In this document: positions 1-64,000 of the stretch, piece by piece
How the letters are laid out: every line of letters starts with the position of its first letter
Position numbering within the stretch: position 1 is the first letter of the stretch
Assembly (NCBI GenBank): GCA_963667465.2
Contig: CAXXDN010000001.1
Span: 896,001-960,000 of the forward strand
Direction: 5' to 3'
Source of the DNA: Dehalococcoidia bacterium
GTDB lineage: Bacteria; Chloroflexota; Dehalococcoidia; UBA2979
DNA: 64,000 nt
Notes under the pieces: model-generated
What the model was told of the DNA's origin: nothing
Databases searched by the model: none
Seen by the model: only the letters and a program-made list of their open reading frames with translations
Made by a program: the position numbers and the translations under genes

Positions 1-1286
1 TGCTCGACTTCAGCCAGTTCGCGTTCGGGCCGGTGGCCACGCGGCTGCTGGCCGACCTCGGGGCCGACGTGATCAAGGTCGAGCCGCTCGAGGGCGACTT
101 CTCACGGCTGACGGCGGAGCCGTTCGTCGACAGCATCACCTTCATCTGCACCAACCTGAACAAGCGCAGCTTCTCCGTGAATCTCAAGGACGAGCGCGGT
201 CTCGACGCTGTGAAGCGGCTTTGCGAGCGCGCTGACGTGCTGGTCGAGAACTTCCGGCCGGGCACCATGGACCGCATGGGCCTCGGCTACGAGGAGCTCT
301 CGAAGATCAACCCGGGGCTGGTCTACGGCTCGTTCTCGATGTTCGGCGAGAGCGGCCCGCTCTCGCACCGCCGTGGCGGCGACATGTGGGCACAGGCCTT
401 CGCCGGCTTCGTGACGAGCCAGACGGACCCCGAAGGCGATCAGTCGCCGTGGGTGAATGGACATAACGTCATCGACTACGGCGGCGGCGCCATCAATGCC
501 TACTCGCTGATGGCCGCGCTCTGGCATCGCGAGCGCACCCGCAACGGCCAGAAGGTGACGAACAACCTCGTGAACACCGCCGTGCTGATGCAGTGGCCGG
601 CGATCGCCCACTACCTCTCCGAGGGCATCGAGTTCCGCAAGGAGGGCCGTGGCGGGGTGCGCTCGCGCTTCCCCTACGCCGCCTACCCGGCGAGCGACGG
701 CTACGTGCTGACGATCTTCGGGCAGGACGACACGGAGTGGCGCATCGTCTGCGAGATCCTCGAGATCGAGCACGTGCTGGACGACCCCCGCTACGACACG
801 GTCGAGAAGCGCAACGCCGCGCGCCTCGAGCTCTACCCGGTGCTCGACGAGGCGTTCTCGAAGCGCACCCGCGTGGAGTGGCAGGAAGCGTTCCGCGCGC
901 GCCAGCTGCGCTGCGACCCCTGCCTGAACTACGAGGAGTTCACGACGCACGGCCAGTTCATCGAGAACTCGATGGCGGTCACCGTGGACGACCCGCGTGA
1001 CGGCGAGCTGGTGATGCCCGCCAGCCCCGTGCGCTTCAGCAACTTCCCGCCGCCGCAGACGGCCAACCACTCGCCGATCCTCGGCGAGCACACGGAGCAG
1101 GTGCTCGCCGAACTGGGCTACGGCGACGACGAGATCGAGACGCTGTCCGAGGAGGGCGCCGTCGGCGTGCCGCTGCCGGACATGTTCACGGCGCAGCGGC
1201 AGCTGGTCGGCAAGGACGCACGCCAGCGCGGCGTCTTCAAGAGCACCAAGCTGGAGCGCGAGCAGCAGCAGGAGGCCTCCTCCTGA
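1..1286 (+). CDS. CoA-transferase family III (CaiB/BaiF), 5' truncated by window edge
   Basis: Frame is open to the window start (LDFSQFAFGPVATRLLADLGADVIKVE); motifs NLNKRS and ENFRPG; catalytic-type Asp in VIDYGGG. Confidence 0.93.
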   Translation, partial: LDFSQFAFGPVATRLLADLGADVIKVEPLEGDFSRLTAEPFVDSITFICTNLNKRSFSVNLKDERGLDAVKRLCERADVLVENFRPGTMDRMGLGYEELSKINPGLVYGSFSMFGESGPLSHRRGGDMWAQAFAGFVTSQTDPEGDQSPWVNGHNVIDYGGGAINAYSLMAALWHRERTRNGQKVTNNLVNTAVLMQWPAIAHYLSEGIEFRKEGRGGVRSRFPYAAYPASDGYVLTIFGQDDTEWRIVCEILEIEHVLDDPRYDTVEKRNAARLELYPVLDEAFSKRTRVEWQEAFRARQLRCDPCLNYEEFTTHGQFIENSMAVTVDDPRDGELVMPASPVRFSNFPPPQTANHSPILGEHTEQVLAELGYGDDEIETLSEEGAVGVPLPDMFTAQRQLVGKDARQRGVFKSTKLEREQQQEASS

Positions 1287-2524
1287 CCACCGCGGACGGC
1301 GAGGGCGCGCCCGCAGGGGGCCTGCTGGAAGGCGTCACGGTCGTCGAGTACGGCCGCCTCTTCGCCGCGCCCTACACCGGCAAGCTGCTCGCCGACCTCG
1401 GCGCCGAGGTGATCAAGGTCGAGCACCCCGAGGGCGACCCGGCGCGGGCGGTCCCGCCCTACGCGGGCGACATCGAGGACCGCGAGCGCAGCCTCGCCTT
1501 CATGCACTTCAACACCAACAAGCTCGGCGTCAGCCTCGACATCGAGTCGGAGCAGGGCCGCGCGCTGCTGTTCGAGCTGCTCGCCGACGCGGACGTCTTC
1601 CTCGAAGACCTCTCGCCCGCCGATGCGGAGCGGCTGGGGCTGGACTACCCGAGCCTCGAGGATCGCTTCCCGCAGCTGATCGTCGCCGCGATCACGCCCT
1701 TCGGCTCGACCGGGCCGCAGCGCGACTACCGCGCCGAGGACCTCAACCTCTACATGTACGGCGGCGATGGCTTCACCAACCCCGGCGCCCTCGCCTACGA
1801 CACGCACCCCGACCGCGAGCCGGTGAAGCTGCCCTACGCGGCGGGCGAGGCGATCTCCGGCACCAGCGCCGCGCTCGCGATTGCGGCGGCGCTGTTCGTG
1901 CAGCCGCTGGCCGGCGGACAGTTCATCGACCTCTCGAGGCAGGAGGCGCACGTCTCGGTGATGCACCGCTTCCAGATGCGCAGCTACCTGACGGGCGGGA
2001 TCTACGAGACGCGGCCGACGAACAAGCACGCCTACGGCGACTGCGTGCCCTGCAAGGACGGCTACATCGTTGTCTACGCTGCGCAGAACCACCACTGGAA
2101 GATGCTCGTCGAGCTGATGGGCGAGCCGGAGTGGGCGCTCGACCCGGAGTTCGAGACGCAGGCCGGGCGCGCCGCCCGCGGCGACGAGATCCAGCGCGGC
2201 ATGGAGGAGTGGGCGAAGGACATCCCCGGCGAGGAGATCTACCGCGCCGCCCAGCGCCTCGGCGCGCCGATCGGACGCTTCCTCAACCTCGATGACGTCT
2301 CGACCTCGGAGCACGAGCGGGCGCGCGGCTTCTTCGTTGACGGCTACCACCCGATTGCCGGGGAGGCGGAGTATCCGCTGCAGCTCTTCCGCGCGACCGA
2401 GGATTCGCCGCAGTTCCGCCGCGCCGCCCCGCTGCTCGGCGAGCACAACCGCGAGGTGATCTGCGGGCGGCTCGGCCGCACGGCGCGCCAGCTGGACGTG
2501 CTGCGGCAGTCCGGCGTGGTGTAG
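1283..2524 (+). CDS. CoA-transferase family III, probable CTG start
   Basis: Family N-terminus LLEGVTVVEYG..APYTGKLLADLGAEVIKVE lies upstream of the 1409 GTG; AGGAGG at 1270-1275, in-frame CTG at 1283 overlapping the previous stop (CTGA). Confidence 0.88.
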   Translation: MTTADGEGAPAGGLLEGVTVVEYGRLFAAPYTGKLLADLGAEVIKVEHPEGDPARAVPPYAGDIEDRERSLAFMHFNTNKLGVSLDIESEQGRALLFELLADADVFLEDLSPADAERLGLDYPSLEDRFPQLIVAAITPFGSTGPQRDYRAEDLNLYMYGGDGFTNPGALAYDTHPDREPVKLPYAAGEAISGTSAALAIAAALFVQPLAGGQFIDLSRQEAHVSVMHRFQMRSYLTGGIYETRPTNKHAYGDCVPCKDGYIVVYAAQNHHWKMLVELMGEPEWALDPEFETQAGRAARGDEIQRGMEEWAKDIPGEEIYRAAQRLGAPIGRFLNLDDVSTSEHERARGFFVDGYHPIAGEAEYPLQLFRATEDSPQFRRAAPLLGEHNREVICGRLGRTARQLDVLRQSGVV

Positions 2525-2549
2525 CGGTGCGAGGGAGCAGGGTGCGGCG

Positions 2550-3809
2550 ATGACGAACGACAGCCTCCCGCGGCGACCCCTCGAGGGCGTGCGCATCGTC
2601 GATTTCACGCATGTGCTGGTCGGCGGCTACTGCTCGCTGATGTGGTCCTCGCTGGGCGCGGAGTGCATCAAGATCGAGAGCAGCGCGCGACGTGACCCGG
2701 TGCGCACGCGCTCCGGCCGAAGCGCCGCGCAGGATCGCACGCAGGGGCAGATGTCCGTGCGCCGCGCGCGCGGCGGCCTCGACGAGTTCGGGCTCAACAA
2801 GCGCAGCGTCACGCTGAACCTCACGGAGCCGCGGGCCATCGAGCTTGCGAAGCGCCTCGTCGCCGTAAGCGACATGGTCGGCGAGAACTTCCGGCCGGGC
2901 GTGCTCGAGCGCAGGGGCCTCGGCTGGGAGGTGCTGAGCGAGGTCAACCCCGGGCTGGTCTACATCTCGATGTCCGCGGGCGGCGGCTACGGGCCGGACC
3001 GTGAGGACGCCGGGTACGCCTCGGTCTTCGCGGCGATGAGCGGCTTCAGCTCGATGTGGGGCTATGAGGACGGCCCGCCCGTGCTGTTCCGCCTGCCCTC
3101 CGACATGTGCGCCGGCGCGATGGGCGCCTTCGTCTCGATTGCGGCGCTGGTGCGCGCGAAGCGCACGGGCCGAGGGCAGCACATCGACCTCGCGAACCGC
3201 GAGACGCTCGCCTCCTACCTCGGCGACGCCTTCCTCGACTACTCCTACAACGGCCGCGTGCCGGCGCGGCGCGGCAACCGCCATCCGGCGTGGGCTCCGC
3301 ACGGCGTCTACCCGAGCGCGGGCGAGCACGAGGGCGGGCGCTGGATCACGATCGCCGTCACCTCGGACGAGGAGTGGCGCGCGCTGGCCCGCGCGATGGG
3401 CGACCCGGCGTGGGCGAGCGATCCGCGCTACGAGAGCGCCGCGGGCCGCCTCGCGGACCAGGACGCGCTGGACCGGCGGATCGGCGAGTGGACGGCGGAC
3501 CAGGACTGCTTCGAGTTGATGGAGCGCCTCCAGGCGGTCGGCGTGGCGGCCACGCCGGTCGGCTACCCGGAGGATGTGGCGTCCAGCCCGCAGCTCGAGG
3601 CGCGCGGCGCCTGGCGCGAGGTGGAACTACCGCAGGACGGCGGCACGACGCGCTGGTTCTCGCCCCCGTGGCGCTTCTCCAGGACGCCGACGGACATCCT
3701 TGAGCCGGCCCCGGAGATGGGCGAGGCGAACCACTACGTGTTCTGCGAGCTGCTCGGCATGGACGAGGACGAGGTGGAGCAGCTCAGCGCCGAGGGCGTA
3801 ATCGCGTAA
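2550..3809 (+). CDS. CoA-transferase family III
   Basis: PLEGVRIVDFT, LGAECIKIE, NKRSVTLNL, ENFRPG, PSDMCAG, PHGVYP motifs. Confidence 0.93.
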   Translation: MTNDSLPRRPLEGVRIVDFTHVLVGGYCSLMWSSLGAECIKIESSARRDPVRTRSGRSAAQDRTQGQMSVRRARGGLDEFGLNKRSVTLNLTEPRAIELAKRLVAVSDMVGENFRPGVLERRGLGWEVLSEVNPGLVYISMSAGGGYGPDREDAGYASVFAAMSGFSSMWGYEDGPPVLFRLPSDMCAGAMGAFVSIAALVRAKRTGRGQHIDLANRETLASYLGDAFLDYSYNGRVPARRGNRHPAWAPHGVYPSAGEHEGGRWITIAVTSDEEWRALARAMGDPAWASDPRYESAAGRLADQDALDRRIGEWTADQDCFELMERLQAVGVAATPVGYPEDVASSPQLEARGAWREVELPQDGGTTRWFSPPWRFSRTPTDILEPAPEMGEANHYVFCELLGMDEDEVEQLSAEGVIA

Positions 3810-3963
3810 CGCCGCCTCGAAGGCCCCGCTGGGCGCCCTGCGGGATGCGGGAATCGCGCATAGTTGCTACCTTTGACGATGCAGGGCGGGGTTCGCGTGC
3901 AGGCTTGTGACGCCCACCCCACGCCTTCCCGCAACGTCGTGCCCGGACAAGGGAAACGAAACG

Positions 3964-5133
3964 ATGACGACGACCGCGAGTGAGCCGACGGCGAGCGACC
4001 CCACCACTAACGGTGCGGCCTCGAACGGGGCGCAGGCCGAGGGGCCGTTCGATGAGCTGATGAGCTTCGCGCAGGAGCGAGGCTACAAGCTCGACTGGCT
4101 GCGCAAGGCCGAGATCTGGGGCTCCGGCGAGGAGTCCGACCTCAGCCGAGGCGGCCTGCTGCTGCAGGATCTCGCGGGCAGCGATCCCGCCGAGGTGCCC
4201 GACAAGAGCGACAACCTGACCGGCCGCCCTCGTGGCACGCAGCCTCGCAAGGTCGCGCCGCGCGTCGGCAACTACCGCGTCCGCACGAAGGCGGACATCT
4301 GGCTGCGCAACGCCGCCGAGCTCTACGAGGAGGCTGTGCAGCGCCAGTGGTCCTCGGCGACCGACATCCCCTGGCACACCCTCACCGAGCTGCCCGACGA
4401 CATCGAGGCCGCCGAGTGCAAGCTGGCGACGTTCCTGACGGAGATCGAGTTCGTCGCCGGCGACGTGCCCGGCCGCTGGATCTCCGAGATCACGCCCGAG
4501 TATTTCGAGCCGCGCATGTTCCTGATCTCGCAGGTCGTGGACGAGGCGCGCCACCTCGATGTCTTCCGCAAGCGCGCCCTCGCCAACGGCGGCGGGCTGC
4601 TGGAGCGCAACCCGCGCGCCGGCAGCGATGTCTTCGCCGGCACCATCGACAGCGCCCGCGACTTCACGGAGATGTCGGCCAAGCTGCACATCTCCGGCGA
4701 GGGCTCCGTGCTGACGATCTTCCGCATGGGCGAGCGCATGGCCTACAACGACGCCGAGAAGATGATCTATCGCCTCGCCGCCTCCGATGAGGCGCGGCAC
4801 GTCGCCTTCGGCGTGATGCATCTGCAGTACCTCGGCCAGGCGATGCCGGAGCGGCGCGAGGAGATCCACTCCTATCTGGACGAGGCGGAGCGGGGGCTGA
4901 TCGCCGGGACGAACCAGAACCCGGCCGCGAACGCGAACCCCTCGAACGCCGCGCTTTCCGTTCTGCTCGGCGGCGGCAAGGACAAGATCGAAGAGGGCCA
5001 GCAGCTCGCGCTCGCGATGCGGCAGCGCCAGGTCAAGGAGTACGTCCAGCGCGTGACCGTCGCCGGCTTCGGCGAGCGTTTCGAAGAAGGCCGGGCCGCG
5101 GGCGAGTTGCTCCGCGCCTACGCCAATGCCTAG
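3964..5133 (+). CDS. Ferritin-like diiron protein (putative catalytic subunit)
   Basis: Two DEARH motifs (VVDEARH, ASDEARH) plus upstream acidic ligands (TEIE, SGEG); ATG at 3964 chosen after AAGGGA. Confidence 0.82.
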   Translation: MTTTASEPTASDPTTNGAASNGAQAEGPFDELMSFAQERGYKLDWLRKAEIWGSGEESDLSRGGLLLQDLAGSDPAEVPDKSDNLTGRPRGTQPRKVAPRVGNYRVRTKADIWLRNAAELYEEAVQRQWSSATDIPWHTLTELPDDIEAAECKLATFLTEIEFVAGDVPGRWISEITPEYFEPRMFLISQVVDEARHLDVFRKRALANGGGLLERNPRAGSDVFAGTIDSARDFTEMSAKLHISGEGSVLTIFRMGERMAYNDAEKMIYRLAASDEARHVAFGVMHLQYLGQAMPERREEIHSYLDEAERGLIAGTNQNPAANANPSNAALSVLLGGGKDKIEEGQQLALAMRQRQVKEYVQRVTVAGFGERFEEGRAAGELLRAYANA

Positions 5134-5148
5134 GCGCCAGCGGTACGC

Positions 5149-6297
5149 ATGACGACACAATCACGCCAGGACGAGGCGCCGAGCCACGACGAGGCGCCGC
5201 AGCAGAGCGGGCCAGACCTCAGTTCGCCGCTCGCGGCCTCCTACTACACCGACTTCAGCTGGATGAAGCGCTCCCGCCAGTGGGGCACCCGCGCTCCGCG
5301 CGGCCCCGGCGGCGTGACGCTCGATGGCATCAACATCGGCGTCTACGGGGATCTCCCGGACAACTGGGATGAGCCCTCGAGGATGCCGCGCGGCGCCTAC
5401 CCGGTGTCCGGCGCGGTACCGCTGGGCCCGGCCTTCATCAGCCAGAAGTCGCGCCAGTGGGCCGATCACGCCCCCCACCTCTATGAGGAGTCGATCTCGC
5501 GCCGCTGGTCCACGGCTACGGACGTGCCGTGGGAGACCGCCCGCGATCTCCCGCACGACGTCGAGCTGGCAATGTGCCAGGTCGCGACCGAGCTGAGCCA
5601 CATCGGCTCGATCGAGGCGGAGGTCGTGTCCTCGTGGCTGGAGCTGCTCAGCTACGGCTTCCACGAGGTGAAGCTCTGCCTCTCCCGGCAGGTCTTCGAG
5701 TCCGCCCGCCAGTTCGAGGGCTGGCGCAAGCGCGCCCTGCTCAACGTCGACCAGCTCGGCCTCGAGAGCCCCGGCTGGGCGAACCGCATGCTGCTCGAGA
5801 GCCGAGTCGGCTGGACGGAGACCTGCCTGGCGCTGCACGTGCTGCGCGGCAGCTATCTACTGACGCTGCTCCGCTACCTCGCGGCCTACGGGCCCAGCGA
5901 GGCGGATCGCGCGCTGGCCGGCGGGATGGTGGCGGACAAGGCGCGGCACCTCGCCTACGGCATGGAGCACTCGCGCTACGCGCTCGGCAGCGAGCCGGAC
6001 TTCCGGGACTCCTGGAACCGCGCGCTGGTCGGGGCCGAGGCGGCCGTCAACCGCGACGAGGACGACCACGTGCTGCAGGAGGCGCTCGCGATCGTCTTCG
6101 GCGGCGGCGTGCGGAACATGGACCAGGGCATGCAGCTCGTGCGCCGGATGCGGCGCGACTGGACCCGCGCCTACCTCGCGCGCATGAACTGGATCGGCCT
6201 CGACCGCGATCCGTGGCTCACCCCGAGGATGCGCGAGAACTTCGAGGAGCCGGGCACGAACGGTACGGCGGACGCAGCCGGCGAGGCGGCGGGCTAG
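5149..6297 (+). CDS. Ferritin-like protein paralog with degenerate iron ligands
   Basis: Aligns by eye with the preceding gene (LYEE..RRWS.ATD.PW, RKRAL), but motifs read FESARQ and ADKARH. Confidence 0.78.
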   Translation: MTTQSRQDEAPSHDEAPQQSGPDLSSPLAASYYTDFSWMKRSRQWGTRAPRGPGGVTLDGINIGVYGDLPDNWDEPSRMPRGAYPVSGAVPLGPAFISQKSRQWADHAPHLYEESISRRWSTATDVPWETARDLPHDVELAMCQVATELSHIGSIEAEVVSSWLELLSYGFHEVKLCLSRQVFESARQFEGWRKRALLNVDQLGLESPGWANRMLLESRVGWTETCLALHVLRGSYLLTLLRYLAAYGPSEADRALAGGMVADKARHLAYGMEHSRYALGSEPDFRDSWNRALVGAEAAVNRDEDDHVLQEALAIVFGGGVRNMDQGMQLVRRMRRDWTRAYLARMNWIGLDRDPWLTPRMRENFEEPGTNGTADAAGEAAG

Positions 6298-6298
6298 C

Positions 6299-6595
6299 GT
6301 GCCGATCCACGTCTACGAGTGCGATGCCTGCGCGTGCCGCTTCGAGGCGCTCGTGCGTGGCGACCGCGAGCCCTCGGGCTGCACCGAGTGCGGCTCGCCA
6401 CAGATCGAGCGGATGATCTCGCCGTTCGCGATCACGCGCCGCGAGGTCGACCAGATTCGCGACCTCGACCCCAAGTACAAGCAGATCGTCGACGACCTGA
6501 TCGCGTCGACGCCGGACGCGGAGCCGATGCGGCACCTCGAGCGACTGACCTCGTTCGACGAGGCCGATGATCCCGGCGAACCGATCGAGTTCTAG
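6299..6595 (+). CDS. FmdB-family zinc-ribbon protein
   Basis: MPIHVYECDAC...FE...CTECGS..IERMIS pattern. Confidence 0.85.
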   Translation: MPIHVYECDACACRFEALVRGDREPSGCTECGSPQIERMISPFAITRREVDQIRDLDPKYKQIVDDLIASTPDAEPMRHLERLTSFDEADDPGEPIEF

Positions 6596-6623
6596 ACGGC
6601 AACGGAATGGCAGGAGTGGCGTA

Positions 6624-7049
6624 GTGACAGTGTTGACCTTTCCCTCCGTGGAGTGGCTGCAAGCGCTTGCGGACCTGGCGAACGAAGACGAGGACTTCCA
6701 GAAGATCGGCCGCCTCGACGCGGTCGTCGGCCTGCGTATCGGCGCTGCGAGTTACCGGCTCACCTTCGAGGTGCTGACCTGCACCGACGTGCGCGAGGCG
6801 GACGACGAGGAGCTGGGCGAGGCCGACTTCGTGATCAACATGCCGGCGGGGATGTGGCAGGAGATGATCGACGACATCCGCGCGAACGGGCGGGCGACGG
6901 GCGATCACACGCTCAACTCGCTGGACCTGAGCATGGATGACCCGATCCACAGCAACGAGCAGGGCGACGGCTACCGGGCGGACAAGTTCTTCCGCTACAA
7001 CCCCAGCCTGCAGCGCTTCTTCGACAACGTCGCCCGCCTCGACGCCTGA
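6624..7049 (+). CDS. SCP2 sterol-binding-like / conserved small protein
   Basis: FPSVEW..L...N.D..F motif; AGGAG 7 nt before GTG 6624. Confidence 0.65.
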   Translation: MTVLTFPSVEWLQALADLANEDEDFQKIGRLDAVVGLRIGAASYRLTFEVLTCTDVREADDEELGEADFVINMPAGMWQEMIDDIRANGRATGDHTLNSLDLSMDDPIHSNEQGDGYRADKFFRYNPSLQRFFDNVARLDA

Positions 7050-7114
7050 CGGCGGCGGCAACGCACAAACGCGAGCAACACGAAGGTCCGACGCAGGAGA
7101 GGCGAGAGCAGCGC

Positions 7115-8293
7115 ATGGCGAAGATCGTCGAGGTGACGCCGTTCAAGGTGGGCCTGGAAGTCGAGAACATCACGGGCCGCGAGCGCCCTCGCCGCGGTGG
7201 CATGGTGATCGTGCGGATCCGCACTGACGACGGCATGGAGGGCTTCGGCGAGGGTAGCCTCCCGCACAAGGCGCGCGCGGTCGCCGGCGCAGTCGAGGAC
7301 TTCGCGGAGTACCTCGTCGGGCAGGACGACAGCCTGATCGAGCGCCACTGGCAGGTGCTCTACCGCAACGTCTTCCAGCGCGGCGGCGTGATCATGATGA
7401 CCGCCCAGAGCGCCATCGATCAGGCGTTGTGGGATATTGCAGGCAAGCGCTTCGGCGTGCCGATCTGGCAACTCATGGGCGGCGCGGTGCGCGATCGCAT
7501 CCTGCTCTACACCCACCCCGGAGGCTGGGACCGCGACCTGGTCGTCCAGCACTCGCTGGAGCGTGTCGAGGAGGGCTACCGCGCCCTCAAGCTGACGATC
7601 GCCCCGTCTCCGGAGCCGATCCGCGACACGCCACTGGTGGAGGCCAGCTACGAGCTGGTCGCCGCTGTCCGTGAGGCAGTCGGCCCCGACGTCAAGCTGA
7701 TGCTGGACTGCCACGGGAAGCTCTCGCCGACCGTCGCGATCGAGCTCGGGCACGCGCTCGAGCCGCTGGACCTGCTCTTCCTCGAGGAGCCGGTGCCGCC
7801 GCGCAACGTCGAGGCGATGCTGCTGGTCCGGAATGCGGTCACGGTCCCTCTCGCAACCGGTGAGCGGATGTACAACCGCTGGGACTTCCGCACGACGATC
7901 GAGTCGCAGGCCGTCGCCGTGCTGCAGCCGGATCTCGGCCACGCGGGCGGCATCTCCGAGACGCGCCGCATCGCGGCAGCGGCGGAGACCTACTTCATGG
8001 GCATCGCCCCGCACAACCCTCGAGGGCCGGGGGTGACGCTGGCGAGCCTGCAGATCGGGGCCTGCACGCCCAACTTCATCATCCAGGAGTCGGCGATCCC
8101 CCGCGGCGGGAGCAGTGAACTCTGGGACGCAATGCTCGTCGAGCCACTGTCGGTCAGCGACGGCTACGTCGACCTGCCGCGCGCGCCCGGCCTCGGCATC
8201 ACGTTCGACGAGGCGCTGCTCGACCGCTTCCCCTACACGGGCGCCGACACGGCTCACCCGACCGTTGCCGACGGGGGAGTTGGCGACTGGTAA
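7115..8293 (+). CDS. Mandelate racemase/galactonate dehydratase-like enolase-superfamily enzyme (copy 1)
   Basis: GFGE, SAIDQALWDIAGK, LDCHG, FLEEP, TGER, QPDLGHAGG, APHNP. Confidence 0.93.
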   Translation: MAKIVEVTPFKVGLEVENITGRERPRRGGMVIVRIRTDDGMEGFGEGSLPHKARAVAGAVEDFAEYLVGQDDSLIERHWQVLYRNVFQRGGVIMMTAQSAIDQALWDIAGKRFGVPIWQLMGGAVRDRILLYTHPGGWDRDLVVQHSLERVEEGYRALKLTIAPSPEPIRDTPLVEASYELVAAVREAVGPDVKLMLDCHGKLSPTVAIELGHALEPLDLLFLEEPVPPRNVEAMLLVRNAVTVPLATGERMYNRWDFRTTIESQAVAVLQPDLGHAGGISETRRIAAAAETYFMGIAPHNPRGPGVTLASLQIGACTPNFIIQESAIPRGGSSELWDAMLVEPLSVSDGYVDLPRAPGLGITFDEALLDRFPYTGADTAHPTVADGGVGDW

Positions 8294-8342
8294 GCGCTGC
8301 CTCCTCGGTGGCTACGCGGCGCCCGCCAGGCTCTTCGGGCCT

Positions 8343-8402
8343 GCACGCCCCTCCCCGTCGTTCCGCACGCCCCTCCCGTCATTCTGGCGAAAGCCGAAAT
8401 CC
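8343..8402 (+). repeat. Short direct repeat plus REP-like hairpin
   Basis: GCACGCCCCTCCC(C)GTC occurs twice, followed by GTCATTCTGGCGAAAGCCGAAATCC (GTCATT..GCGAAAGC..AATCC REP type). Confidence 0.45.
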
Positions 8403-8520
8403 CGGTACGCCAGCCCACTGCGCGGCGACCAATCGTGGTTGCAGGCTAGCGTCCTCGGGAGCGGATCCCGGCTGCCTTACCCTCGCGCTCAAGACAGGCC
8501 GATGCGCCGCCAGCGCGGGT

Positions 8521-8549
8521 TTGACTGTGCCGCAAGCCGCGCGTATCAA
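8521..8549 (+). promoter_or_regulatory. Putative sigma70 promoter for the second dehydratase operon
   Basis: TTGACT-17 bp-TATCAA; CTGATCAG palindrome just downstream; AAGGAGG RBS before ATG 8591. Confidence 0.45.
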
Positions 8550-8590
8550 CAGGTCTGATCAGCAATCAGCTTGCGAATCAAGGAGGAGCG

Positions 8591-9769
8591 ATGTCGCGCA
8601 TCGTCGAAGTGCGTCCGTTCATGGTCAACTTCCAACAGGGCACCGGCGGGGATCAGGCCCGCTACGGGGGCCGCGGCAACATGATGATCGTGCGGATCCG
8701 CACGGACGACGGCCTCGAGGGCTTCGGTGAGGGCACCCTCCCGCACAAGACGCGGGCGGTCGCCGGTGCTGTCGAGGACTTCGCGGAGTACCTCGTCGGC
8801 CAGGACGACAGCCTGATCGAGCGTCACTGGCAAGTGCTCTACCGCAACAGCTTCCAGCGCGGCGGCGTGGTCCTGATGACCGCGCAGAGCGCGATCGACC
8901 AGGCGCTGTGGGACATCGCCGGGAAGCGCTTCGGCGTGCCGGTCTGGCAGCTCATGGGCGGCGCCGTCCGCGACCGCATCCTGCTCTACACCCATCCCGG
9001 CGGCAACAGCCGCGATGAGATCGTCGATCGCACCCTTCAGCGCATCGAGGAGGGCTACCGCGCCTTCAAGACCGGGATTCCCGGCACGGCTGAGTGGATC
9101 AGCGACCGCAAGAAGGTGCAAGAGACGTACGAGAACATCGCCGCCGTGCGCGACGCCGTCGGCGACGACATGAAGGTCATGGTCGACGCGCACGGCAAGC
9201 AGTCGCCGACCGTGGCGATCGAGATCGCCAACGCCCTCGAGCCGCTGGACCTGCTGTTCTTCGAGGAGCCGGTGCCGCCGCGCAACGTCGACGCGATGCT
9301 GCTGGTCTCGGCGGCTACGAACGTGCCGCTGGCCACGGGCGAGCGGATGTACAACCGCTGGGACTTCCGCACGACGATCGAGTCGCAGGCCGTCTCGGTG
9401 CTGCAGCCGGACCTCGGCCACGCGGGGGGCATCTCCGAGACGCGCCGCATCGCGGCGGCGGCGGAGACCTACTTCATGGGCATCGCGCCGCACAACCCTC
9501 GAGGGCCGGGCGTGACGCTGGCGAGCCTGCACATCGCGGCCTGCACGCCCAACTTCATCATCCAGGAGAGCTCGATCCCGATCGGCGGCGACGAGCTCTG
9601 GGACGAGATGCTGGTGGAGCCGCTCGTCGTGAAGGATGGCTACGTCGACCTGCCGCAGGCGCCGGGCATCGGCATCACGTTCGACGAGTCGATCGCGGAG
9701 CGCTATCCGTTCCAGGGCCGCGATACGGGTCACCCGGTGCTCGCCGACGGCAGCGTCGGCGACTGGTAG
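8591..9769 (+). CDS. Mandelate racemase/galactonate dehydratase-like enzyme (copy 2)
   Basis: Same motifs as copy 1; long near-identical tracts. Confidence 0.93.
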   Translation: MSRIVEVRPFMVNFQQGTGGDQARYGGRGNMMIVRIRTDDGLEGFGEGTLPHKTRAVAGAVEDFAEYLVGQDDSLIERHWQVLYRNSFQRGGVVLMTAQSAIDQALWDIAGKRFGVPVWQLMGGAVRDRILLYTHPGGNSRDEIVDRTLQRIEEGYRAFKTGIPGTAEWISDRKKVQETYENIAAVRDAVGDDMKVMVDAHGKQSPTVAIEIANALEPLDLLFFEEPVPPRNVDAMLLVSAATNVPLATGERMYNRWDFRTTIESQAVSVLQPDLGHAGGISETRRIAAAAETYFMGIAPHNPRGPGVTLASLHIAACTPNFIIQESSIPIGGDELWDEMLVEPLVVKDGYVDLPQAPGIGITFDESIAERYPFQGRDTGHPVLADGSVGDW

Positions 9770-9779
9770 GAGGCACGAG

Positions 9780-10511
9780 ATGCTTGGTCCCGACGCGAGC
9801 GTGATGATCTTCGGCGCGCACGCCGCCGACTACTGCTTCCGTGCCGGCGGCACGGCGATCCGTTACCTCCAGGCCGGCGCGCGCGTGAAGGTGGTGAGCG
9901 CCACCTTCGGCGAGCGCGGCGAATCCGCCCCGCGCTGGAAGGAGCCCGGCGCGACCGTCGAGTCCGTGAAGGCGATCCGGCGCTCCGAGGCCGAGGCGGC
10001 CGCGCGGACGCTCGGCGTGGAGATCGAGTTCCTCGACCTGGACGACAACCCGCTCGTGATCGACCAGGAGCGCATGCAGCTCTACATCGACCAGCTCCGC
10101 GACTACAAGCCGGACATCATCCTCACGCACTGGACCTACGAGCCGACGAACCGCGATCACCAGACGGTCGCGGAGACCGTGATCCGCGCGACCGGGCTGG
10201 CCCGAACCCAGGCAACGATGGCCGGTGAGTCGCTGCCGAGGGCGAAGATCTTCCACTTCGAGCCGGACATCCTCAGCCAGCCGATCCTCAGCTACGTGCC
10301 GGACACCTACATCGACATCGGCCCGGTGGTGGAGCAAAAGTTCGAGGCGCTGCGCTGCTTCGCGGTGTCGCAGCCGGGGCTGCTCGACCGCTGGCCGCCG
10401 CACACCGAGGCGCGCGGGGTCGAGGCCTCCGGCATCGGCGGGCTGGCAGGCTGCACGCACGCCGAGTCGTTCCGGCGCTTCCAGCCGTACGCGGGCGACT
10501 ACTTCGTCTGA
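9780..10511 (+). CDS. PIG-L family protein, GalB (4-oxalomesaconate hydratase)-like
   Basis: AHAADY..RAGG, FGERGESA, RRSEAEAAA..LG, NRDH; AGGAGG before ATG 9780. Confidence 0.8.
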   Translation: MLGPDASVMIFGAHAADYCFRAGGTAIRYLQAGARVKVVSATFGERGESAPRWKEPGATVESVKAIRRSEAEAAARTLGVEIEFLDLDDNPLVIDQERMQLYIDQLRDYKPDIILTHWTYEPTNRDHQTVAETVIRATGLARTQATMAGESLPRAKIFHFEPDILSQPILSYVPDTYIDIGPVVEQKFEALRCFAVSQPGLLDRWPPHTEARGVEASGIGGLAGCTHAESFRRFQPYAGDYFV

Positions 10512-10542
10512 GCGCGGCTGCCGCGGCTAGCGTCGGCGGGCG

Positions 10543-11604
10543 CTACGCGAGAGCCTCGAGGCGCAGCTCGTACCAGCCGTCCCAGGCCGCGCCGGGCTCC
10601 AGCACGATCAGGCCCGGGTCCGGGACGCCCCCGGTCATCAGGTTGAAGGCGTTCGGCATGCAGGTGTGCGGCTCGAACGAGACGACCGGCGCGTCGGGCG
10701 GCGTGTAGAAGACGATCGCGCTCAGCCCCTCGCTGGCGTCGAGCGTGGCCTGAAGGCCGTTCGTGCGGTCGGTCAGGCGGCCGCGCATTCCACTCGCCGC
10801 GCCTCCCGATTCGCCACGGAGTATGAACTTGTGGTTGCGGGCCGGGCCCGCCGCCGTGTTCGCGTTCGGCGTGAGCGCCGAGAGCGGCAGCGCGCGGCGC
10901 GGCCATTCGGCCGCCGCCACCGGCGAGACCACGGCCGGAGGCGTCGAGGTGCTCTCCCAGCGCTCCGTCGCTGCGAGGGCGACCGCGCAGTCCTCGGCGC
11001 TCCCGGCGGGACCGAGGGGTGTAGGGAAGTAGGGGTGAAAGCCGAGGCCGAACGGCATCGGCTCGTCCGAGGCGTTCTCGATGCGCACCTCGATGCGCAG
11101 CCGTCCGTCGCGCAGCACGACGCGCAGCTCGCAGCCGAAGGCCCATGGCCAGGCGCTGGCGGGGATGCCGTCCTCGAGACTCGCGAGGCGCGTGGTGACC
11201 CAGGCGCCGTCCTCGGAGTCCGCGCCGGAGTCGATGACGCGCCAGGCGCGCCAGCGCACGGCGCCGTGCATCGCGTTGCCTGCCTGCGGGTCCGCCGGCA
11301 GCTCGATGCGGCGACCGCGGAACTCGAAGGCGTCGCCGCTGACCCGGCCGGGGTAGGGGAAGAGCATCCCGGCGCCCCAGCGCGTCGGCAGCCGGCTGAG
11401 CGTCTCGAGGGTCGGCGGGCCCGCGATCACCTCGACCAGGTCGCCCTCCGGGTCGCCTGCGGGGCGCGTGGCGAAGCGCGTCACGTTGCTGCCGCGCGAG
11501 GGCACGACGTGCGCGATCGAGCCCGTCGCGGGCTCGTGCAAGCGGACGACCACGTGGTCCTCGATGGTGACGGTGTCGACGGAGGGGGCGGCGGGGGTGG
11601 GCAT
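10543..11604 (-). CDS. Aldose 1-epimerase family protein
   Basis: LFPYPGRV, NAMHG, GLGFHPYF, SFEPHTC.PNAFN. Confidence 0.9.
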   Translation of the reverse strand: MPTPAAPSVDTVTIEDHVVVRLHEPATGSIAHVVPSRGSNVTRFATRPAGDPEGDLVEVIAGPPTLETLSRLPTRWGAGMLFPYPGRVSGDAFEFRGRRIELPADPQAGNAMHGAVRWRAWRVIDSGADSEDGAWVTTRLASLEDGIPASAWPWAFGCELRVVLRDGRLRIEVRIENASDEPMPFGLGFHPYFPTPLGPAGSAEDCAVALAATERWESTSTPPAVVSPVAAAEWPRRALPLSALTPNANTAAGPARNHKFILRGESGGAASGMRGRLTDRTNGLQATLDASEGLSAIVFYTPPDAPVVSFEPHTCMPNAFNLMTGGVPDPGLIVLEPGAAWDGWYELRLEALA

Positions 11605-11622
11605 GCCGGTCGGTGGGTGCGG

Positions 11623-12468
11623 CTACGCGGTCTCGGTGCGCCAGCTGTGCTGCGGGCGGTAGCCGAGCATGCGCTTCGCTTTCGCGCAGCTGATCGGGCC
11701 CTCGGTACCCGTGAGGCCCGCGCAGGCGGCCTCGCTGCCGGGGAAGCGGCGTGGGAAGGCGGTGGCGAGCGGCTCGCGGCTCATCGCGTCGTCGGCGGTG
11801 ATGAAGAAGCGGTCGTGCTCGATCGCTGTGTCCTCGAGGGCGGCCCGCACCGCGCGCGCGAAGTCACGAGCGTCGACGTAGGCGAGGATGCCCCCGCCGT
11901 TCTCGAGCATCCTCGGCACGCGCTCGGCGTAGTCCTCGGGGCCGACGACGCTGGTCGGCCGCAGCACGATGCTGCGGATGCCGGTGCGGCGCGTCGCGGC
12001 CTCGAGGATCTCCTCGCCGAGCCACTTGGAGAGGCCGTAGGCGTCCTGCGGGCGCAGCGGGTGCTCCTCGTCCATCGGCATGTAGTCGGGGACCATGTCG
12101 CGGAAGCGGAAGGCGAAGCCGAGCGCGGAGCCGCTGCTGCTATAGATCACCTTCCGCGCGTCCTGGCGAATCGCCGCCTCGACGACGTTGAAGGTGCTCG
12201 TCATGTTGTTGGCGAAGACGTCCTCCGGCTCGCGCCCGATTGGCGAAGGGATCGCCGCGAGGTGCACGATCGCCTCGGCGCCCTCGGCCACCCGTGCGAC
12301 CGCCTCGACGTCGGTCAGGTCGGCCTGCTCGTAGCGCACACCCGGGCGGACGGCGTCCGGGGGCGGCGAGTCCTCCAGGCCGGCGACGATGACCTCGTGG
12401 TCGTCGCGCAGCTCCTCGACGACCCAGCGTCCGAGGCGACCGCTGCCGCCGGTGATGAGCAGTCTCAC
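11623..12468 (-). CDS. NAD-dependent epimerase/dehydratase
   Basis: ITGGSGRLG, VHLAA, YGLSK. Confidence 0.9.
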   Translation of the reverse strand: MRLLITGGSGRLGRWVVEELRDDHEVIVAGLEDSPPPDAVRPGVRYEQADLTDVEAVARVAEGAEAIVHLAAIPSPIGREPEDVFANNMTSTFNVVEAAIRQDARKVIYSSSGSALGFAFRFRDMVPDYMPMDEEHPLRPQDAYGLSKWLGEEILEAATRRTGIRSIVLRPTSVVGPEDYAERVPRMLENGGGILAYVDARDFARAVRAALEDTAIEHDRFFITADDAMSREPLATAFPRRFPGSEAACAGLTGTEGPISCAKAKRMLGYRPQHSWRTETA

Positions 12469-12475
12469 CGTGCGC

Positions 12476-13498
12476 TCATCGATCGAAGTGGAAGCAGATC
12501 TTGCCGCTCGCGGCGTCGTCCGCGAGCTGGAAGCCGCGCGCGCCTTCCTCGATGCTCAGGTCCTCGCTGACGATCGCGTCGAGGTCGATCTGCTTGCGGC
12601 GGACGAAGTCGCAGAGGGTGTCCCACTGGCTCATCGGGTAGATGGTGGAGCCGAAGACGGTGATCTCCCAACGCGTGATCTCGTTGAGCGAGGTCTGGAA
12701 GGTCGGGTTGCCCAGCCCGACCAGCGCCGCCGTACCCAGCGGCCGCACGATGCTGCTGATCGCCTCGTGCGCGGGTGTCGCCCCCGAGGTCTCGACGAGC
12801 TTGTCCGCGCCGTCCGGCCAGTGCGCCTTCACGGCTGCGCCGATCTCGCCGGCCGTCGGGTCGAGCGTGGCGGCCGCGCCGAGGTCCGAGGCGAGACTGC
12901 GGCGGCTCTCGACGGGGTCGATGCCGATCACCTCGGCGCCCATCGCGATCGCGAACTGCGTGGCCAGCAGGCCGACCGGGCCGAGGCCGGAGACGGCGAT
13001 GCGGTCGAGGCCACCCGCTCCGAGCCGCACGAGCGGCGCGAAGGCGGTGCCGCCCTGGCAGGCGAGGATGCTGCCCGCGCGGTAGCTGACATCGTCCGGC
13101 AGCCGCATGGTTGCGCTCGCATCGGCGGTCATCAGCTCGGCGTCGGAGCCGCCCGCGCCGAAGCCGTAGCCCGGCCGGATGATGGCGCAGACGTGGTTGT
13201 TGCCGGTGATGCAGTAGCGGCAGGTCCCGCAAGTGCGGCGGAAGTAGACGACAGCCCGGTCGCCGACCGACCAGCCCTCGACGCCGTCGCCGACGGCGGC
13301 GACGACCCCACAGCCCTCGTGGCCGGGGGTGACCGCGTTGTCGATGAACGCGGGGCGGGGGTTGCGGTAGATGTGCAGGTCGCTGCCGCAGATCGCCGAG
13401 GCCTGCATCGCGATCAGCAGCTCGCCTGGCCCCGGCTCCGGATCCGGCTTGTCGACGACCTCGATTGCTCGTTCCCCGACGATGCTCAATGCGCGCAC
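12476..13498 (-). CDS. Zinc-dependent alcohol dehydrogenase (MDR)
   Basis: ICGSDLH, GHEGCG, CGTCRYC..G...C, GLGPVG. Confidence 0.92.
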   Translation of the reverse strand: MRALSIVGERAIEVVDKPDPEPGPGELLIAMQASAICGSDLHIYRNPRPAFIDNAVTPGHEGCGVVAAVGDGVEGWSVGDRAVVYFRRTCGTCRYCITGNNHVCAIIRPGYGFGAGGSDAELMTADASATMRLPDDVSYRAGSILACQGGTAFAPLVRLGAGGLDRIAVSGLGPVGLLATQFAIAMGAEVIGIDPVESRRSLASDLGAAATLDPTAGEIGAAVKAHWPDGADKLVETSGATPAHEAISSIVRPLGTAALVGLGNPTFQTSLNEITRWEITVFGSTIYPMSQWDTLCDFVRRKQIDLDAIVSEDLSIEEGARGFQLADDAASGKICFHFDR

Positions 13499-13556
13499 GG
13501 CGGCTCCTTCCCGGGCTCGGTGTGCTGGTGTGGTTGCGCGCGTCCCGCGCGCGGGG

Positions 13557-14510
13557 TCAACCGGCGCGGATGCGCGGGTCGATGACGAGGTAGGAGAGGT
13601 CGATCAGGATGTTCATCACGATGAACGAGACGCCGTAGAGGAAGACCAGGCTCTGGATCAGCGGCCAGTCGCTCGACTGTACGGCGACGATCAGCGAGAG
13701 GCCGATGCCCGGCACCGAGAAGGCCTGCTCGACGGCGACGGCGCCGCCCATCAGCCCGCCGAGTGCGAGCCCGGAGATGGTCACGACCGGGATGACGGAG
13801 TTGCGGATGACGTGACCCATCAGCACCCGCTGCTCGGTCAGCCCCTTCGCGCGCGCGGTGCGCACGAACTCGCTGGAGAGCACGTCGAGCGCGGAGGAGC
13901 GCATCACGCGTGCGAACACCGCCCCGAGGTTGACACCCATGACGAGCGCAGGGCCGATCGTCATCTGGAAGTTGGACCACGGGTCTGTCCAGAGGTGCGT
14001 GTAGATGAGCGGTGGCCGCCATGCGAACCAGATCACCGCGATGATGATGACCAGCAGCCCCATCAGGAAGGCCGGCATGGCGAGCAGCAGCACGGCGAAG
14101 AACCTCGAGATGTAGTCACCCACCGAGTTCTGTCTGACCGCGCCGTAGATCCCTAATGGGACGCCCATGAGCCAGCCCGTGGCGATCGCCATGAGGCCGA
14201 TCTGGAAGCTGACCGGGCCGCGGTGGCGGACGATCTCGATCACGGGCGTGCTGGCAACGAAGGAGGTGCCGAGGTCTCCGCGCGCCAGACCGCCTACCCA
14301 GGTGAGGTACTGAATGTGCAGGGGGCGGTCGATGCCGAGGATCTCACGCAGCCGTTGGCGTTGATCCTCGGTGAAGACGGATCCGCCCTGGTCGTCCTCG
14401 ATCTCGGTGGGGTCGCCGGGGATGATCCGGATCGACGCGAAAATAATGAGCGAGATCCCGATCAGGGTCGGGATCCCGAGCAGCAGCCTGCGGGCGACGT
14501 ATTTCCACAT
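13557..14510 (-). CDS. Peptide/nickel-type ABC transporter permease (DppB-like)
   Basis: GDLGTS, FVRTARAKGL EAA loop, multiple TM segments. Confidence 0.92.
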   Translation of the reverse strand: MWKYVARRLLLGIPTLIGISLIIFASIRIIPGDPTEIEDDQGGSVFTEDQRQRLREILGIDRPLHIQYLTWVGGLARGDLGTSFVASTPVIEIVRHRGPVSFQIGLMAIATGWLMGVPLGIYGAVRQNSVGDYISRFFAVLLLAMPAFLMGLLVIIIAVIWFAWRPPLIYTHLWTDPWSNFQMTIGPALVMGVNLGAVFARVMRSSALDVLSSEFVRTARAKGLTEQRVLMGHVIRNSVIPVVTISGLALGGLMGGAVAVEQAFSVPGIGLSLIVAVQSSDWPLIQSLVFLYGVSFIVMNILIDLSYLVIDPRIRAG

Positions 14511-14563
14511 CGTTACCCCGCAGGCTGCTGTCGGTTCTCAGCTCTCCTGATTTTGGCTGAAGA

Positions 14564-16429
14564 CTACTTGTCCAGCCAGAAGAGGTCCCAGGTGCCTTCC
14601 TCGGTGAACCCGCGGACTTCCTCCATGTGACCCATCAGCTCGTTCGCGGCCATCGCGTTGTGCTTCGTGAAGGCCACGACGTAGAACGGCGGGTTCTCGT
14701 CGAGAATGTTGAACGCGTTGTTGTACATCTCGATCTTCGCGTCGGTGTCCTGCTCCTCGTCGATGGCGTCGATGAGGCCGTCCATCTCCGGGTTGTTGTA
14801 GTTCCCGAAGTTGCGGAAGCCGCCGCTGCGGATCGCGTCCTTCCAGGCGGTGACGAACTCGCTGATCACCGGTGCGCGGAAGTGCACGGTGAGCACCATG
14901 TCGAAGCCCTCGGGGCCGCCGTTGTTGAGCTCGTCGGTGCGGCCGGAGCCAGCCCGCGGGTCAACGGTGACATCGATGTTGAGCTTCTTCTTGAGCTCGG
15001 CCTGCATCGCCGGAGCGAGAATCTCCGAGTGCGCCTGGTTGGTGTTGGTGACGAGCAGACCGCCGTTGAAGCCGTCCGGGAAGCCGGCGGCCGCCAGCAG
15101 CTGTTTGGCCTCGGTGATCGCCTCGTCGTCCTCGCCGCGGTAGCCCTTGATGGCCTGCAACTGGTCGAACGGCGTCGCCGAGTACGTCGAGTCGGAGACC
15201 CAGCGCGAGCCGGCGAGGCTCATCGACTCGGAGTAGACCTCGATCAGGCCCGGGCGGTTCGGCGCGAGGAAGATCGCGCGCCGCACGCGCTCGTCGTTGT
15301 ACGGGGGCTTGTCGTTGTTCAGGAAGAACGTCAGCGAGGCGCCCGTGCCGTCGTGCTGGAAGACCCCGGCCTTGTCCGAGAAGGACTCGCGGTCCGTGTA
15401 GAAGTCCTTCGGCACGATGTTGGCGTAGTGCGCCTGACCGCCGAGGATGAAGTTCGCACGGTCCGCCCACTGCGTGGTGTGCAGCATGGTGAGCTCGTCG
15501 ATGTACGGCAGATCAGGGTTCCAGTAGTTCGGGTTGGCCGAGAAGCGGGTCAGCTCCTCGGTCCGGTGCTCCTCGAAGATGAAGGGGCCGGTACCGGGCG
15601 CCGGCGTGGCGGCCATGTCGACCGGGTTCACCTTGATGTGCTGCTCCGAGTAGACACCCACCTGCGGCGCCGAAAGCATCTGCAGGAAGTACCCGCGCGG
15701 CGACTTCATGCCAACGCGCACGGTCGACTCGTCCGCGGCGAGCGCGCTGCCCACGTAGTTGAACCCGCCGGCGTATCTGCTCGGGAAGCCCTCCTCGACC
15801 GAGGTGAACTCGCCGAGCGCCATGTGGCGGCGGATGGACATCGCCACGTCCTCGGACGTCATTGGCGTGCCGTCGTGGAACTGGACACCGTCGCGGATGG
15901 TGAAGCTGTAGAGCAGGCCGTCCGGAGAGCTCTCCCACGTGGTGGCGAGTGCCGGGATGACCGACTTGAGGCCGTCCAGCGGGTTGAGACGCGTCACGGT
16001 GTCGTAGGACTGCGACATGATGCCGCGGTGCCCCCCGTGGAACAGGTCGAAGTTCGGCAGGCGCGCCCAGAACGAGGTGACTACCGAGCCACCACGCTTC
16101 GGCTCGCCCGGCGCTGCCAGCATGCCGGCGTCCGGCTCCGGCGGCGGGGTCGGCGCCTCGGTCGGCGCAGGGGTGATCCGCGTCGGAGCGCCCCTCGGAG
16201 TGCCGGTCGGCGTCGCCTCGGCCGGGGCCGCCGTCGCGGCCGTGGTCGGCGCTGCGGTCGGCGCCGCGGTCGGGGCGGCCGTCGCGGCCGGCGCCTCGTC
16301 GTCGTCGTCACCGCAGCCGATCAGCGCGGCGGCCGCGAGGCCTGCGCCTCCGAGGAGGCCTCCTCGCAGCACGTTGCGGCGGCTGACCGAGGTCGTCCAC
16401 CAGCGGCCGTTCTTGTGCTCTTCGCTCAT
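14564..16429 (-). CDS. ABC substrate-binding protein family 5, Tat-exported lipoprotein
   Basis: SRRNVL Tat motif, LIGC lipobox, Ala/Pro/Thr linker, GVQFHDG, PGTGPF, NPNYW. Confidence 0.92.
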   Translation of the reverse strand: MSEEHKNGRWWTTSVSRRNVLRGGLLGGAGLAAAALIGCGDDDDEAPAATAAPTAAPTAAPTTAATAAPAEATPTGTPRGAPTRITPAPTEAPTPPPEPDAGMLAAPGEPKRGGSVVTSFWARLPNFDLFHGGHRGIMSQSYDTVTRLNPLDGLKSVIPALATTWESSPDGLLYSFTIRDGVQFHDGTPMTSEDVAMSIRRHMALGEFTSVEEGFPSRYAGGFNYVGSALAADESTVRVGMKSPRGYFLQMLSAPQVGVYSEQHIKVNPVDMAATPAPGTGPFIFEEHRTEELTRFSANPNYWNPDLPYIDELTMLHTTQWADRANFILGGQAHYANIVPKDFYTDRESFSDKAGVFQHDGTGASLTFFLNNDKPPYNDERVRRAIFLAPNRPGLIEVYSESMSLAGSRWVSDSTYSATPFDQLQAIKGYRGEDDEAITEAKQLLAAAGFPDGFNGGLLVTNTNQAHSEILAPAMQAELKKKLNIDVTVDPRAGSGRTDELNNGGPEGFDMVLTVHFRAPVISEFVTAWKDAIRSGGFRNFGNYNNPEMDGLIDAIDEEQDTDAKIEMYNNAFNILDENPPFYVVAFTKHNAMAANELMGHMEEVRGFTEEGTWDLFWLDK

Positions 16430-16547
16430 CTGCTCCCCCTCCCGTGTGGCTGTGCCACTACGGCTATTACCCGGATCCGGGCTTCGTCTTCTACTGTACG
16501 TTTCCCGTAGGGCAGCAGATTACCTGCGCCAGCCGGTAACCGTCTAC

Positions 16548-16621
16548 CCTCCGTGGCCTCCGTGGCCTCCGTGGCCTCCGTGGCCTCCGTGGCCTCCGTG
16601 GCCTCCGTGCGCCTCCGTGCG
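16548..16621. repeat. Intergenic tandem repeat (CCTCCGTGG)x6 + (CCTCCGTGCG)x2
   Basis: Read directly from the sequence. Confidence 0.95.
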
Positions 16622-16658
16622 CCGCCGGGGGCGTCCGCCGGACCCGCGCAAAACGTCC

Positions 16659-17855
16659 TCAGGCCGTGATCTCCATGCGCTCCTCGACCCGCGACTCGTC
16701 GATGGCCATGCCGACGCCGGGCGTGTCCGGGACCAGCAGTTGGCCGTTCTCGCGGCGGACCGGGTCGGCGAGGAAGAACTCGTGGATCTGGTTCCACTTG
16801 ATCAGATCCTCGGCCAGCGGGCAGACGTTCGGCGGTTGCGAGGCCTGCAACTGGATGTTCGCCGAGACGGAGTGCCCGTGCGGGATCACGGGGATGTCGG
16901 CGACCGAGGCGAGCGTGCAGATCTTCTCCAGCTCGGAGAGGCCGCCGGCCCAGTAGGTGTCCGGCTGCAGCACGTCGCACGCCTCCGCATCGATCAGCAA
17001 CTGGATGCCCCAGCGCGTGTACTCGTGCTCGCCGGTCGAGATCGGCACGGGCGAGTTGCGGCGGATCCTGGCGTGGCTGGCGATGCGGTCCGGCAGCACG
17101 GGCTCCTCGATCCAGCGCGGCCGGTACTGCTCGAGGCGCTTCGCCATCGCGATCGTGTAGTCCGGGTTCCAGCTCATCCAGGCGTCGAGCATGATCTCGG
17201 TGTCGTCACCGGCGGCCTCGCGGATCGTGCGCACCAGCAACTCGTTTTGCTCCATGCCCCAGCGCCCGTCGGCGGGGCCGCGCTTGAAGAACCACTTCTG
17301 CGCCGTGTAGCCCGCTTCCGCGAACTCGCGCGCGCGCTTCGCCACCAGGTCCGGCTCGACCGAGAAGCCGAGGGTGCTCGCGTAGGCGGGGATGGAGTCG
17401 CGCGTGGGGCCGCCCATCAGCCGGTAGGCGGGCTGACCGAGCGCGCTGCCCTTGAGGTCCCAGAGGGCGCAGTCGATGGCGCTGATCGCCATCATCGTGT
17501 TGCCCTTGCGGCCGTGCACGGCGCTGCGGTGCATCAGGTCCCAGATGCGCTGCGTGGCCAGCGGATCCTCGTCGCGCAGCAGCCCGCCGAAGGTCTGGAG
17601 GATCGACTGCGCCATGCCGCTGCCGATCGGGCCGGCGCGTCCGACCGCGCCATCGTCGGCCTCGATCTCGAGGAACGTGCTCTCGATCAGGTACTGGCCC
17701 TCGGCCGTGCGGGGCAGCACGCGCGGACCGCCCTGGCGGTATGGCTCGTAGATGTCGGTGGGGCGGACGAGGCGGTCTTCCCAGAACTCGCCGGGGTGCT
17801 CCATGGCGCCGGTCAACTGGAAGGCGCGGACGTCGACGATCTTCGAGGGCGTCAA
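16659..17855 (-). CDS. Enolase-superfamily dehydratase (L-rhamnonate dehydratase-like)
   Basis: SAIDCALWDLKG, QKWFF, MLDAWMSW, WIEEP, TGEHE, QPD, IPHG; TTG start overlaps upstream stop (TTGA). Confidence 0.88.
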   Translation of the reverse strand: MTPSKIVDVRAFQLTGAMEHPGEFWEDRLVRPTDIYEPYRQGGPRVLPRTAEGQYLIESTFLEIEADDGAVGRAGPIGSGMAQSILQTFGGLLRDEDPLATQRIWDLMHRSAVHGRKGNTMMAISAIDCALWDLKGSALGQPAYRLMGGPTRDSIPAYASTLGFSVEPDLVAKRAREFAEAGYTAQKWFFKRGPADGRWGMEQNELLVRTIREAAGDDTEIMLDAWMSWNPDYTIAMAKRLEQYRPRWIEEPVLPDRIASHARIRRNSPVPISTGEHEYTRWGIQLLIDAEACDVLQPDTYWAGGLSELEKICTLASVADIPVIPHGHSVSANIQLQASQPPNVCPLAEDLIKWNQIHEFFLADPVRRENGQLLVPDTPGVGMAIDESRVEERMEITA

Positions 17856-19099
17856 ACGCAAACCTCTTCCGCGAGCTGGATGGTGGCGGCGGGGAAGACG
17901 GCGACGCTCGCGGAGTCGCCGTGCTTGTCGCGCAGCCAGCGCTCGACGTCGCCCCACTCGTGCAGCAGCACGATGCGCTCGCGCGCGCCGGGCGGCAGTC
18001 CGTTGCGGTGCAGGCCGGGCATGAAGTAGACGAGGTCTGGCTCGCCCTCGAAGCCGCGCCCGCCGCCTCCGCCGTAGAACGCCATGCCGCGCCCGTAGAG
18101 CGAGTGGAAGCCCGCGCCCTCGACTGTGGAGCCGGCGAGGATGATCGTCCCGCCGGGGCGCACGATCGGCTCGGCGGCGGTCAGGATCGGGTGGAAGCCC
18201 CGGCCGGTTTGCTGGTACTCGGCGTCCTTCGGGTAGGACGAGAGCACGCACACGTCGACGCCCGCCGGGAGCTGCGTCGCGTAGGTGCGGCGCGCGAGCT
18301 CGACGCCCGCGCGGTGCGCTTCGACGAGGTCGCCGACGACGAGCGCGGCGATCCCGCGCTGGATGTTGGGGATCACGTTGACGATGCAGTCGACGCCCGC
18401 CAGCCGCGCGGCCTCCTCGGCGTCGAGGCGCGACTCGCTGGCGGTCTGCACCAGCCCGGTCGTCGGACCCTCCGGGCCGTGCCAGGCGGCTGCCGTGTCG
18501 ATGTGCGCGACGCCCGGCAGGACCAGCTTGGCGCCGCCGGAGAAGCCGGTCTTGTTGTGCGGCACGATGCTGCCGATGAGGATCCGCACCTCGGCAGCCA
18601 TGAACTCGCTGTTGAGGCTGATCGGCGTCCCCCGGCTGGTCTCGCCGACGAAGTCGCAGTTGGCCCACGAGAAGTGCGAGCGCAGCTCGTAGTTGCTCGC
18701 GATCTCCTCGCCGACCTTGAGCACGAAGTCCTCACGCGTCATCTGGCGGTGATTGGCGACGCCCGCGAGGATCAGGATCGAGTTTGCTTCGATACCCGCT
18801 TCGAGCAGCTCCTCGATGACGCGCGGCGCCAGGCGCGAGGCGGGTGTGGGCCGGGTGAGGTCGTCGACGACGATGCAGGCGCTGCGCTTGCCGCGCGCCA
18901 GCTCGCGGATCGGGGCGCTGCCGATCGGGTTGTCGAAGGCGGCTGCGATGCCGTTCTCGCCGATGTCGTCGCCGCCGGCGGGCTCGTGCACGTTCACGTC
19001 CCAGCCGCTGGGGAAGGTCAGTTCGAAGTCACTGTCGCCGTAGAAGGAGCCCCAGCGGATTAGCGCGGTGTTGGCGTCCGCGGGCGCGGAGGTCGTCAC
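17852..19099 (-). CDS. LarA-family (nickel-pincer) racemase/epimerase
   Basis: NPIGS..I, DDLTRPTP, NHRQM, GETSRGTP, PH...GFSGGAK..LPG; GGAGGAG before GTG 19099. Confidence 0.88.
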   Translation of the reverse strand: MTTSAPADANTALIRWGSFYGDSDFELTFPSGWDVNVHEPAGGDDIGENGIAAAFDNPIGSAPIRELARGKRSACIVVDDLTRPTPASRLAPRVIEELLEAGIEANSILILAGVANHRQMTREDFVLKVGEEIASNYELRSHFSWANCDFVGETSRGTPISLNSEFMAAEVRILIGSIVPHNKTGFSGGAKLVLPGVAHIDTAAAWHGPEGPTTGLVQTASESRLDAEEAARLAGVDCIVNVIPNIQRGIAALVVGDLVEAHRAGVELARRTYATQLPAGVDVCVLSSYPKDAEYQQTGRGFHPILTAAEPIVRPGGTIILAGSTVEGAGFHSLYGRGMAFYGGGGGRGFEGEPDLVYFMPGLHRNGLPPGARERIVLLHEWGDVERWLRDKHGDSASVAVFPAATIQLAEEVCV

Positions 19100-20013
19100 T
19101 ACTGGTTCTCCTCCCGGCGCTCGGCGGCGCGTGGGTCTGCGTAGTCGCGAATCGCGTCGCCGAGGAGGTTCATCGAGAGGACCGTGACGACGATCGCCAG
19201 GCCGGGGAAGAAGAACATCCACCACAGCGGCCGGAAGACGTGCGAGGTCTCCGCGCCGAGCATGTTGCCCCAGGTCGGTGTCGGCGGGCGCACGCCCACG
19301 CCGAGGTAGGAGAGCGCGGCCTCGGCGAAGACGGCGAAGCCAAGGTTGATGCTGAAGATCACGAGGAAGAGGCTCAGCGTCTGCGGCGCGACGTGCCGCA
19401 CGGCGACGCGCAGCGGTGTGCTGCCGATGACGCGCGCCGCCTCGACGTACGGTTCCTCCTTGATCGAGAGCACGCGCGAGCGCACGACGCGGGCGGAGTC
19501 GGGAACCCTCGTTACCGCGATGGCGATGATGATGCTGTCCAGGCCCTTGCCGATCGCGACGCCGAGCAGCAGCGCGAGGATCAGCGCGGGAAGCGCGAGC
19601 AGCACCTCGAGGATGCGCTGGCTGATCAGGTCGAAGCGGCCGCCGGCGTAGGCGCTGATGATGCCGATCGTGAAGCCGAAGCCGTCGCCGATCGCCACCG
19701 CGATGAACGCGATGACCAGCGTGGAGCGCGCGCCGTAGATCACGCGCGAGAAGACATCGCGGCCGATCCGGTCCGTGCCGAACCAGTGATCGCCGGACGG
19801 AGCGGCCTTCAGCGCCGAGAAGTCGGCCTCGAACGGGTCGCTGGGAACGTAGAGGGGTGCAAGGGCTGCGGCGGCGATGATGACGACCAGTACGCAGAGC
19901 GCGCCCGCGCCGAGGGGATAGTGCACGAAGAACTTCGCCACGCTCGCGAAGATGCCGTGCTTCTGTTCGGGCGGCACCTCTCCGAGGAGTCGCTCTGCGC
20001 TCGCGTCCGCCAT
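19099..20013 (-). CDS. ABC transporter permease (DppC-like)
   Basis: HWFGTD.IGRDVFSR, YVEAAR.IG, LSYLGVG..PP.PTWG. Confidence 0.93.
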   Translation of the reverse strand: MADASAERLLGEVPPEQKHGIFASVAKFFVHYPLGAGALCVLVVIIAAAALAPLYVPSDPFEADFSALKAAPSGDHWFGTDRIGRDVFSRVIYGARSTLVIAFIAVAIGDGFGFTIGIISAYAGGRFDLISQRILEVLLALPALILALLLGVAIGKGLDSIIIAIAVTRVPDSARVVRSRVLSIKEEPYVEAARVIGSTPLRVAVRHVAPQTLSLFLVIFSINLGFAVFAEAALSYLGVGVRPPTPTWGNMLGAETSHVFRPLWWMFFFPGLAIVVTVLSMNLLGDAIRDYADPRAAERREENQ

Positions 20014-20112
20014 ACAGGTTCCTCGCCTGGCTCGCTGCCGATCAGCGCCGGGAGTGTATCAACCTCCGCGCCAACGTGCGCTCTGATGCGTGTGAGGGCC
20101 CGAGGGCGAGAC

Positions 20113-21060
20113 TCACTCCTCGCCGCGCAGCGCCCGGCTCACGTTCTGCGCCGTCACCAGCGAGACGCGCCGGTTCGACTCCTCCGTGATGCCCGCGATG
20201 TGCGGGGTCAGCAGCAGGTTCGGGGCGCCCTCGAAGCGCGCGCCGCCCACCGCGTCCAGCGGCTCGTCCGCGAAGACGTCGAGCGCCGCGCCGCCGAGGC
20301 GTCCCGCGCGCAACGCGGCGACGAGCGCCTCCTCGTCGACGATCCCGCCGCGCGAGGTGTTGATCAGCAGGGCGTGCGGCGGCAGCAGCGCCAGCGCCTC
20401 CGCGTCGAGCAGCCCGCGCGTCGAGTCCGTCAGCGGGACATGGATGCTCACTGCGTCGCTCGACCGCAGCAGGTCGGGCAGCGCCTCGAAGCGCTCGGCC
20501 TGCTCCCAGACGGCGTCGTGAGGCTCGAGGTACGGGTCATGGGCGGCGGTGCTCATGCCGAGGGCGCTCGCGCGCTCGGCGACGGTCCGCGCGACGGAGC
20601 CGAGGCCGATCAGGCCGAGCCGCGATCCCGCCAGCTCGCGGCCGCCGAGCTCCTGCCGCGGCCACTCGCCGGCCGCCACGCGCGCCGTCGCGCCGTAGAC
20701 GGGCCGCCACAGCTGCAGCATCGTCGCCAGCGTGTACTCGGCGACGGAGACCGCATTCGCTCCCGTGGCGGGGAAGACGGCGATGCCGCGCTCCGCGCAG
20801 GCGTCCAGGTCGATGTTGTCGAGGCCCACGCCGAGCCGCCCGACAACCTCGAGGGCGGTTGCGGCTTCCAGCAACTCGCGATCGACCTGCGTAACGTTGC
20901 GCACGATCAGCGCGCGCACGGCGGTGACGGCGGTCAGCAGATCGCCGCGCGCCCGGGCGAGTCCGGGCTCGTAGCGCACGGCGAAGTCGCCGCGCAGCGC
21001 CTCGACGGCTTCCTCGTCGATGAACTCGCTGATTAGGATGTCACTGGCGGCGGCGCACAC
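20113..21060 (-). CDS. D-2-hydroxyacid dehydrogenase, SlcC ((S)-sulfolactate dehydrogenase)-like
   Basis: ILISEFIDE, LIVRN.TQV, GRLGVGLDNID, PATGANA.SVAEY, TPHIAG; start approximate. Confidence 0.85.
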   Translation of the reverse strand: MCAAASDILISEFIDEEAVEALRGDFAVRYEPGLARARGDLLTAVTAVRALIVRNVTQVDRELLEAATALEVVGRLGVGLDNIDLDACAERGIAVFPATGANAVSVAEYTLATMLQLWRPVYGATARVAAGEWPRQELGGRELAGSRLGLIGLGSVARTVAERASALGMSTAAHDPYLEPHDAVWEQAERFEALPDLLRSSDAVSIHVPLTDSTRGLLDAEALALLPPHALLINTSRGGIVDEEALVAALRAGRLGGAALDVFADEPLDAVGGARFEGAPNLLLTPHIAGITEESNRRVSLVTAQNVSRALRGEE

Positions 21061-21147
21061 GGCGTGGGGTATCCCTTCGCATCGGATGTTGCCGGGGTGC
21101 AGCCTAGCGCACCGTCCGGACATGGTCGCCGCCTGGAGGTTGAGACG

Positions 21148-22335
21148 TTGACGAAGCTGCCCGCATCCACGCTGACGCACCTGGAATGCTCGATCTGCGG
21201 CGCGCGCCACGAGTGCGACGAGTTGCAGACGATCTGCCGCGAGTGCGGGCGCGCACTGTTCGCACGCTACGACCTGGACGCCGCGAAGCAAACGCTGACG
21301 CGCGAGGGGCTCGGCGGGCGCGAGGCCTCGATGTGGCGCTACGCCGAGGTGATGCCGGCGAGCGACCTCGCCGGCTCGGTCTCCCTCGGCGAGGGCATGA
21401 CGCCGTTGCTGGAGGCGCCGCGCCTTGGAGCGGACCTCGGTTGCGGCGACCTGCTGGTGAAGGACGAGGGCGGCAACCCGACCGGCTCGTTCAAGGCGCG
21501 CGGCATCGCTGCCGCGATGGCGATGGCGAAGCGCCTCGGCGTCACGGACGTCGGGATGCCGACCGCCGGCAACGCGGGCTCCGCTGCCGCCGCCTACTGC
21601 GCGCACAGCGGCATCACCGCCCACGTCGCGATGCCGGCCGACACCCCGGCGGCGATCATCCAGGAGGTGCTCAACCTCGGCGCCGACCTCCAACTGATCG
21701 ACGGGTTGATCAACGACGCCGGCCGGCTCATCGCCGAGGGCTGCCGCGAGCACGGCTGGTTCGAGATGTCCACACTCAAGGAGCCGTACCGTGTCGAGGG
21801 CAAGAAGACGATGGGCTACGAGCTGTGGGAGCAGCTCGACGGCGAGCTGCCGGACGTCGTGCTCTACCCGACCGGCGGGGGCACCGGGCTGATCGGGATG
21901 TGGAAGGCGTTCGCCGAACTCGAGGCGATGGGGCTGATCGGCAGCGAGCGGCCGCGCATGTACGTGATCCAGTCCGACGGCTGTGCGCCGATCGTACGGG
22001 CCTGGAGCGAGGGCGCCGAGCGCGCCGAGCCGTGGCAGGACGCGGCGACGGTCGCGCCCGGCATCCGCGTGCCCGCCCCCTTCGCCGACGACCTGATCCT
22101 GCAAACCCTGCGCGAGAGCGGCGGCACGGCGGTCGCGGTCCCCGACGAGGCGATCGTGCCGGCGATGCGGCGCTTCGGCCGCCTCGAGGGCATCGACGCC
22201 TGCCCCGAGGGCGCGTCCACGCTGCTCGGGCTCGAGCTGCTGCTGGCCGCTGGCTCGGTCCAGCCCGGCGAGCGGATCGTGCTGTTCAACACGGGTACGG
22301 GTCTCAAGCACCCGGAACTGCGTCCGGAGGTCTGA
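21148..22335 (+). CDS. Threonine synthase-family PLP enzyme
   Basis: N-terminal Cys pairs, SLGEGMTPL, NPTGSFKARG, EGKKTMGYE, YPTGGGTG; GGAGG before TTG 21148. Confidence 0.9.
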   Translation: MTKLPASTLTHLECSICGARHECDELQTICRECGRALFARYDLDAAKQTLTREGLGGREASMWRYAEVMPASDLAGSVSLGEGMTPLLEAPRLGADLGCGDLLVKDEGGNPTGSFKARGIAAAMAMAKRLGVTDVGMPTAGNAGSAAAAYCAHSGITAHVAMPADTPAAIIQEVLNLGADLQLIDGLINDAGRLIAEGCREHGWFEMSTLKEPYRVEGKKTMGYELWEQLDGELPDVVLYPTGGGTGLIGMWKAFAELEAMGLIGSERPRMYVIQSDGCAPIVRAWSEGAERAEPWQDAATVAPGIRVPAPFADDLILQTLRESGGTAVAVPDEAIVPAMRRFGRLEGIDACPEGASTLLGLELLLAAGSVQPGERIVLFNTGTGLKHPELRPEV

Positions 22336-23294
22336 TGCGTTACTTCATTACCGGCGGCACCGGCTTCATCGGCGCTTACCTGGTGCGCGACCTGCTGCGG
22401 GCCGGGCACCAGGTCACGATCTTCGAGCTGGTCCCGCAACCCGGGTTCCTCGAGGAGATCGTCGGCGATGCCGGCGAGGCGAGCATCGTGCGCGGCGACG
22501 TGACGGACCTGCCCGCGCTGCTGCACGCGATGAAGGACGCGGGCGCCGAGCGCGTGGTGCACCTCGCCTCGCTGCTCACCGACTCAAGCGAGGAGAACCC
22601 GCTGCGCGCCGTGCGCATCAACCTCGAGGGCACGCTCCACGCCTTCGAAGCCGCGCTCGCCGTGGGAGCGCAGAAGGTGGTGTGGGCCTCTTCGATCGCC
22701 GCGTTCGGGCGCGGCCCGGACGCGCCGGGCGGCACGGTGCGTAACGACGACTACCACGCGCCAGTCAACCTCTACGGGGCGAGCAAGGCCTTCCTCGAGC
22801 GCTGCACGGCGACCTACCGCCGCGATCGAGGGCTGGACGTGGTGGGGCTGCGCTTCACGATCGTCTACGGCTACGGCAAGTCCTTCACCGTCCAGCGCGG
22901 TAGCGCCGTCACGCACCTGCACGAACTGATCGACAAGCCGGCGCTCGACCAGCCCGGGCTCGTCACCAACGCCGACGATGTGCAGGACTTCTCCTACGTC
23001 GAGGATTGCGCGCGCGCGATCGTGCTCGCCGCCGATGCGCCCAACACGCCTTCGCTCGCGCTCACGGTGACGGGCGACGACGTGCGCGTCGGCGATGTGG
23101 CGGACGTGGTGCGGGAGCTGCTGCCGGACGCCCGGATCGAGGTGCGCAGCGACGCGCCGCCGCGCATCCGCGCCGGCTACGACCGCGAGGGCACGGAGCG
23201 CGAGATCGGCTTCCGTCCCGCCTGGACGCTGCGCGAGGGCCTCGCGAGCACGATCGGCAAGCTGCGCGCAAGCCACGGCCTGCCGCCGATCTAG
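22335..23294 (+). CDS. NAD-dependent epimerase/dehydratase
   Basis: ITGGTGFIG, VHLAS, YGASK; ATG overlaps upstream stop. Confidence 0.9.
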   Translation: MRYFITGGTGFIGAYLVRDLLRAGHQVTIFELVPQPGFLEEIVGDAGEASIVRGDVTDLPALLHAMKDAGAERVVHLASLLTDSSEENPLRAVRINLEGTLHAFEAALAVGAQKVVWASSIAAFGRGPDAPGGTVRNDDYHAPVNLYGASKAFLERCTATYRRDRGLDVVGLRFTIVYGYGKSFTVQRGSAVTHLHELIDKPALDQPGLVTNADDVQDFSYVEDCARAIVLAADAPNTPSLALTVTGDDVRVGDVADVVRELLPDARIEVRSDAPPRIRAGYDREGTEREIGFRPAWTLREGLASTIGKLRASHGLPPI

Positions 23295-23309
23295 CTCCTC
23301 GGGGCGGCG

Positions 23310-24497
23310 CTACCCCGGTTCGCTGCCGAAGATCACGCTGCTGACCGGCTGCACCATCGGCCCCGAGGTCACCATCGAGACCTCGACGCCGGGGACCTGG
23401 CGCGTGGAGTGGCCGCGGAGCTGGCGGACGGCCTCGATGTTCAGCTCCAGGCCGTGCATGTAGCACTCGGCGAGGTTGCCGCCGCTGGTGTTGAGCGGGA
23501 GCTGCCCGCCCGGGGCGGAGAAGTTCTCCAGCGTGAAGAACTCGTTCACCTCGTCCGGCTGGCAGAAGCCGTGCTCGACGATGCTGACCATCACGCAGCC
23601 GGTGAAGTTCTCGTAGCTCTGCAACACGTCGACGTCCTCGGGGCCGACGCCGGCCTGCGCGTAGAGGTGCGGGGCGAGGGTCTTGAAGTTCGCCGTCGCG
23701 TAGTCGGGCGCGTTGTGCCAGCTGGCGGCCTGGCGGTGCCCGGAGCCCTGTGCGGCGCCGAGGATGTAGGCGGGCTTCTGCCGCAGGTCGCGGGCCCGCT
23801 CGGCGGGCACGAGGATCATCGCGGCGGCGCCGTCGTTCTCCTGGCAGCAGTCGAAGAGGTGGAACGGCTCGACGATCCAGCGCGAGGCGTCGTAGGCCGC
23901 CTCGTCCAGCGGCCGTCCGTTCATTACCGCGCGCGGGTTGTGCTGTGCGTGCTGGTAGCTGGCGAGGGAGACGGCGCGCAGCGCCTCCTGCCGCACGCCG
24001 TGCTCGTGCATGAAGCGCCGCACGCGCATCGCGTACTGCTGTGCGGGCGAGAGCACGCCGTAGGGCTGTGCGTAGCCGAGCGGCCCCTCCGCGCGGGGGC
24101 CGCCTCGAGCCTGGCCGAAGCGCCCGAACTGGCCCTGTGCGAGCGAGCGGTAGACGACCACGGCGTCGGCAAAGCCGGCGGCGATTGCGGCCGCGCCGTT
24201 GGCGACCGCGCCCGATCCGCCGCCGCCGCCGCCGCCCCAGACGAGGTTGCTGAGCCGGTGCTCGGGCAGCCCCAGCGCGGTGGCGATGCGGTCCGGCGTG
24301 CTGCGCTCGGTGGCGTAGGAGGCGAAGCCGTCGATCTCGGAGACCTCGATGCCGGCGTCCGCGGCGGCGCCGATGATCGCCTCGAGGCACATCTTGAACT
24401 CGGAGTCCTCGGCCTGGCTCTGCTTGTAGTACGTGGTTTCGGCGACGCCTGCGACGGCGACCTTGCCGCGAATCGAGCGCTCGTTGTGTGCGGCCAT
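23310..24497 (-). CDS. SCP-x/Ltp2-type thiolase-like protein
   Basis: AQHNPRA, FDCCQENDGA, YENFT, LNTSGGNLAE.YMHG, EAVRQLRG; Gly-rich stretch at the usual Cys site. Confidence 0.88.
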   Translation of the reverse strand: MAAHNERSIRGKVAVAGVAETTYYKQSQAEDSEFKMCLEAIIGAAADAGIEVSEIDGFASYATERSTPDRIATALGLPEHRLSNLVWGGGGGGGSGAVANGAAAIAAGFADAVVVYRSLAQGQFGRFGQARGGPRAEGPLGYAQPYGVLSPAQQYAMRVRRFMHEHGVRQEALRAVSLASYQHAQHNPRAVMNGRPLDEAAYDASRWIVEPFHLFDCCQENDGAAAMILVPAERARDLRQKPAYILGAAQGSGHRQAASWHNAPDYATANFKTLAPHLYAQAGVGPEDVDVLQSYENFTGCVMVSIVEHGFCQPDEVNEFFTLENFSAPGGQLPLNTSGGNLAECYMHGLELNIEAVRQLRGHSTRQVPGVEVSMVTSGPMVQPVSSVIFGSEPG

Positions 24498-24625
24498 GGC
24501 CGGGCTCCGTTCATGCTTCCCGCGGCGGATGCGCGTATGTATAGCACGCGGTCGCGCTCGGCAGCCGCGCGCCACCGGGCGGGATATGCTACGTAGTGCC
24601 GGACGGACGGGAGGCGCTGACGAAG

Positions 24626-25126
24626 ATGAGCGAAGAACCGGAGACGCTGGTCACCGACGAGATGATCGCGGCCAGGGGCGTGTGGGGCGGCGAAACGACC
24701 TCGCACCCCGTGACCGAGTCCGACATCCGCAAGTGGGCGATCGCGACCTACTGGCCGGACAAGCCACCTCCCGTCTACTGGGACGAGGAGTACGCGCGCG
24801 GCACGAAGTGGGGCGGGATCATCGCGCCTCGCGACTTCAACCCCTTTGCCTGGCCTGTCGACCGGCCACCCGGCCCCCCTTCGGCGGGTGCGCGGCCGGG
24901 GCAGACGCCGCAGAAGGGCGAGAACGTCCTCAACGGCGGGCAGGCGGATACCTGGTTCGCGCCGATCCGGCCGGGAGACGTGATGACCTCGCGCACCCGG
25001 CTCGCTCGCTGGGAGGAGCGCACGGGCCGCCTCGGCCTCACGCTCTTCACGTACACCGAGATCGAGTGGCACAACCAGGACGGCGAGCTGGTGCGGCGAC
25101 GCATCTCGACCGGCATCCGCTACTAG
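24626..25126 (+). CDS. MaoC-like dehydratase (hot-dog fold, subunit 1)
   Basis: VTESDIRKWA.A, YWDEEYA..T.WGGIIAP, LNGG; alternative GTG start at 24596. Confidence 0.82.
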   Translation: MSEEPETLVTDEMIAARGVWGGETTSHPVTESDIRKWAIATYWPDKPPPVYWDEEYARGTKWGGIIAPRDFNPFAWPVDRPPGPPSAGARPGQTPQKGENVLNGGQADTWFAPIRPGDVMTSRTRLARWEERTGRLGLTLFTYTEIEWHNQDGELVRRRISTGIRY

Positions 25127-25149
25127 CCGAGGACCGGAGGAACCAAACC

Positions 25150-25584
25150 GTGGCCAACAACGTCTACTACGAAGACGTCGAGATCGGACAGGAAATCCCT
25201 GCCTTCGAGCGCAAGACGGACTTCATGAACTGGAACCGCTACGCGGCCGTGAACGACGAATTCGTCTTCGTCCACATGGACGACGACGTCGGCAAGGCCG
25301 CCGGGCAGGGCGCAGCCTTCGGGATGGGCAACCTGCGTTGGGCCTACGTGATCAACGCGCTCCAGGACTGGGCCGGCGACGAGGCGGACATCCGCGAACT
25401 GTCGATGCAGTTCCGCGCGATCAACCACAAGCACGACGTGCTGACGACGCGCTGCGTAGTGAGCGAGAAGACGGTCGAGGCCGGCGAGCACCTCGTCAGC
25501 TTCGACATCAACGTGATCAACCAGGAAGGCGCGGCGACCGCGCCGGGTACGGCCGTCGTCGTGCTCCCCTCGCGCGAGGGGTAG
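25150..25584 (+). CDS. MaoC-like dehydratase (subunit 2)
   Basis: YYEDVEIG..IP, RYAAVND.F..VHMD; GGAGG before GTG 25150. Confidence 0.85.
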   Translation: MANNVYYEDVEIGQEIPAFERKTDFMNWNRYAAVNDEFVFVHMDDDVGKAAGQGAAFGMGNLRWAYVINALQDWAGDEADIRELSMQFRAINHKHDVLTTRCVVSEKTVEAGEHLVSFDINVINQEGAATAPGTAVVVLPSREG

Positions 25585-25645
25585 ACGCGGTCAGGCTCGT
25601 TACGCTCGACGCCGCCGCCCTTAGCAGGCGGGGCGCCTCGCCTGC

Positions 25646-26866
25646 GTGGACGGCGAGCCTGGGGGGTGGCCGGGCGTGAGCCTTATCGGAGGGGGCGCGG
25701 CCTACCGCGACGGGCAGGGACGAACGCGCTGCCGGCGCTGCGACAAAATCGTCTACGCGGGCGAAGAGGAAGCGCAGGCTGCGGCCGACGCCGCCCGCGC
25801 GGAGCGCGTCCTGCTGCGCCCCTACCGCGAGCCCGCCTGCGGCTACTGGCACCTCACCTCGCGGGCCGAACTGCCGCTGCAAGCCCGGCAGGAGGAGCGT
25901 GCCCGGGAGCGCGAGAAGGCCGGGCAGGGCCGCCGCTACCAGCCGATCCTCGTTGCGTTGGTCGTCGTGTTCGTCGTTGCCGCCGCAGTCGCGGCGTTCC
26001 TGCTCGACCGTCTGGGCGGCGCTGAGCCGGATCCCACGCCGACGGTCGCCGCCACTCCGGTAGCAGCGACAACCGTAGCCACCGCGACCGCTCCGCCCAC
26101 GCCCACGGCCACCGCCGACCCGGCGCGCACAGCGACCGCGACCCCGTCGCCCGCGGCCACTCCGCCACCAACGCCCGTCCCGACACCTGAGCCGATCGTC
26201 GTATGGACCATCGGCAACACGGGCGGCAGCGGCGTGGCGCTGCGCGACGACTGTGACGACGAGGCCCGCTACTCCGCGCGCGGCGAGGGCTGGGCCGACG
26301 CCACGCGGGTCGAGCTGATCGAGGAAGGCGAGGGCCGCTGCGAGGGCTGGCTCAACGTCCAGGCCGCAGACGAGGTCTCGTGGGTGCGGCGGGCGTACTT
26401 GCTCCGTCGTGTCCTGTCATCGACGTGGACCGTCGGCAACACAGGGGGCTTGGGGGTGACGCGGCGCGGCGACTGCCTCGACTCAGCCCGCAGCTCCGCG
26501 CCCGGCGAGGGCTGGGCCGAAGACACGGAGGTGCGCCTGCTCGAGGTCGGCGAGGCGCGCTGTGTGGGCTGGCTGCGCGTCGAGTCCGGGGGCGTCGAGT
26601 CATGGGTGCGCGAGCGCTACCTGACCGAGGTCGTCGACCTGACCCTCGTGGAGGGCTGGACCGTCGGCAACACCGGCGGCGGCGGCGTGGCGCTGCGCAA
26701 CGACTGCCTGGACACCGCCCGCGTCGGGCAAGGCGTCAACTGGCCGGACGCGACGAGCGTCGAACTGATCGAGGTCGGCGAGGATCGCTGCGCGGGCTGG
26801 CTGCTGGTGGAGTCCGAGGGCGTCGAGTCGTGGGTGCGGGAGCGGTTCCTGATCGCAGAGGAGTAG
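25646..26866 (+). CDS. Membrane-anchored protein with Pro/Thr linker and three tandem SH3-like repeats
   Basis: One TM helix; repeats WT(I/V)GNTGG.GV..R.DC...RC.GWL.V....SWVR..(Y/F)L starting at 26204, 26426, 26657. Confidence 0.8.
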   Translation: MDGEPGGWPGVSLIGGGAAYRDGQGRTRCRRCDKIVYAGEEEAQAAADAARAERVLLRPYREPACGYWHLTSRAELPLQARQEERAREREKAGQGRRYQPILVALVVVFVVAAAVAAFLLDRLGGAEPDPTPTVAATPVAATTVATATAPPTPTATADPARTATATPSPAATPPPTPVPTPEPIVVWTIGNTGGSGVALRDDCDDEARYSARGEGWADATRVELIEEGEGRCEGWLNVQAADEVSWVRRAYLLRRVLSSTWTVGNTGGLGVTRRGDCLDSARSSAPGEGWAEDTEVRLLEVGEARCVGWLRVESGGVESWVRERYLTEVVDLTLVEGWTVGNTGGGGVALRNDCLDTARVGQGVNWPDATSVELIEVGEDRCAGWLLVESEGVESWVRERFLIAEE

Positions 26867-26884
26867 TAACGGCGGGCTGCGGAG

Positions 26885-28609
26885 CTAGTCCGCGGGGGCC
26901 GGGCTCCGGTCGATGGCGGGCAGTTCCTCGATCGGGATCTCCTCGATGTCGTCGAGGGCCGCCTCGATCGGGTCGCCGTCGCCCTGGCTGGTCCCGTGGG
27001 CGTCGAGGCCGAAGGCCTCGCTGTAGCGGTAGTAGAGCTCCAGCGAGTCGCCGTACTTGCGGTGTCCGGCGGTGTGCTTGGCGCAGGCGAGCAGCAGGCG
27101 GTCGCGGTCCGGCGAACTCGTGCGCGCGTAGTCCTCGAGGAAGCAGAAGCCGAGTTCCTGGTTGTGCGGGTCGTTGCCGTGCTTCGCCGCGCTCATCGCC
27201 AGCGAGGCGAGCAGCGGGGCGCGCTCGTAGCCGCCGTCGAGGTAGGCCTGCACCCAGCTGGCGGCCTCGTCCGGCGCCAGCCGGTCCGTGGCGGTCTCCA
27301 GCTCGCGGAGAACCTGGTTGCGGGAGAGCCGGTCAGAGCCGGCGGGGGCGCGCAGCAGCGGCCGGCCGTTGCCCGGCGTGTTGCGCAGCTTCATCGCGGC
27401 CTGGTTGACGAAGGAGCCGGCGACGTAGAGCAGCTTGGTGCGGTGGCGGTGCATGAAGCGCCCGTAGAACCAGGCGAGCGTGTTCGTGTACTCGTAGCAG
27501 TGCTGCGGCATCCCGAAGTTCTCGGGCTCGCCGGCCTCGAGGACGACCTGCGCGGCCGCGATCTGGATCGTGTCCAGGATCTTCTTCGGCGAGCGGCCGG
27601 ACTGGAGCAGGCCGGTGATCATGTGGATGTAGGCGGGGTCCGGTTCGCGCAAGATCGCGTGCTTCAGCCCCTCGCGCTCGGCGATCGAGAGGTCGCCTTC
27701 CTGCGCGAACAGCTCAGCGTCGCGCGTGGACTGAGGGGTGGCGGCCAGCGTCGAGATCGGCGGGTCGTCGTCCAACTCCGTCATCAGCACGCGGCAGGCC
27801 ATCTCGTAGTTCGCGTAGTAGTGCGGCCCGACGGCGAGGTCGGGCGCACCCGCGTAGATGATCGGGTCCGCGTGGTCCCAGCCGACGGCGTCGGCGAGCT
27901 CGACCGTGGCGCGGGCGCGGAAGGATTTGTGGCCCGTCGTGTAGCTGGTCACGTAGAGCATGCGGTCCTGGATGTCGATCAGGCCGGCGAACACCATCTG
28001 GCCGGCAACGCGTTCGCGGTTCCCTGGGTTGCGCAGCATCCCCTTGAGCAGGCTGAAGGCCGGCCCGGCCTGGTTGCGCATGACCAGCGTCAGCCACTCG
28101 TTAAGCTGCTCGTCGAGGGTGCCGATCTCCTCGGGGTGCTCCAGCGCGGGCACGTCCAGGTTGTAGATCTCGGGGGCCGGCGGGACGGGGTAGCGGACCG
28201 GGTCGTAGCGGCTGCGGCCGTAGTGCCCGGGCGCCTTGCCGAGCAGCTGGTTCCAGGCATCGAGGCCGGTCGGCACGTACCACATCGTCTGCGCGAGCGG
28301 CAGGAAACGGTGCTGTTTCGACAGCACGTCCGGCATGCGCATCGCGAGGCGGCCGCTGAGCAGGCAGTGGTCGTTGTTGACGAAGCGCACGAAACCGTCG
28401 TCGAGGCGCTGGTGGAACGGCGCCTGCGTGTACGGCCCGTGGATGCGCACCGTCTCCAGCAGCAGCTCTTCCAGCGGCCGGCCGGCGCGGATCAGGTCGT
28501 AGAGGACGTCGGACGCCGCCTCCTGGTCGCGGGCAATCATGCCCTCCTCGAGGGCGGCATACATCGCCACGGTCCGGGCGTCCGGCCGATCGTAGGAGTC
28601 GGTCGTCAT
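26885..28609 (-). CDS. Hypothetical helical protein with recurrent His motifs
   Basis: 575-codon ORF with host-like codon usage; TATACT-like -10 upstream; no family recognised. Confidence 0.75.
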   Translation of the reverse strand: MTTDSYDRPDARTVAMYAALEEGMIARDQEAASDVLYDLIRAGRPLEELLLETVRIHGPYTQAPFHQRLDDGFVRFVNNDHCLLSGRLAMRMPDVLSKQHRFLPLAQTMWYVPTGLDAWNQLLGKAPGHYGRSRYDPVRYPVPPAPEIYNLDVPALEHPEEIGTLDEQLNEWLTLVMRNQAGPAFSLLKGMLRNPGNRERVAGQMVFAGLIDIQDRMLYVTSYTTGHKSFRARATVELADAVGWDHADPIIYAGAPDLAVGPHYYANYEMACRVLMTELDDDPPISTLAATPQSTRDAELFAQEGDLSIAEREGLKHAILREPDPAYIHMITGLLQSGRSPKKILDTIQIAAAQVVLEAGEPENFGMPQHCYEYTNTLAWFYGRFMHRHRTKLLYVAGSFVNQAAMKLRNTPGNGRPLLRAPAGSDRLSRNQVLRELETATDRLAPDEAASWVQAYLDGGYERAPLLASLAMSAAKHGNDPHNQELGFCFLEDYARTSSPDRDRLLLACAKHTAGHRKYGDSLELYYRYSEAFGLDAHGTSQGDGDPIEAALDDIEEIPIEELPAIDRSPAPAD

Positions 28610-28684
28610 GCACAGCTCCCTGGCGCGGAGTATACCCGCCTGTCGCGACTCCGGCGCTACCACGGCGGGACCGGGAGGAGGCGC

Positions 28685-29119
28685 CTACTGGTGCTGCAGC
28701 GCCTCCGGCTCGGCAACCGCGAAGCAGGCGGCCCCCTCGACGCCCGCGCGCAGCCCAACGGGAAGGGCATCCGAGGCGGCGCCGAACTGCTCGGCGGCAG
28801 CGTCCAGCGCGTCGACAATCTCGAAGACGTTCACCGTCGCGTTGGCGTCGAGCGCCTCGACCTGCGCCTTGAGGTCGGCGAGCGTCGACATGCTCGCCCC
28901 GTGGTAGCCGACCAGCTCCTCGGGCGGCTCGATCCCCTGTGCTTCCTCGAGGAACTGGTCGAGCTGGGAGGAGGCCTCGCGCCAGCTGTTGCCGTCGGCG
29001 AACGGCTCGTACTCCGCCGCGCTGTCACCGCACCACTCCTCGTACTCCTCGACGTTGAGCGAGCCGCCGCATGCGGCGGCGAGGGTCACGAGGAGCAGCA
29101 GTGGTGCGAAGCGGAGCAT
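28685..29119 (-). CDS. Hypothetical lipoprotein
   Basis: MLRFAPLLLLVTLAAAC lipobox. Confidence 0.75.
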   Translation of the reverse strand: MLRFAPLLLLVTLAAACGGSLNVEEYEEWCGDSAAEYEPFADGNSWREASSQLDQFLEEAQGIEPPEELVGYHGASMSTLADLKAQVEALDANATVNVFEIVDALDAAAEQFGAASDALPVGLRAGVEGAACFAVAEPEALQHQ

Positions 29120-29219
29120 GCGCCAGCCTTCCCTGCGCCGCTGAGTCTGCCATCGCCACTCACGCAGGGGAAGCAGCACGCCCGGGTAGTTCTGCTGGCG
29201 AGCACTCGAGGGCGCGCGC

Positions 29220-30176
29220 TCACGGTTGGCGGGCCTCGGTGGTCGCGGCGTCGCAGCGATGGCCGGTGATGCGCTCGGCGAGATCGGGGAAGGCGGGGTC
29301 GATTTCGTAGCGGTAGTCGTCCCAGTAGCCGTCGCGGTCCGGGTCGAAGCGGCGCGGCGGCGTGGCGCTCGCGAGGGCGAGCTCCTTCATGTGCCGCTCG
29401 ATCTCAGCCCGCCGCGCGGCGGCTTCGTGCGGCGGGACGGGCGGCAGCACCTCAAGGCTCAGCGACTGCCCGAAGCGCAGGGTGGCGCTGAACGGGTGCT
29501 CCCACACGCGGTGGCCTCCCGTGACCACGATCGGCAGCAGCGGGCGGCCGAGGCGGCGCGCGAGGTGGAAGGCCCCCGGCTGAAACGCGAGCTCGATGCC
29601 GAGGATCGAGCCCTGGGGGAAAAGGAGCAGGCTGTCGCCGGCCTCGATCGCCGCGAGGGCGTCGCGCTGGAGCGTGCGGGCGCTCGCGATGGGGCGCTCG
29701 GGGCGGATCAGCAGGTGGCGCCCGCGCACGAGCAAGTCACCGAGGAGCGGGAAGGTGGCGAGCTCGTCGCGCGCGACGGCAGTGAGCGAGAGCGGGAGCC
29801 GGAGCAGTGCGAGCCCGTCGGCGAAGCCCTCGTGCAGCGAGGCGACGACGTAGCGCTCGTCCGGGTCGATGTGTTCGAGACCGCTGATGGCGATGCGCAG
29901 GCCGATCAGGCGGGCGGCGAGCCGCGCCGACCAGCGCTCGGCGGCCCGGTAGACCGCCTGCTCCGGCAGCAGCGCGGCGAGCCACAGGGCGAGCCTCGCC
30001 GGGCCGAGGAGCACGAGGGCGGCCACCCACGCGCGGAGCCACTCGCGGGTGGACCCGACAGCGAGGTAGCCGCCGAGCAGGGTGCGTGGCGCCTCTGCGG
30101 TTGCGCCCGCGGGAGGGTTCGCGCGATCAAGCCCCATCGGCGCCGGCGGTAGCGCCCTGGCCCGCGAGAGCGTCAC
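29220..30176 (-). CDS. Lysophospholipid acyltransferase (PlsC-like)
   Basis: HEGFAD (HX4D), LFPQGS, AF..A..LG.PLLPI. Confidence 0.82.
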   Translation of the reverse strand: MTLSRARALPPAPMGLDRANPPAGATAEAPRTLLGGYLAVGSTREWLRAWVAALVLLGPARLALWLAALLPEQAVYRAAERWSARLAARLIGLRIAISGLEHIDPDERYVVASLHEGFADGLALLRLPLSLTAVARDELATFPLLGDLLVRGRHLLIRPERPIASARTLQRDALAAIEAGDSLLLFPQGSILGIELAFQPGAFHLARRLGRPLLPIVVTGGHRVWEHPFSATLRFGQSLSLEVLPPVPPHEAAARRAEIERHMKELALASATPPRRFDPDRDGYWDDYRYEIDPAFPDLAERITGHRCDAATTEARQP

Positions 30177-30465
30177 GCAGCTCGGCCTCGTCGGGGACGA
30201 CGCCCTGGGTGGTGATTTTGCCGTTGATCGTGACGACGGGCGGGTGCCAGCCGCCGCGGCGCAGGGCGTCGAAGAGGTGGTTGAACCAGGGCTTGATACG
30301 CACCTCGACGCCGGGGAGGCCGGCGGCCACGCGCTGGACGAGGCGGACGGTGAGGTCGCACTCCTCGCAGATGGCGTGCGGTACCGTGAAGAAGAGTTGG
30401 CGGCCGGTCATCGGATAGACGGTGACCACCGTCGTCGTTGCCGCGTCGTTCGCTGTCCCGGTCAT
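30127..30465 (-). CDS. Thioredoxin/glutaredoxin-like small protein
   Basis: CEEC motif, HPPVVTINGK..QG.VP. Confidence 0.75.
   Translation of the reverse strand: MTGTANDAATTTVVTVYPMTGRQLFFTVPHAICEECDLTVRLVQRVAAGLPGVEVRIKPWFNHLFDALRRGGWHPPVVTINGKITTQGVVPDEAELRDALAGQGATAGADGA
30358..30434. repeat. 77-bp direct repeat, copy A
   Basis: Matches 31108-31184 with 2 mismatches. Confidence 0.93.
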
Positions 30466-30573
30466 GCCATTGAGGGTACGCGAGCGGGGCGCGCATGGCG
30501 CGCCGTGGGTACGATTGCGGTGGAGCGGGCAGTATGCGGCCCTCGGCGCGGCGGCGGACTGGGATGGTGACGG

Positions 30574-31281
30574 ATGGACTGGACGGACTTGGTTGAGAAG
30601 CTGGGCGACCGGTCACGCGCAGTACCGGCGAGCGAGTTCAGCGCCGACGACCCGGGCGCGAGCGACTGCGGTGTCTACACCTGGTGGGCGGACGAGACCG
30701 CTCAGCGAGTGATCGAGCGCGCGCTTGGCGCGGATGCCAGCTCGGTGATCTGCGTGGGCAAGGCGGGAGGTGGCACGTCGAGCCAGACGCTCGCGACCCG
30801 GATCGTCGGCAAGCATCTCAAGTCCAGGGCCAACATTGGGTCGTCGACGCTGCGGAAGAGCTTGACCGCGATCCTCATGAAGGACAAGGCGTTCGCCGCC
30901 GAGCATACGAGCTCCGACGCGGTCGCCCGGAGCCCCATCCTGTCTGACTGGATGCGGGAGCACCTCAAGGTCGCGATCGCCCCGGTCGATCGCCCGGAAC
31001 AGGTCAAGCACGCCGAAGAGGCGGCGCTCAAGTACTGCGATCCGCCGTTGAACTTGCTAGGAGTGACCAGGACGCCTGCCCGTGCCCAGCTCAGAACGTT
31101 GCGGAAGGCACTCCTCGCAGATGGCGTGCGGGACCGTGAAGAAGAGTTGGCGGCCGGTCATCGGGTAGACGGTGACCACCGTCGCGGTCGCAGCGGCTGC
31201 GGATGCGTCGGTCATGGATCGAGCGTACCGCAGGCCGCGGCTGCCGCGCAGTCGCGATTCCATGTAGAACGGGGCGCGTGA
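30574..31281 (+). CDS. GIY-YIG nuclease-like protein
   Basis: GVYTWW...ICVGKAG...LATRI..KH...SSTLRKSL...E......PPLNL; 3' end runs into the repeat. Confidence 0.7.
   Translation: MDWTDLVEKLGDRSRAVPASEFSADDPGASDCGVYTWWADETAQRVIERALGADASSVICVGKAGGGTSSQTLATRIVGKHLKSRANIGSSTLRKSLTAILMKDKAFAAEHTSSDAVARSPILSDWMREHLKVAIAPVDRPEQVKHAEEAALKYCDPPLNLLGVTRTPARAQLRTLRKALLADGVRDREEELAAGHRVDGDHRRGRSGCGCVGHGSSVPQAAAAAQSRFHVERGA
31108..31215 (-). pseudogene. Truncated 5' fragment of the thioredoxin-like gene (includes repeat copy B)
   Basis: MTDASAAATATVVTVYPMTGRQLFFTVPHAICEEC, then homology stops. Confidence 0.8.
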
Positions 31282-31356
31282 AGCAAGCCGCGAACTGCGG
31301 GACCGCGAGGTGCTACTCGCGAACCACCGCTGCGTCGCGCCTTCCGGGAGGCCTGT

Positions 31357-32715
31357 GTGAGCGGCGAGGCCAGGCGCTACACCAGATCGGCGGAGCTGAC
31401 AGAGCGCGCCGCCCGCCTGATCTCGGGCGGAACCAGCCGCGCCGGCGCGCGCGCGCCGGCGGCGGAAGGCGGGTGGGAGCACTCCCTCTTCGCCGCGAGC
31501 GGCAGCGGGGCGCGCCTGACCGACGTCGACGGCAACGAGGTGATCGACTTCAACAACCACTCGACCGCCCTCGTCCACGGACACGCGCACCCGCGCATCG
31601 TCGAGGCGATCACGAAGCAGGCGGCGCGCGGTACGGGCTCGAACTTCTCCAACGAGCACGAGCAGCGCCTGGCCGAGCTGATCTGCGATCGCGTGGCGGC
31701 GTTCGACCGCATCCGCTTCTGCGTGACCGGCACCGAGGCGGTGCTGATGGCCGTGCGCGCCGCGCGCGCACTCACCGGCCGCGTGAAGATCGCGAAGTTC
31801 GAGGGCGCCTACCATGGCCGTTCCGACTTCGTCGATATCTCGGTTGAGCCGGGTCCCGAGGACTGGGGGGAAGGCGACCCCAGCCCCGTCGCCCAGATCG
31901 GCACGTCGCGCAGCGTGACCGATGCGGTGGTCGTGCTTCCCTACAACGAGACGGAGCGCGCACGCGCGATCCTCGAGCGCCACGCCGGTGAGCTTGCCTG
32001 CGTGGTGATCGACCCGTTCGCCCCGCGCACGGGCCCCAGCGTCCCCGCGCCCGAGTTCCTGGCCATGCTGCGCGAGTACACGCGCAGCGACGGCAGCCTG
32101 CTGGTCTTCGACGAGGTGATCGCCTTCCGGCTGAGCTACGGTGGGGCCCAGGGGCTCTACGGCGTGACGCCGGACCTCACCTGCCTCAGCAAGATCATCG
32201 GCGGTGGCCTCCCGATCGGCGCCGTCGCCGGCCCCGCCGACTACATGGACATCTTCGATTCGGCAACCGGGCCGGCGCTCACGTTCGGCGGGACCTACGC
32301 GGCGAACCCGATGTCGGCCGCCGCGGGGGCGGCGGCGCTCGAGTTGCTCACTGCGGACGAGGTCGAGCGCATCAACGCGCTTGGCGCCCGGGCTCGCGAA
32401 CTGGTGCGTGAGGCCTTCGCGGTCAGCGGCTACCCCGGCCAGGTGCTCGGCGTCGGTTCGCTGTTCCGGCCGCACCTGACGACGCGGTCGATCCGGGGCT
32501 ACCGCAGCGCCCGCTGGAACGCCGAGGAGCGAGCGCGCGTGCGGCGCCTCCAGGGCCGCATGCTCAACCGCGGTGTCTCGATCTGGGAGCATCAGGCGCT
32601 CTGCTCGATCTCTACGCCCATGGGCGACCCGGAGCTGGAACGGCTCGCCGAGGCGCTCACGGCCTCGCTGCGAGCGATGATTGCGGAGGGTGACGTCCCC
32701 GGCGAGGCAGGCTAG
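31357..32715 (+). CDS. Class III aminotransferase (glutamate-1-semialdehyde aminomutase-like)
   Basis: DVDGNE.ID, GTEAVLMAVR, FEGAYHG, FDEVI.FR, SKIIGGGLP. Confidence 0.9.
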   Translation: MSGEARRYTRSAELTERAARLISGGTSRAGARAPAAEGGWEHSLFAASGSGARLTDVDGNEVIDFNNHSTALVHGHAHPRIVEAITKQAARGTGSNFSNEHEQRLAELICDRVAAFDRIRFCVTGTEAVLMAVRAARALTGRVKIAKFEGAYHGRSDFVDISVEPGPEDWGEGDPSPVAQIGTSRSVTDAVVVLPYNETERARAILERHAGELACVVIDPFAPRTGPSVPAPEFLAMLREYTRSDGSLLVFDEVIAFRLSYGGAQGLYGVTPDLTCLSKIIGGGLPIGAVAGPADYMDIFDSATGPALTFGGTYAANPMSAAAGAAALELLTADEVERINALGARARELVREAFAVSGYPGQVLGVGSLFRPHLTTRSIRGYRSARWNAEERARVRRLQGRMLNRGVSIWEHQALCSISTPMGDPELERLAEALTASLRAMIAEGDVPGEAG

Positions 32716-33842
32716 TCGCGCCGTTCGTCCAGCACGATCGCCGCCTTGATCTCGCGCCACTCGCGCATCCGCTCCAGGGCGACGTTGATCTCCTCGAGCC
32801 GGTAGCGATTCGAGATCAGGTCCAGCCACGGGAAGCGCTCCCGGTTGTGCGCGAGGAAGTCGAGCGCGCGCGCGTAGTGATCGACGCCGGCTGAGATCGA
32901 GCCGACGACCCTGAGGTGCTTCCCCGTGATGTCGGATGGGCGCACCTCCACCGCCTCGTTGTGCCGCTGGCCAAGCACGAGGTAGCGCCCGCCGCGAGCG
33001 ATCAGGTCGATGCCCTCCGGGAACGCGCTCCGGGCGCCCGAGACCTCGATCACCACCTCCGGGCCACGACCCTCCGTCCAGTCGAGGATCCGGGCGCGCC
33101 GCTCGGACGGATCGGGCAGCTCACCGATGTCGAGGGTGTGCGTGGCGCCCCAGCGGCGCGCGACCGCGAGGCGCTCCGCGGGTCCGCCGATCACGATCAC
33201 GGCCGGCGCGCCCGAGCGGACCGCGAGCGCCGTCGCGAAGAGTCCCAGCGGCCCCGAGCCCTGGATCGCCACGCGGTCCGTGTCGCGGATCCGGCCGAGG
33301 CGATCGAACCCGTGGACCACGGTGCGGAGCGCGCACGAGGCGGCCGAGGCGAGCTCGTCGGGCACGACGTCCGGCACCCGCACGCGTCCGGCCGTGGGGA
33401 AGACGTAGCCGTATTCGGCGAACCCTCCGGTGAGATGGGGGAACTCCGTGCTCAGGGTCTGCGTGTAGCCGCGCCGGTGCTCGCACAGCGTCGGCTCATG
33501 CGCGACGACGCACTGGTAGCACTGCCCGCAGAAGCCGTGCGTGTAGACGATGCGGTCGCCCACGGCGAGCGGGCGGCCCACCGAGTCGTGAGTCACGCCC
33601 TCGCCGAGCCGGACCACGCGACCGACCATCTCGTGGCCGAGGATGCGCGGGAAGCGGTCGTGTGAGGCCTGCGTGTCGCCGTGCTGCACGTGGCCGTCGG
33701 TGGCGCAGATCGTCGCAACGAGGTGACGGACGAGGATCGCGTTCGGCTCGAGCTGCCTCGGGACGGGCACCTCGCCGATCTCGAGTGGCTGGCCGCGCCC
33801 CACCAGCAGCGCGGCCCGGCAGGTCTCGGGAATCTCGGTCAC
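32712..33842 (-). CDS. Zinc-dependent alcohol dehydrogenase
   Basis: ICATD.H, GHEMVG, CGQCYQC, GSGPLG. Confidence 0.9.
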   Translation of the reverse strand: MTEIPETCRAALLVGRGQPLEIGEVPVPRQLEPNAILVRHLVATICATDGHVQHGDTQASHDRFPRILGHEMVGRVVRLGEGVTHDSVGRPLAVGDRIVYTHGFCGQCYQCVVAHEPTLCEHRRGYTQTLSTEFPHLTGGFAEYGYVFPTAGRVRVPDVVPDELASAASCALRTVVHGFDRLGRIRDTDRVAIQGSGPLGLFATALAVRSGAPAVIVIGGPAERLAVARRWGATHTLDIGELPDPSERRARILDWTEGRGPEVVIEVSGARSAFPEGIDLIARGGRYLVLGQRHNEAVEVRPSDITGKHLRVVGSISAGVDHYARALDFLAHNRERFPWLDLISNRYRLEEINVALERMREWREIKAAIVLDERRD

Positions 33843-33981
33843 TCGCCCGGCCTCCGCCCTTGCGTGCGTTGCCCCGGCGATCGCCCCGGAGGAGCTTGTG
33901 GAGGCCGGGCCCGCTCATGTGATGGGGGGGGTAGCGGAGCGGACGGCACCGCTGTGAGCAGCTGACGTCCGCTCCCTCAGC

Positions 33982-35421
33982 TTACGCGGTGGAAGCAGGA
34001 CCCTCCTCGGTCGGTGCGGCGGTCTCGGCCGCCTCGGGCGGCGCCCCGTTGCCGTCCGGCGCGCCGTTGGTGGTCTGGACGCGTGGCAGGCTCTTGAGCG
34101 TGCCGAGGATGTCGATCCCGGTCAGGCTCTCGACGAGGTCCGGAAGCTGGGACACGACATTGGTGACATCGCCGGTCAGCTTGCTGGCGCCCATGGAGCC
34201 GTCCCCGCTGATCATGACGATCCGGTCCGTCTGACCGAGCGGCTGCGCGACGGCCGCGGCAACTTCCGGCAACGACTCGAGCAGCGTGTCGATGACAGCC
34301 GCCTGACCGTACTCCTTCCAGGCATCTGCCTTTGTTCGCATCGCCTCCGCTTCCGCGAGACCCTTGGCGCGAATCGCGTCGGCTTCCGCCTCGCCGCGGG
34401 CGCGGATTGCATCGGCCTCGCCGTTACCGTTGAGCGTGATCGCTTCGGCTTCGGCTTCGGCCTCGGCGACCACCCGGGTCTTCTCACCGGCCGCGATCGT
34501 TTCGAGGCGGTAGCGCTCGGCCTCGGCCGGGCGCTTCACGCCTGCCTCCAGCTCGCGCTCGCGTCGTGCGATCTCCTGCTGCTCGACCTCGATCTGCTTG
34601 GTGCGCTCGACGACCTCGACCTGGAGCTCCTGCTCGCGGATCTCCTGCTGCGTCATCGCCTCCTGCAGGGCGTAGGCAAGCTCCGCCTCGGCCCGGCGGG
34701 CGTTCGTCTCCTGCTCGTAGCGGGCCTTCTGAACGGCGAAGTCGCGTTCCGCCTCGGCGATCCTGGTGTCTGCGTCGTAGCGGGCCTGCTCCTGGTCGCG
34801 GTTCGCCTGCGCCTCGACGATCGTGGCGTCGCGCTGCGCCTCGGCACGCCGGATCGCCGCGTCTCGGGCGGCCTCGGCCTCGCCGATCTCGGCGTCGCGC
34901 GTGACCTCGGCCGTGCGCTTGCGTCCGAGCGCGTCGAGGTAGCCCTGTTCGTCGCGGATGTCGCGGATCGTGAAGCTCACGATCTCGAGGCCCATGTTCG
35001 CCATGTGCGGCCCGGCCACCTCGGACACGCTTTCGGCGAACGATTCGCGGTCCTGGTAGATCGCCTCGACGGTCATCGTTCCGAGGATCGCGCGCTGCGC
35101 GCCCTCGAGTGTCTGGAGGGCGACCTGCGCGATCTCGGACTCGCGCTTTCCGATGAATTGCTGTGCGGCCGTGCGGATCGCTTCCTCCGCCCGCGCCACC
35201 TTGACCTGCGCCACCCCGTCCACGGTGACGGCGACGCCCTCTTTCGTGTAGACGTTCGCCGTCTCGACAGGCAGGGTCATGACCTCGAGTGAGATGCTCT
35301 GCGCCTTGTAGAAGAACGGGACGACGATGACGCGGCCGCCGACCGTCACCTTCGGTCGGGAGCCGCCCCCCGACCTGATCACGGCCTCGTTGGGCCCTGC
35401 TACCTTGATGATTGGAGCCAT
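33982..35421 (-). CDS. Flotillin (SPFH domain) protein
   Basis: SPFH N-terminus (VDGVAQVK, LEGAQRAILG.MTVE.IY.DR) and AEA-rich coiled coil. Confidence 0.93.
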   Translation of the reverse strand: MAPIIKVAGPNEAVIRSGGGSRPKVTVGGRVIVVPFFYKAQSISLEVMTLPVETANVYTKEGVAVTVDGVAQVKVARAEEAIRTAAQQFIGKRESEIAQVALQTLEGAQRAILGTMTVEAIYQDRESFAESVSEVAGPHMANMGLEIVSFTIRDIRDEQGYLDALGRKRTAEVTRDAEIGEAEAARDAAIRRAEAQRDATIVEAQANRDQEQARYDADTRIAEAERDFAVQKARYEQETNARRAEAELAYALQEAMTQQEIREQELQVEVVERTKQIEVEQQEIARRERELEAGVKRPAEAERYRLETIAAGEKTRVVAEAEAEAEAITLNGNGEADAIRARGEAEADAIRAKGLAEAEAMRTKADAWKEYGQAAVIDTLLESLPEVAAAVAQPLGQTDRIVMISGDGSMGASKLTGDVTNVVSQLPDLVESLTGIDILGTLKSLPRVQTTNGAPDGNGAPPEAAETAAPTEEGPASTA

Positions 35422-35463
35422 ATGCACTTCTCCTCACGTTGCCGGTCACCCAGCGAGTGCCGG

Positions 35464-36894
35464 TTACTTGTTTCCTCGTTTGATTATCCTGCGGATCCGG
35501 TCCGCCACCGCCGACACTAACACTCGCGTTCTCGATCCCGATTCCGGGAACGAGTCCGACACCTTGATCACCCCGCCGCTGTAGACGCTGATCACGCGCA
35601 CGTCCTGGCCGGCGCTGATGCTCGTCCATTCCTCGGTGGTGGCGGACCATTCCCGGTCGCCGATGCGGACCGTGCCGGACGGCGCCAGATCGGAGAGCGC
35701 GACCCCGCGCGCGCCGATCATCGCTTCGTCGGGCGTGCCGACGAAGGCGTCGGCCGACCCTCCCTCTCTCGCGAGGTTGAACAGCGTGAACAGCGCTCCG
35801 GCAAGCACCACCGTCATGGCGCCGATCAGCCAGCGGTCCACCTCGACCGCCGGCTCCGGGATCACCGACGACTCGAAGAACCCGCCGAAGATCAGGAAGG
35901 AGCCGACCAGGAACGAGACCACGCCGCCGGCGCCAAAGGCGCCGATGCCGGGCGCCTGCAGCTCGAAGAAGAACAGGCCCATCGCGAACAGGATGAGCGC
36001 CACGCCAACCCAGCTGACCGGGAGTTGCCCGAACGCGACGAAGGCGAGCAGCAGCGCGATCACTCCGACCACGCCCGGGCCGAACACGCCGGGGCTGAAG
36101 AACTCCGCCAGCAGCGCCAGGCTCCCAAGGCTGAGCAGGAGGTAGGCGATGTTCGGGTCGGCGATCAGTCCCAGGAAGCGCTCGAGCATCGTCTTCCTGA
36201 CTTCGCGGACGGGCAGGTCGGTCGGGCTCACCACAACGGTCCCGCTGGCGGTCTCGGCCGTACGGCCATCGACCTGGTTCAGCAGGTCGGCCATGTCGGT
36301 GGCGATCAGGTCGATGATCCCGAGGGCGATTGCCTCGTCCGCCGAGTAGGCGAGTGCTCTCGTGACCGTGTCCTCAAGAGCGGCGGCGTTGCGATTCCGC
36401 TGTTCCGAGATTCCCCTGATGAGCGCGCGGATGTCCTCGTTGACCTTGTCCCTCAGCGTTGGGGGCAGTTCCCCACCCGACGAGCTCACCGGCGACGCAG
36501 CGCCGATGTTGGTGGCGGGGGCCATCACGGCGAAGTTGGCGGCGACCGTAATGAACGTGCCGGCCGACGCCGCCTGCGCACCGGCAGGCGAGACGAAAAC
36601 GGCCACGGGCGTCCGGGACCCGAGGATCGCCTCGATCATGTTGCGCATGGAGTCGGCGCGCCCTCCGGGCGTGTCGAGCTCGATCACAATCAGCGCGGCG
36701 CCGTCGTCGGCAGCCTTGTCGATCGCCCTCGAGAGGTAGCGCTCGCTGACGGCGTCGATCACGCCGTCGAGCTTGATGAGGGCGACGTGATCGCCGTCCG
36801 CGCGTGCGGACCCGGGCCAGTGCGCAAACAACAGCAGGAGCAGGCCCGCAGCCACAGAGGCGAGGCCTATGCCGCGCGCTGTGCCTCTGGTCAT
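35464..36894 (-). CDS. nfeD: NfeD long-form membrane-bound ClpP-class serine protease
   Basis: LDTPGG, AASAG, NIGAASPV, TM bundle, C-terminal OB fold; operon with flotillin. Confidence 0.9.
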   Translation of the reverse strand: MTRGTARGIGLASVAAGLLLLLFAHWPGSARADGDHVALIKLDGVIDAVSERYLSRAIDKAADDGAALIVIELDTPGGRADSMRNMIEAILGSRTPVAVFVSPAGAQAASAGTFITVAANFAVMAPATNIGAASPVSSSGGELPPTLRDKVNEDIRALIRGISEQRNRNAAALEDTVTRALAYSADEAIALGIIDLIATDMADLLNQVDGRTAETASGTVVVSPTDLPVREVRKTMLERFLGLIADPNIAYLLLSLGSLALLAEFFSPGVFGPGVVGVIALLLAFVAFGQLPVSWVGVALILFAMGLFFFELQAPGIGAFGAGGVVSFLVGSFLIFGGFFESSVIPEPAVEVDRWLIGAMTVVLAGALFTLFNLAREGGSADAFVGTPDEAMIGARGVALSDLAPSGTVRIGDREWSATTEEWTSISAGQDVRVISVYSGGVIKVSDSFPESGSRTRVLVSAVADRIRRIIKRGNK

Positions 36895-36950
36895 GCGATA
36901 GGGGCTCGGCTCAGCTGGACGTGATAATTCGGTAACATCGAGTGCATATC

Positions 36951-36970
36951 AGTATATACGAATGTTCGTA
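36951..36970 (-). promoter_or_regulatory. Putative -10 (TATACT) with adjacent palindrome TACGAA-TG-TTCGTA
   Basis: AT-rich patch upstream of nfeD; palindrome at 36957-36970. Confidence 0.45.
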
Positions 36971-37018
36971 GGGGCGCCAGTGAGACAGGTTATGGCGCAC
37001 CGAGGCTGCAACGGGCAG

Positions 37019-37093
37019 TGGAGCGGGAGATGGGATTCGAACCCACGACCCTCTGCTTGGGAAGCAGATGCTCTACCCCTGAGCTACTCCCGC
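37019..37093 (-). tRNA. tRNA-Gly(CCC)
   Basis: Reverse complement GCGGGAGTAGCTCAGGGGTAGAGCATCTGCTTCCCAAGCAGAGGGTCGTGGGTTCGAATCCCATCTCCCGCTCCA: cloverleaf, CCC anticodon, encoded CCA. Confidence 0.97.
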
Positions 37094-37257
37094 ATCGCTG
37101 CTCCGGCAGGGGCACCATTAAGCGCCGCGCGCCATCGCGCGTCAACGCGCGCCTCGAGGCGAGCCGAACGCGGCAGCCGCTGCCATCGGCTACCATCGCG
37201 CTCGGCACGAGCACCGAACGCCCTCCGAGGGCGGGCATGGCCGAGCGGAGGTGAGCG

Positions 37258-38190
37258 ATGAAGTTCGGCGCGTACCTGATCAACCCGCCGAATCTGCCCT
37301 ATGCCGCCGGCGGCGCCTCCGCCTCCGACTACGGCGAGGCCGACAGCGTGACCTCGCCCGGCTACCTGCGTGAGTGCGCCCGTCACGCCGAGGAGCTGGG
37401 CTTCGACTCGATCTGGTTCCCGGATCACGTCGTCATCCCCGCCTCCTACAGCTCGCGCTACCCGTACCAGGAGTACGAGGGCGGCGAGTACCGCCGCTAC
37501 CCCTACGACGAGACCGCGTTCCCGGAGCCGATGACCGCCCTCGCCTACGTCGCGGGCGCCACCGACCGCATCAAGCTGCGCACCGGCGTGCTGATCCTCC
37601 CGGAGCGCAACCCCGTGCTCTTCGCCAAGGAGCTGGGCACCCTCGACGCGCTCTCCGGCGGCCGCGTCGAGCTGGGCATCGGCATCGGCTGGCTGCGCGA
37701 GGAGTTCGAGGCGCTCGGCATCTCCTGGCCGAACCGCGGCCGCCGCTGCGACGAGTACATCGAGGCGATGCAGGAGATCTGGAACAACGAGGTCGCCAGC
37801 TACCATGGCGAGTTCGTTTCGTTCTCGGAGATCCGCTGCGACCCGAAGCCGGTCCAGCCCGGCGGGGTGCCGCTGATCGTTGGCGGCCACACGAAAGCGG
37901 CGGCCGTCCGCGCCGGGCGCTACGGCGCCGGCTACCTGCCGCTCGGCTACCACCAGGCCAGCGACGGCTTCGAGTTCATGGACGCGATGCGCGAGGCCGC
38001 CGAGCAGGCCGGCCGCGACCCCGACGCGATCGAGCTCTCGGCCGGCGGCGCACCCGACCCGGACTACCTCGAACAGCTCGCCGAGGCAGGCATCGACCAT
38101 GTCTTCCTGCAGGCCTGGCAGCCGACGATCGAGGCAGTGAAGGAAGGCCTGCAACGGATCGCCGAGGACATCATCCCCAGGTTCCGCTAG
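37258..38190 (+). CDS. LLM class F420-dependent oxidoreductase (Rv2161c-like)
   Basis: GFDSIWFPDHVV, TGVLILP.RNP, SGGRV.LGIG.GWL.EEF. Confidence 0.9.
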   Translation: MKFGAYLINPPNLPYAAGGASASDYGEADSVTSPGYLRECARHAEELGFDSIWFPDHVVIPASYSSRYPYQEYEGGEYRRYPYDETAFPEPMTALAYVAGATDRIKLRTGVLILPERNPVLFAKELGTLDALSGGRVELGIGIGWLREEFEALGISWPNRGRRCDEYIEAMQEIWNNEVASYHGEFVSFSEIRCDPKPVQPGGVPLIVGGHTKAAAVRAGRYGAGYLPLGYHQASDGFEFMDAMREAAEQAGRDPDAIELSAGGAPDPDYLEQLAEAGIDHVFLQAWQPTIEAVKEGLQRIAEDIIPRFR

Positions 38191-38228
38191 CGAGGATCCG
38201 CGAACGGCCTCGGTGTAAGGGAGTGCGT

Positions 38229-39497
38229 GTGACGGACGGTGAGGCCATGGACCACCATCAGCGCTGGATCGAGTGGCGCGAGCAGACGCCCGCGCTGCGC
38301 GAGTACGCCTACATGAACTCCGGCTTCGCCGGGCCGGAGCGCATCGCGGTGCACGCCGCGATGCGCCGGCGCTTCGACCTCGAGTTGCTGCATGGCTCGA
38401 CGACGCGCCAGGCCCTCGACGATCGCTACGAGCTCGCCGACCGCTACCGCACCGTCATGGGGCAACTGCTCGGCGGCGCATCGCCGGACGAGATCGCGAT
38501 CACCGGTAACACCTCCGAGGGCATCAACATCGTCGTCAACGGCCTCGGCATGCAGGCCGGTGAGTGCCTCATCACGACCGGAGTCGAGCATGGCTCGGGC
38601 ATCGTGCCCGCCTACTACCAGCGCGCGCGCCATGGCTGCGAGCTGGCGATCGTGCCGATCGACGCGCAGGACTCGCCCGGGCAGCAACTGGAATCCTTCG
38701 TCGGGGCGCTCGACAGCGCGGAGTGCCCAATCAAGCTGGTCATCCTCTCCGAGATCTCGTACTCGACGGGGCAGCTCCTGCCGCTGAACGCGATCGTCGA
38801 GGAGACGCACCGCCGGGGCGGCCTCGTGCTCGTCGACGGTGCGCAGACGGCCGGGCACATCCCGATCGACGTGCGCGCGAGCGGCGTCGACTTCTATGCG
38901 ATCCCCTCGCACAAGTGGCTGTGCGGCCCGGACGGTCTCGGCGCGCTCTACGTGCGCGAGGACCTGATCCCGCTGGTCGCACCCACGAAGGTCTCGGGCC
39001 GCGCCGCCGCGGAGTACGACCTCGAGGGCGGCTTCGAGCCGGAGCGCGAGAAGATCACCAAGTACGAGCTGACGACGACGGCGACGGCGCTGATCGCCGG
39101 CACGATCGAGGCGGCCGAGTGGTACCTCGAATCGGGGCCCGAGGCCGTCTTCGAGCGGACGCGCGGGCTCAACCGCTACGCGGACGAGCGCTTCAGCCGC
39201 ATCGAGGGCGTCGAGGTGGTCAGCCCGCACCACGACGCGACACGTACGGGGCTGTTCTGCTTCACGGTCGACGGCCTCGAGGCGGCCGACGTGAATGCCT
39301 TCCTGCAGCAGGAGGGACGGGTCGTCTGCCGCTCGGTCGCGCAGTTCAACAGCGTCCGGCTCTCGCTGCACGCCTTCAACACCGAGGCCGAGATCGACCG
39401 GACCGCCGAGACGGTGGAGCGCGCCATCCTCGAGGGCATCCCCGACGACGTCGAGCCCGCGATTCCGCCGCAGCTCATGGCAGGCGGCGCGCCGTAG
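38229..39497 (+). CDS. Class V aminotransferase / cysteine desulfurase-like PLP enzyme
   Basis: NTSEGIN, VDGAQTAG, SHKWLCGP; start GTG 38229 or ATG 38247. Confidence 0.88.
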   Translation: MTDGEAMDHHQRWIEWREQTPALREYAYMNSGFAGPERIAVHAAMRRRFDLELLHGSTTRQALDDRYELADRYRTVMGQLLGGASPDEIAITGNTSEGINIVVNGLGMQAGECLITTGVEHGSGIVPAYYQRARHGCELAIVPIDAQDSPGQQLESFVGALDSAECPIKLVILSEISYSTGQLLPLNAIVEETHRRGGLVLVDGAQTAGHIPIDVRASGVDFYAIPSHKWLCGPDGLGALYVREDLIPLVAPTKVSGRAAAEYDLEGGFEPEREKITKYELTTTATALIAGTIEAAEWYLESGPEAVFERTRGLNRYADERFSRIEGVEVVSPHHDATRTGLFCFTVDGLEAADVNAFLQQEGRVVCRSVAQFNSVRLSLHAFNTEAEIDRTAETVERAILEGIPDDVEPAIPPQLMAGGAP

Positions 39498-39512
39498 CGC
39501 GAGCGTTCGCGG

Positions 39513-41084
39513 CTATGGCCGCACGCCGCGGCGGCGCTTCGGGCCGCCGCCGAGCTCGTGCGGGAGCACGCGGTAGGCGTGCTCCACGAAGCGCTCGAGG
39601 TGGGAGCGCGTCTCGCGCGGGTCGATGATCTCCTCGACGCCGAAGGCCTCGGCGGTGCGGAAGATGTTGCTCATCCGCGCGAACTCCTCCTCGAGCTCCT
39701 GGCGGCGGGCGTCCGGGTCCGGGGACGCCTCGATCTCGCGGCGGTAGGCGGCCTCGACGCCGCCCTCGATCGGCAGGCTGCCCCACTCGCCGCTCGGCCA
39801 GGCGATGCGATAGCGGAGCCGCGAGTCGCCGGGGACCATGCCGCCCATGCCGTAGCACTTGCGCACGATGATCGTGATCGCCGGCACGGTGGCCTGCATC
39901 CCCGCCCAGGCAGCGCGGATGCCGCGGCGCAGTGTGGCCGCGCGCTCGGCCTCGGGGCCGATCGCGAAGCCGGGCGCGTCGACGAAGAAGACGAGCGGGA
40001 TGTGGAAGTAGTCGCACAGATCGACAAAGTGCGCCTGCTTCTCCGCCCCGTCGCCGTCGAGGGCGCCCCCGTAGGCGAGCGGGTTGTTGGCGATGACGCC
40101 GACGGGGTGGCCGTTGATGCGTGCGAAGGCGGTGATCAGGCTGAGGCCGTAGTGCGGCTTGATCTCGAAGATCGAGCCTTCGTCGAGCGTCGATTGGAGG
40201 ATCTTGTGCATCGAGTAGGGGCGACGGCGGTCGCGCGGCACGATCTCGGCGAGTGGCTCGGGGTCGGGCCGGGCGCCGTCGAACTCGGCGACCGGGGGTA
40301 GTTCGTGGACGTTGGAGGGCATGTAGGAGAGGAAGGCGCGGATCTGGCGGAACGCGTCTTCTTCGTCGGCGGCCTCGTTGTCGATGATGCCGGATTGGCG
40401 CACGTGGATCTGCGCGCCACCGAGCTCGCGCGGCGTCACCTCCTGGCCCATCGAGCGCCGGACCAGCGGAGGTCCGGCGGCGAAGACCGCCGCGGTCTCC
40501 CTCGTCATCACGCTCCAGTGCACGAGCTGCGAGCGCCCTGCCGGGCCGCCGGCGGCGTAGCCGAGAACGGCTCCGACGACGGGCACATGGAGCATCGCCT
40601 CGACGGCTTCCTGGAACTGGTAGTTGCCGATGACGAGCTGCGGGGCGCCCTCGGTAGCCATGGTCTGAACGCTGCCGCCGCCGCCCTCGATGAGCAGGAC
40701 GAGCGGGACGAGGTACTCGCGCGCGACGTCCTCGGGGAAGCCGCCGGTGTCGCCGCCCTTGTCGCGCTGCTTGAACTGCTTGGCGGAGCCGCCGCGGATC
40801 GTGAAGTCCTCGCCGCCGATCGCGACGTGCCGCCCATCGATCTTGCCGAGCCCCATCACGTAGGGCGCGGGCGTGAAGTCGGTCAGCCGCCCGTCCTCGT
40901 ACTCCCCCGCCCCGGCGAGCACGCCGACCTCGTGGAAGGAGCCGGCGTCGAGCAGCAGGTCGAGGCGCTCGCGGATCGTGTACTGGCCGCGCGAGTGCTG
41001 CCGCGCGATGCGGTCCGGCTCCCCGCCGGCGCGCGCCAGCTCGGTGCGCTGCGTGATCTCGTCGAGCCTGTCCTGCCAGACCAT
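39513..41084 (-). CDS. Acyl-CoA carboxylase carboxyltransferase subunit (copy 1)
   Basis: RERL..LLD.GSF.E, DFTIRGGS, ELGG, GVIANNP, VDAPGF.IG, IIDPRETR. Confidence 0.92.
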   Translation of the reverse strand: MVWQDRLDEITQRTELARAGGEPDRIARQHSRGQYTIRERLDLLLDAGSFHEVGVLAGAGEYEDGRLTDFTPAPYVMGLGKIDGRHVAIGGEDFTIRGGSAKQFKQRDKGGDTGGFPEDVAREYLVPLVLLIEGGGGSVQTMATEGAPQLVIGNYQFQEAVEAMLHVPVVGAVLGYAAGGPAGRSQLVHWSVMTRETAAVFAAGPPLVRRSMGQEVTPRELGGAQIHVRQSGIIDNEAADEEDAFRQIRAFLSYMPSNVHELPPVAEFDGARPDPEPLAEIVPRDRRRPYSMHKILQSTLDEGSIFEIKPHYGLSLITAFARINGHPVGVIANNPLAYGGALDGDGAEKQAHFVDLCDYFHIPLVFFVDAPGFAIGPEAERAATLRRGIRAAWAGMQATVPAITIIVRKCYGMGGMVPGDSRLRYRIAWPSGEWGSLPIEGGVEAAYRREIEASPDPDARRQELEEEFARMSNIFRTAEAFGVEEIIDPRETRSHLERFVEHAYRVLPHELGGGPKRRRGVRP

Positions 41085-41365
41085 GCGCCGCCTCCCGGCG
41101 TCCGCGATCCCTCGTGCGCCCGCGGGTCGCCGAGAGGGTAGCGCGTCGGGGGAGGGCGCGTGGCGCTAGTGGACGGTGGGCAGCTCGTCGGCGTTGGCCG
41201 GGTGCGGGATCTCGATACCGCTGACGGCGGCGCCAGCGTCGATGGTCCGCGTAGATCTGCAGCGTGCTTCGCGAGCTGCCGCCAGTAGTCGACGCAGGAT
41301 CCGTCGCTGGCGTGCGCGGCGGTCGGAGAACGCGCCAGAACAGTCCGCAGGCGCCCGCGCCGCGC

Positions 41366-42937
41366 CTACGGCCGCACGCCGGGGCGCGACTTCGGGCCGG
41401 CGGCGACCTCGTGCGGGAGGACGCGGTAGGCCATCTCCACGAAGCGCTCGAGGTGGGAGCGGGTCTCGCGCGGGTCAATGATCTCCTCGACGCCGAAGGC
41501 CTCGGCGGTGCGGAAGATGTTGCTCATCGCCGCGAACTCGTCCTCGAGCTCGCGACGGCGTGCCTCCGGGTCGGGCGAGGCCTCTATCTCGCGGCGGTAG
41601 GCGGCCTCGACGCCGCCCTCGATCGGCAGGATGCCCCAGTCCGCGCTCGGCCAGGCGATCTTGTAGCGCAGCCGCGAGTCACCCGGAACCATGCCGCCCA
41701 TGCCGTAGCACTTGCGCACGACGATCGTCAGCGCGGGCACGGTGGCCTGCATACCCGCCCAGGCGGCGCGGATGCCGCGCCTGAGCGTCGCCGCGCGCTC
41801 GGCCTCGGGGCCGACGGCGAAGCCGGGCACGTCGACGAAGAAGACGAGCGGGATGTGGAAGTAGTCGCACATGTCGATGAAGTGCGCCTGCTTCTCCGCC
41901 CCGTCGCCGTCGAGGGCGCCCCCGTAGGCGAGCGGGTTGTTGGCGATCACGCCGACCGGGTGCCCGTTGATGCGGGCGAGGGCGGTGATCAGGCTGAGCC
42001 CGTAGTGCGGCTTGATCTCGAAGATCGAGCCCTCGTCGAGCGTGGAGCGCAGCACGGTGTGCATCGAGTAGGGGCGGCGCCGGTCGCGCGGGATGAGGTC
42101 GGCGAGGCGCTCGGGGTCCGGTGGCGCGTCGTTGAACTCGGCGACGGGTGGCAGCTCGTAGACGTTGGAGGGCATGTAGGAGAGGAACGCCTTGATCTGG
42201 CGGAAGGCGTCCTCCTCGTCGGCCGCCTCGTTGTCGATGATGCCGGACTGGCGGACGTGGATCTGCGGACCGCCCAGCTCGCGAGGCGTGAGCTCCTGGC
42301 CCAGCGCCCGGCGCACGACGGGCGGCCCGGCGGCGAAGACCGCGGACGTCTCCTTCGTCATCACGCTCCAGTGCACGAGCTGCGAGCGGCCGGCCGGTCC
42401 GCCGGCGGCGAAGCCGAGCACCGCGCCGACGACCGGTACGTACATCATCGCCTCGACGGCGGGCATGAACTGGTGGTTGCCGGCGAAGAGCGGCGGCGCG
42501 CCCTCTGAGGCGATGCGCTGGACGTTGCCGCCCCCGCCCTCGATCAGCAGGACGAGCGGGACGAGGTACTCGCGGGCGAGCTCCTCGGGGAAGCCGCCAA
42601 CGTCGCCGCCCTTGACGCGCTGGGAGAAGTGCTTGGCGGAGCCGCCGCGGATCGTGAAGTCTTCGCCGCCGATGGCGACGTGCCGCCCGTCGATCTTGCC
42701 GAGGCCCATCACGTAGGGCGCGGGCGTGAACTCCGTGAGCTTGCCGTCCTCGTAGAGCCCGGCGCCGGCGAGCGCGCCGACCTCGTGGAAGGAGCCGTCG
42801 TCGAGCAGGATGTCGAGGCGCTCGCGGATCGTGTGCTGGCCGCGCGCGTGCTGGCGTTCGATGCGGTCCGGCTCGCCTCCGGCTTGCGCCAGCTCGGTGC
42901 GCTGCTTGATCTCGTCGAGCCTGTCCTGCCAGACCAT
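41366..42937 (-). CDS. Acyl-CoA carboxylase carboxyltransferase subunit (copy 2)
   Basis: Same length (523 aa) and motifs as copy 1. Confidence 0.92.
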   Translation of the reverse strand: MVWQDRLDEIKQRTELAQAGGEPDRIERQHARGQHTIRERLDILLDDGSFHEVGALAGAGLYEDGKLTEFTPAPYVMGLGKIDGRHVAIGGEDFTIRGGSAKHFSQRVKGGDVGGFPEELAREYLVPLVLLIEGGGGNVQRIASEGAPPLFAGNHQFMPAVEAMMYVPVVGAVLGFAAGGPAGRSQLVHWSVMTKETSAVFAAGPPVVRRALGQELTPRELGGPQIHVRQSGIIDNEAADEEDAFRQIKAFLSYMPSNVYELPPVAEFNDAPPDPERLADLIPRDRRRPYSMHTVLRSTLDEGSIFEIKPHYGLSLITALARINGHPVGVIANNPLAYGGALDGDGAEKQAHFIDMCDYFHIPLVFFVDVPGFAVGPEAERAATLRRGIRAAWAGMQATVPALTIVVRKCYGMGGMVPGDSRLRYKIAWPSADWGILPIEGGVEAAYRREIEASPDPEARRRELEDEFAAMSNIFRTAEAFGVEEIIDPRETRSHLERFVEMAYRVLPHEVAAGPKSRPGVRP

Positions 42938-43168
42938 CGCGCCGCTCCTCCGTGTCCGCGCGCCCTCGTCTGCCCTCGGCGGGGCGGGGGCAGGGTAGCG
43001 CGTCGGGGGCGGGGGCGTACGGGTGTCGGGTGCGTCGCCTGGCCCTCGGTGTCAGCTCCCCAGCAGGCGACGGCGCCGCCGCCAACTGCCGCGGCGCCCA
43101 GGCCGACCGACCAACCGGGCGTGCGATGTGTGCAATGGCAGCCCGGGAGGTTTCCCTACCCTAACGCG

Positions 43169-44365
43169 CTACCCCCTCGGCAGCGCGAGGCCGCGGGTGG
43201 CGATGATGTTGCGCTGGATCTCGCTGGTGCCGCCGCCGATCGTCGAGGAGACGGCCTGCAGGTAGCGCTGAGACGCCGCGCCGTGCTGACCTTCCTCGCG
43301 GTGCTCGTCCCAGAGGTTGCCGTAGAGCCCGATCAGCGACATGTGGAGCTGCGCGATGCGCTGGGTCATCTCCGAGTTGAACAGCTTCGCGACCGAGGCC
43401 TCCATGTTCGGGACCAGACCCTGCACCTGCATCGTCATGATGCGGAACGAGAACAGCATCCCCACCTCCGCCTCGATCGCGCGATCGGCGAACTGAGCGC
43501 GCAGCATCGGACGCTCGCTGAGATGCGTCTCCTCGTCGGGCAACTCGTTCGCGAGGTCGACGATGCGATTCACCAACTGGCTCGCGCCGATTGAGTTACC
43601 GATGCCCGAGCGCTCGAAGTCGAGCAGGGTGGCGGCGGCGTACCAGCCGCGGTCCTCCTCGCCGATCATGTTGGCGGCGGGGATGCGCACGTCCTCGAAG
43701 AAGACCTCGTTGAAGCTGTGGCGGTCGGCCATGTTGACCAGCGGGCGGACGCTGATGCCGGGCAGGTCCATGTACATCCAGAAGAAGGAGATGCCGCGGT
43801 GCTTCGGCGCGTCCGGGTTCGTGCGGGCGATGAAGTACATGCCGTCCGCCTTGTGGGCGCGGCTCGTCCAGATCTTCTGCCCGCTGATCACGATGTCGTC
43901 GCCCTCGCGCTTCGCGCGAGTCTGCAGCGAGGCGAGGTCGGAGCCGGCGCTCGGCTCGGACCAGCCCTGGCACCACTCGAACTCGTCCGAGAGGATCTTC
44001 GGCAGGTGCTGCTGCTTCTGCTCCTCGCTGCCGGTCAGGATCAGCGTCGGGCCGAACATCATGACGGCGATGCCGAGCAGCCCGGAGATCCCGCCGACGC
44101 GCCCGGCCAACTCCTGGTTGAGGATGAACTGCTCGGTGACGGTGAGGCCGAGGCCGCCGTATTCCTTCGGCCAGTGCGGCCCCAGCCAGCCGCGCTCGGC
44201 GAGCGCCTTGCGCCAGCGCATGGTCACACCCTCCGAGTCGGAGCCGGCCCGCTCCATCAGCGGGTCGTCGCCGGGGCGTTCGGCGACCGTCGCGGTCTCC
44301 TCGATGAAGTCGCGCACCATGGCGCGGAATTCCGCCTGCTCGGGGGTGTCCGTGAAATCGACCAT
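43169..44365 (-). CDS. Acyl-CoA dehydrogenase
   Basis: WCQGWSEP.AGSDLASL, GQKIWTS, FNEVFFEDV, TIGGGTSEIQRNII. Confidence 0.94.
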   Translation of the reverse strand: MVDFTDTPEQAEFRAMVRDFIEETATVAERPGDDPLMERAGSDSEGVTMRWRKALAERGWLGPHWPKEYGGLGLTVTEQFILNQELAGRVGGISGLLGIAVMMFGPTLILTGSEEQKQQHLPKILSDEFEWCQGWSEPSAGSDLASLQTRAKREGDDIVISGQKIWTSRAHKADGMYFIARTNPDAPKHRGISFFWMYMDLPGISVRPLVNMADRHSFNEVFFEDVRIPAANMIGEEDRGWYAAATLLDFERSGIGNSIGASQLVNRIVDLANELPDEETHLSERPMLRAQFADRAIEAEVGMLFSFRIMTMQVQGLVPNMEASVAKLFNSEMTQRIAQLHMSLIGLYGNLWDEHREEGQHGAASQRYLQAVSSTIGGGTSEIQRNIIATRGLALPRG

Positions 44366-44487
44366 CGCGCGCCTCCTGCAGCCCCCGCGAGCATAGCCGT
44401 CGCCGCAGCTACGCGGGGTGCGAGCCGGCCGAGGCGGTCACGTAGCGCCGCCGGTGCGGTAAGGTGCGCATCCGAGGGAGGCGAGCA

Positions 44488-45666
44488 ATGTCCCGACCCG
44501 AGCGCATGACCTTTGGCGTCTTCATGGCGCCGTTCCACCCGATTAACGAGAACCCCACGCTGGCCTTCGAGCGCGACATCGAGCTGCTCGAGTGGCTCGA
44601 CGCGCTCGGCTATGACGAGGCGTTCATCGGCGAGCACCACAGCGCCGGCTGGGAGACGATCGCCAGCCCCGAGGTGTTCATCGCCGCCGCCGCCCAGCGC
44701 ACGCGCCACCTTCGCTTCGGCACCGGCGTGGTCAGCATCCCCTACCACCACCCGTTCATGGTCGCCGACCGCATGGTGCTGCTCGACCACCTGACGAGGG
44801 GCCGCGTGATCCTCGGCGTGGGGCCGGGGGCGCTGGCGACGGACGCCTACATGATGGGCATCGACCCGGCGCGGCAGCGCGAGATGATGGACGAGGGCCT
44901 GGGGGTCATCAAGCGGCTCTTCACGGAGACCGCGCCGTTCAGTGTGAAGAGCGACTGGTTCGAACTGAACGACGGGATGCTCCAGATCCGGCCCTACCAG
45001 TACCCCTCGATCCCGCTCGTGGTCGCCTCCGTGCAGACGCCCGCGGGCGTCACGACGGCGGGCAAGCACGGCGCGGGGGTGCTCTCGCTGAGCACGCCGC
45101 GCGGCATGGTGCGCGAGACCTCGCTCAAGGAGCTGTGGTCGATCGCCGAGCAGACCGCCGCCGAGCACGGCAACGAGATGCGCCGCGAGGAGTGGCGGCT
45201 CTCGATTCCGATCCACCTCGCCGACAGCCGCGAGGAGGCGATGGCGGACGTGCGCCGCGGCCACCGGAACGTGACCCGCGAGTACTTCGACAAGACGCTC
45301 GGCCACGCCTCGCCGAACGTGCCGGACGACTGCCTGCTCGAGTACGTGATGGAGCGCCACGGGGTGATCGTCGGCACGCCCGACGACATGATCGAGGCGA
45401 TCGAGCGGCTGCAGGAGATCAGCGGCGGCTTCGGCGGCATGCTCGTGCGCGTCGAGGACTGGGCGCCGCGCGAGAAGATCCTGCGTAGCTACGAGCTGCT
45501 GGCCCGCTACGTAATGCCGCACTTCCAGGGCTCGGTTGCCTCCATCCAGCGCTCCAACAAGTGGGCGCAGGAGAACCGTGACCCGATCCACGAACGCCGT
45601 GTGCTGGGCGTGCGCACCGCCACCGAGGCCTACTTCGGGGGCAACTCCTCCGGCGACGGCTCGTAG
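44488..45666 (+). CDS. LLM class flavin-dependent monooxygenase (limonene monooxygenase-like)
   Basis: FMAPFH, IGEHHSAGWE.I.SPE, PYHHPFMVADR, GVGPGAL.TDA. Confidence 0.9.
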   Translation: MSRPERMTFGVFMAPFHPINENPTLAFERDIELLEWLDALGYDEAFIGEHHSAGWETIASPEVFIAAAAQRTRHLRFGTGVVSIPYHHPFMVADRMVLLDHLTRGRVILGVGPGALATDAYMMGIDPARQREMMDEGLGVIKRLFTETAPFSVKSDWFELNDGMLQIRPYQYPSIPLVVASVQTPAGVTTAGKHGAGVLSLSTPRGMVRETSLKELWSIAEQTAAEHGNEMRREEWRLSIPIHLADSREEAMADVRRGHRNVTREYFDKTLGHASPNVPDDCLLEYVMERHGVIVGTPDDMIEAIERLQEISGGFGGMLVRVEDWAPREKILRSYELLARYVMPHFQGSVASIQRSNKWAQENRDPIHERRVLGVRTATEAYFGGNSSGDGS

Positions 45667-45826
45667 CCAGCGAGGCCACGTCCGCGCGCCGCGATCGCGG
45701 CGCGCGCAGGGCGCGCGTTGCCGCGTCTCCCGTGCTGCGCCAGAATGCCCGGAGCGCGCGGCCGCACGGCGGGCCGCGCGCCCGGAGACCGATGACCCGA
45801 GGACCGGCGAGACGACAGGCGGGGCG

Positions 45827-46738
45827 ATGAGCGAGACCTGGTACATCGACGACGAGAGCCAGTACGTGAAGGTGATCAAGGAGGCGCCGGTCGCGCAGGT
45901 CGTCCTCAACCGGCCGGAGCGCCTCAACTGCTGGCTGACCGGCCAGGAACTGGAGATCGCGAGGGCGTTCGAGCAGCTCAACGGCAAGGAGCACGAGGAC
46001 GTCAAGGCCGTGATCTTCCGCGGCGAGGGCCGCAGCTTCTCCAGCGGCTACGACGTGACCGAGCTGGGCACGCAGTACTGGGAGCCCGGCGAGGACACGA
46101 AGAGCCGCCCGACGCAGCGTCGCCGCCTCAACGTCGACGCCGAGGGCCGCAACGTGCTGCGCGCCGTATTCCAGTCGAGGAAGGCGGTGATCGGCGAGCT
46201 GAAGGGCTATGTCCTCGGCGGCGCCTTCGAGTTCGTGCTCGGCTGCGACATCCTGATCGCGGCGGAGGGCACCATCATCGGCAGCCCGCCCGCGCGCATG
46301 GTCGCGGCGGCGGGGATGAGCAGCAGCTTCAGCATCCTCCGCCTCGGCCCCGCGCTCTACTCGGAGATGATGCTGCTCGGGCGCTTCATCAGCGCCGAGG
46401 AGGGCTACGAGCGCGGCCTCATCAACCGCGTCGTCCCGCTCGAAGACCTCGAGGAGACGACGCAGGCGGCGGCGGACCTCGCCAGCCTGATCCCGACCGA
46501 CGGCATCGCGATCCACAAGCTGCAGTCGCGGCTCGCCTACAACACGCTCGGCTTCGAGTCGACGCTGGCCGCCTCCAACATGTCGCACACGCTGCAGGTG
46601 CAGCAGCGCCTCGGCGAGCACGACTGGAACCTCTTCACCGAGCGGCGCGACCACGGGGCGAAGGAGGCCTACCGGCGGCGCGACCAGCGCTTCCGCGACG
46701 CCATCGAGCGCTTCAACCCGCGCGGCCCGATCATCTAG
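45827..46738 (+). CDS. Enoyl-CoA hydratase/isomerase (crotonase) family
   Basis: LNRPERLN, FSSGYDV, GYVLGGAFE, GLINRVVP. Confidence 0.9.
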   Translation: MSETWYIDDESQYVKVIKEAPVAQVVLNRPERLNCWLTGQELEIARAFEQLNGKEHEDVKAVIFRGEGRSFSSGYDVTELGTQYWEPGEDTKSRPTQRRRLNVDAEGRNVLRAVFQSRKAVIGELKGYVLGGAFEFVLGCDILIAAEGTIIGSPPARMVAAAGMSSSFSILRLGPALYSEMMLLGRFISAEEGYERGLINRVVPLEDLEETTQAAADLASLIPTDGIAIHKLQSRLAYNTLGFESTLAASNMSHTLQVQQRLGEHDWNLFTERRDHGAKEAYRRRDQRFRDAIERFNPRGPII

Positions 46739-46751
46739 CCGGCGCAGCGAG

Positions 46752-47921
46752 GTGAGCGACCACTTGGACGGTCCGGTCGCCGGCGAGGCGCGCGGACAGA
46801 ACACGCGGCTCTCGGACATCGTCGCGGTCGAGCTGGGCGAAGGCCTCGCGGCGGCCTACTGCGGGCGCTGGCTGCGCCTCCACGGCGCGACCGTGATCAA
46901 GGTCGAGGATGCGACGACGGGCGGCGATCGGCTGCGGCGCGAGGACCTGACGCCGGACGGCTGGCGCCGCACCGAGCGCCGCTCGATGTTCGCCGCGCTG
47001 CATGCCGGCAAGGAGAGTGTCTCGCTCGACTACTCCAGCGACGAGGGCCAGTCCGAGCTGCACGATCAACTCTTCCGCGCGGACGTCGTCATCTCCAGCT
47101 TCACGCGCGACGAACTGCTGGAACGCGGGCTCAGCGAGGTGCTGTTCGACCTGCCCGGCGATCGCGTCGCCGTCTCCTGCACGCCGTTCGGCCTCGATGG
47201 GCCGTACGCGGACTACCAGGCGACGGACGAGGTGCTGCTCGCCTATGGCGGGTCGATGAGCACGCTCGGCCAGTCGAAGGGGCCGCCGCGCCACGTACGC
47301 GTGCCGATGGCGGACTTCGTCGGCGGGGTCTTCGGCTTCCAGTCGGCGCTGCTCGGGCTGCTCAACCCGGCGGCCGGGCGCTGCTTCGACGTCTCGGTCG
47401 CCGACTGCCTGGCGGCCAACCTCGAGCGGGTGACGATGTTCTACTCGCACCTCGGGCTGATCCACCTGCGAGGGCACGGCATGCACCGTCACTTCGCCGG
47501 CCACCCGGGCGGGCTCTACCCCTGCAAGGACGGCTACGTGATGGTCGCGATGGCCGGATCGCCGATCCAGATGATGGCCCTGCTCGTGGAGCAGCCGGAG
47601 CTCGAGGAGCACCCGCTCTTCCAGGACCGCCTCGAGCGGCACCGCCGCCCCGACGAGTTCGACGAACTGATCCTGCCCTGGTTCCTCGAGCACGAGGCCG
47701 GGGAGATCGTGACGAAGGCGCACGAGCTGCGCATGCCGTTCGGCTACGTGCTGCGGCCCTCGGAGCTGTTGACGGACGCACAGCTCGCGCACCGCCAGAG
47801 CCTCGTCGAGGTGGCCGTGCCGGGCCTCGCTGAACCCGTCCGGATGCCGGGCTTGCCCTACCGCTACCGCGAGTTCGACGCCGAGGGCGTCGCGCTTGAC
47901 CCGCTGGAGACGCCCGGATGA
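46752..47921 (+). CDS. CoA-transferase family III
   Basis: AAAYCGR.L..HGA.VIKVE, GKESV.LD, PMADFVGG, YPCKDGYV. Confidence 0.88.
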   Translation: MSDHLDGPVAGEARGQNTRLSDIVAVELGEGLAAAYCGRWLRLHGATVIKVEDATTGGDRLRREDLTPDGWRRTERRSMFAALHAGKESVSLDYSSDEGQSELHDQLFRADVVISSFTRDELLERGLSEVLFDLPGDRVAVSCTPFGLDGPYADYQATDEVLLAYGGSMSTLGQSKGPPRHVRVPMADFVGGVFGFQSALLGLLNPAAGRCFDVSVADCLAANLERVTMFYSHLGLIHLRGHGMHRHFAGHPGGLYPCKDGYVMVAMAGSPIQMMALLVEQPELEEHPLFQDRLERHRRPDEFDELILPWFLEHEAGEIVTKAHELRMPFGYVLRPSELLTDAQLAHRQSLVEVAVPGLAEPVRMPGLPYRYREFDAEGVALDPLETPG

Positions 47922-49312
47922 CCGACGAAACGGTGACGGACGAGACCATGAGTGAAGAGCCGATCTACCAGCCGCTCGCCGGCGTGCGCGTACTCGACCT
48001 CACCGGGCAGTACGCGGGCTCGCAAATCACGCGCATCCTCGCCGACCTCGGCGCCGAGGTGAACAAGGTCGAGGCGGCGCGCCACATGGACATGGTCTCG
48101 CGTGGCCTCGTGCCGACCGACAACCGGCCGACGAACCATTGGTGGACGCGCACCGCCTACTGGGCGGAGCGCAACATCAACAAGCGCGGCATCACCGTCG
48201 ACCTGACGACGGACGAGGGCAAGGAGGTCTTCTACGACCTGCTCGATGTCTCCGACATCCTCGCGGAGAACTACACGCCGCGGGTGATGCGCCACTTCGG
48301 CTTCGAGTACGAAACACTGAAGGCGCGCAAGCCGGGGCTGATCCACATCTCCCTCTCCGGCTACGGCCAGGAGGGCCCGCTCGCGAACGCCCCGGCCAAC
48401 GCCTTCGGCATGCTCGCTGCCGCCGGACTCGCCTACGCGATGGGCGAGCCGGGCCCCGCGCCCTACCTGCCGACGACCTCGCTGGCGGACATGTACGCCG
48501 GCATCAGCGCGGCCACCTCGATTCTCGTGGCCCTGCGCCGCGTGCGCCTGACCGGCGAGGGCGAGCGCATCGACATGGCCGGCCGCGAGGGTGGGATGGC
48601 GATGGGCTCCGGCTTCGTGCTCGGCTCGCAGCTCCCCCCGGACCAGCCGGGCGAGCGCGTCTACTCCACCGTGATCCTCGGCTGCGCCGGCGACGAGGAG
48701 TGGCTGGTCGTCTGCTACCGCGACGCCGAGGAGTGGGCGCAGCTCTGCGGCGTGCTCGGCATCGAGGATCCGCCCGACCCGCCCGCAGACCCGGACGACC
48801 CGCCCGAGGAGGTCGTGCGCGCGGCCGCCGCGGCCGACCGCCACGCGGTCGCCGCGGCGCTCCAGGCCGCGGGCGTCGCCGCCGCACCGGTGCAGACCGG
48901 GCGCGACATCCTGCTCGACCCGCACTTCGAGGAGCGCGACGTCTACGCCCTCTGCCGCCACACCGACCCGGAAATCGGCGCGCGGCCGTTCGGGCGCGCC
49001 TTCCCCGTGCGCGTGCTCGGCGCGCGCGGCACGGAGCTGCGCGACCCACCGCGCGACCTCGGGCGTGACAACCGCGAGGTCTTCCGCGAGGTTCTCGGCT
49101 ACTCCGACGAGCGCATCGACGCGCTCTACGAGGCGGGTGTCGCGGCGGATGGGCCGAGCACCCGCTTCGGCCGCGCCTGGGCGACGCCGCTCGACACCGA
49201 GGCCATGATCCACGACGGCGGCGCGCTGCCCGCGCCCGACTACCTCGACGTGCTCAGCGAGCGCTTCGGCGAGCGCGTGGGCCCGCTGCGCTGGCCCGAG
49301 GAAGGGTCGTAG
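47918..49312 (+). CDS. CoA-transferase family III
   Basis: PLAGVRVLDLT, LADLGAEV.KVE, NKRGITVDL, ENYTP, LADMYAG; ATGA coupling. Confidence 0.9.
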   Translation: MTDETVTDETMSEEPIYQPLAGVRVLDLTGQYAGSQITRILADLGAEVNKVEAARHMDMVSRGLVPTDNRPTNHWWTRTAYWAERNINKRGITVDLTTDEGKEVFYDLLDVSDILAENYTPRVMRHFGFEYETLKARKPGLIHISLSGYGQEGPLANAPANAFGMLAAAGLAYAMGEPGPAPYLPTTSLADMYAGISAATSILVALRRVRLTGEGERIDMAGREGGMAMGSGFVLGSQLPPDQPGERVYSTVILGCAGDEEWLVVCYRDAEEWAQLCGVLGIEDPPDPPADPDDPPEEVVRAAAAADRHAVAAALQAAGVAAAPVQTGRDILLDPHFEERDVYALCRHTDPEIGARPFGRAFPVRVLGARGTELRDPPRDLGRDNREVFREVLGYSDERIDALYEAGVAADGPSTRFGRAWATPLDTEAMIHDGGALPAPDYLDVLSERFGERVGPLRWPEEGS

Positions 49313-49317
49313 CGGCG

Positions 49318-50115
49318 ATGCCCTTCGCGGAGTCAGCGGGCGCGCGCCTTCACTGGGAGCGGCACGGCGAGGACGGGCCGCCGCTCGTGCTCTCGACGGG
49401 GCAGGCGGTGCCCGCGTCGCTCTGGGGCGCGCTTGCTTCGTTACTGGCGGCGCGCTTCCGCCTCGTGACCTACGACCAGCGCGGCATCGGCGAGAGCGAG
49501 GCACTGTCCGAGAGCTGCACGATGGAGGACGCGGCCGACGACCTCCAGGCGGTGATCGGAGCCGCCTTCGGCGACGAGCGGGTGATCTCGCTGGGCCACG
49601 CCTCGGGCGGCTGGGTCGCCGCCGCCCACGCCATCAACCACCCGGAGGCGGCGCGCGCGCTGGTGCTCTGCAGCGTCGTCGGCATCTTCGCCCCGCCGCC
49701 CGGCTTGCCGCAGCAGGGCCTGCGGATCAACCCGAAGCAGGTCGAGTACGAGGAGTACAAGGCGCAGCTCGGCCCGCTCTACACCGGCATGGGCTACGCC
49801 GACACGCCCGAGGGCGATGCCTTCCTGCGCGAGTACTACGCCGCTGGCCGTGCCCGCAGCGGTCCCAGCTGGCACGGCTACGCGATGCGCGACGTGGATC
49901 GCATGCGCTACTGGGCGAAGTGGACTCAGCCCACGCTGTTGCTCTACGGGACGCACGACCGCCTCGGGGTGCCGGAGCACGGCTTCGAGCTCGATCGCGT
50001 GCTTCCGGAGTCGGAGCTGCACTGGTTCTACCCGGCGGGCCACTTCCTGCCGCGCGAGCAGGCCGGCCCCGTTGCCGAGCGCATCATCGACTGGGCCAGC
50101 CGCCTCGAGGGCTGA
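49318..50115 (+). CDS. Alpha/beta hydrolase fold protein
   Basis: YDQRGIG.S, LGHASGG, LYG.HD, AGHF. Confidence 0.85.
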   Translation: MPFAESAGARLHWERHGEDGPPLVLSTGQAVPASLWGALASLLAARFRLVTYDQRGIGESEALSESCTMEDAADDLQAVIGAAFGDERVISLGHASGGWVAAAHAINHPEAARALVLCSVVGIFAPPPGLPQQGLRINPKQVEYEEYKAQLGPLYTGMGYADTPEGDAFLREYYAAGRARSGPSWHGYAMRDVDRMRYWAKWTQPTLLLYGTHDRLGVPEHGFELDRVLPESELHWFYPAGHFLPREQAGPVAERIIDWASRLEG

Positions 50116-50134
50116 CGAGCGCACGTCTGCTGTG

Positions 50135-50242
50135 GGGGGCTGCGCCCCCCACGCCCCCATCCGGACGAGCACGCTGCGCGGCTCCGGCCCACCCACCCGC
50201 CCTCGGAATTTCCTTATGTGGGGGCTACGCCCCCACGCCCCG
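50135..50242. repeat. Two GGGGCT(G/A)CGCCCCC-type REP-like hairpins
   Basis: GGGGGCTGCGCCCCCCACGCCCC near 50135 and GGGGCTACGCCCCCACGCCCC near 50221. Confidence 0.65.
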
Positions 50243-50249
50243 CCGGAGG

Positions 50250-50520
50250 TTTCGAGGGCGCACCCAACTCCCGATGCGGGTCCGGCCCCCTCTCCCCTTG
50301 CGGGAGCGGGCCGGGGATGAGGGGCGAGAAGCGGCGGCCGGCGCGAGCTTTCGAGGGCGCAACTCCCGATGGCGGATCCGGCCCCCTCGCCCCTTGCGGG
50401 AGCGGGGGGGGGTGAGGGCGAGAAGCGGCGGCCGGCGCGAGCTTTCGAGGGCGCAACTCCCGATGGCCGATCCGGCCCCCTCGCCCCTCGCCCCTTGCGG
50501 GAGCGGGCGGGGGTGAGGGG
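50250..50520. repeat. Three ~95-bp tandem units each containing a CCCCTC(T/G)CCCC..GGGAGCGGG..GAGGG hairpin
   Basis: Units start TTTCGAGGGCGCA at 50250, 50349, 50443. Confidence 0.88.
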
Positions 50521-50553
50521 TTCCGCCGCGCCCGGGCGCGGGGAGGGCCGACC

Positions 50554-51342
50554 CTAGCGCTGCCCGAGCCCGAAGCCCCCGAGGACGGAACCTTCGCCCT
50601 GAGAGCTGCCACCGGCCCTCGGCGCGTTCTCGATAATGCGGTTGGCCAGCCGCGAGAAGGGCAGCGACTGCAGCCAGACGCGCCCGTGCCCGGAGAGGCT
50701 CGCGAGGAACAGGCCCTCACCTCCAAACAACTGCGACTTGAGGTTGCCCGCCCGCTCGATCTGGTAGTCGACCCCTCGCTCCAGCGCCACGAGGCAGCCG
50801 GTGTCGACGAGCAGCTTGTCGCCCTCGAGGCGCTTCTCGACCACGGTGCCGCCGACGGACAGGAACGCCATGCCGTCGCCCTGCAGGTGCTGCAGGATGA
50901 AGCCCTCGCCGCCGAACAGCCCGACGCCGAGGTTGCGCCGGAAGGCGATGTCGATCTTCGTGCCGAGCGCGGCGCAGAGGAAGGCGTCCTTCTGGGCGAC
51001 GATCTCGCCGCCCATGTCGGCGAGGTCGATCGGCACGATCTTGCCGGGGAACTCGGCGGAGAAGGACACCACCTGCTTGCCTCGGCCAGTGTTCGTGAAG
51101 TGCGTGATGAACAGCGACTCGCCCGCCAGCGCGCGCTTGCCGGCGTCCTTGAGCTTGCCGAACAGCCCCTTCTCCGGCTCCGCGCCGTCGCCCATCTTCG
51201 TCTCGAACGTGATCCCGGATTCGAGGAACATCATCGCCCCCGCCTCGCCGATCACCGTCTCGCCGGGGTCCAGCTCCACCTCGACGAACTGCAAGTCGTC
51301 GCCGTGGATCCGGTAGTCGACCTCGTGACTGCGCTGCGCCAT
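50554..51342 (-). CDS. TIGR00266 / AIM24 family protein
   Basis: HEVDY.I.GDDLQFVEVELDPGE..IGEAGAM, GESLF, FGGEGF, WLQSLPFSRLA. Confidence 0.92.
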   Translation of the reverse strand: MAQRSHEVDYRIHGDDLQFVEVELDPGETVIGEAGAMMFLESGITFETKMGDGAEPEKGLFGKLKDAGKRALAGESLFITHFTNTGRGKQVVSFSAEFPGKIVPIDLADMGGEIVAQKDAFLCAALGTKIDIAFRRNLGVGLFGGEGFILQHLQGDGMAFLSVGGTVVEKRLEGDKLLVDTGCLVALERGVDYQIERAGNLKSQLFGGEGLFLASLSGHGRVWLQSLPFSRLANRIIENAPRAGGSSQGEGSVLGGFGLGQR

Positions 51343-51452
51343 CGCCGTACGTCCTCTCCCGATCGCCTGGCCCCCGCGATCCATTGTCGCGCACGACGGC
51401 CCGCCGTGCGCGGCCGCGCGCGACTGAGCGGCATCGCGCGTACCATCGCGCG

Positions 51453-52106
51453 ATGCGCATCGCCGTCCTCTCCGACACCCACCTGCCGAGCACGATCCGC
51501 CACCCCGGCCTGCTGGGCGGCACGCTCGAGGAGCACCTCGCCTCGGCGGACCTGATCCTGCACGGCGGCGACGTGACAGAGCCCGCGGTGCTCGACTGGT
51601 GCGAGCAGTTCGCGCCGGTCCGCTGCTCGCTTGGCGCGCACGACCACTTCGAGGACGCGCGCTGCGCCCCCGTGCAGCTCGTCGAGCACGCCGGCTGGCG
51701 GATCGGCATGGTCCACGACGTGGAGGCGATCCCGCGCAGCATCGAGACGCCTCGACAGCTGGCGAGCGCGATCTACGGCGACGCCGAGCTCGACGTGCTG
51801 ATCGCCGGCGACTCGCACTACGAGCGGCTCGAGTACCGCGACGGCGTGCTGCTGCTCGATCCGGCCAGCCCGAGCTTCCCGCACCACCGCACGACGCGCC
51901 TCGGCGCGATCGCGCTGCTCGAGCTGGAGCCGGACCTGCTGCGCGCCTCGATCGTCCCGATCGGCGAGACGCCGGGCGCGCCCAATCCCTGCACCGCCGC
52001 CTCCGTCGCGATCGGGCGCGACGGGCTCGTCGAGGCCTCGCTGGCCGGCGAGCGCGTCGAGGCGATGGCATGGCGTCCGGCGGGCGCGCCGCCGCTGCGG
52101 GTGTAG
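51453..52106 (+). CDS. YfcE-like metallophosphoesterase
   Basis: VLSDTH, LHGGD, GAHD, GDSH, DPAS; TACCAT 6 nt before ATG (leaderless-like). Confidence 0.85.
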   Translation: MRIAVLSDTHLPSTIRHPGLLGGTLEEHLASADLILHGGDVTEPAVLDWCEQFAPVRCSLGAHDHFEDARCAPVQLVEHAGWRIGMVHDVEAIPRSIETPRQLASAIYGDAELDVLIAGDSHYERLEYRDGVLLLDPASPSFPHHRTTRLGAIALLELEPDLLRASIVPIGETPGAPNPCTAASVAIGRDGLVEASLAGERVEAMAWRPAGAPPLRV

Positions 52107-52184
52107 GCCGCGCCGTGCCGCCCGCAGCCACGCCGCTTGCTATCCTCCACGCGCCCGTAAGGGCAGAGCCGGCGAGGAGGCCTG

Positions 52185-53411
52185 ATGCGCGCTGAGATCG
52201 TTTCCATCGGGACCGAGATCATGCTCGGCGAGATCGTCGACACCAACGCAGCCTTCATCGCGTCGCAACTTCCGGAGTTCGGCATCGACCTGCTGCACGT
52301 CTCGCAGGTCGGCGACAACCCCGCGCGGCTGCGCGAGGTCTTCGCCCGTGCTTGGGAGCGCTCGGAGCTGACGATCGCCAGCGGCGGCCTCGGCCCCACC
52401 GAGGACGACGTGACGCGCGAGGCCGTCGCCGCCGTCCTCGGCGAGGAGGTCCACGTCGACGACGAGCAGCGCGCGCTGCTGGAGCAGCGCTTCGGCCACC
52501 GCGGGGCCGCGCTCGTCGAGCGCAACATGAAGCAGGCCTGGCTGATCCCCTCGTCGATGGCGATCCCCAACCCGCGCGGCACGGCGCCCGGCTGGTGGGT
52601 GGAGCGCGATGGCCACGCGATCGTGCTGATGCCCGGTCCGCCCCAGGAGATGACCTTCATGTGGGAGCAGCAGGTCGCGCCCCGCCTCGAGGAGCGGGCG
52701 AGCGCGATCCTCGTCTCGCACACGATCAAGACCGCCACCCTCGGCGAGTCGCAGGTCGACCAGATGCTGGCCGACCTGCTGGACACCACGAACCCCTCGA
52801 TCGGCATCTATGCGCGCCGCGACGGCATCCACGTGCGGCTCAGCGCGAAGGCGCCGACGCGCGAGGATGCGTGGCGGCTGATCCACCCGCTCGCCGAGCA
52901 GGTGCGCGGCATCCTCGGCCCCACCGTCTGGGGCGAGGACGAGGACACGCTGCAGGCGGGCGTTGGCCGGCTGCTGAGCGACCGCGGCCTGACGCTCGCG
53001 GTGATGGAGTCGGCGACGGGTGGGGCGATCGCGAGCGCGATCACGGACGTGGCGGGGTCCTCGGACTACTTCCGCGGCAGCCTGGTGACGTACGCGACCG
53101 AGGCGAAGATCGCGCACGGCGTACCCGCCGAGGTGCCGCTGCTGCACGGCGTGATCTCGCGCGAGACGGCGGAGGCGATGGCGGCGGCGGCGCGCGAGCA
53201 GCTCGGCGCGGACCTCGGTCTCGGCCTCACGGGCATCGCGGGCAGCGACGAGGTGGAGGGCCAGCCGCCGGGCACGATGCACATCGCGCTGACGGACGGC
53301 GAGCGCACCGAGTACCAGACGTACTCCTACTACCAGGGCCGCGACGCCGCCAAGCGCCGCGCCACCACGGTCGCGCTGGACCTCGTGCGGCGCTGGCTGT
53401 TGGGGAGTTGA
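52185..53411 (+). CDS. cinA: CinA family protein (molybdopterin-binding-like domain + NMN deamidase)
   Basis: IG.EIMLG.IVDTN, GGLGPT.DD.T, N.KQA, GTAPG, ESATGG, GSS.YF.G..VTY. Confidence 0.93.
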   Translation: MRAEIVSIGTEIMLGEIVDTNAAFIASQLPEFGIDLLHVSQVGDNPARLREVFARAWERSELTIASGGLGPTEDDVTREAVAAVLGEEVHVDDEQRALLEQRFGHRGAALVERNMKQAWLIPSSMAIPNPRGTAPGWWVERDGHAIVLMPGPPQEMTFMWEQQVAPRLEERASAILVSHTIKTATLGESQVDQMLADLLDTTNPSIGIYARRDGIHVRLSAKAPTREDAWRLIHPLAEQVRGILGPTVWGEDEDTLQAGVGRLLSDRGLTLAVMESATGGAIASAITDVAGSSDYFRGSLVTYATEAKIAHGVPAEVPLLHGVISRETAEAMAAAAREQLGADLGLGLTGIAGSDEVEGQPPGTMHIALTDGERTEYQTYSYYQGRDAAKRRATTVALDLVRRWLLGS

Positions 53412-53420
53412 GGCGAGCGG

Positions 53421-53684
53421 CTACACCGCCCTGGAGTCGAGGGCGCTGAGCGCTGTGGCGAACTCGTCCCAGCCCACATCGCCCTCGCGGTACTCGCAGT
53501 CCCACAGCTCGAGGCTGCCAATCAGGTCTGCGACGGCGGGCGGTGGCCGGACGGCTTCGGACCAGTCGACGGCGGCGAGGAAGTCAGGCAGGCGGTACTC
53601 GCCCGGGCCGCCCGCGAGGGTCTGGCGGACGGCTTGCAGCACGTCGGCTTGAGTTGGAGGCTGTGTGGCGATGAGGGTCGTCAT
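53421..53684 (-). CDS. Small hypothetical protein
   Basis: 87-aa protein-like ORF from ATG 53684; no family recognised. Confidence 0.45.
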   Translation of the reverse strand: MTTLIATQPPTQADVLQAVRQTLAGGPGEYRLPDFLAAVDWSEAVRPPPAVADLIGSLELWDCEYREGDVGWDEFATALSALDSRAV

Positions 53685-53952
53685 CGAAGCCGTACCATTC
53701 GCCGAACTCGACGCACTTTGGGCCGCGAACGAGGTGGATCGCAAGCGCGCGTCGGGCATGCTCCTCGAATCCATCGTACACAGCCGCCCGGAATCCGCGC
53801 CGGGTCGATGGCGAGGAGCGAATCGTGAAGCTGATCACAGCGAACGGCCAGCACATCGGAACGGTGCATGAGGTCGTGATGACCGCGGGCGATGTGGTCC
53901 ACTGCCATCCGAAGGACTACACGCGACGTGACTGCTCGCGTGTCCGCTCCAC

Positions 53953-54987
53953 ATGACTGACCCGCTCCCCCTCCCCCTCGGCGACAACGCGGCCTACGCG
54001 CTGCCGCTCGCCGAGGGCGGCGTGCTGCTCGTCGACGCGGGGCCGGACATACCGGGCGACGGGGACTCCGAGGGCGACACGAACGCTGAGGGCGGGACGT
54101 GGGGGGAGATCGTCGCACTGCTGGCGGCGGGCGGGTTCGCGCCCGGCGACGTGCGTGCGGTGCTCGTCACGCACTGGCACCTCGACCACTGCGGGCTCGC
54201 CTGGCGCTGGGCCGCCGAGGGCGCGCGCATCCTCGCCGGCGCGGCCGATGTCGAGGCGATCACGACCGGGCAGCTCTGGAACGACTCCCGTGTCGAGACG
54301 CGGCTGCGCACGCTGATCGAGCACGGCTGTCCGCCCGAGCTCGCCGCCCGCTTCAGCCAGCCGACGCGGCGCAGGCCGCCTGCCTACCGCTGGCGGGCCT
54401 GCCCGCGTGAGGCCGTCGAGGCGGTCGCCGATGGCGCGGAGTTCGCCCTCGAGGGCGGTACGCGCCTGCGGGTTGTCGCCGCGCCGGGGCACACGCCCGG
54501 CAACCTCGTCGCCTTCGTCGAGGCGACGGGCGACCTCTACTCCGGCGACACGCTGCTGCCGCACACGACGCCGACGCCGGGGCTGCATTTCCCCGCAGCC
54601 GGTGGCCCCTCGGCGGCCGATGGCGCGCCGGGCGAGCGCTGGCCCTCGCTGCCGCCGTTCGTGGCGTCGGTCGAGCGGCTGCGCGGGCTGGGCGTGCGGC
54701 GCGTGCTGCCGGGCCACGGCGCGCCCGTCGAGGGCGAGGCGGCGGAGCGCCTGTTCGTGCGCTTTGAGCGCCACCACGCGCGCCGCCAAACGCTGGTGCG
54801 CGGGCTGCTCGAGGAACAGCCGGACAGCGCGTACGGCCTCGTGCGGCGGCTCTTCCCGCACCTCCCGGACTCGCGCAGTGCGCAGGCGCTGACGGAGCTG
54901 ATCGGCCAGCTCGATGTCCTCGTCGCCCGCGGCGACGCGGCGTGCGAGCCGCGCGACGGCGTGCTGCTGCACCGCCTCACGCGGTAG
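53953..54987 (+). CDS. MBL-fold metallo-hydrolase
   Basis: LLVDAG, THWHLDHCG, PGHTPG, SGDTL, LPGHG. Confidence 0.92.
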   Translation: MTDPLPLPLGDNAAYALPLAEGGVLLVDAGPDIPGDGDSEGDTNAEGGTWGEIVALLAAGGFAPGDVRAVLVTHWHLDHCGLAWRWAAEGARILAGAADVEAITTGQLWNDSRVETRLRTLIEHGCPPELAARFSQPTRRRPPAYRWRACPREAVEAVADGAEFALEGGTRLRVVAAPGHTPGNLVAFVEATGDLYSGDTLLPHTTPTPGLHFPAAGGPSAADGAPGERWPSLPPFVASVERLRGLGVRRVLPGHGAPVEGEAAERLFVRFERHHARRQTLVRGLLEEQPDSAYGLVRRLFPHLPDSRSAQALTELIGQLDVLVARGDAACEPRDGVLLHRLTR

Positions 54988-55003
54988 TGCCTCGAGGGCC
55001 CCG

Positions 55004-56878
55004 CTACTCCTCGAGCCGCACGCCGTCGGAGTGCCAGCGCAGGTACTCGGCGCTCGCCCAGCCCTCGAGGCCGTCGTCCGTGCGGAGGTGCAGCCAGGGT
55101 TGCGGGTAGAGGACGAAGTCGTCCGTTTCGGCGACGGCCCCGTTCGGGAGGCAGGCGAGGGTCGGCGCGTCGAGCGAGGCCTTCTCGCGGAGGTTCAGGC
55201 ACGGATCGGCGACGACCTCGACCAGGAGCTGGTCGTCGAAGGGCGGCTGCTCGATTATTGGCGCGAGTGGCAGAGGCGGATACACGTTGAGACCTTCCTG
55301 CGAGTGGAAAAAGGTCGTTCGCACAAGCAGAGTGCCGCCGGTGGCGCCCAGCGCGGCGCGTTCCTGCCGAGCGAGGAACGGCTGCCAAGGAGGATCGGGG
55401 ATGGGCGCGCTGGGATCCCCGAAGGAGATGGATGCGAGCACATCCCCGGCCCGATTCACAACCTGCGGGGGGTAAAGGGAGAAGAAGCGGTCTCGGTCGT
55501 CCGGGGAAGGCCATCCAGGCGCCTGCTCCCATGTCCCCCGGAGCGTGGCGATTCGTGGGCCGCGGTGCGTGCCTACCACGATTCCGGAACTGCCGGCGAG
55601 CCACACGCCAGCCACGTCACCATGAACTCCGAACTCGGCGAGCCCGAATGAATAGACGCTCTTGACTCGCAGGATCTCCTCGCCCGTCGTTGCGTCGAAG
55701 ATCGACGAGATCCTGTCGTCGGCGAGCACGCTCGATGTCGCGGCAGCAAGCATGCGCCCGTCCGCAGAAATCCGCGGGAAGAGGCCTCCCCACGATCCAG
55801 GGATCGGACTCAGGCACCGTATCGTACTGTCGGACAGGAGCGTGCCCCTGAGGTCATAGCGAACCACGCGGCAGGTCACATTGCCGGTATCGGCGATGAA
55901 TGCAACGAGGTCGTCCAGGGGATCGACTTGATAGAGGATTTCCCCTGTCTTGTGAGCCGGGACCGTCTTCCACGGAAGTACCCACGAGTGGACCTCGGGG
56001 TTGGCCTCGTCCTCGAGGTTCACGAGGTGAAAGCGATCGCCCGGCTCACACTCGACGCACTCACGGACGAGGATGTAGCCGCCGCTGGGGCTGGTGAAGC
56101 GCTAGCCGGCCGGAAGATCGAGCTGCGCCACGGGCCGCAACTCGGCGTCCATCGCCACGAAAGCGCCGGAGCTCGCGAGGCGGAAGAGCAGCCGCTCGTC
56201 GGGTCCGGTTCCCCACCATAGATCGAACTCAATCCTGCTCCGATCCCACGTGTACGTGCGCCCGGTCTGCCGGTCGTGCAGGACTCCCTGGCCCGCCCAA
56301 CTCACGAAGCGATTGCTCGGCGAGGCATCGAGGTCGTCGGCGGCGTTCCGGGCTGCTTCGCGCTCCCTCTCCGGCAGGGCGGCGAGCGAGCGCACCCACG
56401 CCTCCACTTCGCCCGTCGCCACGTCGAGCAGGAACAGGCCAGGGTCCCACGGCGCCTCCTCGCCTGCCTCGTAGCGAGCGTGCGTGAGGCCGGCCGCCGC
56501 CAGCGCCTCGGCGGTGTTGACCTCGCGGATGCTGAGGTCCTCGGCGGTGATCAGCGGCGCCGGGGTTGCGGTCGGCGTGGGCGACGGAGTTGGCGAGGGC
56601 GTCACGGCTGGTGTCGGTGCGGGCGCGGGCGTTGTGGTTGGCGTGGGAGTGGCTGCCGGCGATGCGACGGTCGTCGGAGTTGGCGAGGGCGTCGTGGTGG
56701 GAGTCGGAGCTGGAGGTGCCTCGGGCGTGGGTGTCGGCGTCGCGGCGGGCGAGGCTGCCGCGGGCGGCGGGGGCTCCTCGGGCCCGCCGTCGCACGCCGC
56801 CAGACCGGCCGCGAGCGAGAGCGCGAGGACGGCCGCGAGCAGGGGTGGCAGCGAGCGTCGCGTGCGGTGTACGAGCAT
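55004..56878 (-). pseudogene. Lipoprotein with Pro/Thr linker and C-terminal SH3-like domain, interrupted by one in-frame TAG (56102-56104)
   Basis: LAAC lipobox; reading continues in frame PAG*RFTSPSGGYILV into the 55004-56023 ORF; LNLRE...GW.SAEYL SH3b pattern. Confidence 0.82.
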
Positions 56879-56983
56879 CGCGGTCCCCTCCCCGGCTACC
56901 TGAGGTTAGACGACTGTCTCGGCGTGATGGTTCCGGCGAGCGGCAGGGTTCGTCCCTCAGGAGCCTGTCGTGGGTTCGGCGAG

Positions 56984-57001
56984 CCCCCTCACCCCCGCCC
57001 T
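56984..57001 (+). repeat. Left half of REP-like target interrupted by IS110
   Basis: CCCCCTCACCCCCGCCCT joins CTCCCCCGGGAGAGGGGGCCGGAGAGGGG (58492-58520) to rebuild a hairpin repeat. Confidence 0.8.
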
Positions 57002-57011
57002 AATGGGGTTC

Positions 57012-57201
57012 GACCGGACCCTGGAGCGATCTGGGAGACTGGTCTTGGACCGGCCGGCCGGTGAGCACTGCCCCTCCCCGAGACACTGCGATCTCCAGGG
57101 AGAGACCGTGCCCCGGCTGGTGCGTCCGGGTGGTCCACAGCACTCCTGGGGTGTCGTGCCCGAGAGCACTGGTCCATTAGGCCGTCGCAGGACCAGCCCG
57201 G
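57012..57201 (+). ncRNA. Predicted IS110 bridge RNA (5' hairpin, target-binding loop, donor-binding loop)
   Basis: Guides GCCCCTCCCC (57070-57079), GGGAGAG (57098-57104), CCTGGGGTGTC (57145-57155), CCATTAG (57174-57180) inside closed stems; transcript ends are inferred. Confidence 0.8.
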
Positions 57202-57244
57202 CAGGTCGCAAACAGCAGCACGAAGCGCAGGAAAGCGAGGCACG

Positions 57245-58468
57245 ATGACCCTCTACGTCGGTGACGACTGGTCCGAAGACCACCACGATGTCCAGCTCAT
57301 GAACGAGGCCGGCGAACGGCTCGCCGCCAGGCGGCTGCCCGAGGGCGTCGCGGGCGTCGCCGTGCTGCACGAACTGGTTGCCGAGCACGCCTCAGACCCG
57401 GGCGCGGTCGTGGTCGGCATCGAGACCGACCGCGGACCCTGGGTCACGGCCCTGCTCGCGGCCGGCTACCGCGTCTACGCGATCAACCCCCGCTCGGCGG
57501 CGCGCTACCGTGAGCGTCACCACCTGGGCGGCGCCAAGTCCGACGCCGCCGACGCGAAGCTGCTCGCCGACCTCGTGCGCACCGACCGCCACAACCACCG
57601 TCCGCTGGCCGGCGACAGCGACGAGGCTGCCGCGGTGCGCATCCTCGCCCGCGCCCACCAGCAGCTGATCTGGGACCGCGTGCGCCAGACCAACCGGCTG
57701 CGCAACGCCCTCAGGGAGTATTTCCCGGCTGCCCTGCAGGCCTTCCCCAGCCTCGCGCACGGCGACGCCCTGGGCGTGCTGGCGCGGGCGAGCGAGCCGC
57801 GCGAGGCGGCGCGCCTGAGCACGTCGAAGATCCGCTCGGCGCTGCGCCGCGGCGGACGTCAGCGCAACCTCGAGCGGCGCGCCGCCGCGGTGCGCGACGC
57901 GCTGCGCTCCCCGCAACTCGAGGCGCCGCCTGCCGTGAGCCGGGCGTTCGCCGCGAGCACCCGCGCGGCGGTCGCGCAGATCAGCGAGATCAACCGTCAG
58001 CTTACGGAGCTCGAGGCCGCGCTCACGAGCCATTTTGAGCAGCACCCGGACGCCGCAATCTACCGTTCCCTGCCCGGTCTCGGTGTCGTGCTCGGCGCCC
58101 GGGTGCTCGGCGAGTTCGGGGACGACCCCGAACGCTACGAGTCGGCGAAGTCCCGCAGGAACTACGCCGGCACCTCGCCGCTCACCGTAGCATCGGGCCG
58201 CAAGCGCAGCGTGCGCGCCCGCTTCGTGCGCAACCGCCGGCTCGCCGACGCCGTGGACCGCTGGGCGCTCTGCTCGCTGCAGGCGAGCCCCGGCTGCCAT
58301 GACTTCTACCACCGCCGCCGCGCCGCGGGCGACCTCCACCACCAGGCGCTGCGCGCTCTCGGCAACCGCCTCGTCGGCTACCTCCACGGCTGCCTGAAGG
58401 CACGTCGCCCCTACGACGAGGCCACCGCCTGGGCGCACCGCCACGACCGCGAACAGCTCGCCGCTTGA
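57245..58468 (+). CDS. IS110-family DEDD recombinase/transposase
   Basis: VGDDWS, GIET, INP, KSDAADA (RuvC-like DEDD); SLPGLG, YAGTSP...SG (C-terminal Tnp domain). Confidence 0.95.
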   Translation: MTLYVGDDWSEDHHDVQLMNEAGERLAARRLPEGVAGVAVLHELVAEHASDPGAVVVGIETDRGPWVTALLAAGYRVYAINPRSAARYRERHHLGGAKSDAADAKLLADLVRTDRHNHRPLAGDSDEAAAVRILARAHQQLIWDRVRQTNRLRNALREYFPAALQAFPSLAHGDALGVLARASEPREAARLSTSKIRSALRRGGRQRNLERRAAAVRDALRSPQLEAPPAVSRAFAASTRAAVAQISEINRQLTELEAALTSHFEQHPDAAIYRSLPGLGVVLGARVLGEFGDDPERYESAKSRRNYAGTSPLTVASGRKRSVRARFVRNRRLADAVDRWALCSLQASPGCHDFYHRRRAAGDLHHQALRALGNRLVGYLHGCLKARRPYDEATAWAHRHDREQLAA

Positions 58469-58641
58469 CGCCTTAGCACCCTGGGGTGTCTCTCCCCCGG
58501 GAGAGGGGGCCGGAGAGGGGAGGCGGCGGCCGGGTGCGGCGATGTGACTTCAGGAGCCGGTCGTGGGTCTGGCGCACGCGCAGCGCGTAGTATCGGAGCG
58601 CTGGCTGGCGGCGCGCGACGGACGTGGCGAGGAACGGCGAG

Positions 58642-60939
58642 ATGACGACAACCGAACGACCCCCGGTGAGCAGCGGCTATGCCGTCGTCGGCACGCGGCC
58701 GGTGCGCCACGACGGCTCGGAGAAGGTCACCGGCGAGGCCCGCTACGGAGCCGACATCCGGCTGCCCGGCATGCTCCACGGGAGAATCCTGAGGAGCCCG
58801 CACGCCCACGCGCGCATCAGGTCCATCGACACGAGCCGGGCGGAGGCGCTCCCCGGCGTGTTCGCCGTGATGACCTCGGCAGACGTCCCGATCATCGGCG
58901 ATCAGGCTCTCGACCTGGCGCTCGTTCGCGGAAACATGCGGTTGATGGCCGAGCACGTCATGGCCCACAGGACGGCCCTGTACAAGGGCCACGCGGTAGC
59001 GGCGGTTGCTGCGAATAGTCCCCACGTCGCCGAGGACGCCCTGGCGCTGATCGAGGTGGACTACGAGGTGCTCCCGGCGGTCCTTTCGCTGGCCGAGGCC
59101 ACGGCCGCCGGCGCGCCGATCATCCACGAGGACCTGACGACCTTCTTCAGGCTCGCGCGCTTCGCCCGGGGGGACGACACCGGGGTGCGCGGCAATGTCG
59201 CCTCCCACATCCAGCACAAGCTCGGCGATGTCGAGGAGGGCTTCCGGCAGGCCGATGTGGTCGTGGAGCGGGAGTTCTTCACGGAGACCGTCCACCAGGG
59301 CTACATCGAGCCGCACGCGGCCACGGCCACCTGGGCGCGTGACGGCCGCCTCACCGTCTATACCTGCACGCAGGGGGCCTTCCCGATCCGCGCGGCCACG
59401 GCCGCGATGTTGGACCTGCCCGAGTCGATGGTGAAGGTCGTGCCGACCGAGATCGGCGGTGGGTTCGGGGCCAAGCTCGTGGCGTACGTGGAGCCCGTCG
59501 CCGCGATCCTCTCCCGCAAGAGCGGCCGGCCCGTGCAGGTGGTGATGACCCGCAAGGACGTGTTCGAGGGCACCGGACCTGCCTCGGCGACCCAGGCGCG
59601 CACGAAGATCGGCGCGACCCGGGATGGCAGGATCACCGCCGCCCAGGTCACGCTGACCTTCGAGGCCGGCGCCTTCCCCGGCTCGGCCGTCGGCGGGGGC
59701 ACGCTCTGCGCCACCGGTCCCTACAACATCGAGAATCTCCTTGTCGACGGCTACGACGTGGTGGTCAACAAGAACAAGACGCAGGCCTACCGCGCGCCGG
59801 GACAGCCGCAGGGCGCCTTCGCCGTCGAACCCGTCATCGATGAGCTCGCGGAGCTGCTGGGCATCGACCCCCTCGAGTTCCGGCTCCTGAACGCCGCCAG
59901 ACAAGGCGACCGCATGCCCAACGGTGTTATGCACCTCCGCCTGGGCATCGAGGAGCTGGAAGCGGCGATGAAGGCCCACGACCACTACAACGCGCCGCTC
60001 GGCGGCCCCAACCGCGGGCGAGGCGTGGCCGTCGGCTTCCGCTGGCAGGGAGGTCAGAGCTCAGCGGCGACGATCCACGTGAACAGCGATGGCACGATCA
60101 ACCTCGTCACCGGCTCGGTGGACATCGGAGGCTCACGCACCGCCGTGGCGATGCAGGCCGCCGAGGTGCTGGGCCTGAGCGCCGAGGATGTGACGCCCAC
60201 GGTGGTCGACACCGACACGATCGCGCTCACCGGCGCCACCAGCGGCAGCCACACGGCCTTCGACACGGGCCTCGCGGCGATCGAGGCGGCGCAGGAAGTG
60301 ATCCGGCAACTGGGCACGCGGGCGGCGGCGATCTGGGAGGTCGACGAGCGAGACGTGACCTTCGAGGACGGCACGTTCAGCTGCGCCGGGAATCCGGCGC
60401 TGAAGTTGACGTTCAGGGAGCTGGCGGCCGAGTTGCCGGGCAGCGGCGGCCCGGTGACCTGCTCGGTCTCGGTCCCGACCACGGGCGTCGGCCCCGTCAT
60501 CGCGGGCAACATCGTGGACGTCGAGGTCGACCCTGCGACCGGCAAGGTGCAGATCCTGCGCTACAGCGCGTTCATGGACGTGGGCACGGCGGTGCATCCC
60601 AGCTACGTCGAGGGCCAGATCCAGGGCGGCACCGTGCAGGGTATCGGCTGGGCGCTGAACGAGGAGTATTGCTACGACGCCGAGGGGGCGATGCTGAACA
60701 GCAGCTTCCTCGACTACCGGATGCCGACCACGCTGGACATCCCGATGATCGATGCGGTCATGATCGAGGTGCCCAACCCCCAGCACCCGTTCGGCCTGCG
60801 CGGCGTCGGCGAAGCCTCGATCATCCCGCCGCTCGCCGCCGTCGCGAACGCGGTATCGAACGCCATCGGCGTGCGCATCAACCGGCTGCCGATCACCCCC
60901 GGCGCGGTCCTCGACGCGATTGAGTCGAAGGACGGCTAG
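58642..60939 (+). CDS. Xanthine dehydrogenase-family molybdopterin-binding large subunit
   Basis: DG.EKVTG.ARY, RSPHAHARI, HQGYIEP, IGGGFGAK, AYRAPG, EGQIQGG..QGIG, GVGE. Confidence 0.93.
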   Translation: MTTTERPPVSSGYAVVGTRPVRHDGSEKVTGEARYGADIRLPGMLHGRILRSPHAHARIRSIDTSRAEALPGVFAVMTSADVPIIGDQALDLALVRGNMRLMAEHVMAHRTALYKGHAVAAVAANSPHVAEDALALIEVDYEVLPAVLSLAEATAAGAPIIHEDLTTFFRLARFARGDDTGVRGNVASHIQHKLGDVEEGFRQADVVVEREFFTETVHQGYIEPHAATATWARDGRLTVYTCTQGAFPIRAATAAMLDLPESMVKVVPTEIGGGFGAKLVAYVEPVAAILSRKSGRPVQVVMTRKDVFEGTGPASATQARTKIGATRDGRITAAQVTLTFEAGAFPGSAVGGGTLCATGPYNIENLLVDGYDVVVNKNKTQAYRAPGQPQGAFAVEPVIDELAELLGIDPLEFRLLNAARQGDRMPNGVMHLRLGIEELEAAMKAHDHYNAPLGGPNRGRGVAVGFRWQGGQSSAATIHVNSDGTINLVTGSVDIGGSRTAVAMQAAEVLGLSAEDVTPTVVDTDTIALTGATSGSHTAFDTGLAAIEAAQEVIRQLGTRAAAIWEVDERDVTFEDGTFSCAGNPALKLTFRELAAELPGSGGPVTCSVSVPTTGVGPVIAGNIVDVEVDPATGKVQILRYSAFMDVGTAVHPSYVEGQIQGGTVQGIGWALNEEYCYDAEGAMLNSSFLDYRMPTTLDIPMIDAVMIEVPNPQHPFGLRGVGEASIIPPLAAVANAVSNAIGVRINRLPITPGAVLDAIESKDG

Positions 60940-60995
60940 CGCCGGACGCTCCCGCGCCCGGGGCGGTGCTGGCGACCCCCAGTCGGCACGTTCTT

Positions 60996-61068
60996 CCCCA
61001 GGAGAGGGGGCCGGACGGGAGCGAGCGCCCTCTCCCCCGTCCGCTCCCCAGGAGAGGCGGCCGGAGGG
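60996..61068. repeat. Two REP-like CCCAGGAGAGG(G/C)GGCCGGA units between convergent genes
   Basis: Unit seen twice with CCCTCTCCCC between; same family as the IS110 target. Confidence 0.6.
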
Positions 61069-64000
61069 CTACTCGGTGGCGAGGACGCGGTAGAGGGAGG
61101 TGAGGCGGCGGGGGAGGGACTCGATGTCGGCGACGACCTCGTAGCCGACGTCGTCGCACATCTCCTTCAGGTAGTCGTGGCCCTCCTTGTCGACGGTGAT
61201 CAGGAAGGGCGTGATGCCCAGCTGCTTCGCCTCGACCAGCGACTGGTGCGTGTCGTGCACCGCGTACTCCTTCTCCGTGCGGTCGCGCCCGTACCCATGG
61301 TCCTGCGGGCGGCCGTCGGAGACGAGGATCAGGAGCTTCACCTTCGCGTCGTAGGCGTCGAGCTTGCTGATCGTGTGGCGGATCGCCGGGCCCATGCGCG
61401 TCGACCGGATCGGCTGGATCTTGTCGATGCGCCGCCGCGTGCGGTCGCCGAAGGTGTCCTGCAGGTCCTTGATGACGTGGAACTCGACGTTGTCGCGGCC
61501 GTAGCCGGAGAAGCCGTAGATGCCGTACGCGTCGCCGATCGCCTCGAGCGCCTCGACGATCAGCACCAGCGACTCGCGCTCGAGGTCGATGATGCGCTTC
61601 GGCGGCTCGGCGGTGAAGCGCGCGCGGCGCTCGGCGAGCCACTGGAAGTACTTGCGCGGGTCGTCGTCGAAGTCGTCGTCGCTAGGCTGGTAGCTGGTCT
61701 GCGGCTTGTCGATCTCCTCGTCGGTCGAGGCCGACATATCGAGCAGGAAGGCGACCGCGACATCGCGCTCGACCTTGTTGCGCCGCCAGTAGACGCGCCC
61801 GAGGGGTCCGACACCGGCGCGCTTATCGATGATGAAGGAGATCGCCTCGTCGAGGTCGACGTCCTCGCCGTCCTCGAGGCGCTTGATGCGGCGGAAGTGC
61901 TCCGGACGCAGCAGCTCGAACTGGCGCCGCGTCTCCGTGACGAGGCCGTGGTGGCGGCGCAGCGTCTCCTCGTAGTAGTCGAGCTCGCCCTCCTCGCCAC
62001 GGCGCTCGCCGACGCGGCACCAGCGAGGGCGGTAGTCGCCGGCGCGGAAGTCCCACTCGTCGTAGTAGGTCCACGAGATCTCGATCGGCAGCTCCTCCAT
62101 CACCTCGCCTTCGCCGGAGGAGTCGCCCGCGTCGGCGCCGTCCGGCACCTGGCCGGGCGGGCCCTGCCTGGCGTCCAGCGCCTCGCGCTCGAGGTTGGTG
62201 AGGAACATGCCCATCGAGGACGCGAGATCGCCCTCGGCGATGTCGGAGATCGTGATCTCGACGGACTTCTCGAGCAGCGCCTGCAGCTGCTCCTGGGTGA
62301 GCGGCGCGCCTGCCGGGTCGGCGCCGTCGCGCTGCTCCTGGAGGCGCATCATCAGCTGCACCAGCTCCGGCTTGAAGTCGCCGCGGAACTCGGGCTGCGG
62401 CGGCGTCTCGAAGTCGATCTCATCGCCGGATGGCATCTCCGCGCCGGGCCCGCCTGAGACGTCCGGGTTGACCTCGATCAGCTCGTCGCCGAGGGCTTCC
62501 CAGTCCACGGCTTCGTACGTGCCCTGGACGTTGGGGATGCGCTCGGCGATCGCGTAGATCGCCGCCGCCGCCTCGGCCGAGTCCTGCACGGTCGCGACGC
62601 GCTCGCCGACGGCCTCGAGGTGGCCGAGGCCCTCGCGCAGCAGCGGCATCAAGTCGGCGGGGTAGCGGATCGTTTGCGGCTGGCCAAGCGAGGCGCGCAG
62701 CAGGTTCTCGAGGTAGGCGGCGCGCAGGCCCAGCTCGGCCGGGCTGCGCCGGCTTTCCGCCTCGTGGGCCTGCATGCGCTGCAGGGCGGGGCGGATGCCG
62801 CCGTACTCGCGGGCGATGCAGGCGTCGACGCGCGCGTCCTCGACGATGGTGAACAGGCCGGAGATCAGGGTGCGGTCCGCGAACAGGTCGAAGTAGCGCT
62901 CCATCGGCGTGGTCGGGGCGGTCTCCGTCGCGCCGTTCCCGCCGTCCAGGTTGCCGTCGCCAGTGCCGTCGCCGGCGCCGTTGACGTGCGCGGCCTCGCG
63001 CTCGTCCATGGTCGACGCGAGGTAGGCGCCGGGTGCGCCGAAGATGAAGCGGAACGAGCCGAACTCGATGCGGCCGGTCTGGTGCGTGGTGAAGACCTTG
63101 TAGCTCGCGAAGTTCTCCGGCTGCTCCGGGAAGGTGCCGACGTAGGGCGGCAGGTAGATTGCGTTGCCCTCGGTGGTCGCGACCGACTCCTGGACCCAGC
63201 CGATGCCGGCGTCGACCAGCTCCTCGGTGGAGCGGATGGCGATCTGCTCGCCGGTCAGAGCCTTCGAGTAGAGGCGAAGCGTGTTGCTCACGTCGCGCAG
63301 CTCGACCCGGGCGGAGAGGTTGCCGAGCATCTCCTCGGCGCGCGCCGACTCGAGGCGGAAGTAGGCCTCGGCGCCCTCGACGTTGCCCTGCTCAAAGAGC
63401 AGTTCCCAGCCGGTCTGCAACCAGCGTTCGAGCTGGTCGCCGGTGAGCCGGGTGAGCACGTGCGGCGAGGAGCGCAGGAACGCCATCGCGGCGGCGGGGC
63501 TGCCCGTCGCGAGCCGCGAGGACAGCTCGAGCAGTGTGCCGTGGTAGGTGGGCTGCACCTCGGCGAGCGCCTCGGCGGCCTCGACGAAGAGCGGGTAGCC
63601 CTGGCGTCCGGTCTCGCCGGCCACATCGGCGGCGAGCCGGAGGAAGGCGCCGCGCTCGTCCTGCGCGATCGGAGCCAGCAGCCCGGGGCCGCGCTCGAAG
63701 TAGAGCCGCGTGTCCGCCCACGAGGCCTTCGCCACGGCGCCGGCGAACTCCAGGAAGGGCCGCCGGTCCGGCGGCGCCAGCCCGGCGAACAGCTCGCCCG
63801 AGCGCTCCAGGCAGGAGGCCGCGAGCTGGTACGAGCGCTCCGAGAGGCGATCGACGATCTCGACCAGGTCGCGGACGGCGTCGAGGGGCAGGGAGTGCAG
63901 CAGGGCCGGGCTCTGCTCGAAGAAGGAGGCGGCGAGCGCGACCGACTTCCAGTTGCCTCGGGCGAGGCGCCGTCCGAGGGCGGACCAGGGCCGGATCTGC
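61069..64000 (-). CDS. NorD/CbbO-like vWA domain protein, 5' truncated by window edge
   Basis: Frame open to window end; YDEWD, DGEDVDLD, LLDMSAST (MIDAS), STRMGPAIRH, VSDGRPQD. Confidence 0.88.
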   Translation of the reverse strand, partial: QIRPWSALGRRLARGNWKSVALAASFFEQSPALLHSLPLDAVRDLVEIVDRLSERSYQLAASCLERSGELFAGLAPPDRRPFLEFAGAVAKASWADTRLYFERGPGLLAPIAQDERGAFLRLAADVAGETGRQGYPLFVEAAEALAEVQPTYHGTLLELSSRLATGSPAAAMAFLRSSPHVLTRLTGDQLERWLQTGWELLFEQGNVEGAEAYFRLESARAEEMLGNLSARVELRDVSNTLRLYSKALTGEQIAIRSTEELVDAGIGWVQESVATTEGNAIYLPPYVGTFPEQPENFASYKVFTTHQTGRIEFGSFRFIFGAPGAYLASTMDEREAAHVNGAGDGTGDGNLDGGNGATETAPTTPMERYFDLFADRTLISGLFTIVEDARVDACIAREYGGIRPALQRMQAHEAESRRSPAELGLRAAYLENLLRASLGQPQTIRYPADLMPLLREGLGHLEAVGERVATVQDSAEAAAAIYAIAERIPNVQGTYEAVDWEALGDELIEVNPDVSGGPGAEMPSGDEIDFETPPQPEFRGDFKPELVQLMMRLQEQRDGADPAGAPLTQEQLQALLEKSVEITISDIAEGDLASSMGMFLTNLEREALDARQGPPGQVPDGADAGDSSGEGEVMEELPIEISWTYYDEWDFRAGDYRPRWCRVGERRGEEGELDYYEETLRRHHGLVTETRRQFELLRPEHFRRIKRLEDGEDVDLDEAISFIIDKRAGVGPLGRVYWRRNKVERDVAVAFLLDMSASTDEEIDKPQTSYQPSDDDFDDDPRKYFQWLAERRARFTAEPPKRIIDLERESLVLIVEALEAIGDAYGIYGFSGYGRDNVEFHVIKDLQDTFGDRTRRRIDKIQPIRSTRMGPAIRHTISKLDAYDAKVKLLILVSDGRPQDHGYGRDRTEKEYAVHDTHQSLVEAKQLGITPFLITVDKEGHDYLKEMCDDVGYEVVADIESLPRRLTSLYRVLATE

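What the first reader, a model, noticed from the sequence alone, without database searches (positions are those of the whole stretch)
57002..57244. IS110 left end reads as a complete bridge RNA with all four guides identifiable
Seen in sequence, donor side: joining the element ends gives ...CCTGGGGTGT-CT-AATGG. The left end contains CCTGGGGTGTC (57145-57155, an 11/11 match to 58480-58490) and CCATTAG (57174-57180, exact reverse complement of CTAATGG). These flank an inner stem GTGC/GCAC and are closed by CCGGG-TGGTCC (57126-57136) pairing with GGACCA-G-CCCGG (57190-57201). Seen, target side: an upstream loop carries CCCCTCCCC (57071-57079; 7/9 to the left flank CCCCCGCCC, one difference a possible U:G wobble) and GGGAGAG (57098-57104, exact reverse complement of the right flank CTCTCCC). 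These flank GAGA/TCTC and are closed by GCAC/GTGC. A 5' hairpin lies at 57012-57044. Established: IS110 recombinases such as IS621 use a bispecific bridge RNA with this loop order and a CT core. Inference: this is an intact RNA-guided recombinase orthologue from a probable Chloroflexota host, with an 11-nt left donor match and 7-nt right guides; I cannot tell whether this orthologue is already catalogued.
Basis: partly seen in the sequence, partly recalled or inferred. Interest (0 to 1): 0.88.

Follow-up and report, generated by a model that had tools for sequence, protein, structure and literature searches.

The report
IS110 element with bridge RNA
This is an intact, multi-copy IS110 jumping gene whose upstream end encodes a two-loop guide ("bridge") RNA that matches both its own ends and its insertion site, an ordinary member of a system described in 2024.

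Summary
Window 57002-58491 is a 1490-bp IS110-group element. It has 10 copies in this 2.97-Mb genome, 9 of them identical. It encodes a 407-aa DEDD/Ser recombinase, which matches NCBIfam "IS110 family RNA-guided transposase" and whose best fold matches are IS621 and ISCro4.

The 243-nt left end has IS621-type bridge-RNA architecture:
- a 5' stem-loop;
- a target-binding loop (LTG 57071-79, RTG 57098-104, handshake 57105-06);
- a donor-binding loop (LDG 57145-55, RDG 57174-80, handshake 57181-82).

On this sequence alone only the donor matches beat chance. The LTG 7/9 match does not: 64% of shuffles reach it. The decisive evidence is comparative.
- In 69 loci with 19 guide types, target guides track their own flanks. 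LT is 5.1/7 against 2.7/7 for other types' flanks, and RT is 4.7/5 against 2.0/5; 0 of 20,000 permutations reached the observed value.
- 92% of structure cells pair, and 15 of 45 pairs show compensatory change.
- The donor-loop handshake base follows target position 7 in 70 of 72 loci.

The target is a REP-like hairpin repeat. No RNA data exist. Verdict: a real, probably active bridge-RNA system and a new member of a known kind, of modest interest.

The parts
57002..58491 (+). IS110-group insertion sequence, 1490 bp, counted with one copy of the CT core (the other copy is at 57000-57001)
   Evidence: The genome holds 10 full copies of 1490 bp: 9 are identical and 1 has one substitution. Each has different flanks.
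57012..57044 (+). 5' stem-loop of the bridge RNA (57012-17 pairs with 57039-44)
   Evidence: Helix 1: 6 pairs, 91.3% of cells paired, 2 pairs with changes on both sides.
57053..57121 (+). Target-binding loop domain. The outer stem is 57053-61/57113-21 plus 57065-68/57108-11. The inner hairpin is 57080-85/57089-95.
   Evidence: RNAalifold recovers this domain unaided. In one search, helix 2 has 14 pairs at 98.3% paired with 4 compensatory, and helix 3 has 6 pairs at 92.9% paired with 4 compensatory.
57071..57079 (+). Left target guide (LTG), CCCCUCCCC. It has the same sense as the left flank ending in the core.
   Evidence: The register comes from relatives, for example the L018 guide GGCTCCCT equals its flank. 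It matches 6-8 of 9 bases at the 10 own sites. Own-type against other-type flank match is 5.1 against 2.7 of 7.
57098..57104 (+). Right target guide (RTG), GGGAGAG, complementary to core + right flank CTCTCCC
   Evidence: 9 of 10 own copies have right flank CTCCC. In relatives, own-type against other-type match is 4.7 against 2.0 of 5.
57105..57106 (+). Target-loop handshake guide AC, complementary to donor positions 6-7 (GT before the core)
   Evidence: AC with donor GT in 65 of 69 loci and AU in 4. Its placement follows Hiraizumi et al..
57126..57201 (+). Donor-binding loop domain. The outer stem is 57126-36/57190-201, the middle stem 57140-43/57184-88, and the inner hairpin 57156-59/57166-69.
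   Evidence: helices 4-6: 78.9%, 100% and 100% of cells paired. A-U changes to G-C in the middle stem in 3 of 21 sequences.
57145..57155 (+). Left donor guide (LDG), CCUGGGGUGUC. It is identical to the last 10 nt of the right end plus the first core base.
   Evidence: 11/11 match to 58480-90; 10 of 20,000 shuffles reach this. A G-to-A change in guide and right end together occurs in L088, L089 and L093.
57174..57180 (+). Right donor guide (RDG), CCAUUAG, complementary to core + left-end start CTAATGG
   Evidence: 7/7 match; 11 of 20,000 shuffles reach this. CATTAG is invariant in the 21 aligned representatives.
57181..57182 (+). Donor-loop handshake guide GC. The G is complementary to target position 7 (the C before the core).
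   Evidence: The first base pairs with target position 7 in 70 of 72 loci. The 3 guide types with C here have G at target position 7.
57245..58468 (+). Recombinase gene, 407 aa (DEDD RuvC-like domain plus Tnp domain with catalytic Ser)
   Evidence: PF01548 at 6.9e-38 and PF02371 at 7.1e-11. NF033542 scores 185.8 bits against a cut-off of 140. The profile aligns D8, D100, D103 and S317 with the catalytic residues of IS621. Best fold matches are IS621 and ISCro4.
58465..58470 (+). TTGACG, candidate -35 box overlapping the stop codon. After circularisation it would lie 18 nt upstream of TCTAAT, which is formed by 58489-91 + 57002-04.
   Evidence: TTGAC lies 26-28 nt from the right end in 70 of 71 related loci with a recognisable right end. 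No promoter-like site is found in the integrated form. Function is inferred.
58480..58491 (+). Right end: left-donor sequence CCTGGGGTGT plus core CT
56985..57001 (+). Left half of the interrupted REP-like target (CCCCTCACCCCCGCC + core CT)
   Evidence: The same motif flanks 8 of 10 own copies. The genome holds 42 uninterrupted sites matching CCCCNCCCTCTCCC.
58492..58515 (+). Right half of the REP-like target, with the hairpin arm CTCCC...GGGAGAGGG followed by GCCGGA
   Evidence: 123 such hairpins in the genome.

Best explanation
Window 57002-58491 is a functional IS110-group insertion sequence. Its 243-nt left end is transcribed on the + strand into a bridge RNA of roughly 190 nt (about 57012-57201), and the 407-aa DEDD/Ser recombinase uses that RNA.

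The RNA has a 5' stem-loop and two stem-closed internal loops.
- The first loop reads the insertion site. [quoted passage not shown] This site lies in the 5' arm of a REP-like hairpin repeat.
- The second loop reads the joined ends of the excised circle. [quoted passage not shown] - Two-base handshake guides 3' of RTG and RDG pair with the other DNA after top-strand exchange.
- Recombination occurs at the CT core, without target duplication beyond CT.

Shown here: the anatomy, copy number, target motif, guide-flank covariation, helix covariation, protein family, and alignment of the catalytic residues.

Inferred from IS621: transcription, RNA-protein binding, the circular intermediate, the order of strand exchange, and a promoter rebuilt across the right-end/left-end joint (-35 TTGACG at 58465-70, -10 TCTAAT across the joint).
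For: 1. Element and activity. The 2.97-Mb genome holds 10 full copies, 9 identical and 1 with a single substitution in the linker at element position 122. All are in different sites and all are bounded by CT.

2. Protein.
- Pfam DEDD_Tnp_IS110 and Transposase_20 match.
- NCBIfam 'IS110 family RNA-guided transposase' scores above its cut-off.
- The profile hits IS621 transposase 8wt6_A at E = 1.7e-11. It aligns D8, D100, D103 and S317 to chain D13, D104, D107 and S243, which are the paper's D11, D102, D105 and S241 with a +2 offset.
- These residues, and E60, are invariant in 37 homologues.
- The best Foldseek matches are ISCro4 and IS621, with TM 0.69-0.75 on the target.

3. Target. 9 of 10 right flanks begin CTCCC. 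The left flanks end CCCCNCCCT or a close variant.

4. Guide-flank covariation. 69 loci fall into 19 guide types.
- The LTG matches its own left flank at 5.11 of 7, against 2.72 of 7 for other types' flanks.
- The RTG matches its own right flank at 4.69 of 5, against 2.03 of 5.
- 0 of 20,000 permutations reach the observed sum.
- The 11 distinct RTG sequences include CTTCGTG, CTACAAC, CTTTCTT, CTAGACG and CTACCGC, and each was found beside its own elements.

5. Handshake guides. The first donor-loop handshake base pairs with target position 7 in 70 of 72 loci. It switches to C in the 3 guide types whose target has G there.

6. Donor side. The 11/11 and 7/7 matches are reached by 10 and 11 of 20,000 shuffles. 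A GGGG-to-GGGA change is shared by LDG and right end in L088, L089 and L093.

7. Structure. On 21 representatives, 45 pairs give 92.3% of cells paired against 28-46% when partners are slid. 15 pairs show changes on both sides. 0 of 500 shuffles reach the observed values on 4 of the 5 measures; the fifth (further pair types) is not significant. Many G-U pairs fit only the + strand.

8. Guide polarity and loop order agree with Durrant et al. and Hiraizumi et al..
Against: - The single-sequence fold is no better than shuffles (z = -0.48), and the minimum-free-energy structure differs from the proposed one.
- The LTG match of this copy (7/9) is reached by 64% of shuffles, and the RTG match by 9%.
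- The LTG has U where 40 of 42 empty strict sites and 5 of 10 occupied sites have G, so most insertions tolerated a U-C mismatch.
- The second core base is not matched by LTG (CC) or LDG (CG). In IS621 all four guides are said to include the core.
- The donor guides are nearly invariant across relatives, so donor-side covariation rests on one G-to-A change and a partly concordant position.
- Some loci miss. L061 and L062 match 1 of 7 in LT and L073 matches 2 of 7. L018, L019 and L071 match 3 of 5 in RT.
- No Rfam family matched the left end at E <= 10.
- The candidate -10 box TCTAAT has C at position 2. The TTGAC conservation could partly reflect the overlapping stop codon.
- No circle or tandem junction is present in the genome or in the 97 loci.
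Confidence: 0.9

Rival explanations
1. A classical protein-only IS110. On this view the left end is merely the 5' UTR and promoter region of the transposase. The internal matches to the ends are DNA-level subterminal repeats bound by the protein, and target choice is made by the protein recognising the REP hairpin.
For: The donor-side motifs are almost invariant among relatives, as protein-binding sites would be. The target is a structured repeat. The single-sequence fold is not significant.
Against: The target-side segments change together with flanks that are not part of the element, across 19 guide types (0 of 20,000 permutations). The protein stays 67-92% identical over the same loci. 15 helix pairs show compensatory changes, and the G-U pairs are strand-specific. 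The handshake base covaries with target position 7.
Confidence: 0.04
2. The bridge-RNA anatomy is real, but the element is no longer mobile in this host. The ten copies would then be a past burst, spread by recombination between REP repeats.
For: No circle or tandem junction is present in the assembly or in the loci. No promoter-like site is found in the integrated form. The LTG mismatches the commonest site variant.
Against: 9 of 10 copies are identical over 1490 bp, the reading frame is intact and the catalytic residues are conserved. The copies sit in ten different flanks with precise CT boundaries. Strict sites with a non-G base at the LTG's U position are occupied more often than G sites: 3 of 5 against 4 of 44, Fisher p = 0.017, a post hoc test on small numbers.
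Confidence: 0.05
3. The left-end transcript is mainly a cis-regulatory leader that controls recombinase translation, for example by occluding the ribosome-binding site. Its complementarity to the ends and flanks would be incidental.
For: The structured region lies directly upstream of the ribosome-binding site and ATG (57202-57247). No terminator-like site separates them.
Against: The conserved helices end at 57201, and the stretch from 57202 to the ATG is the least conserved part of the alignment. Incidental complementarity would not track 11 different right flanks.
Confidence: 0.01

Closest known systems
IS621 bridge recombinase and bridge RNA of Escherichia coli (Durrant et al. 2024, PMC11208160; Hiraizumi et al. 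2024, PMC11208158; PDB 8wt6-8wt9)
   Same: - A DEDD/Ser recombinase. The profile hits it at E = 1.7e-11 and the catalytic residues align. The fold TM score is 0.71-0.75 on the target.
- A long left end and a short right end, with a CT core.
- The RNA is encoded in the left end, in the order 5' stem-loop, target loop, donor loop.
- The 5' guides pair with the bottom strand and the 3' guides with the top strand.
- A 2-nt handshake guide lies 3' of RTG and of RDG.
- A candidate promoter is split across the right-end/left-end joint.
- Domain lengths are similar: about 110 nt up to the end of the target loop and 76 nt for the donor loop. The paper's constructs use 104 + 73.
   Different: - Only 18-20% protein identity, and 407 aa against the 328-residue IS621 chain of 8wt6_A.
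- A host with 70.7% G+C.
- The LDG match is 11 nt, and RTG and RDG are 7 contiguous nt each.
- LTG and LDG match only the first core base: LTG ends CC, LDG ends CG.
- The donor loop has an extra 4-bp middle stem with a bulged C.
- No experimental data.
ISCro4 bridge recombinase (PDB 9t56). I saw only the search listing of the preprint 10.1101/2025.05.14.653916, which names IS622.
   Same: It is the top Foldseek match: E = 1.6e-11, TM 0.69 on the target, 19% identity.
   Different: It is a distant sequence. I did not compare the RNAs.
ISPpu10 of Pseudomonas putida (bioRxiv 10.64898/2026.03.19.712850; abstract and outline read)
   Same: An IS110 element whose insertions all map to copies of one conserved intergenic repeat carrying a GC-rich stem-loop. 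Here too the target is a repeated hairpin element.
   Different: In ISPpu10 the stem-loop is described as a 5' extension of the target and is shown experimentally to gate specificity. Here the core lies inside the 5' arm of the hairpin, and the role of the hairpin is untested.
IS1111-group elements with the guide RNA in the right end (described in Durrant et al.; the name 'seekRNA' appears only in the listing, in the abstract start of PMC13604230, and its primary paper is recalled, not seen)
   Same: The same recombinase family and the same principle of an element-encoded RNA that reads target and donor.
   Different: Those elements have a short left end, a long right end and long subterminal inverted repeats. 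Here the left end is 243 nt and the right end is 23 nt after the stop codon, so this is the IS110 group.

Membership tests
IS110 family insertion sequence, IS110 group | [quoted passage not shown] | tested here: met
   PF01548 at 6.9e-38 covers residues 5-161. PF02371 at 7.1e-11 covers residues 273-356. NF033542 scores 185.8 bits against a cut-off of 140.
IS110 family insertion sequence, IS110 group | Catalytic D, E, D, D and the serine nucleophile | tested here: met
   The A2 profile against IS621 8wt6_A aligns D8, D100, D103 and S317 to chain D13, D104, D107 and S243. HMMER places E60 two columns away from the IS621 glutamate, in a gapped stretch; the GIE and CIE motifs match by eye. All five residues are invariant in 37 homologues.
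IS110 family insertion sequence, IS110 group | Long left end, short right end, no terminal inverted repeats, no target duplication beyond a 2-bp core | tested here: met
   The left end is 243 nt (57002-57244). The right end is 23 nt after the stop codon (58469-58491). CT lies at both boundaries of all 10 copies. Uninterrupted sites read ...CCCT-CTCCC with a single CT at the insertion point.
IS110 family insertion sequence, IS110 group | Recombinase fold like solved bridge recombinases | tested here: met
   The AlphaFold2 model has mean pLDDT 82.2. The ten best Foldseek PDB matches are IS621 and ISCro4 chains.
Bridge RNA (IS621 type) | Encoded in the left end on the recombinase strand, with a 5' stem-loop and then two stem-closed internal loops | tested here: met
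   45 pairs, 92.3% of cells paired against 28-46% when slid, and 15 pairs with changes on both sides. RNAalifold finds the target-loop domain unaided. G-U pairs fit the + strand.
Bridge RNA (IS621 type) | The first loop carries LTG (bottom strand, left target) and RTG (top strand, right target), and these covary with the insertion site | tested here: met
   69 loci and 19 guide types. Own-type against other-type match is 5.11 against 2.72 of 7 and 4.69 against 2.03 of 5. 0 of 20,000 permutations reach the observed sum. The 10 own sites are.
Bridge RNA (IS621 type) | The second loop carries LDG and RDG complementary to the joined right-end/left-end donor | tested here: met
   11/11 and 7/7 matches, reached by 10 and 11 of 20,000 shuffles. 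Covariation is limited to one G-to-A change in 3 loci, because the donor is conserved.
Bridge RNA (IS621 type) | [quoted passage not shown] | tested here: inconclusive
   RTG (..AG) and RDG (..AG) pair with both core bases. LTG ends CC and LDG ends CG, so only the first core base is matched. Among the 19 guide types the LTG ends in CT in 13, CC in 4 and CA in 2. Durrant's methods select 'CT core guides', which implies natural exceptions exist. I treat this as a variable property, not a defining one.
Bridge RNA (IS621 type) | Handshake guides 3' of RTG and RDG that pair with positions 6-7 of the non-cognate DNA | tested here: met
   The target-loop AC pairs with donor GT in 65 of 69 loci. The first donor-loop handshake base pairs with target position 7 in 70 of 72 loci and switches from G to C together with the target in 3 guide types.
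Bridge RNA (IS621 type) | A sigma-70-type promoter rebuilt across the right-end/left-end joint of the circle | tested here: inconclusive
   TTGACG, an 18-nt spacer, then TCTAAT across the joint: 5/6 + 5/6, but with C at position 2 of the -10 box. TTGAC lies at 26-28 nt from the end in 70 of 71 loci, but it overlaps the stop codon. No promoter-like site is found in the integrated form.
Bridge RNA (IS621 type) | The RNA is expressed, bound by the recombinase, and required for recombination | not testable with these tools
   No RNA run was listed for this sequence. Bench work is needed.
Bridge RNA (IS621 type) | Sequence and structure homology of the RNA scaffold to the IS621 bridge RNA itself | not tested
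No Rfam family matched 57002-57244 at E <= 10, and I do not know whether Rfam 15 holds a bridge-RNA model.

The most novel reading that the evidence does not exclude
This clade, carried by sponge-associated Dehalococcoidia and some Actinomycetota, may be a natural reprogramming series. One nearly invariant scaffold and donor loop carries at least 19 different target loops.

Its recognition rules may also differ from IS621 in three ways. The left guides would read only the first core base. An internal LTG mismatch would be tolerated. The REP hairpin, whose 3' arm has the same sequence as the RTG, would add a structural layer of target recognition like the one reported for ISPpu10.
Probability: 0.25. 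Interest if true: 0.45.

Novelty: new member of a known kind. Interest (0 to 1): 0.3.

Why it matters
This is a clean natural example of a bridge-RNA system in an uncultured, high-G+C lineage far from IS621 (18-20% protein identity). It offers ten verified insertion sites in one genome. Close relatives keep the scaffold and donor loop while the target loop has been rewritten many times, and each version can be checked against its real flanks.

That makes it a useful comparative data set for three questions:
- guide length;
- mismatch tolerance (LTG position 5, and the second core base);
- the handshake rule.

It is also a candidate orthologue for anyone screening bridge recombinases. It does not change the current understanding of the system.

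Tried and rejected
- **Rfam.** No family matched the left end at E <= 10. The only hit above its gathering score is Ms_AS-4, antisense inside the gene.
- **Single-sequence fold.** Not significant, and not the proposed structure, so I did not use it.
- **phmmer of the protein against PDB sequences.** No relevant hit, so I replaced it with a profile search.
- **The search for homologous proteins.** The 120 listed hits are all >=70% identical. They served for a profile but not for reaching distant families, and few carry names ('IS110 family transposase').
- **Alternative LTG registers.** I rejected it because in relatives the 9 nt before the inner stem end in the core CT.
- **RNAalifold alternative pairings.** It paired 57046-48 with 57126-28 and made pairs inside the donor loop (UGGG with CCAU). 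I preferred the donor-loop outer stem 57126-36/57190-201, which has compensatory changes. The intra-loop pairs reflect similarity between the two donor halves.
- **Sequencing runs.** No RNA holder was listed. The holders are sponge metagenomes and coded organisms, all kept as contigs.
- **Read laying.**
  - It showed contigs in X2 and X5 that run from the left flank into the element at 57012-57021. X2 and X3 also have contigs leaving it at 58471.
  - The 'skip' joints have sides of only 23-24 nt and carry other letters between the sides. I read them as other REP copies, not as an empty allele of this locus.
  - No joint of the 'goes back' kind was listed.
- **Circle or tandem junction.** Searched by script; 0 hits in the genome and 0 in the 97 loci.
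- **Literature search.** A search for IS110 together with Chloroflexota, Dehalococcoidia or sponge symbiont listed 12 of 1,248 papers, and none of the 12 contained IS110. This is no proof that the element is undescribed.
- **Not available.** I could not consult ISfinder or the supplementary tables of Durrant et al. (supplements are closed). They may list this orthologue.
Full report
**What is there.** The window holds a 1490-bp element at 57002-58491, bounded by the dinucleotide CT (57000-01 and 58490-91). Its single reading frame, 57245-58468, encodes 407 aa. The evidence for what that protein is:
- It carries Pfam DEDD_Tnp_IS110 (6.9e-38) and Transposase_20 (7.1e-11).
- It scores 185.8 bits against NCBIfam NF033542, 'IS110 family RNA-guided transposase', whose cut-off is 140.
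- phmmer of the single protein against PDB sequences found nothing relevant.
- A profile of 37 homologues (A2) hits the IS621 transposase 8wt6_A at E = 1.7e-11.
- That profile aligns D8, D100, D103 and S317 with chain D13, D104, D107 and S243. These are the catalytic D11, D102, D105 and S241 of Hiraizumi et al., if the chain numbering is offset by two.
- HMMER places the glutamate two columns off in a gapped stretch, although GIE and CIE line up by eye.
- All five residues are invariant in the 37 homologues.
- An AlphaFold2 model (mean pLDDT 82.2; the loop 309-327 around S317 has low confidence) has IS621 and ISCro4 chains as its ten best PDB matches. TM is 0.68-0.75 on the target at 18-20% identity.

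**Checking the observation.** I tested chance with 20,000 dinucleotide-preserving shuffles of the left end:
- the 11-nt match to the right end recurred 10 times;
- the 7-nt match to the left-end start recurred 11 times;
- the 7-nt right-target match recurred 1,777 times;
- a 7-of-9 left-target match recurred 12,844 times.

The minimum-free-energy fold is no better than shuffles (z = -0.48) and differs from the proposed structure. So the donor side stands on this sequence alone, while the target side and the fold needed outside evidence.

**Copies in the same genome.** The genome is 2.97 Mb in 2 contigs with 70.7% G+C. It holds 10 full copies, 9 identical and 1 with one substitution at element position 122, which lies in the linker between the two loop domains. 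A partial copy at the end of contig 2 has the same right flank as the copy at the start of contig 1, so it is the same copy split by the assembly.
- All ten copies are bounded by CT.
- Nine right flanks begin CTCCC and one begins AACCC.
- The left flanks end in CCCCNCCCT or close variants: N is G in five, T in one, A in one and C in one, and two are more divergent.
- Rejoining the flanks gives ...CCCCTCACCCCNGCC-CT-CTCCC(n)GGGAGAGGG(n)GCCGGA.... This is a REP-like hairpin repeat with the core inside the 5' arm.
- The genome has 123 such hairpins and 42 uninterrupted sites matching CCCCNCCCTCTCCC, with N = G in 40 and C in 2.
- The RTG (GGGAGAG) matches the right target fully. The LTG (CCCCUCCCC) matches 6-8 of 9.
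- Strict sites with a non-G base at the position of the LTG's U are occupied in 3 of 5 cases, against 4 of 44 for G sites. Fisher p = 0.017, a post hoc test on small numbers.

**Relatives.** A scan of one genome per species found 243 stretches encoding relatives and kept the best 80. Most are in MAGs titled Dehalococcoidia bacterium (75-92% aa identity). Some are in Actinomycetota, Smaragdicoccus and a Mycobacterium MAG (67-71%).
- I dropped 7 loci that were short or cut, and aligned 73 left ends with the window's.
- The scaffold and the donor loop are highly conserved. The two target-guide segments are the variable parts.
- Relatives fix the register. The 9 nt immediately 5' of the inner stem end on the core; for example, L018 has GGCTCCCT in both guide and flank.
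- Its two mismatches are U opposite bottom-strand C and C opposite bottom-strand A, given the polarity stated by Durrant et al..

**Covariation of guides with flanks.** After dropping 5 more rows, 69 loci fell into 19 guide types. The dropped rows were L020 and L026 (left end not alignable) and L076, L090 and L096 (no recognisable right end).
- LTG matched its own left flank at 5.11 of 7 non-core positions, against 2.72 for other types' flanks.
- RTG matched its own right flank at 4.69 of 5, against 2.03.
- None of 20,000 permutations of flank sets among guide types reached the observed sum (observed 186.2; permuted mean 95.2, maximum 149.7).
- The 11 distinct RTGs include CTTCGTG, CTTCATT, CTACAAC, CTTTCTT, CTACCCT, CTACGTC, CTAGGCC, CTACCGC, CTAGCTT and CTAGACG. 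Each lies beside matching flanks.
- Misses: L061 and L062 (LT 1 of 7; the pattern looks like a one-base shift), L073 (LT 2 of 7), and L018, L019 and L071 (RT 3 of 5).
- The flank AACCC in L018 and L019 recurs at one of the window genome's own copies. It corresponds to a variant REP.

**Handshake guides.** These are the two bases 3' of RTG and RDG, as defined by Hiraizumi et al..
- The target-loop handshake is AC in 65 of 69 loci and AU in 4. It is complementary to the conserved donor GT.
- The first base of the donor-loop handshake pairs with target position 7 in 70 of 72 loci. It is G opposite C in 18 guide types and C opposite G in the 3 types whose target has G there.

**Donor side.** CATTAG and TGGGGTGTC are almost invariant. 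The only clear joint change is GGGG to GGGA in both LDG and right end in L088, L089 and L093. The base 10 nt before the core agrees in some loci and not in others.

**Structure.** On 21 representatives (A1), RNAalifold recovers the target-loop domain unaided. I then wrote a structure of 45 pairs: 5' stem-loop, target-loop outer and inner stems, and donor-loop outer, middle and inner stems. Its results:
- 92.3% of cells are paired, against 28-46% when the 3' partners are slid by 1-3 columns.
- 15 pairs carry changes on both sides.
- 0 of 500 shuffles reach the observed pairing, the compensatory counts or the covariation score.
- One measure, further pair types, is not significant (93 of 500).
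- The frequent G-U pairs would be C-A on the other strand, so the + strand is the RNA strand.

**Differences from IS621.**
- RTG and RDG pair with both core bases. LTG ends CC, and LDG ends CG, where the G is the first base of the inner stem. So the left guides match only the first core base.
- Among the 19 guide types the LTG ends CT in 13, CC in 4 and CA in 2.
- The LDG match is 11 nt in this copy and 9-11 nt in relatives.

**Expression (inferred).**
- In the integrated form no promoter-like or terminator-like site is found between 56850 and 58650.
- Joining right end to left end would place TTGACG (58465-70, overlapping the stop codon) 18 nt upstream of TCTAAT. This matches Durrant et al.'s description of a promoter rebuilt in the circle.
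- TTGAC lies 26-28 nt from the right end in 70 of 71 loci.
- The -10 box has C at its second position, and coding constraint may contribute to the TTGAC conservation.
- No circle junction is present in the assembly or in the loci.

**Other samples.** The element occurs in sponge metagenomes and coded organisms from 9 studies. No RNA run was listed. Contigs of X2 and X5 run from this locus's left flank into the element, and loose ends in X2 reproduce the left flanks of other copies. The same insertions therefore exist in other samples. The short 'skip' joints look like other REP copies.

**Comparison and verdict.**
- The element meets the tested defining features of the IS110 group and of an IS621-type bridge RNA.
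- Untested are expression, binding, activity, and direct alignment to the IS621 RNA.
- Bridge RNAs were described in 2024 and are predicted in 85.7% of IS110-group elements. REP elements are known targets of the family. A stem-loop-bearing repeat target has been studied in ISPpu10.
- This is therefore a new member of a known kind.

Noticed in passing
window 56985-57001 + 58492-58515; own genome, for example C1:2754, C1:5047, C1:120721: A REP-like repeat family, ...CCCCTCACCCCNGCCCTCTCCC(n)GGGAGAGGG(n)GCCGGA.... The 2.97-Mb genome holds 123 hairpins of this type and 42 uninterrupted strict target sites. Some repeats are in tandem 80 bp apart (C1:120721 and C1:120801).
   Followed up: partly
window 58069-58150, minus strand: Rfam Ms_AS-4 (RF02464, 'Actinobacteria sRNA') matches at 65.1 bits, above its gathering score of 50, antisense inside the recombinase gene. 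The family may simply model a conserved stretch of IS110 transposase genes.
   Followed up: no
own genome, C2 end (about 1903831-1904564) and C1:3267-4756: The partial copy at the end of contig 2 has the same right flank as the full copy at the start of contig 1. The two contigs probably join through this element.
   Followed up: partly
own genome C2:1583213-1584702; loci L018, L019, L020: Some insertions have right flank AACCC instead of CTCCC (3 of 5 RTG matches). They appear to lie at a variant repeat reading ...CCCT-AACCCTC....
   Followed up: partly
L020 and L026 (upstream of position 1500): Two relatives have an intact-looking gene and right end, but their left ends do not align with the family. 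These left ends have been replaced or rearranged and would lack the target loop.
   Followed up: no
window 58108 and 58138: Contigs from runs X2, X3 and X5 read T instead of C at these two positions inside the recombinase gene. These are strain or copy variants.
   Followed up: no
window 57028-58099 against the flanks, run X2: The contig word depth of the element interior is about 49 times that of the flanking contig in X2, and about 6-11 times in X3 and X5. The tool warns that depth is not copy number. The difference may reflect more copies or other carriers in that sample.
   Followed up: no
window 58624-60939 (+) and 56102-56878 (-): The element sits in the intergenic space between two genes. 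One encodes a molybdopterin-binding aldehyde oxidase/xanthine dehydrogenase family protein (PF02738, PF20256, PF01315). The other, divergently oriented, encodes a Pro/Thr/Ala-rich 258-aa protein with no Pfam match.
   Followed up: partly
own genome L013-L015 (C2:27011, C1:460189, C1:223757): Three loci give identical weak matches (71% identity over about 125 nt) to the middle of the gene. They probably belong to a second, distinct IS110-family element in the same genome.
   Followed up: no
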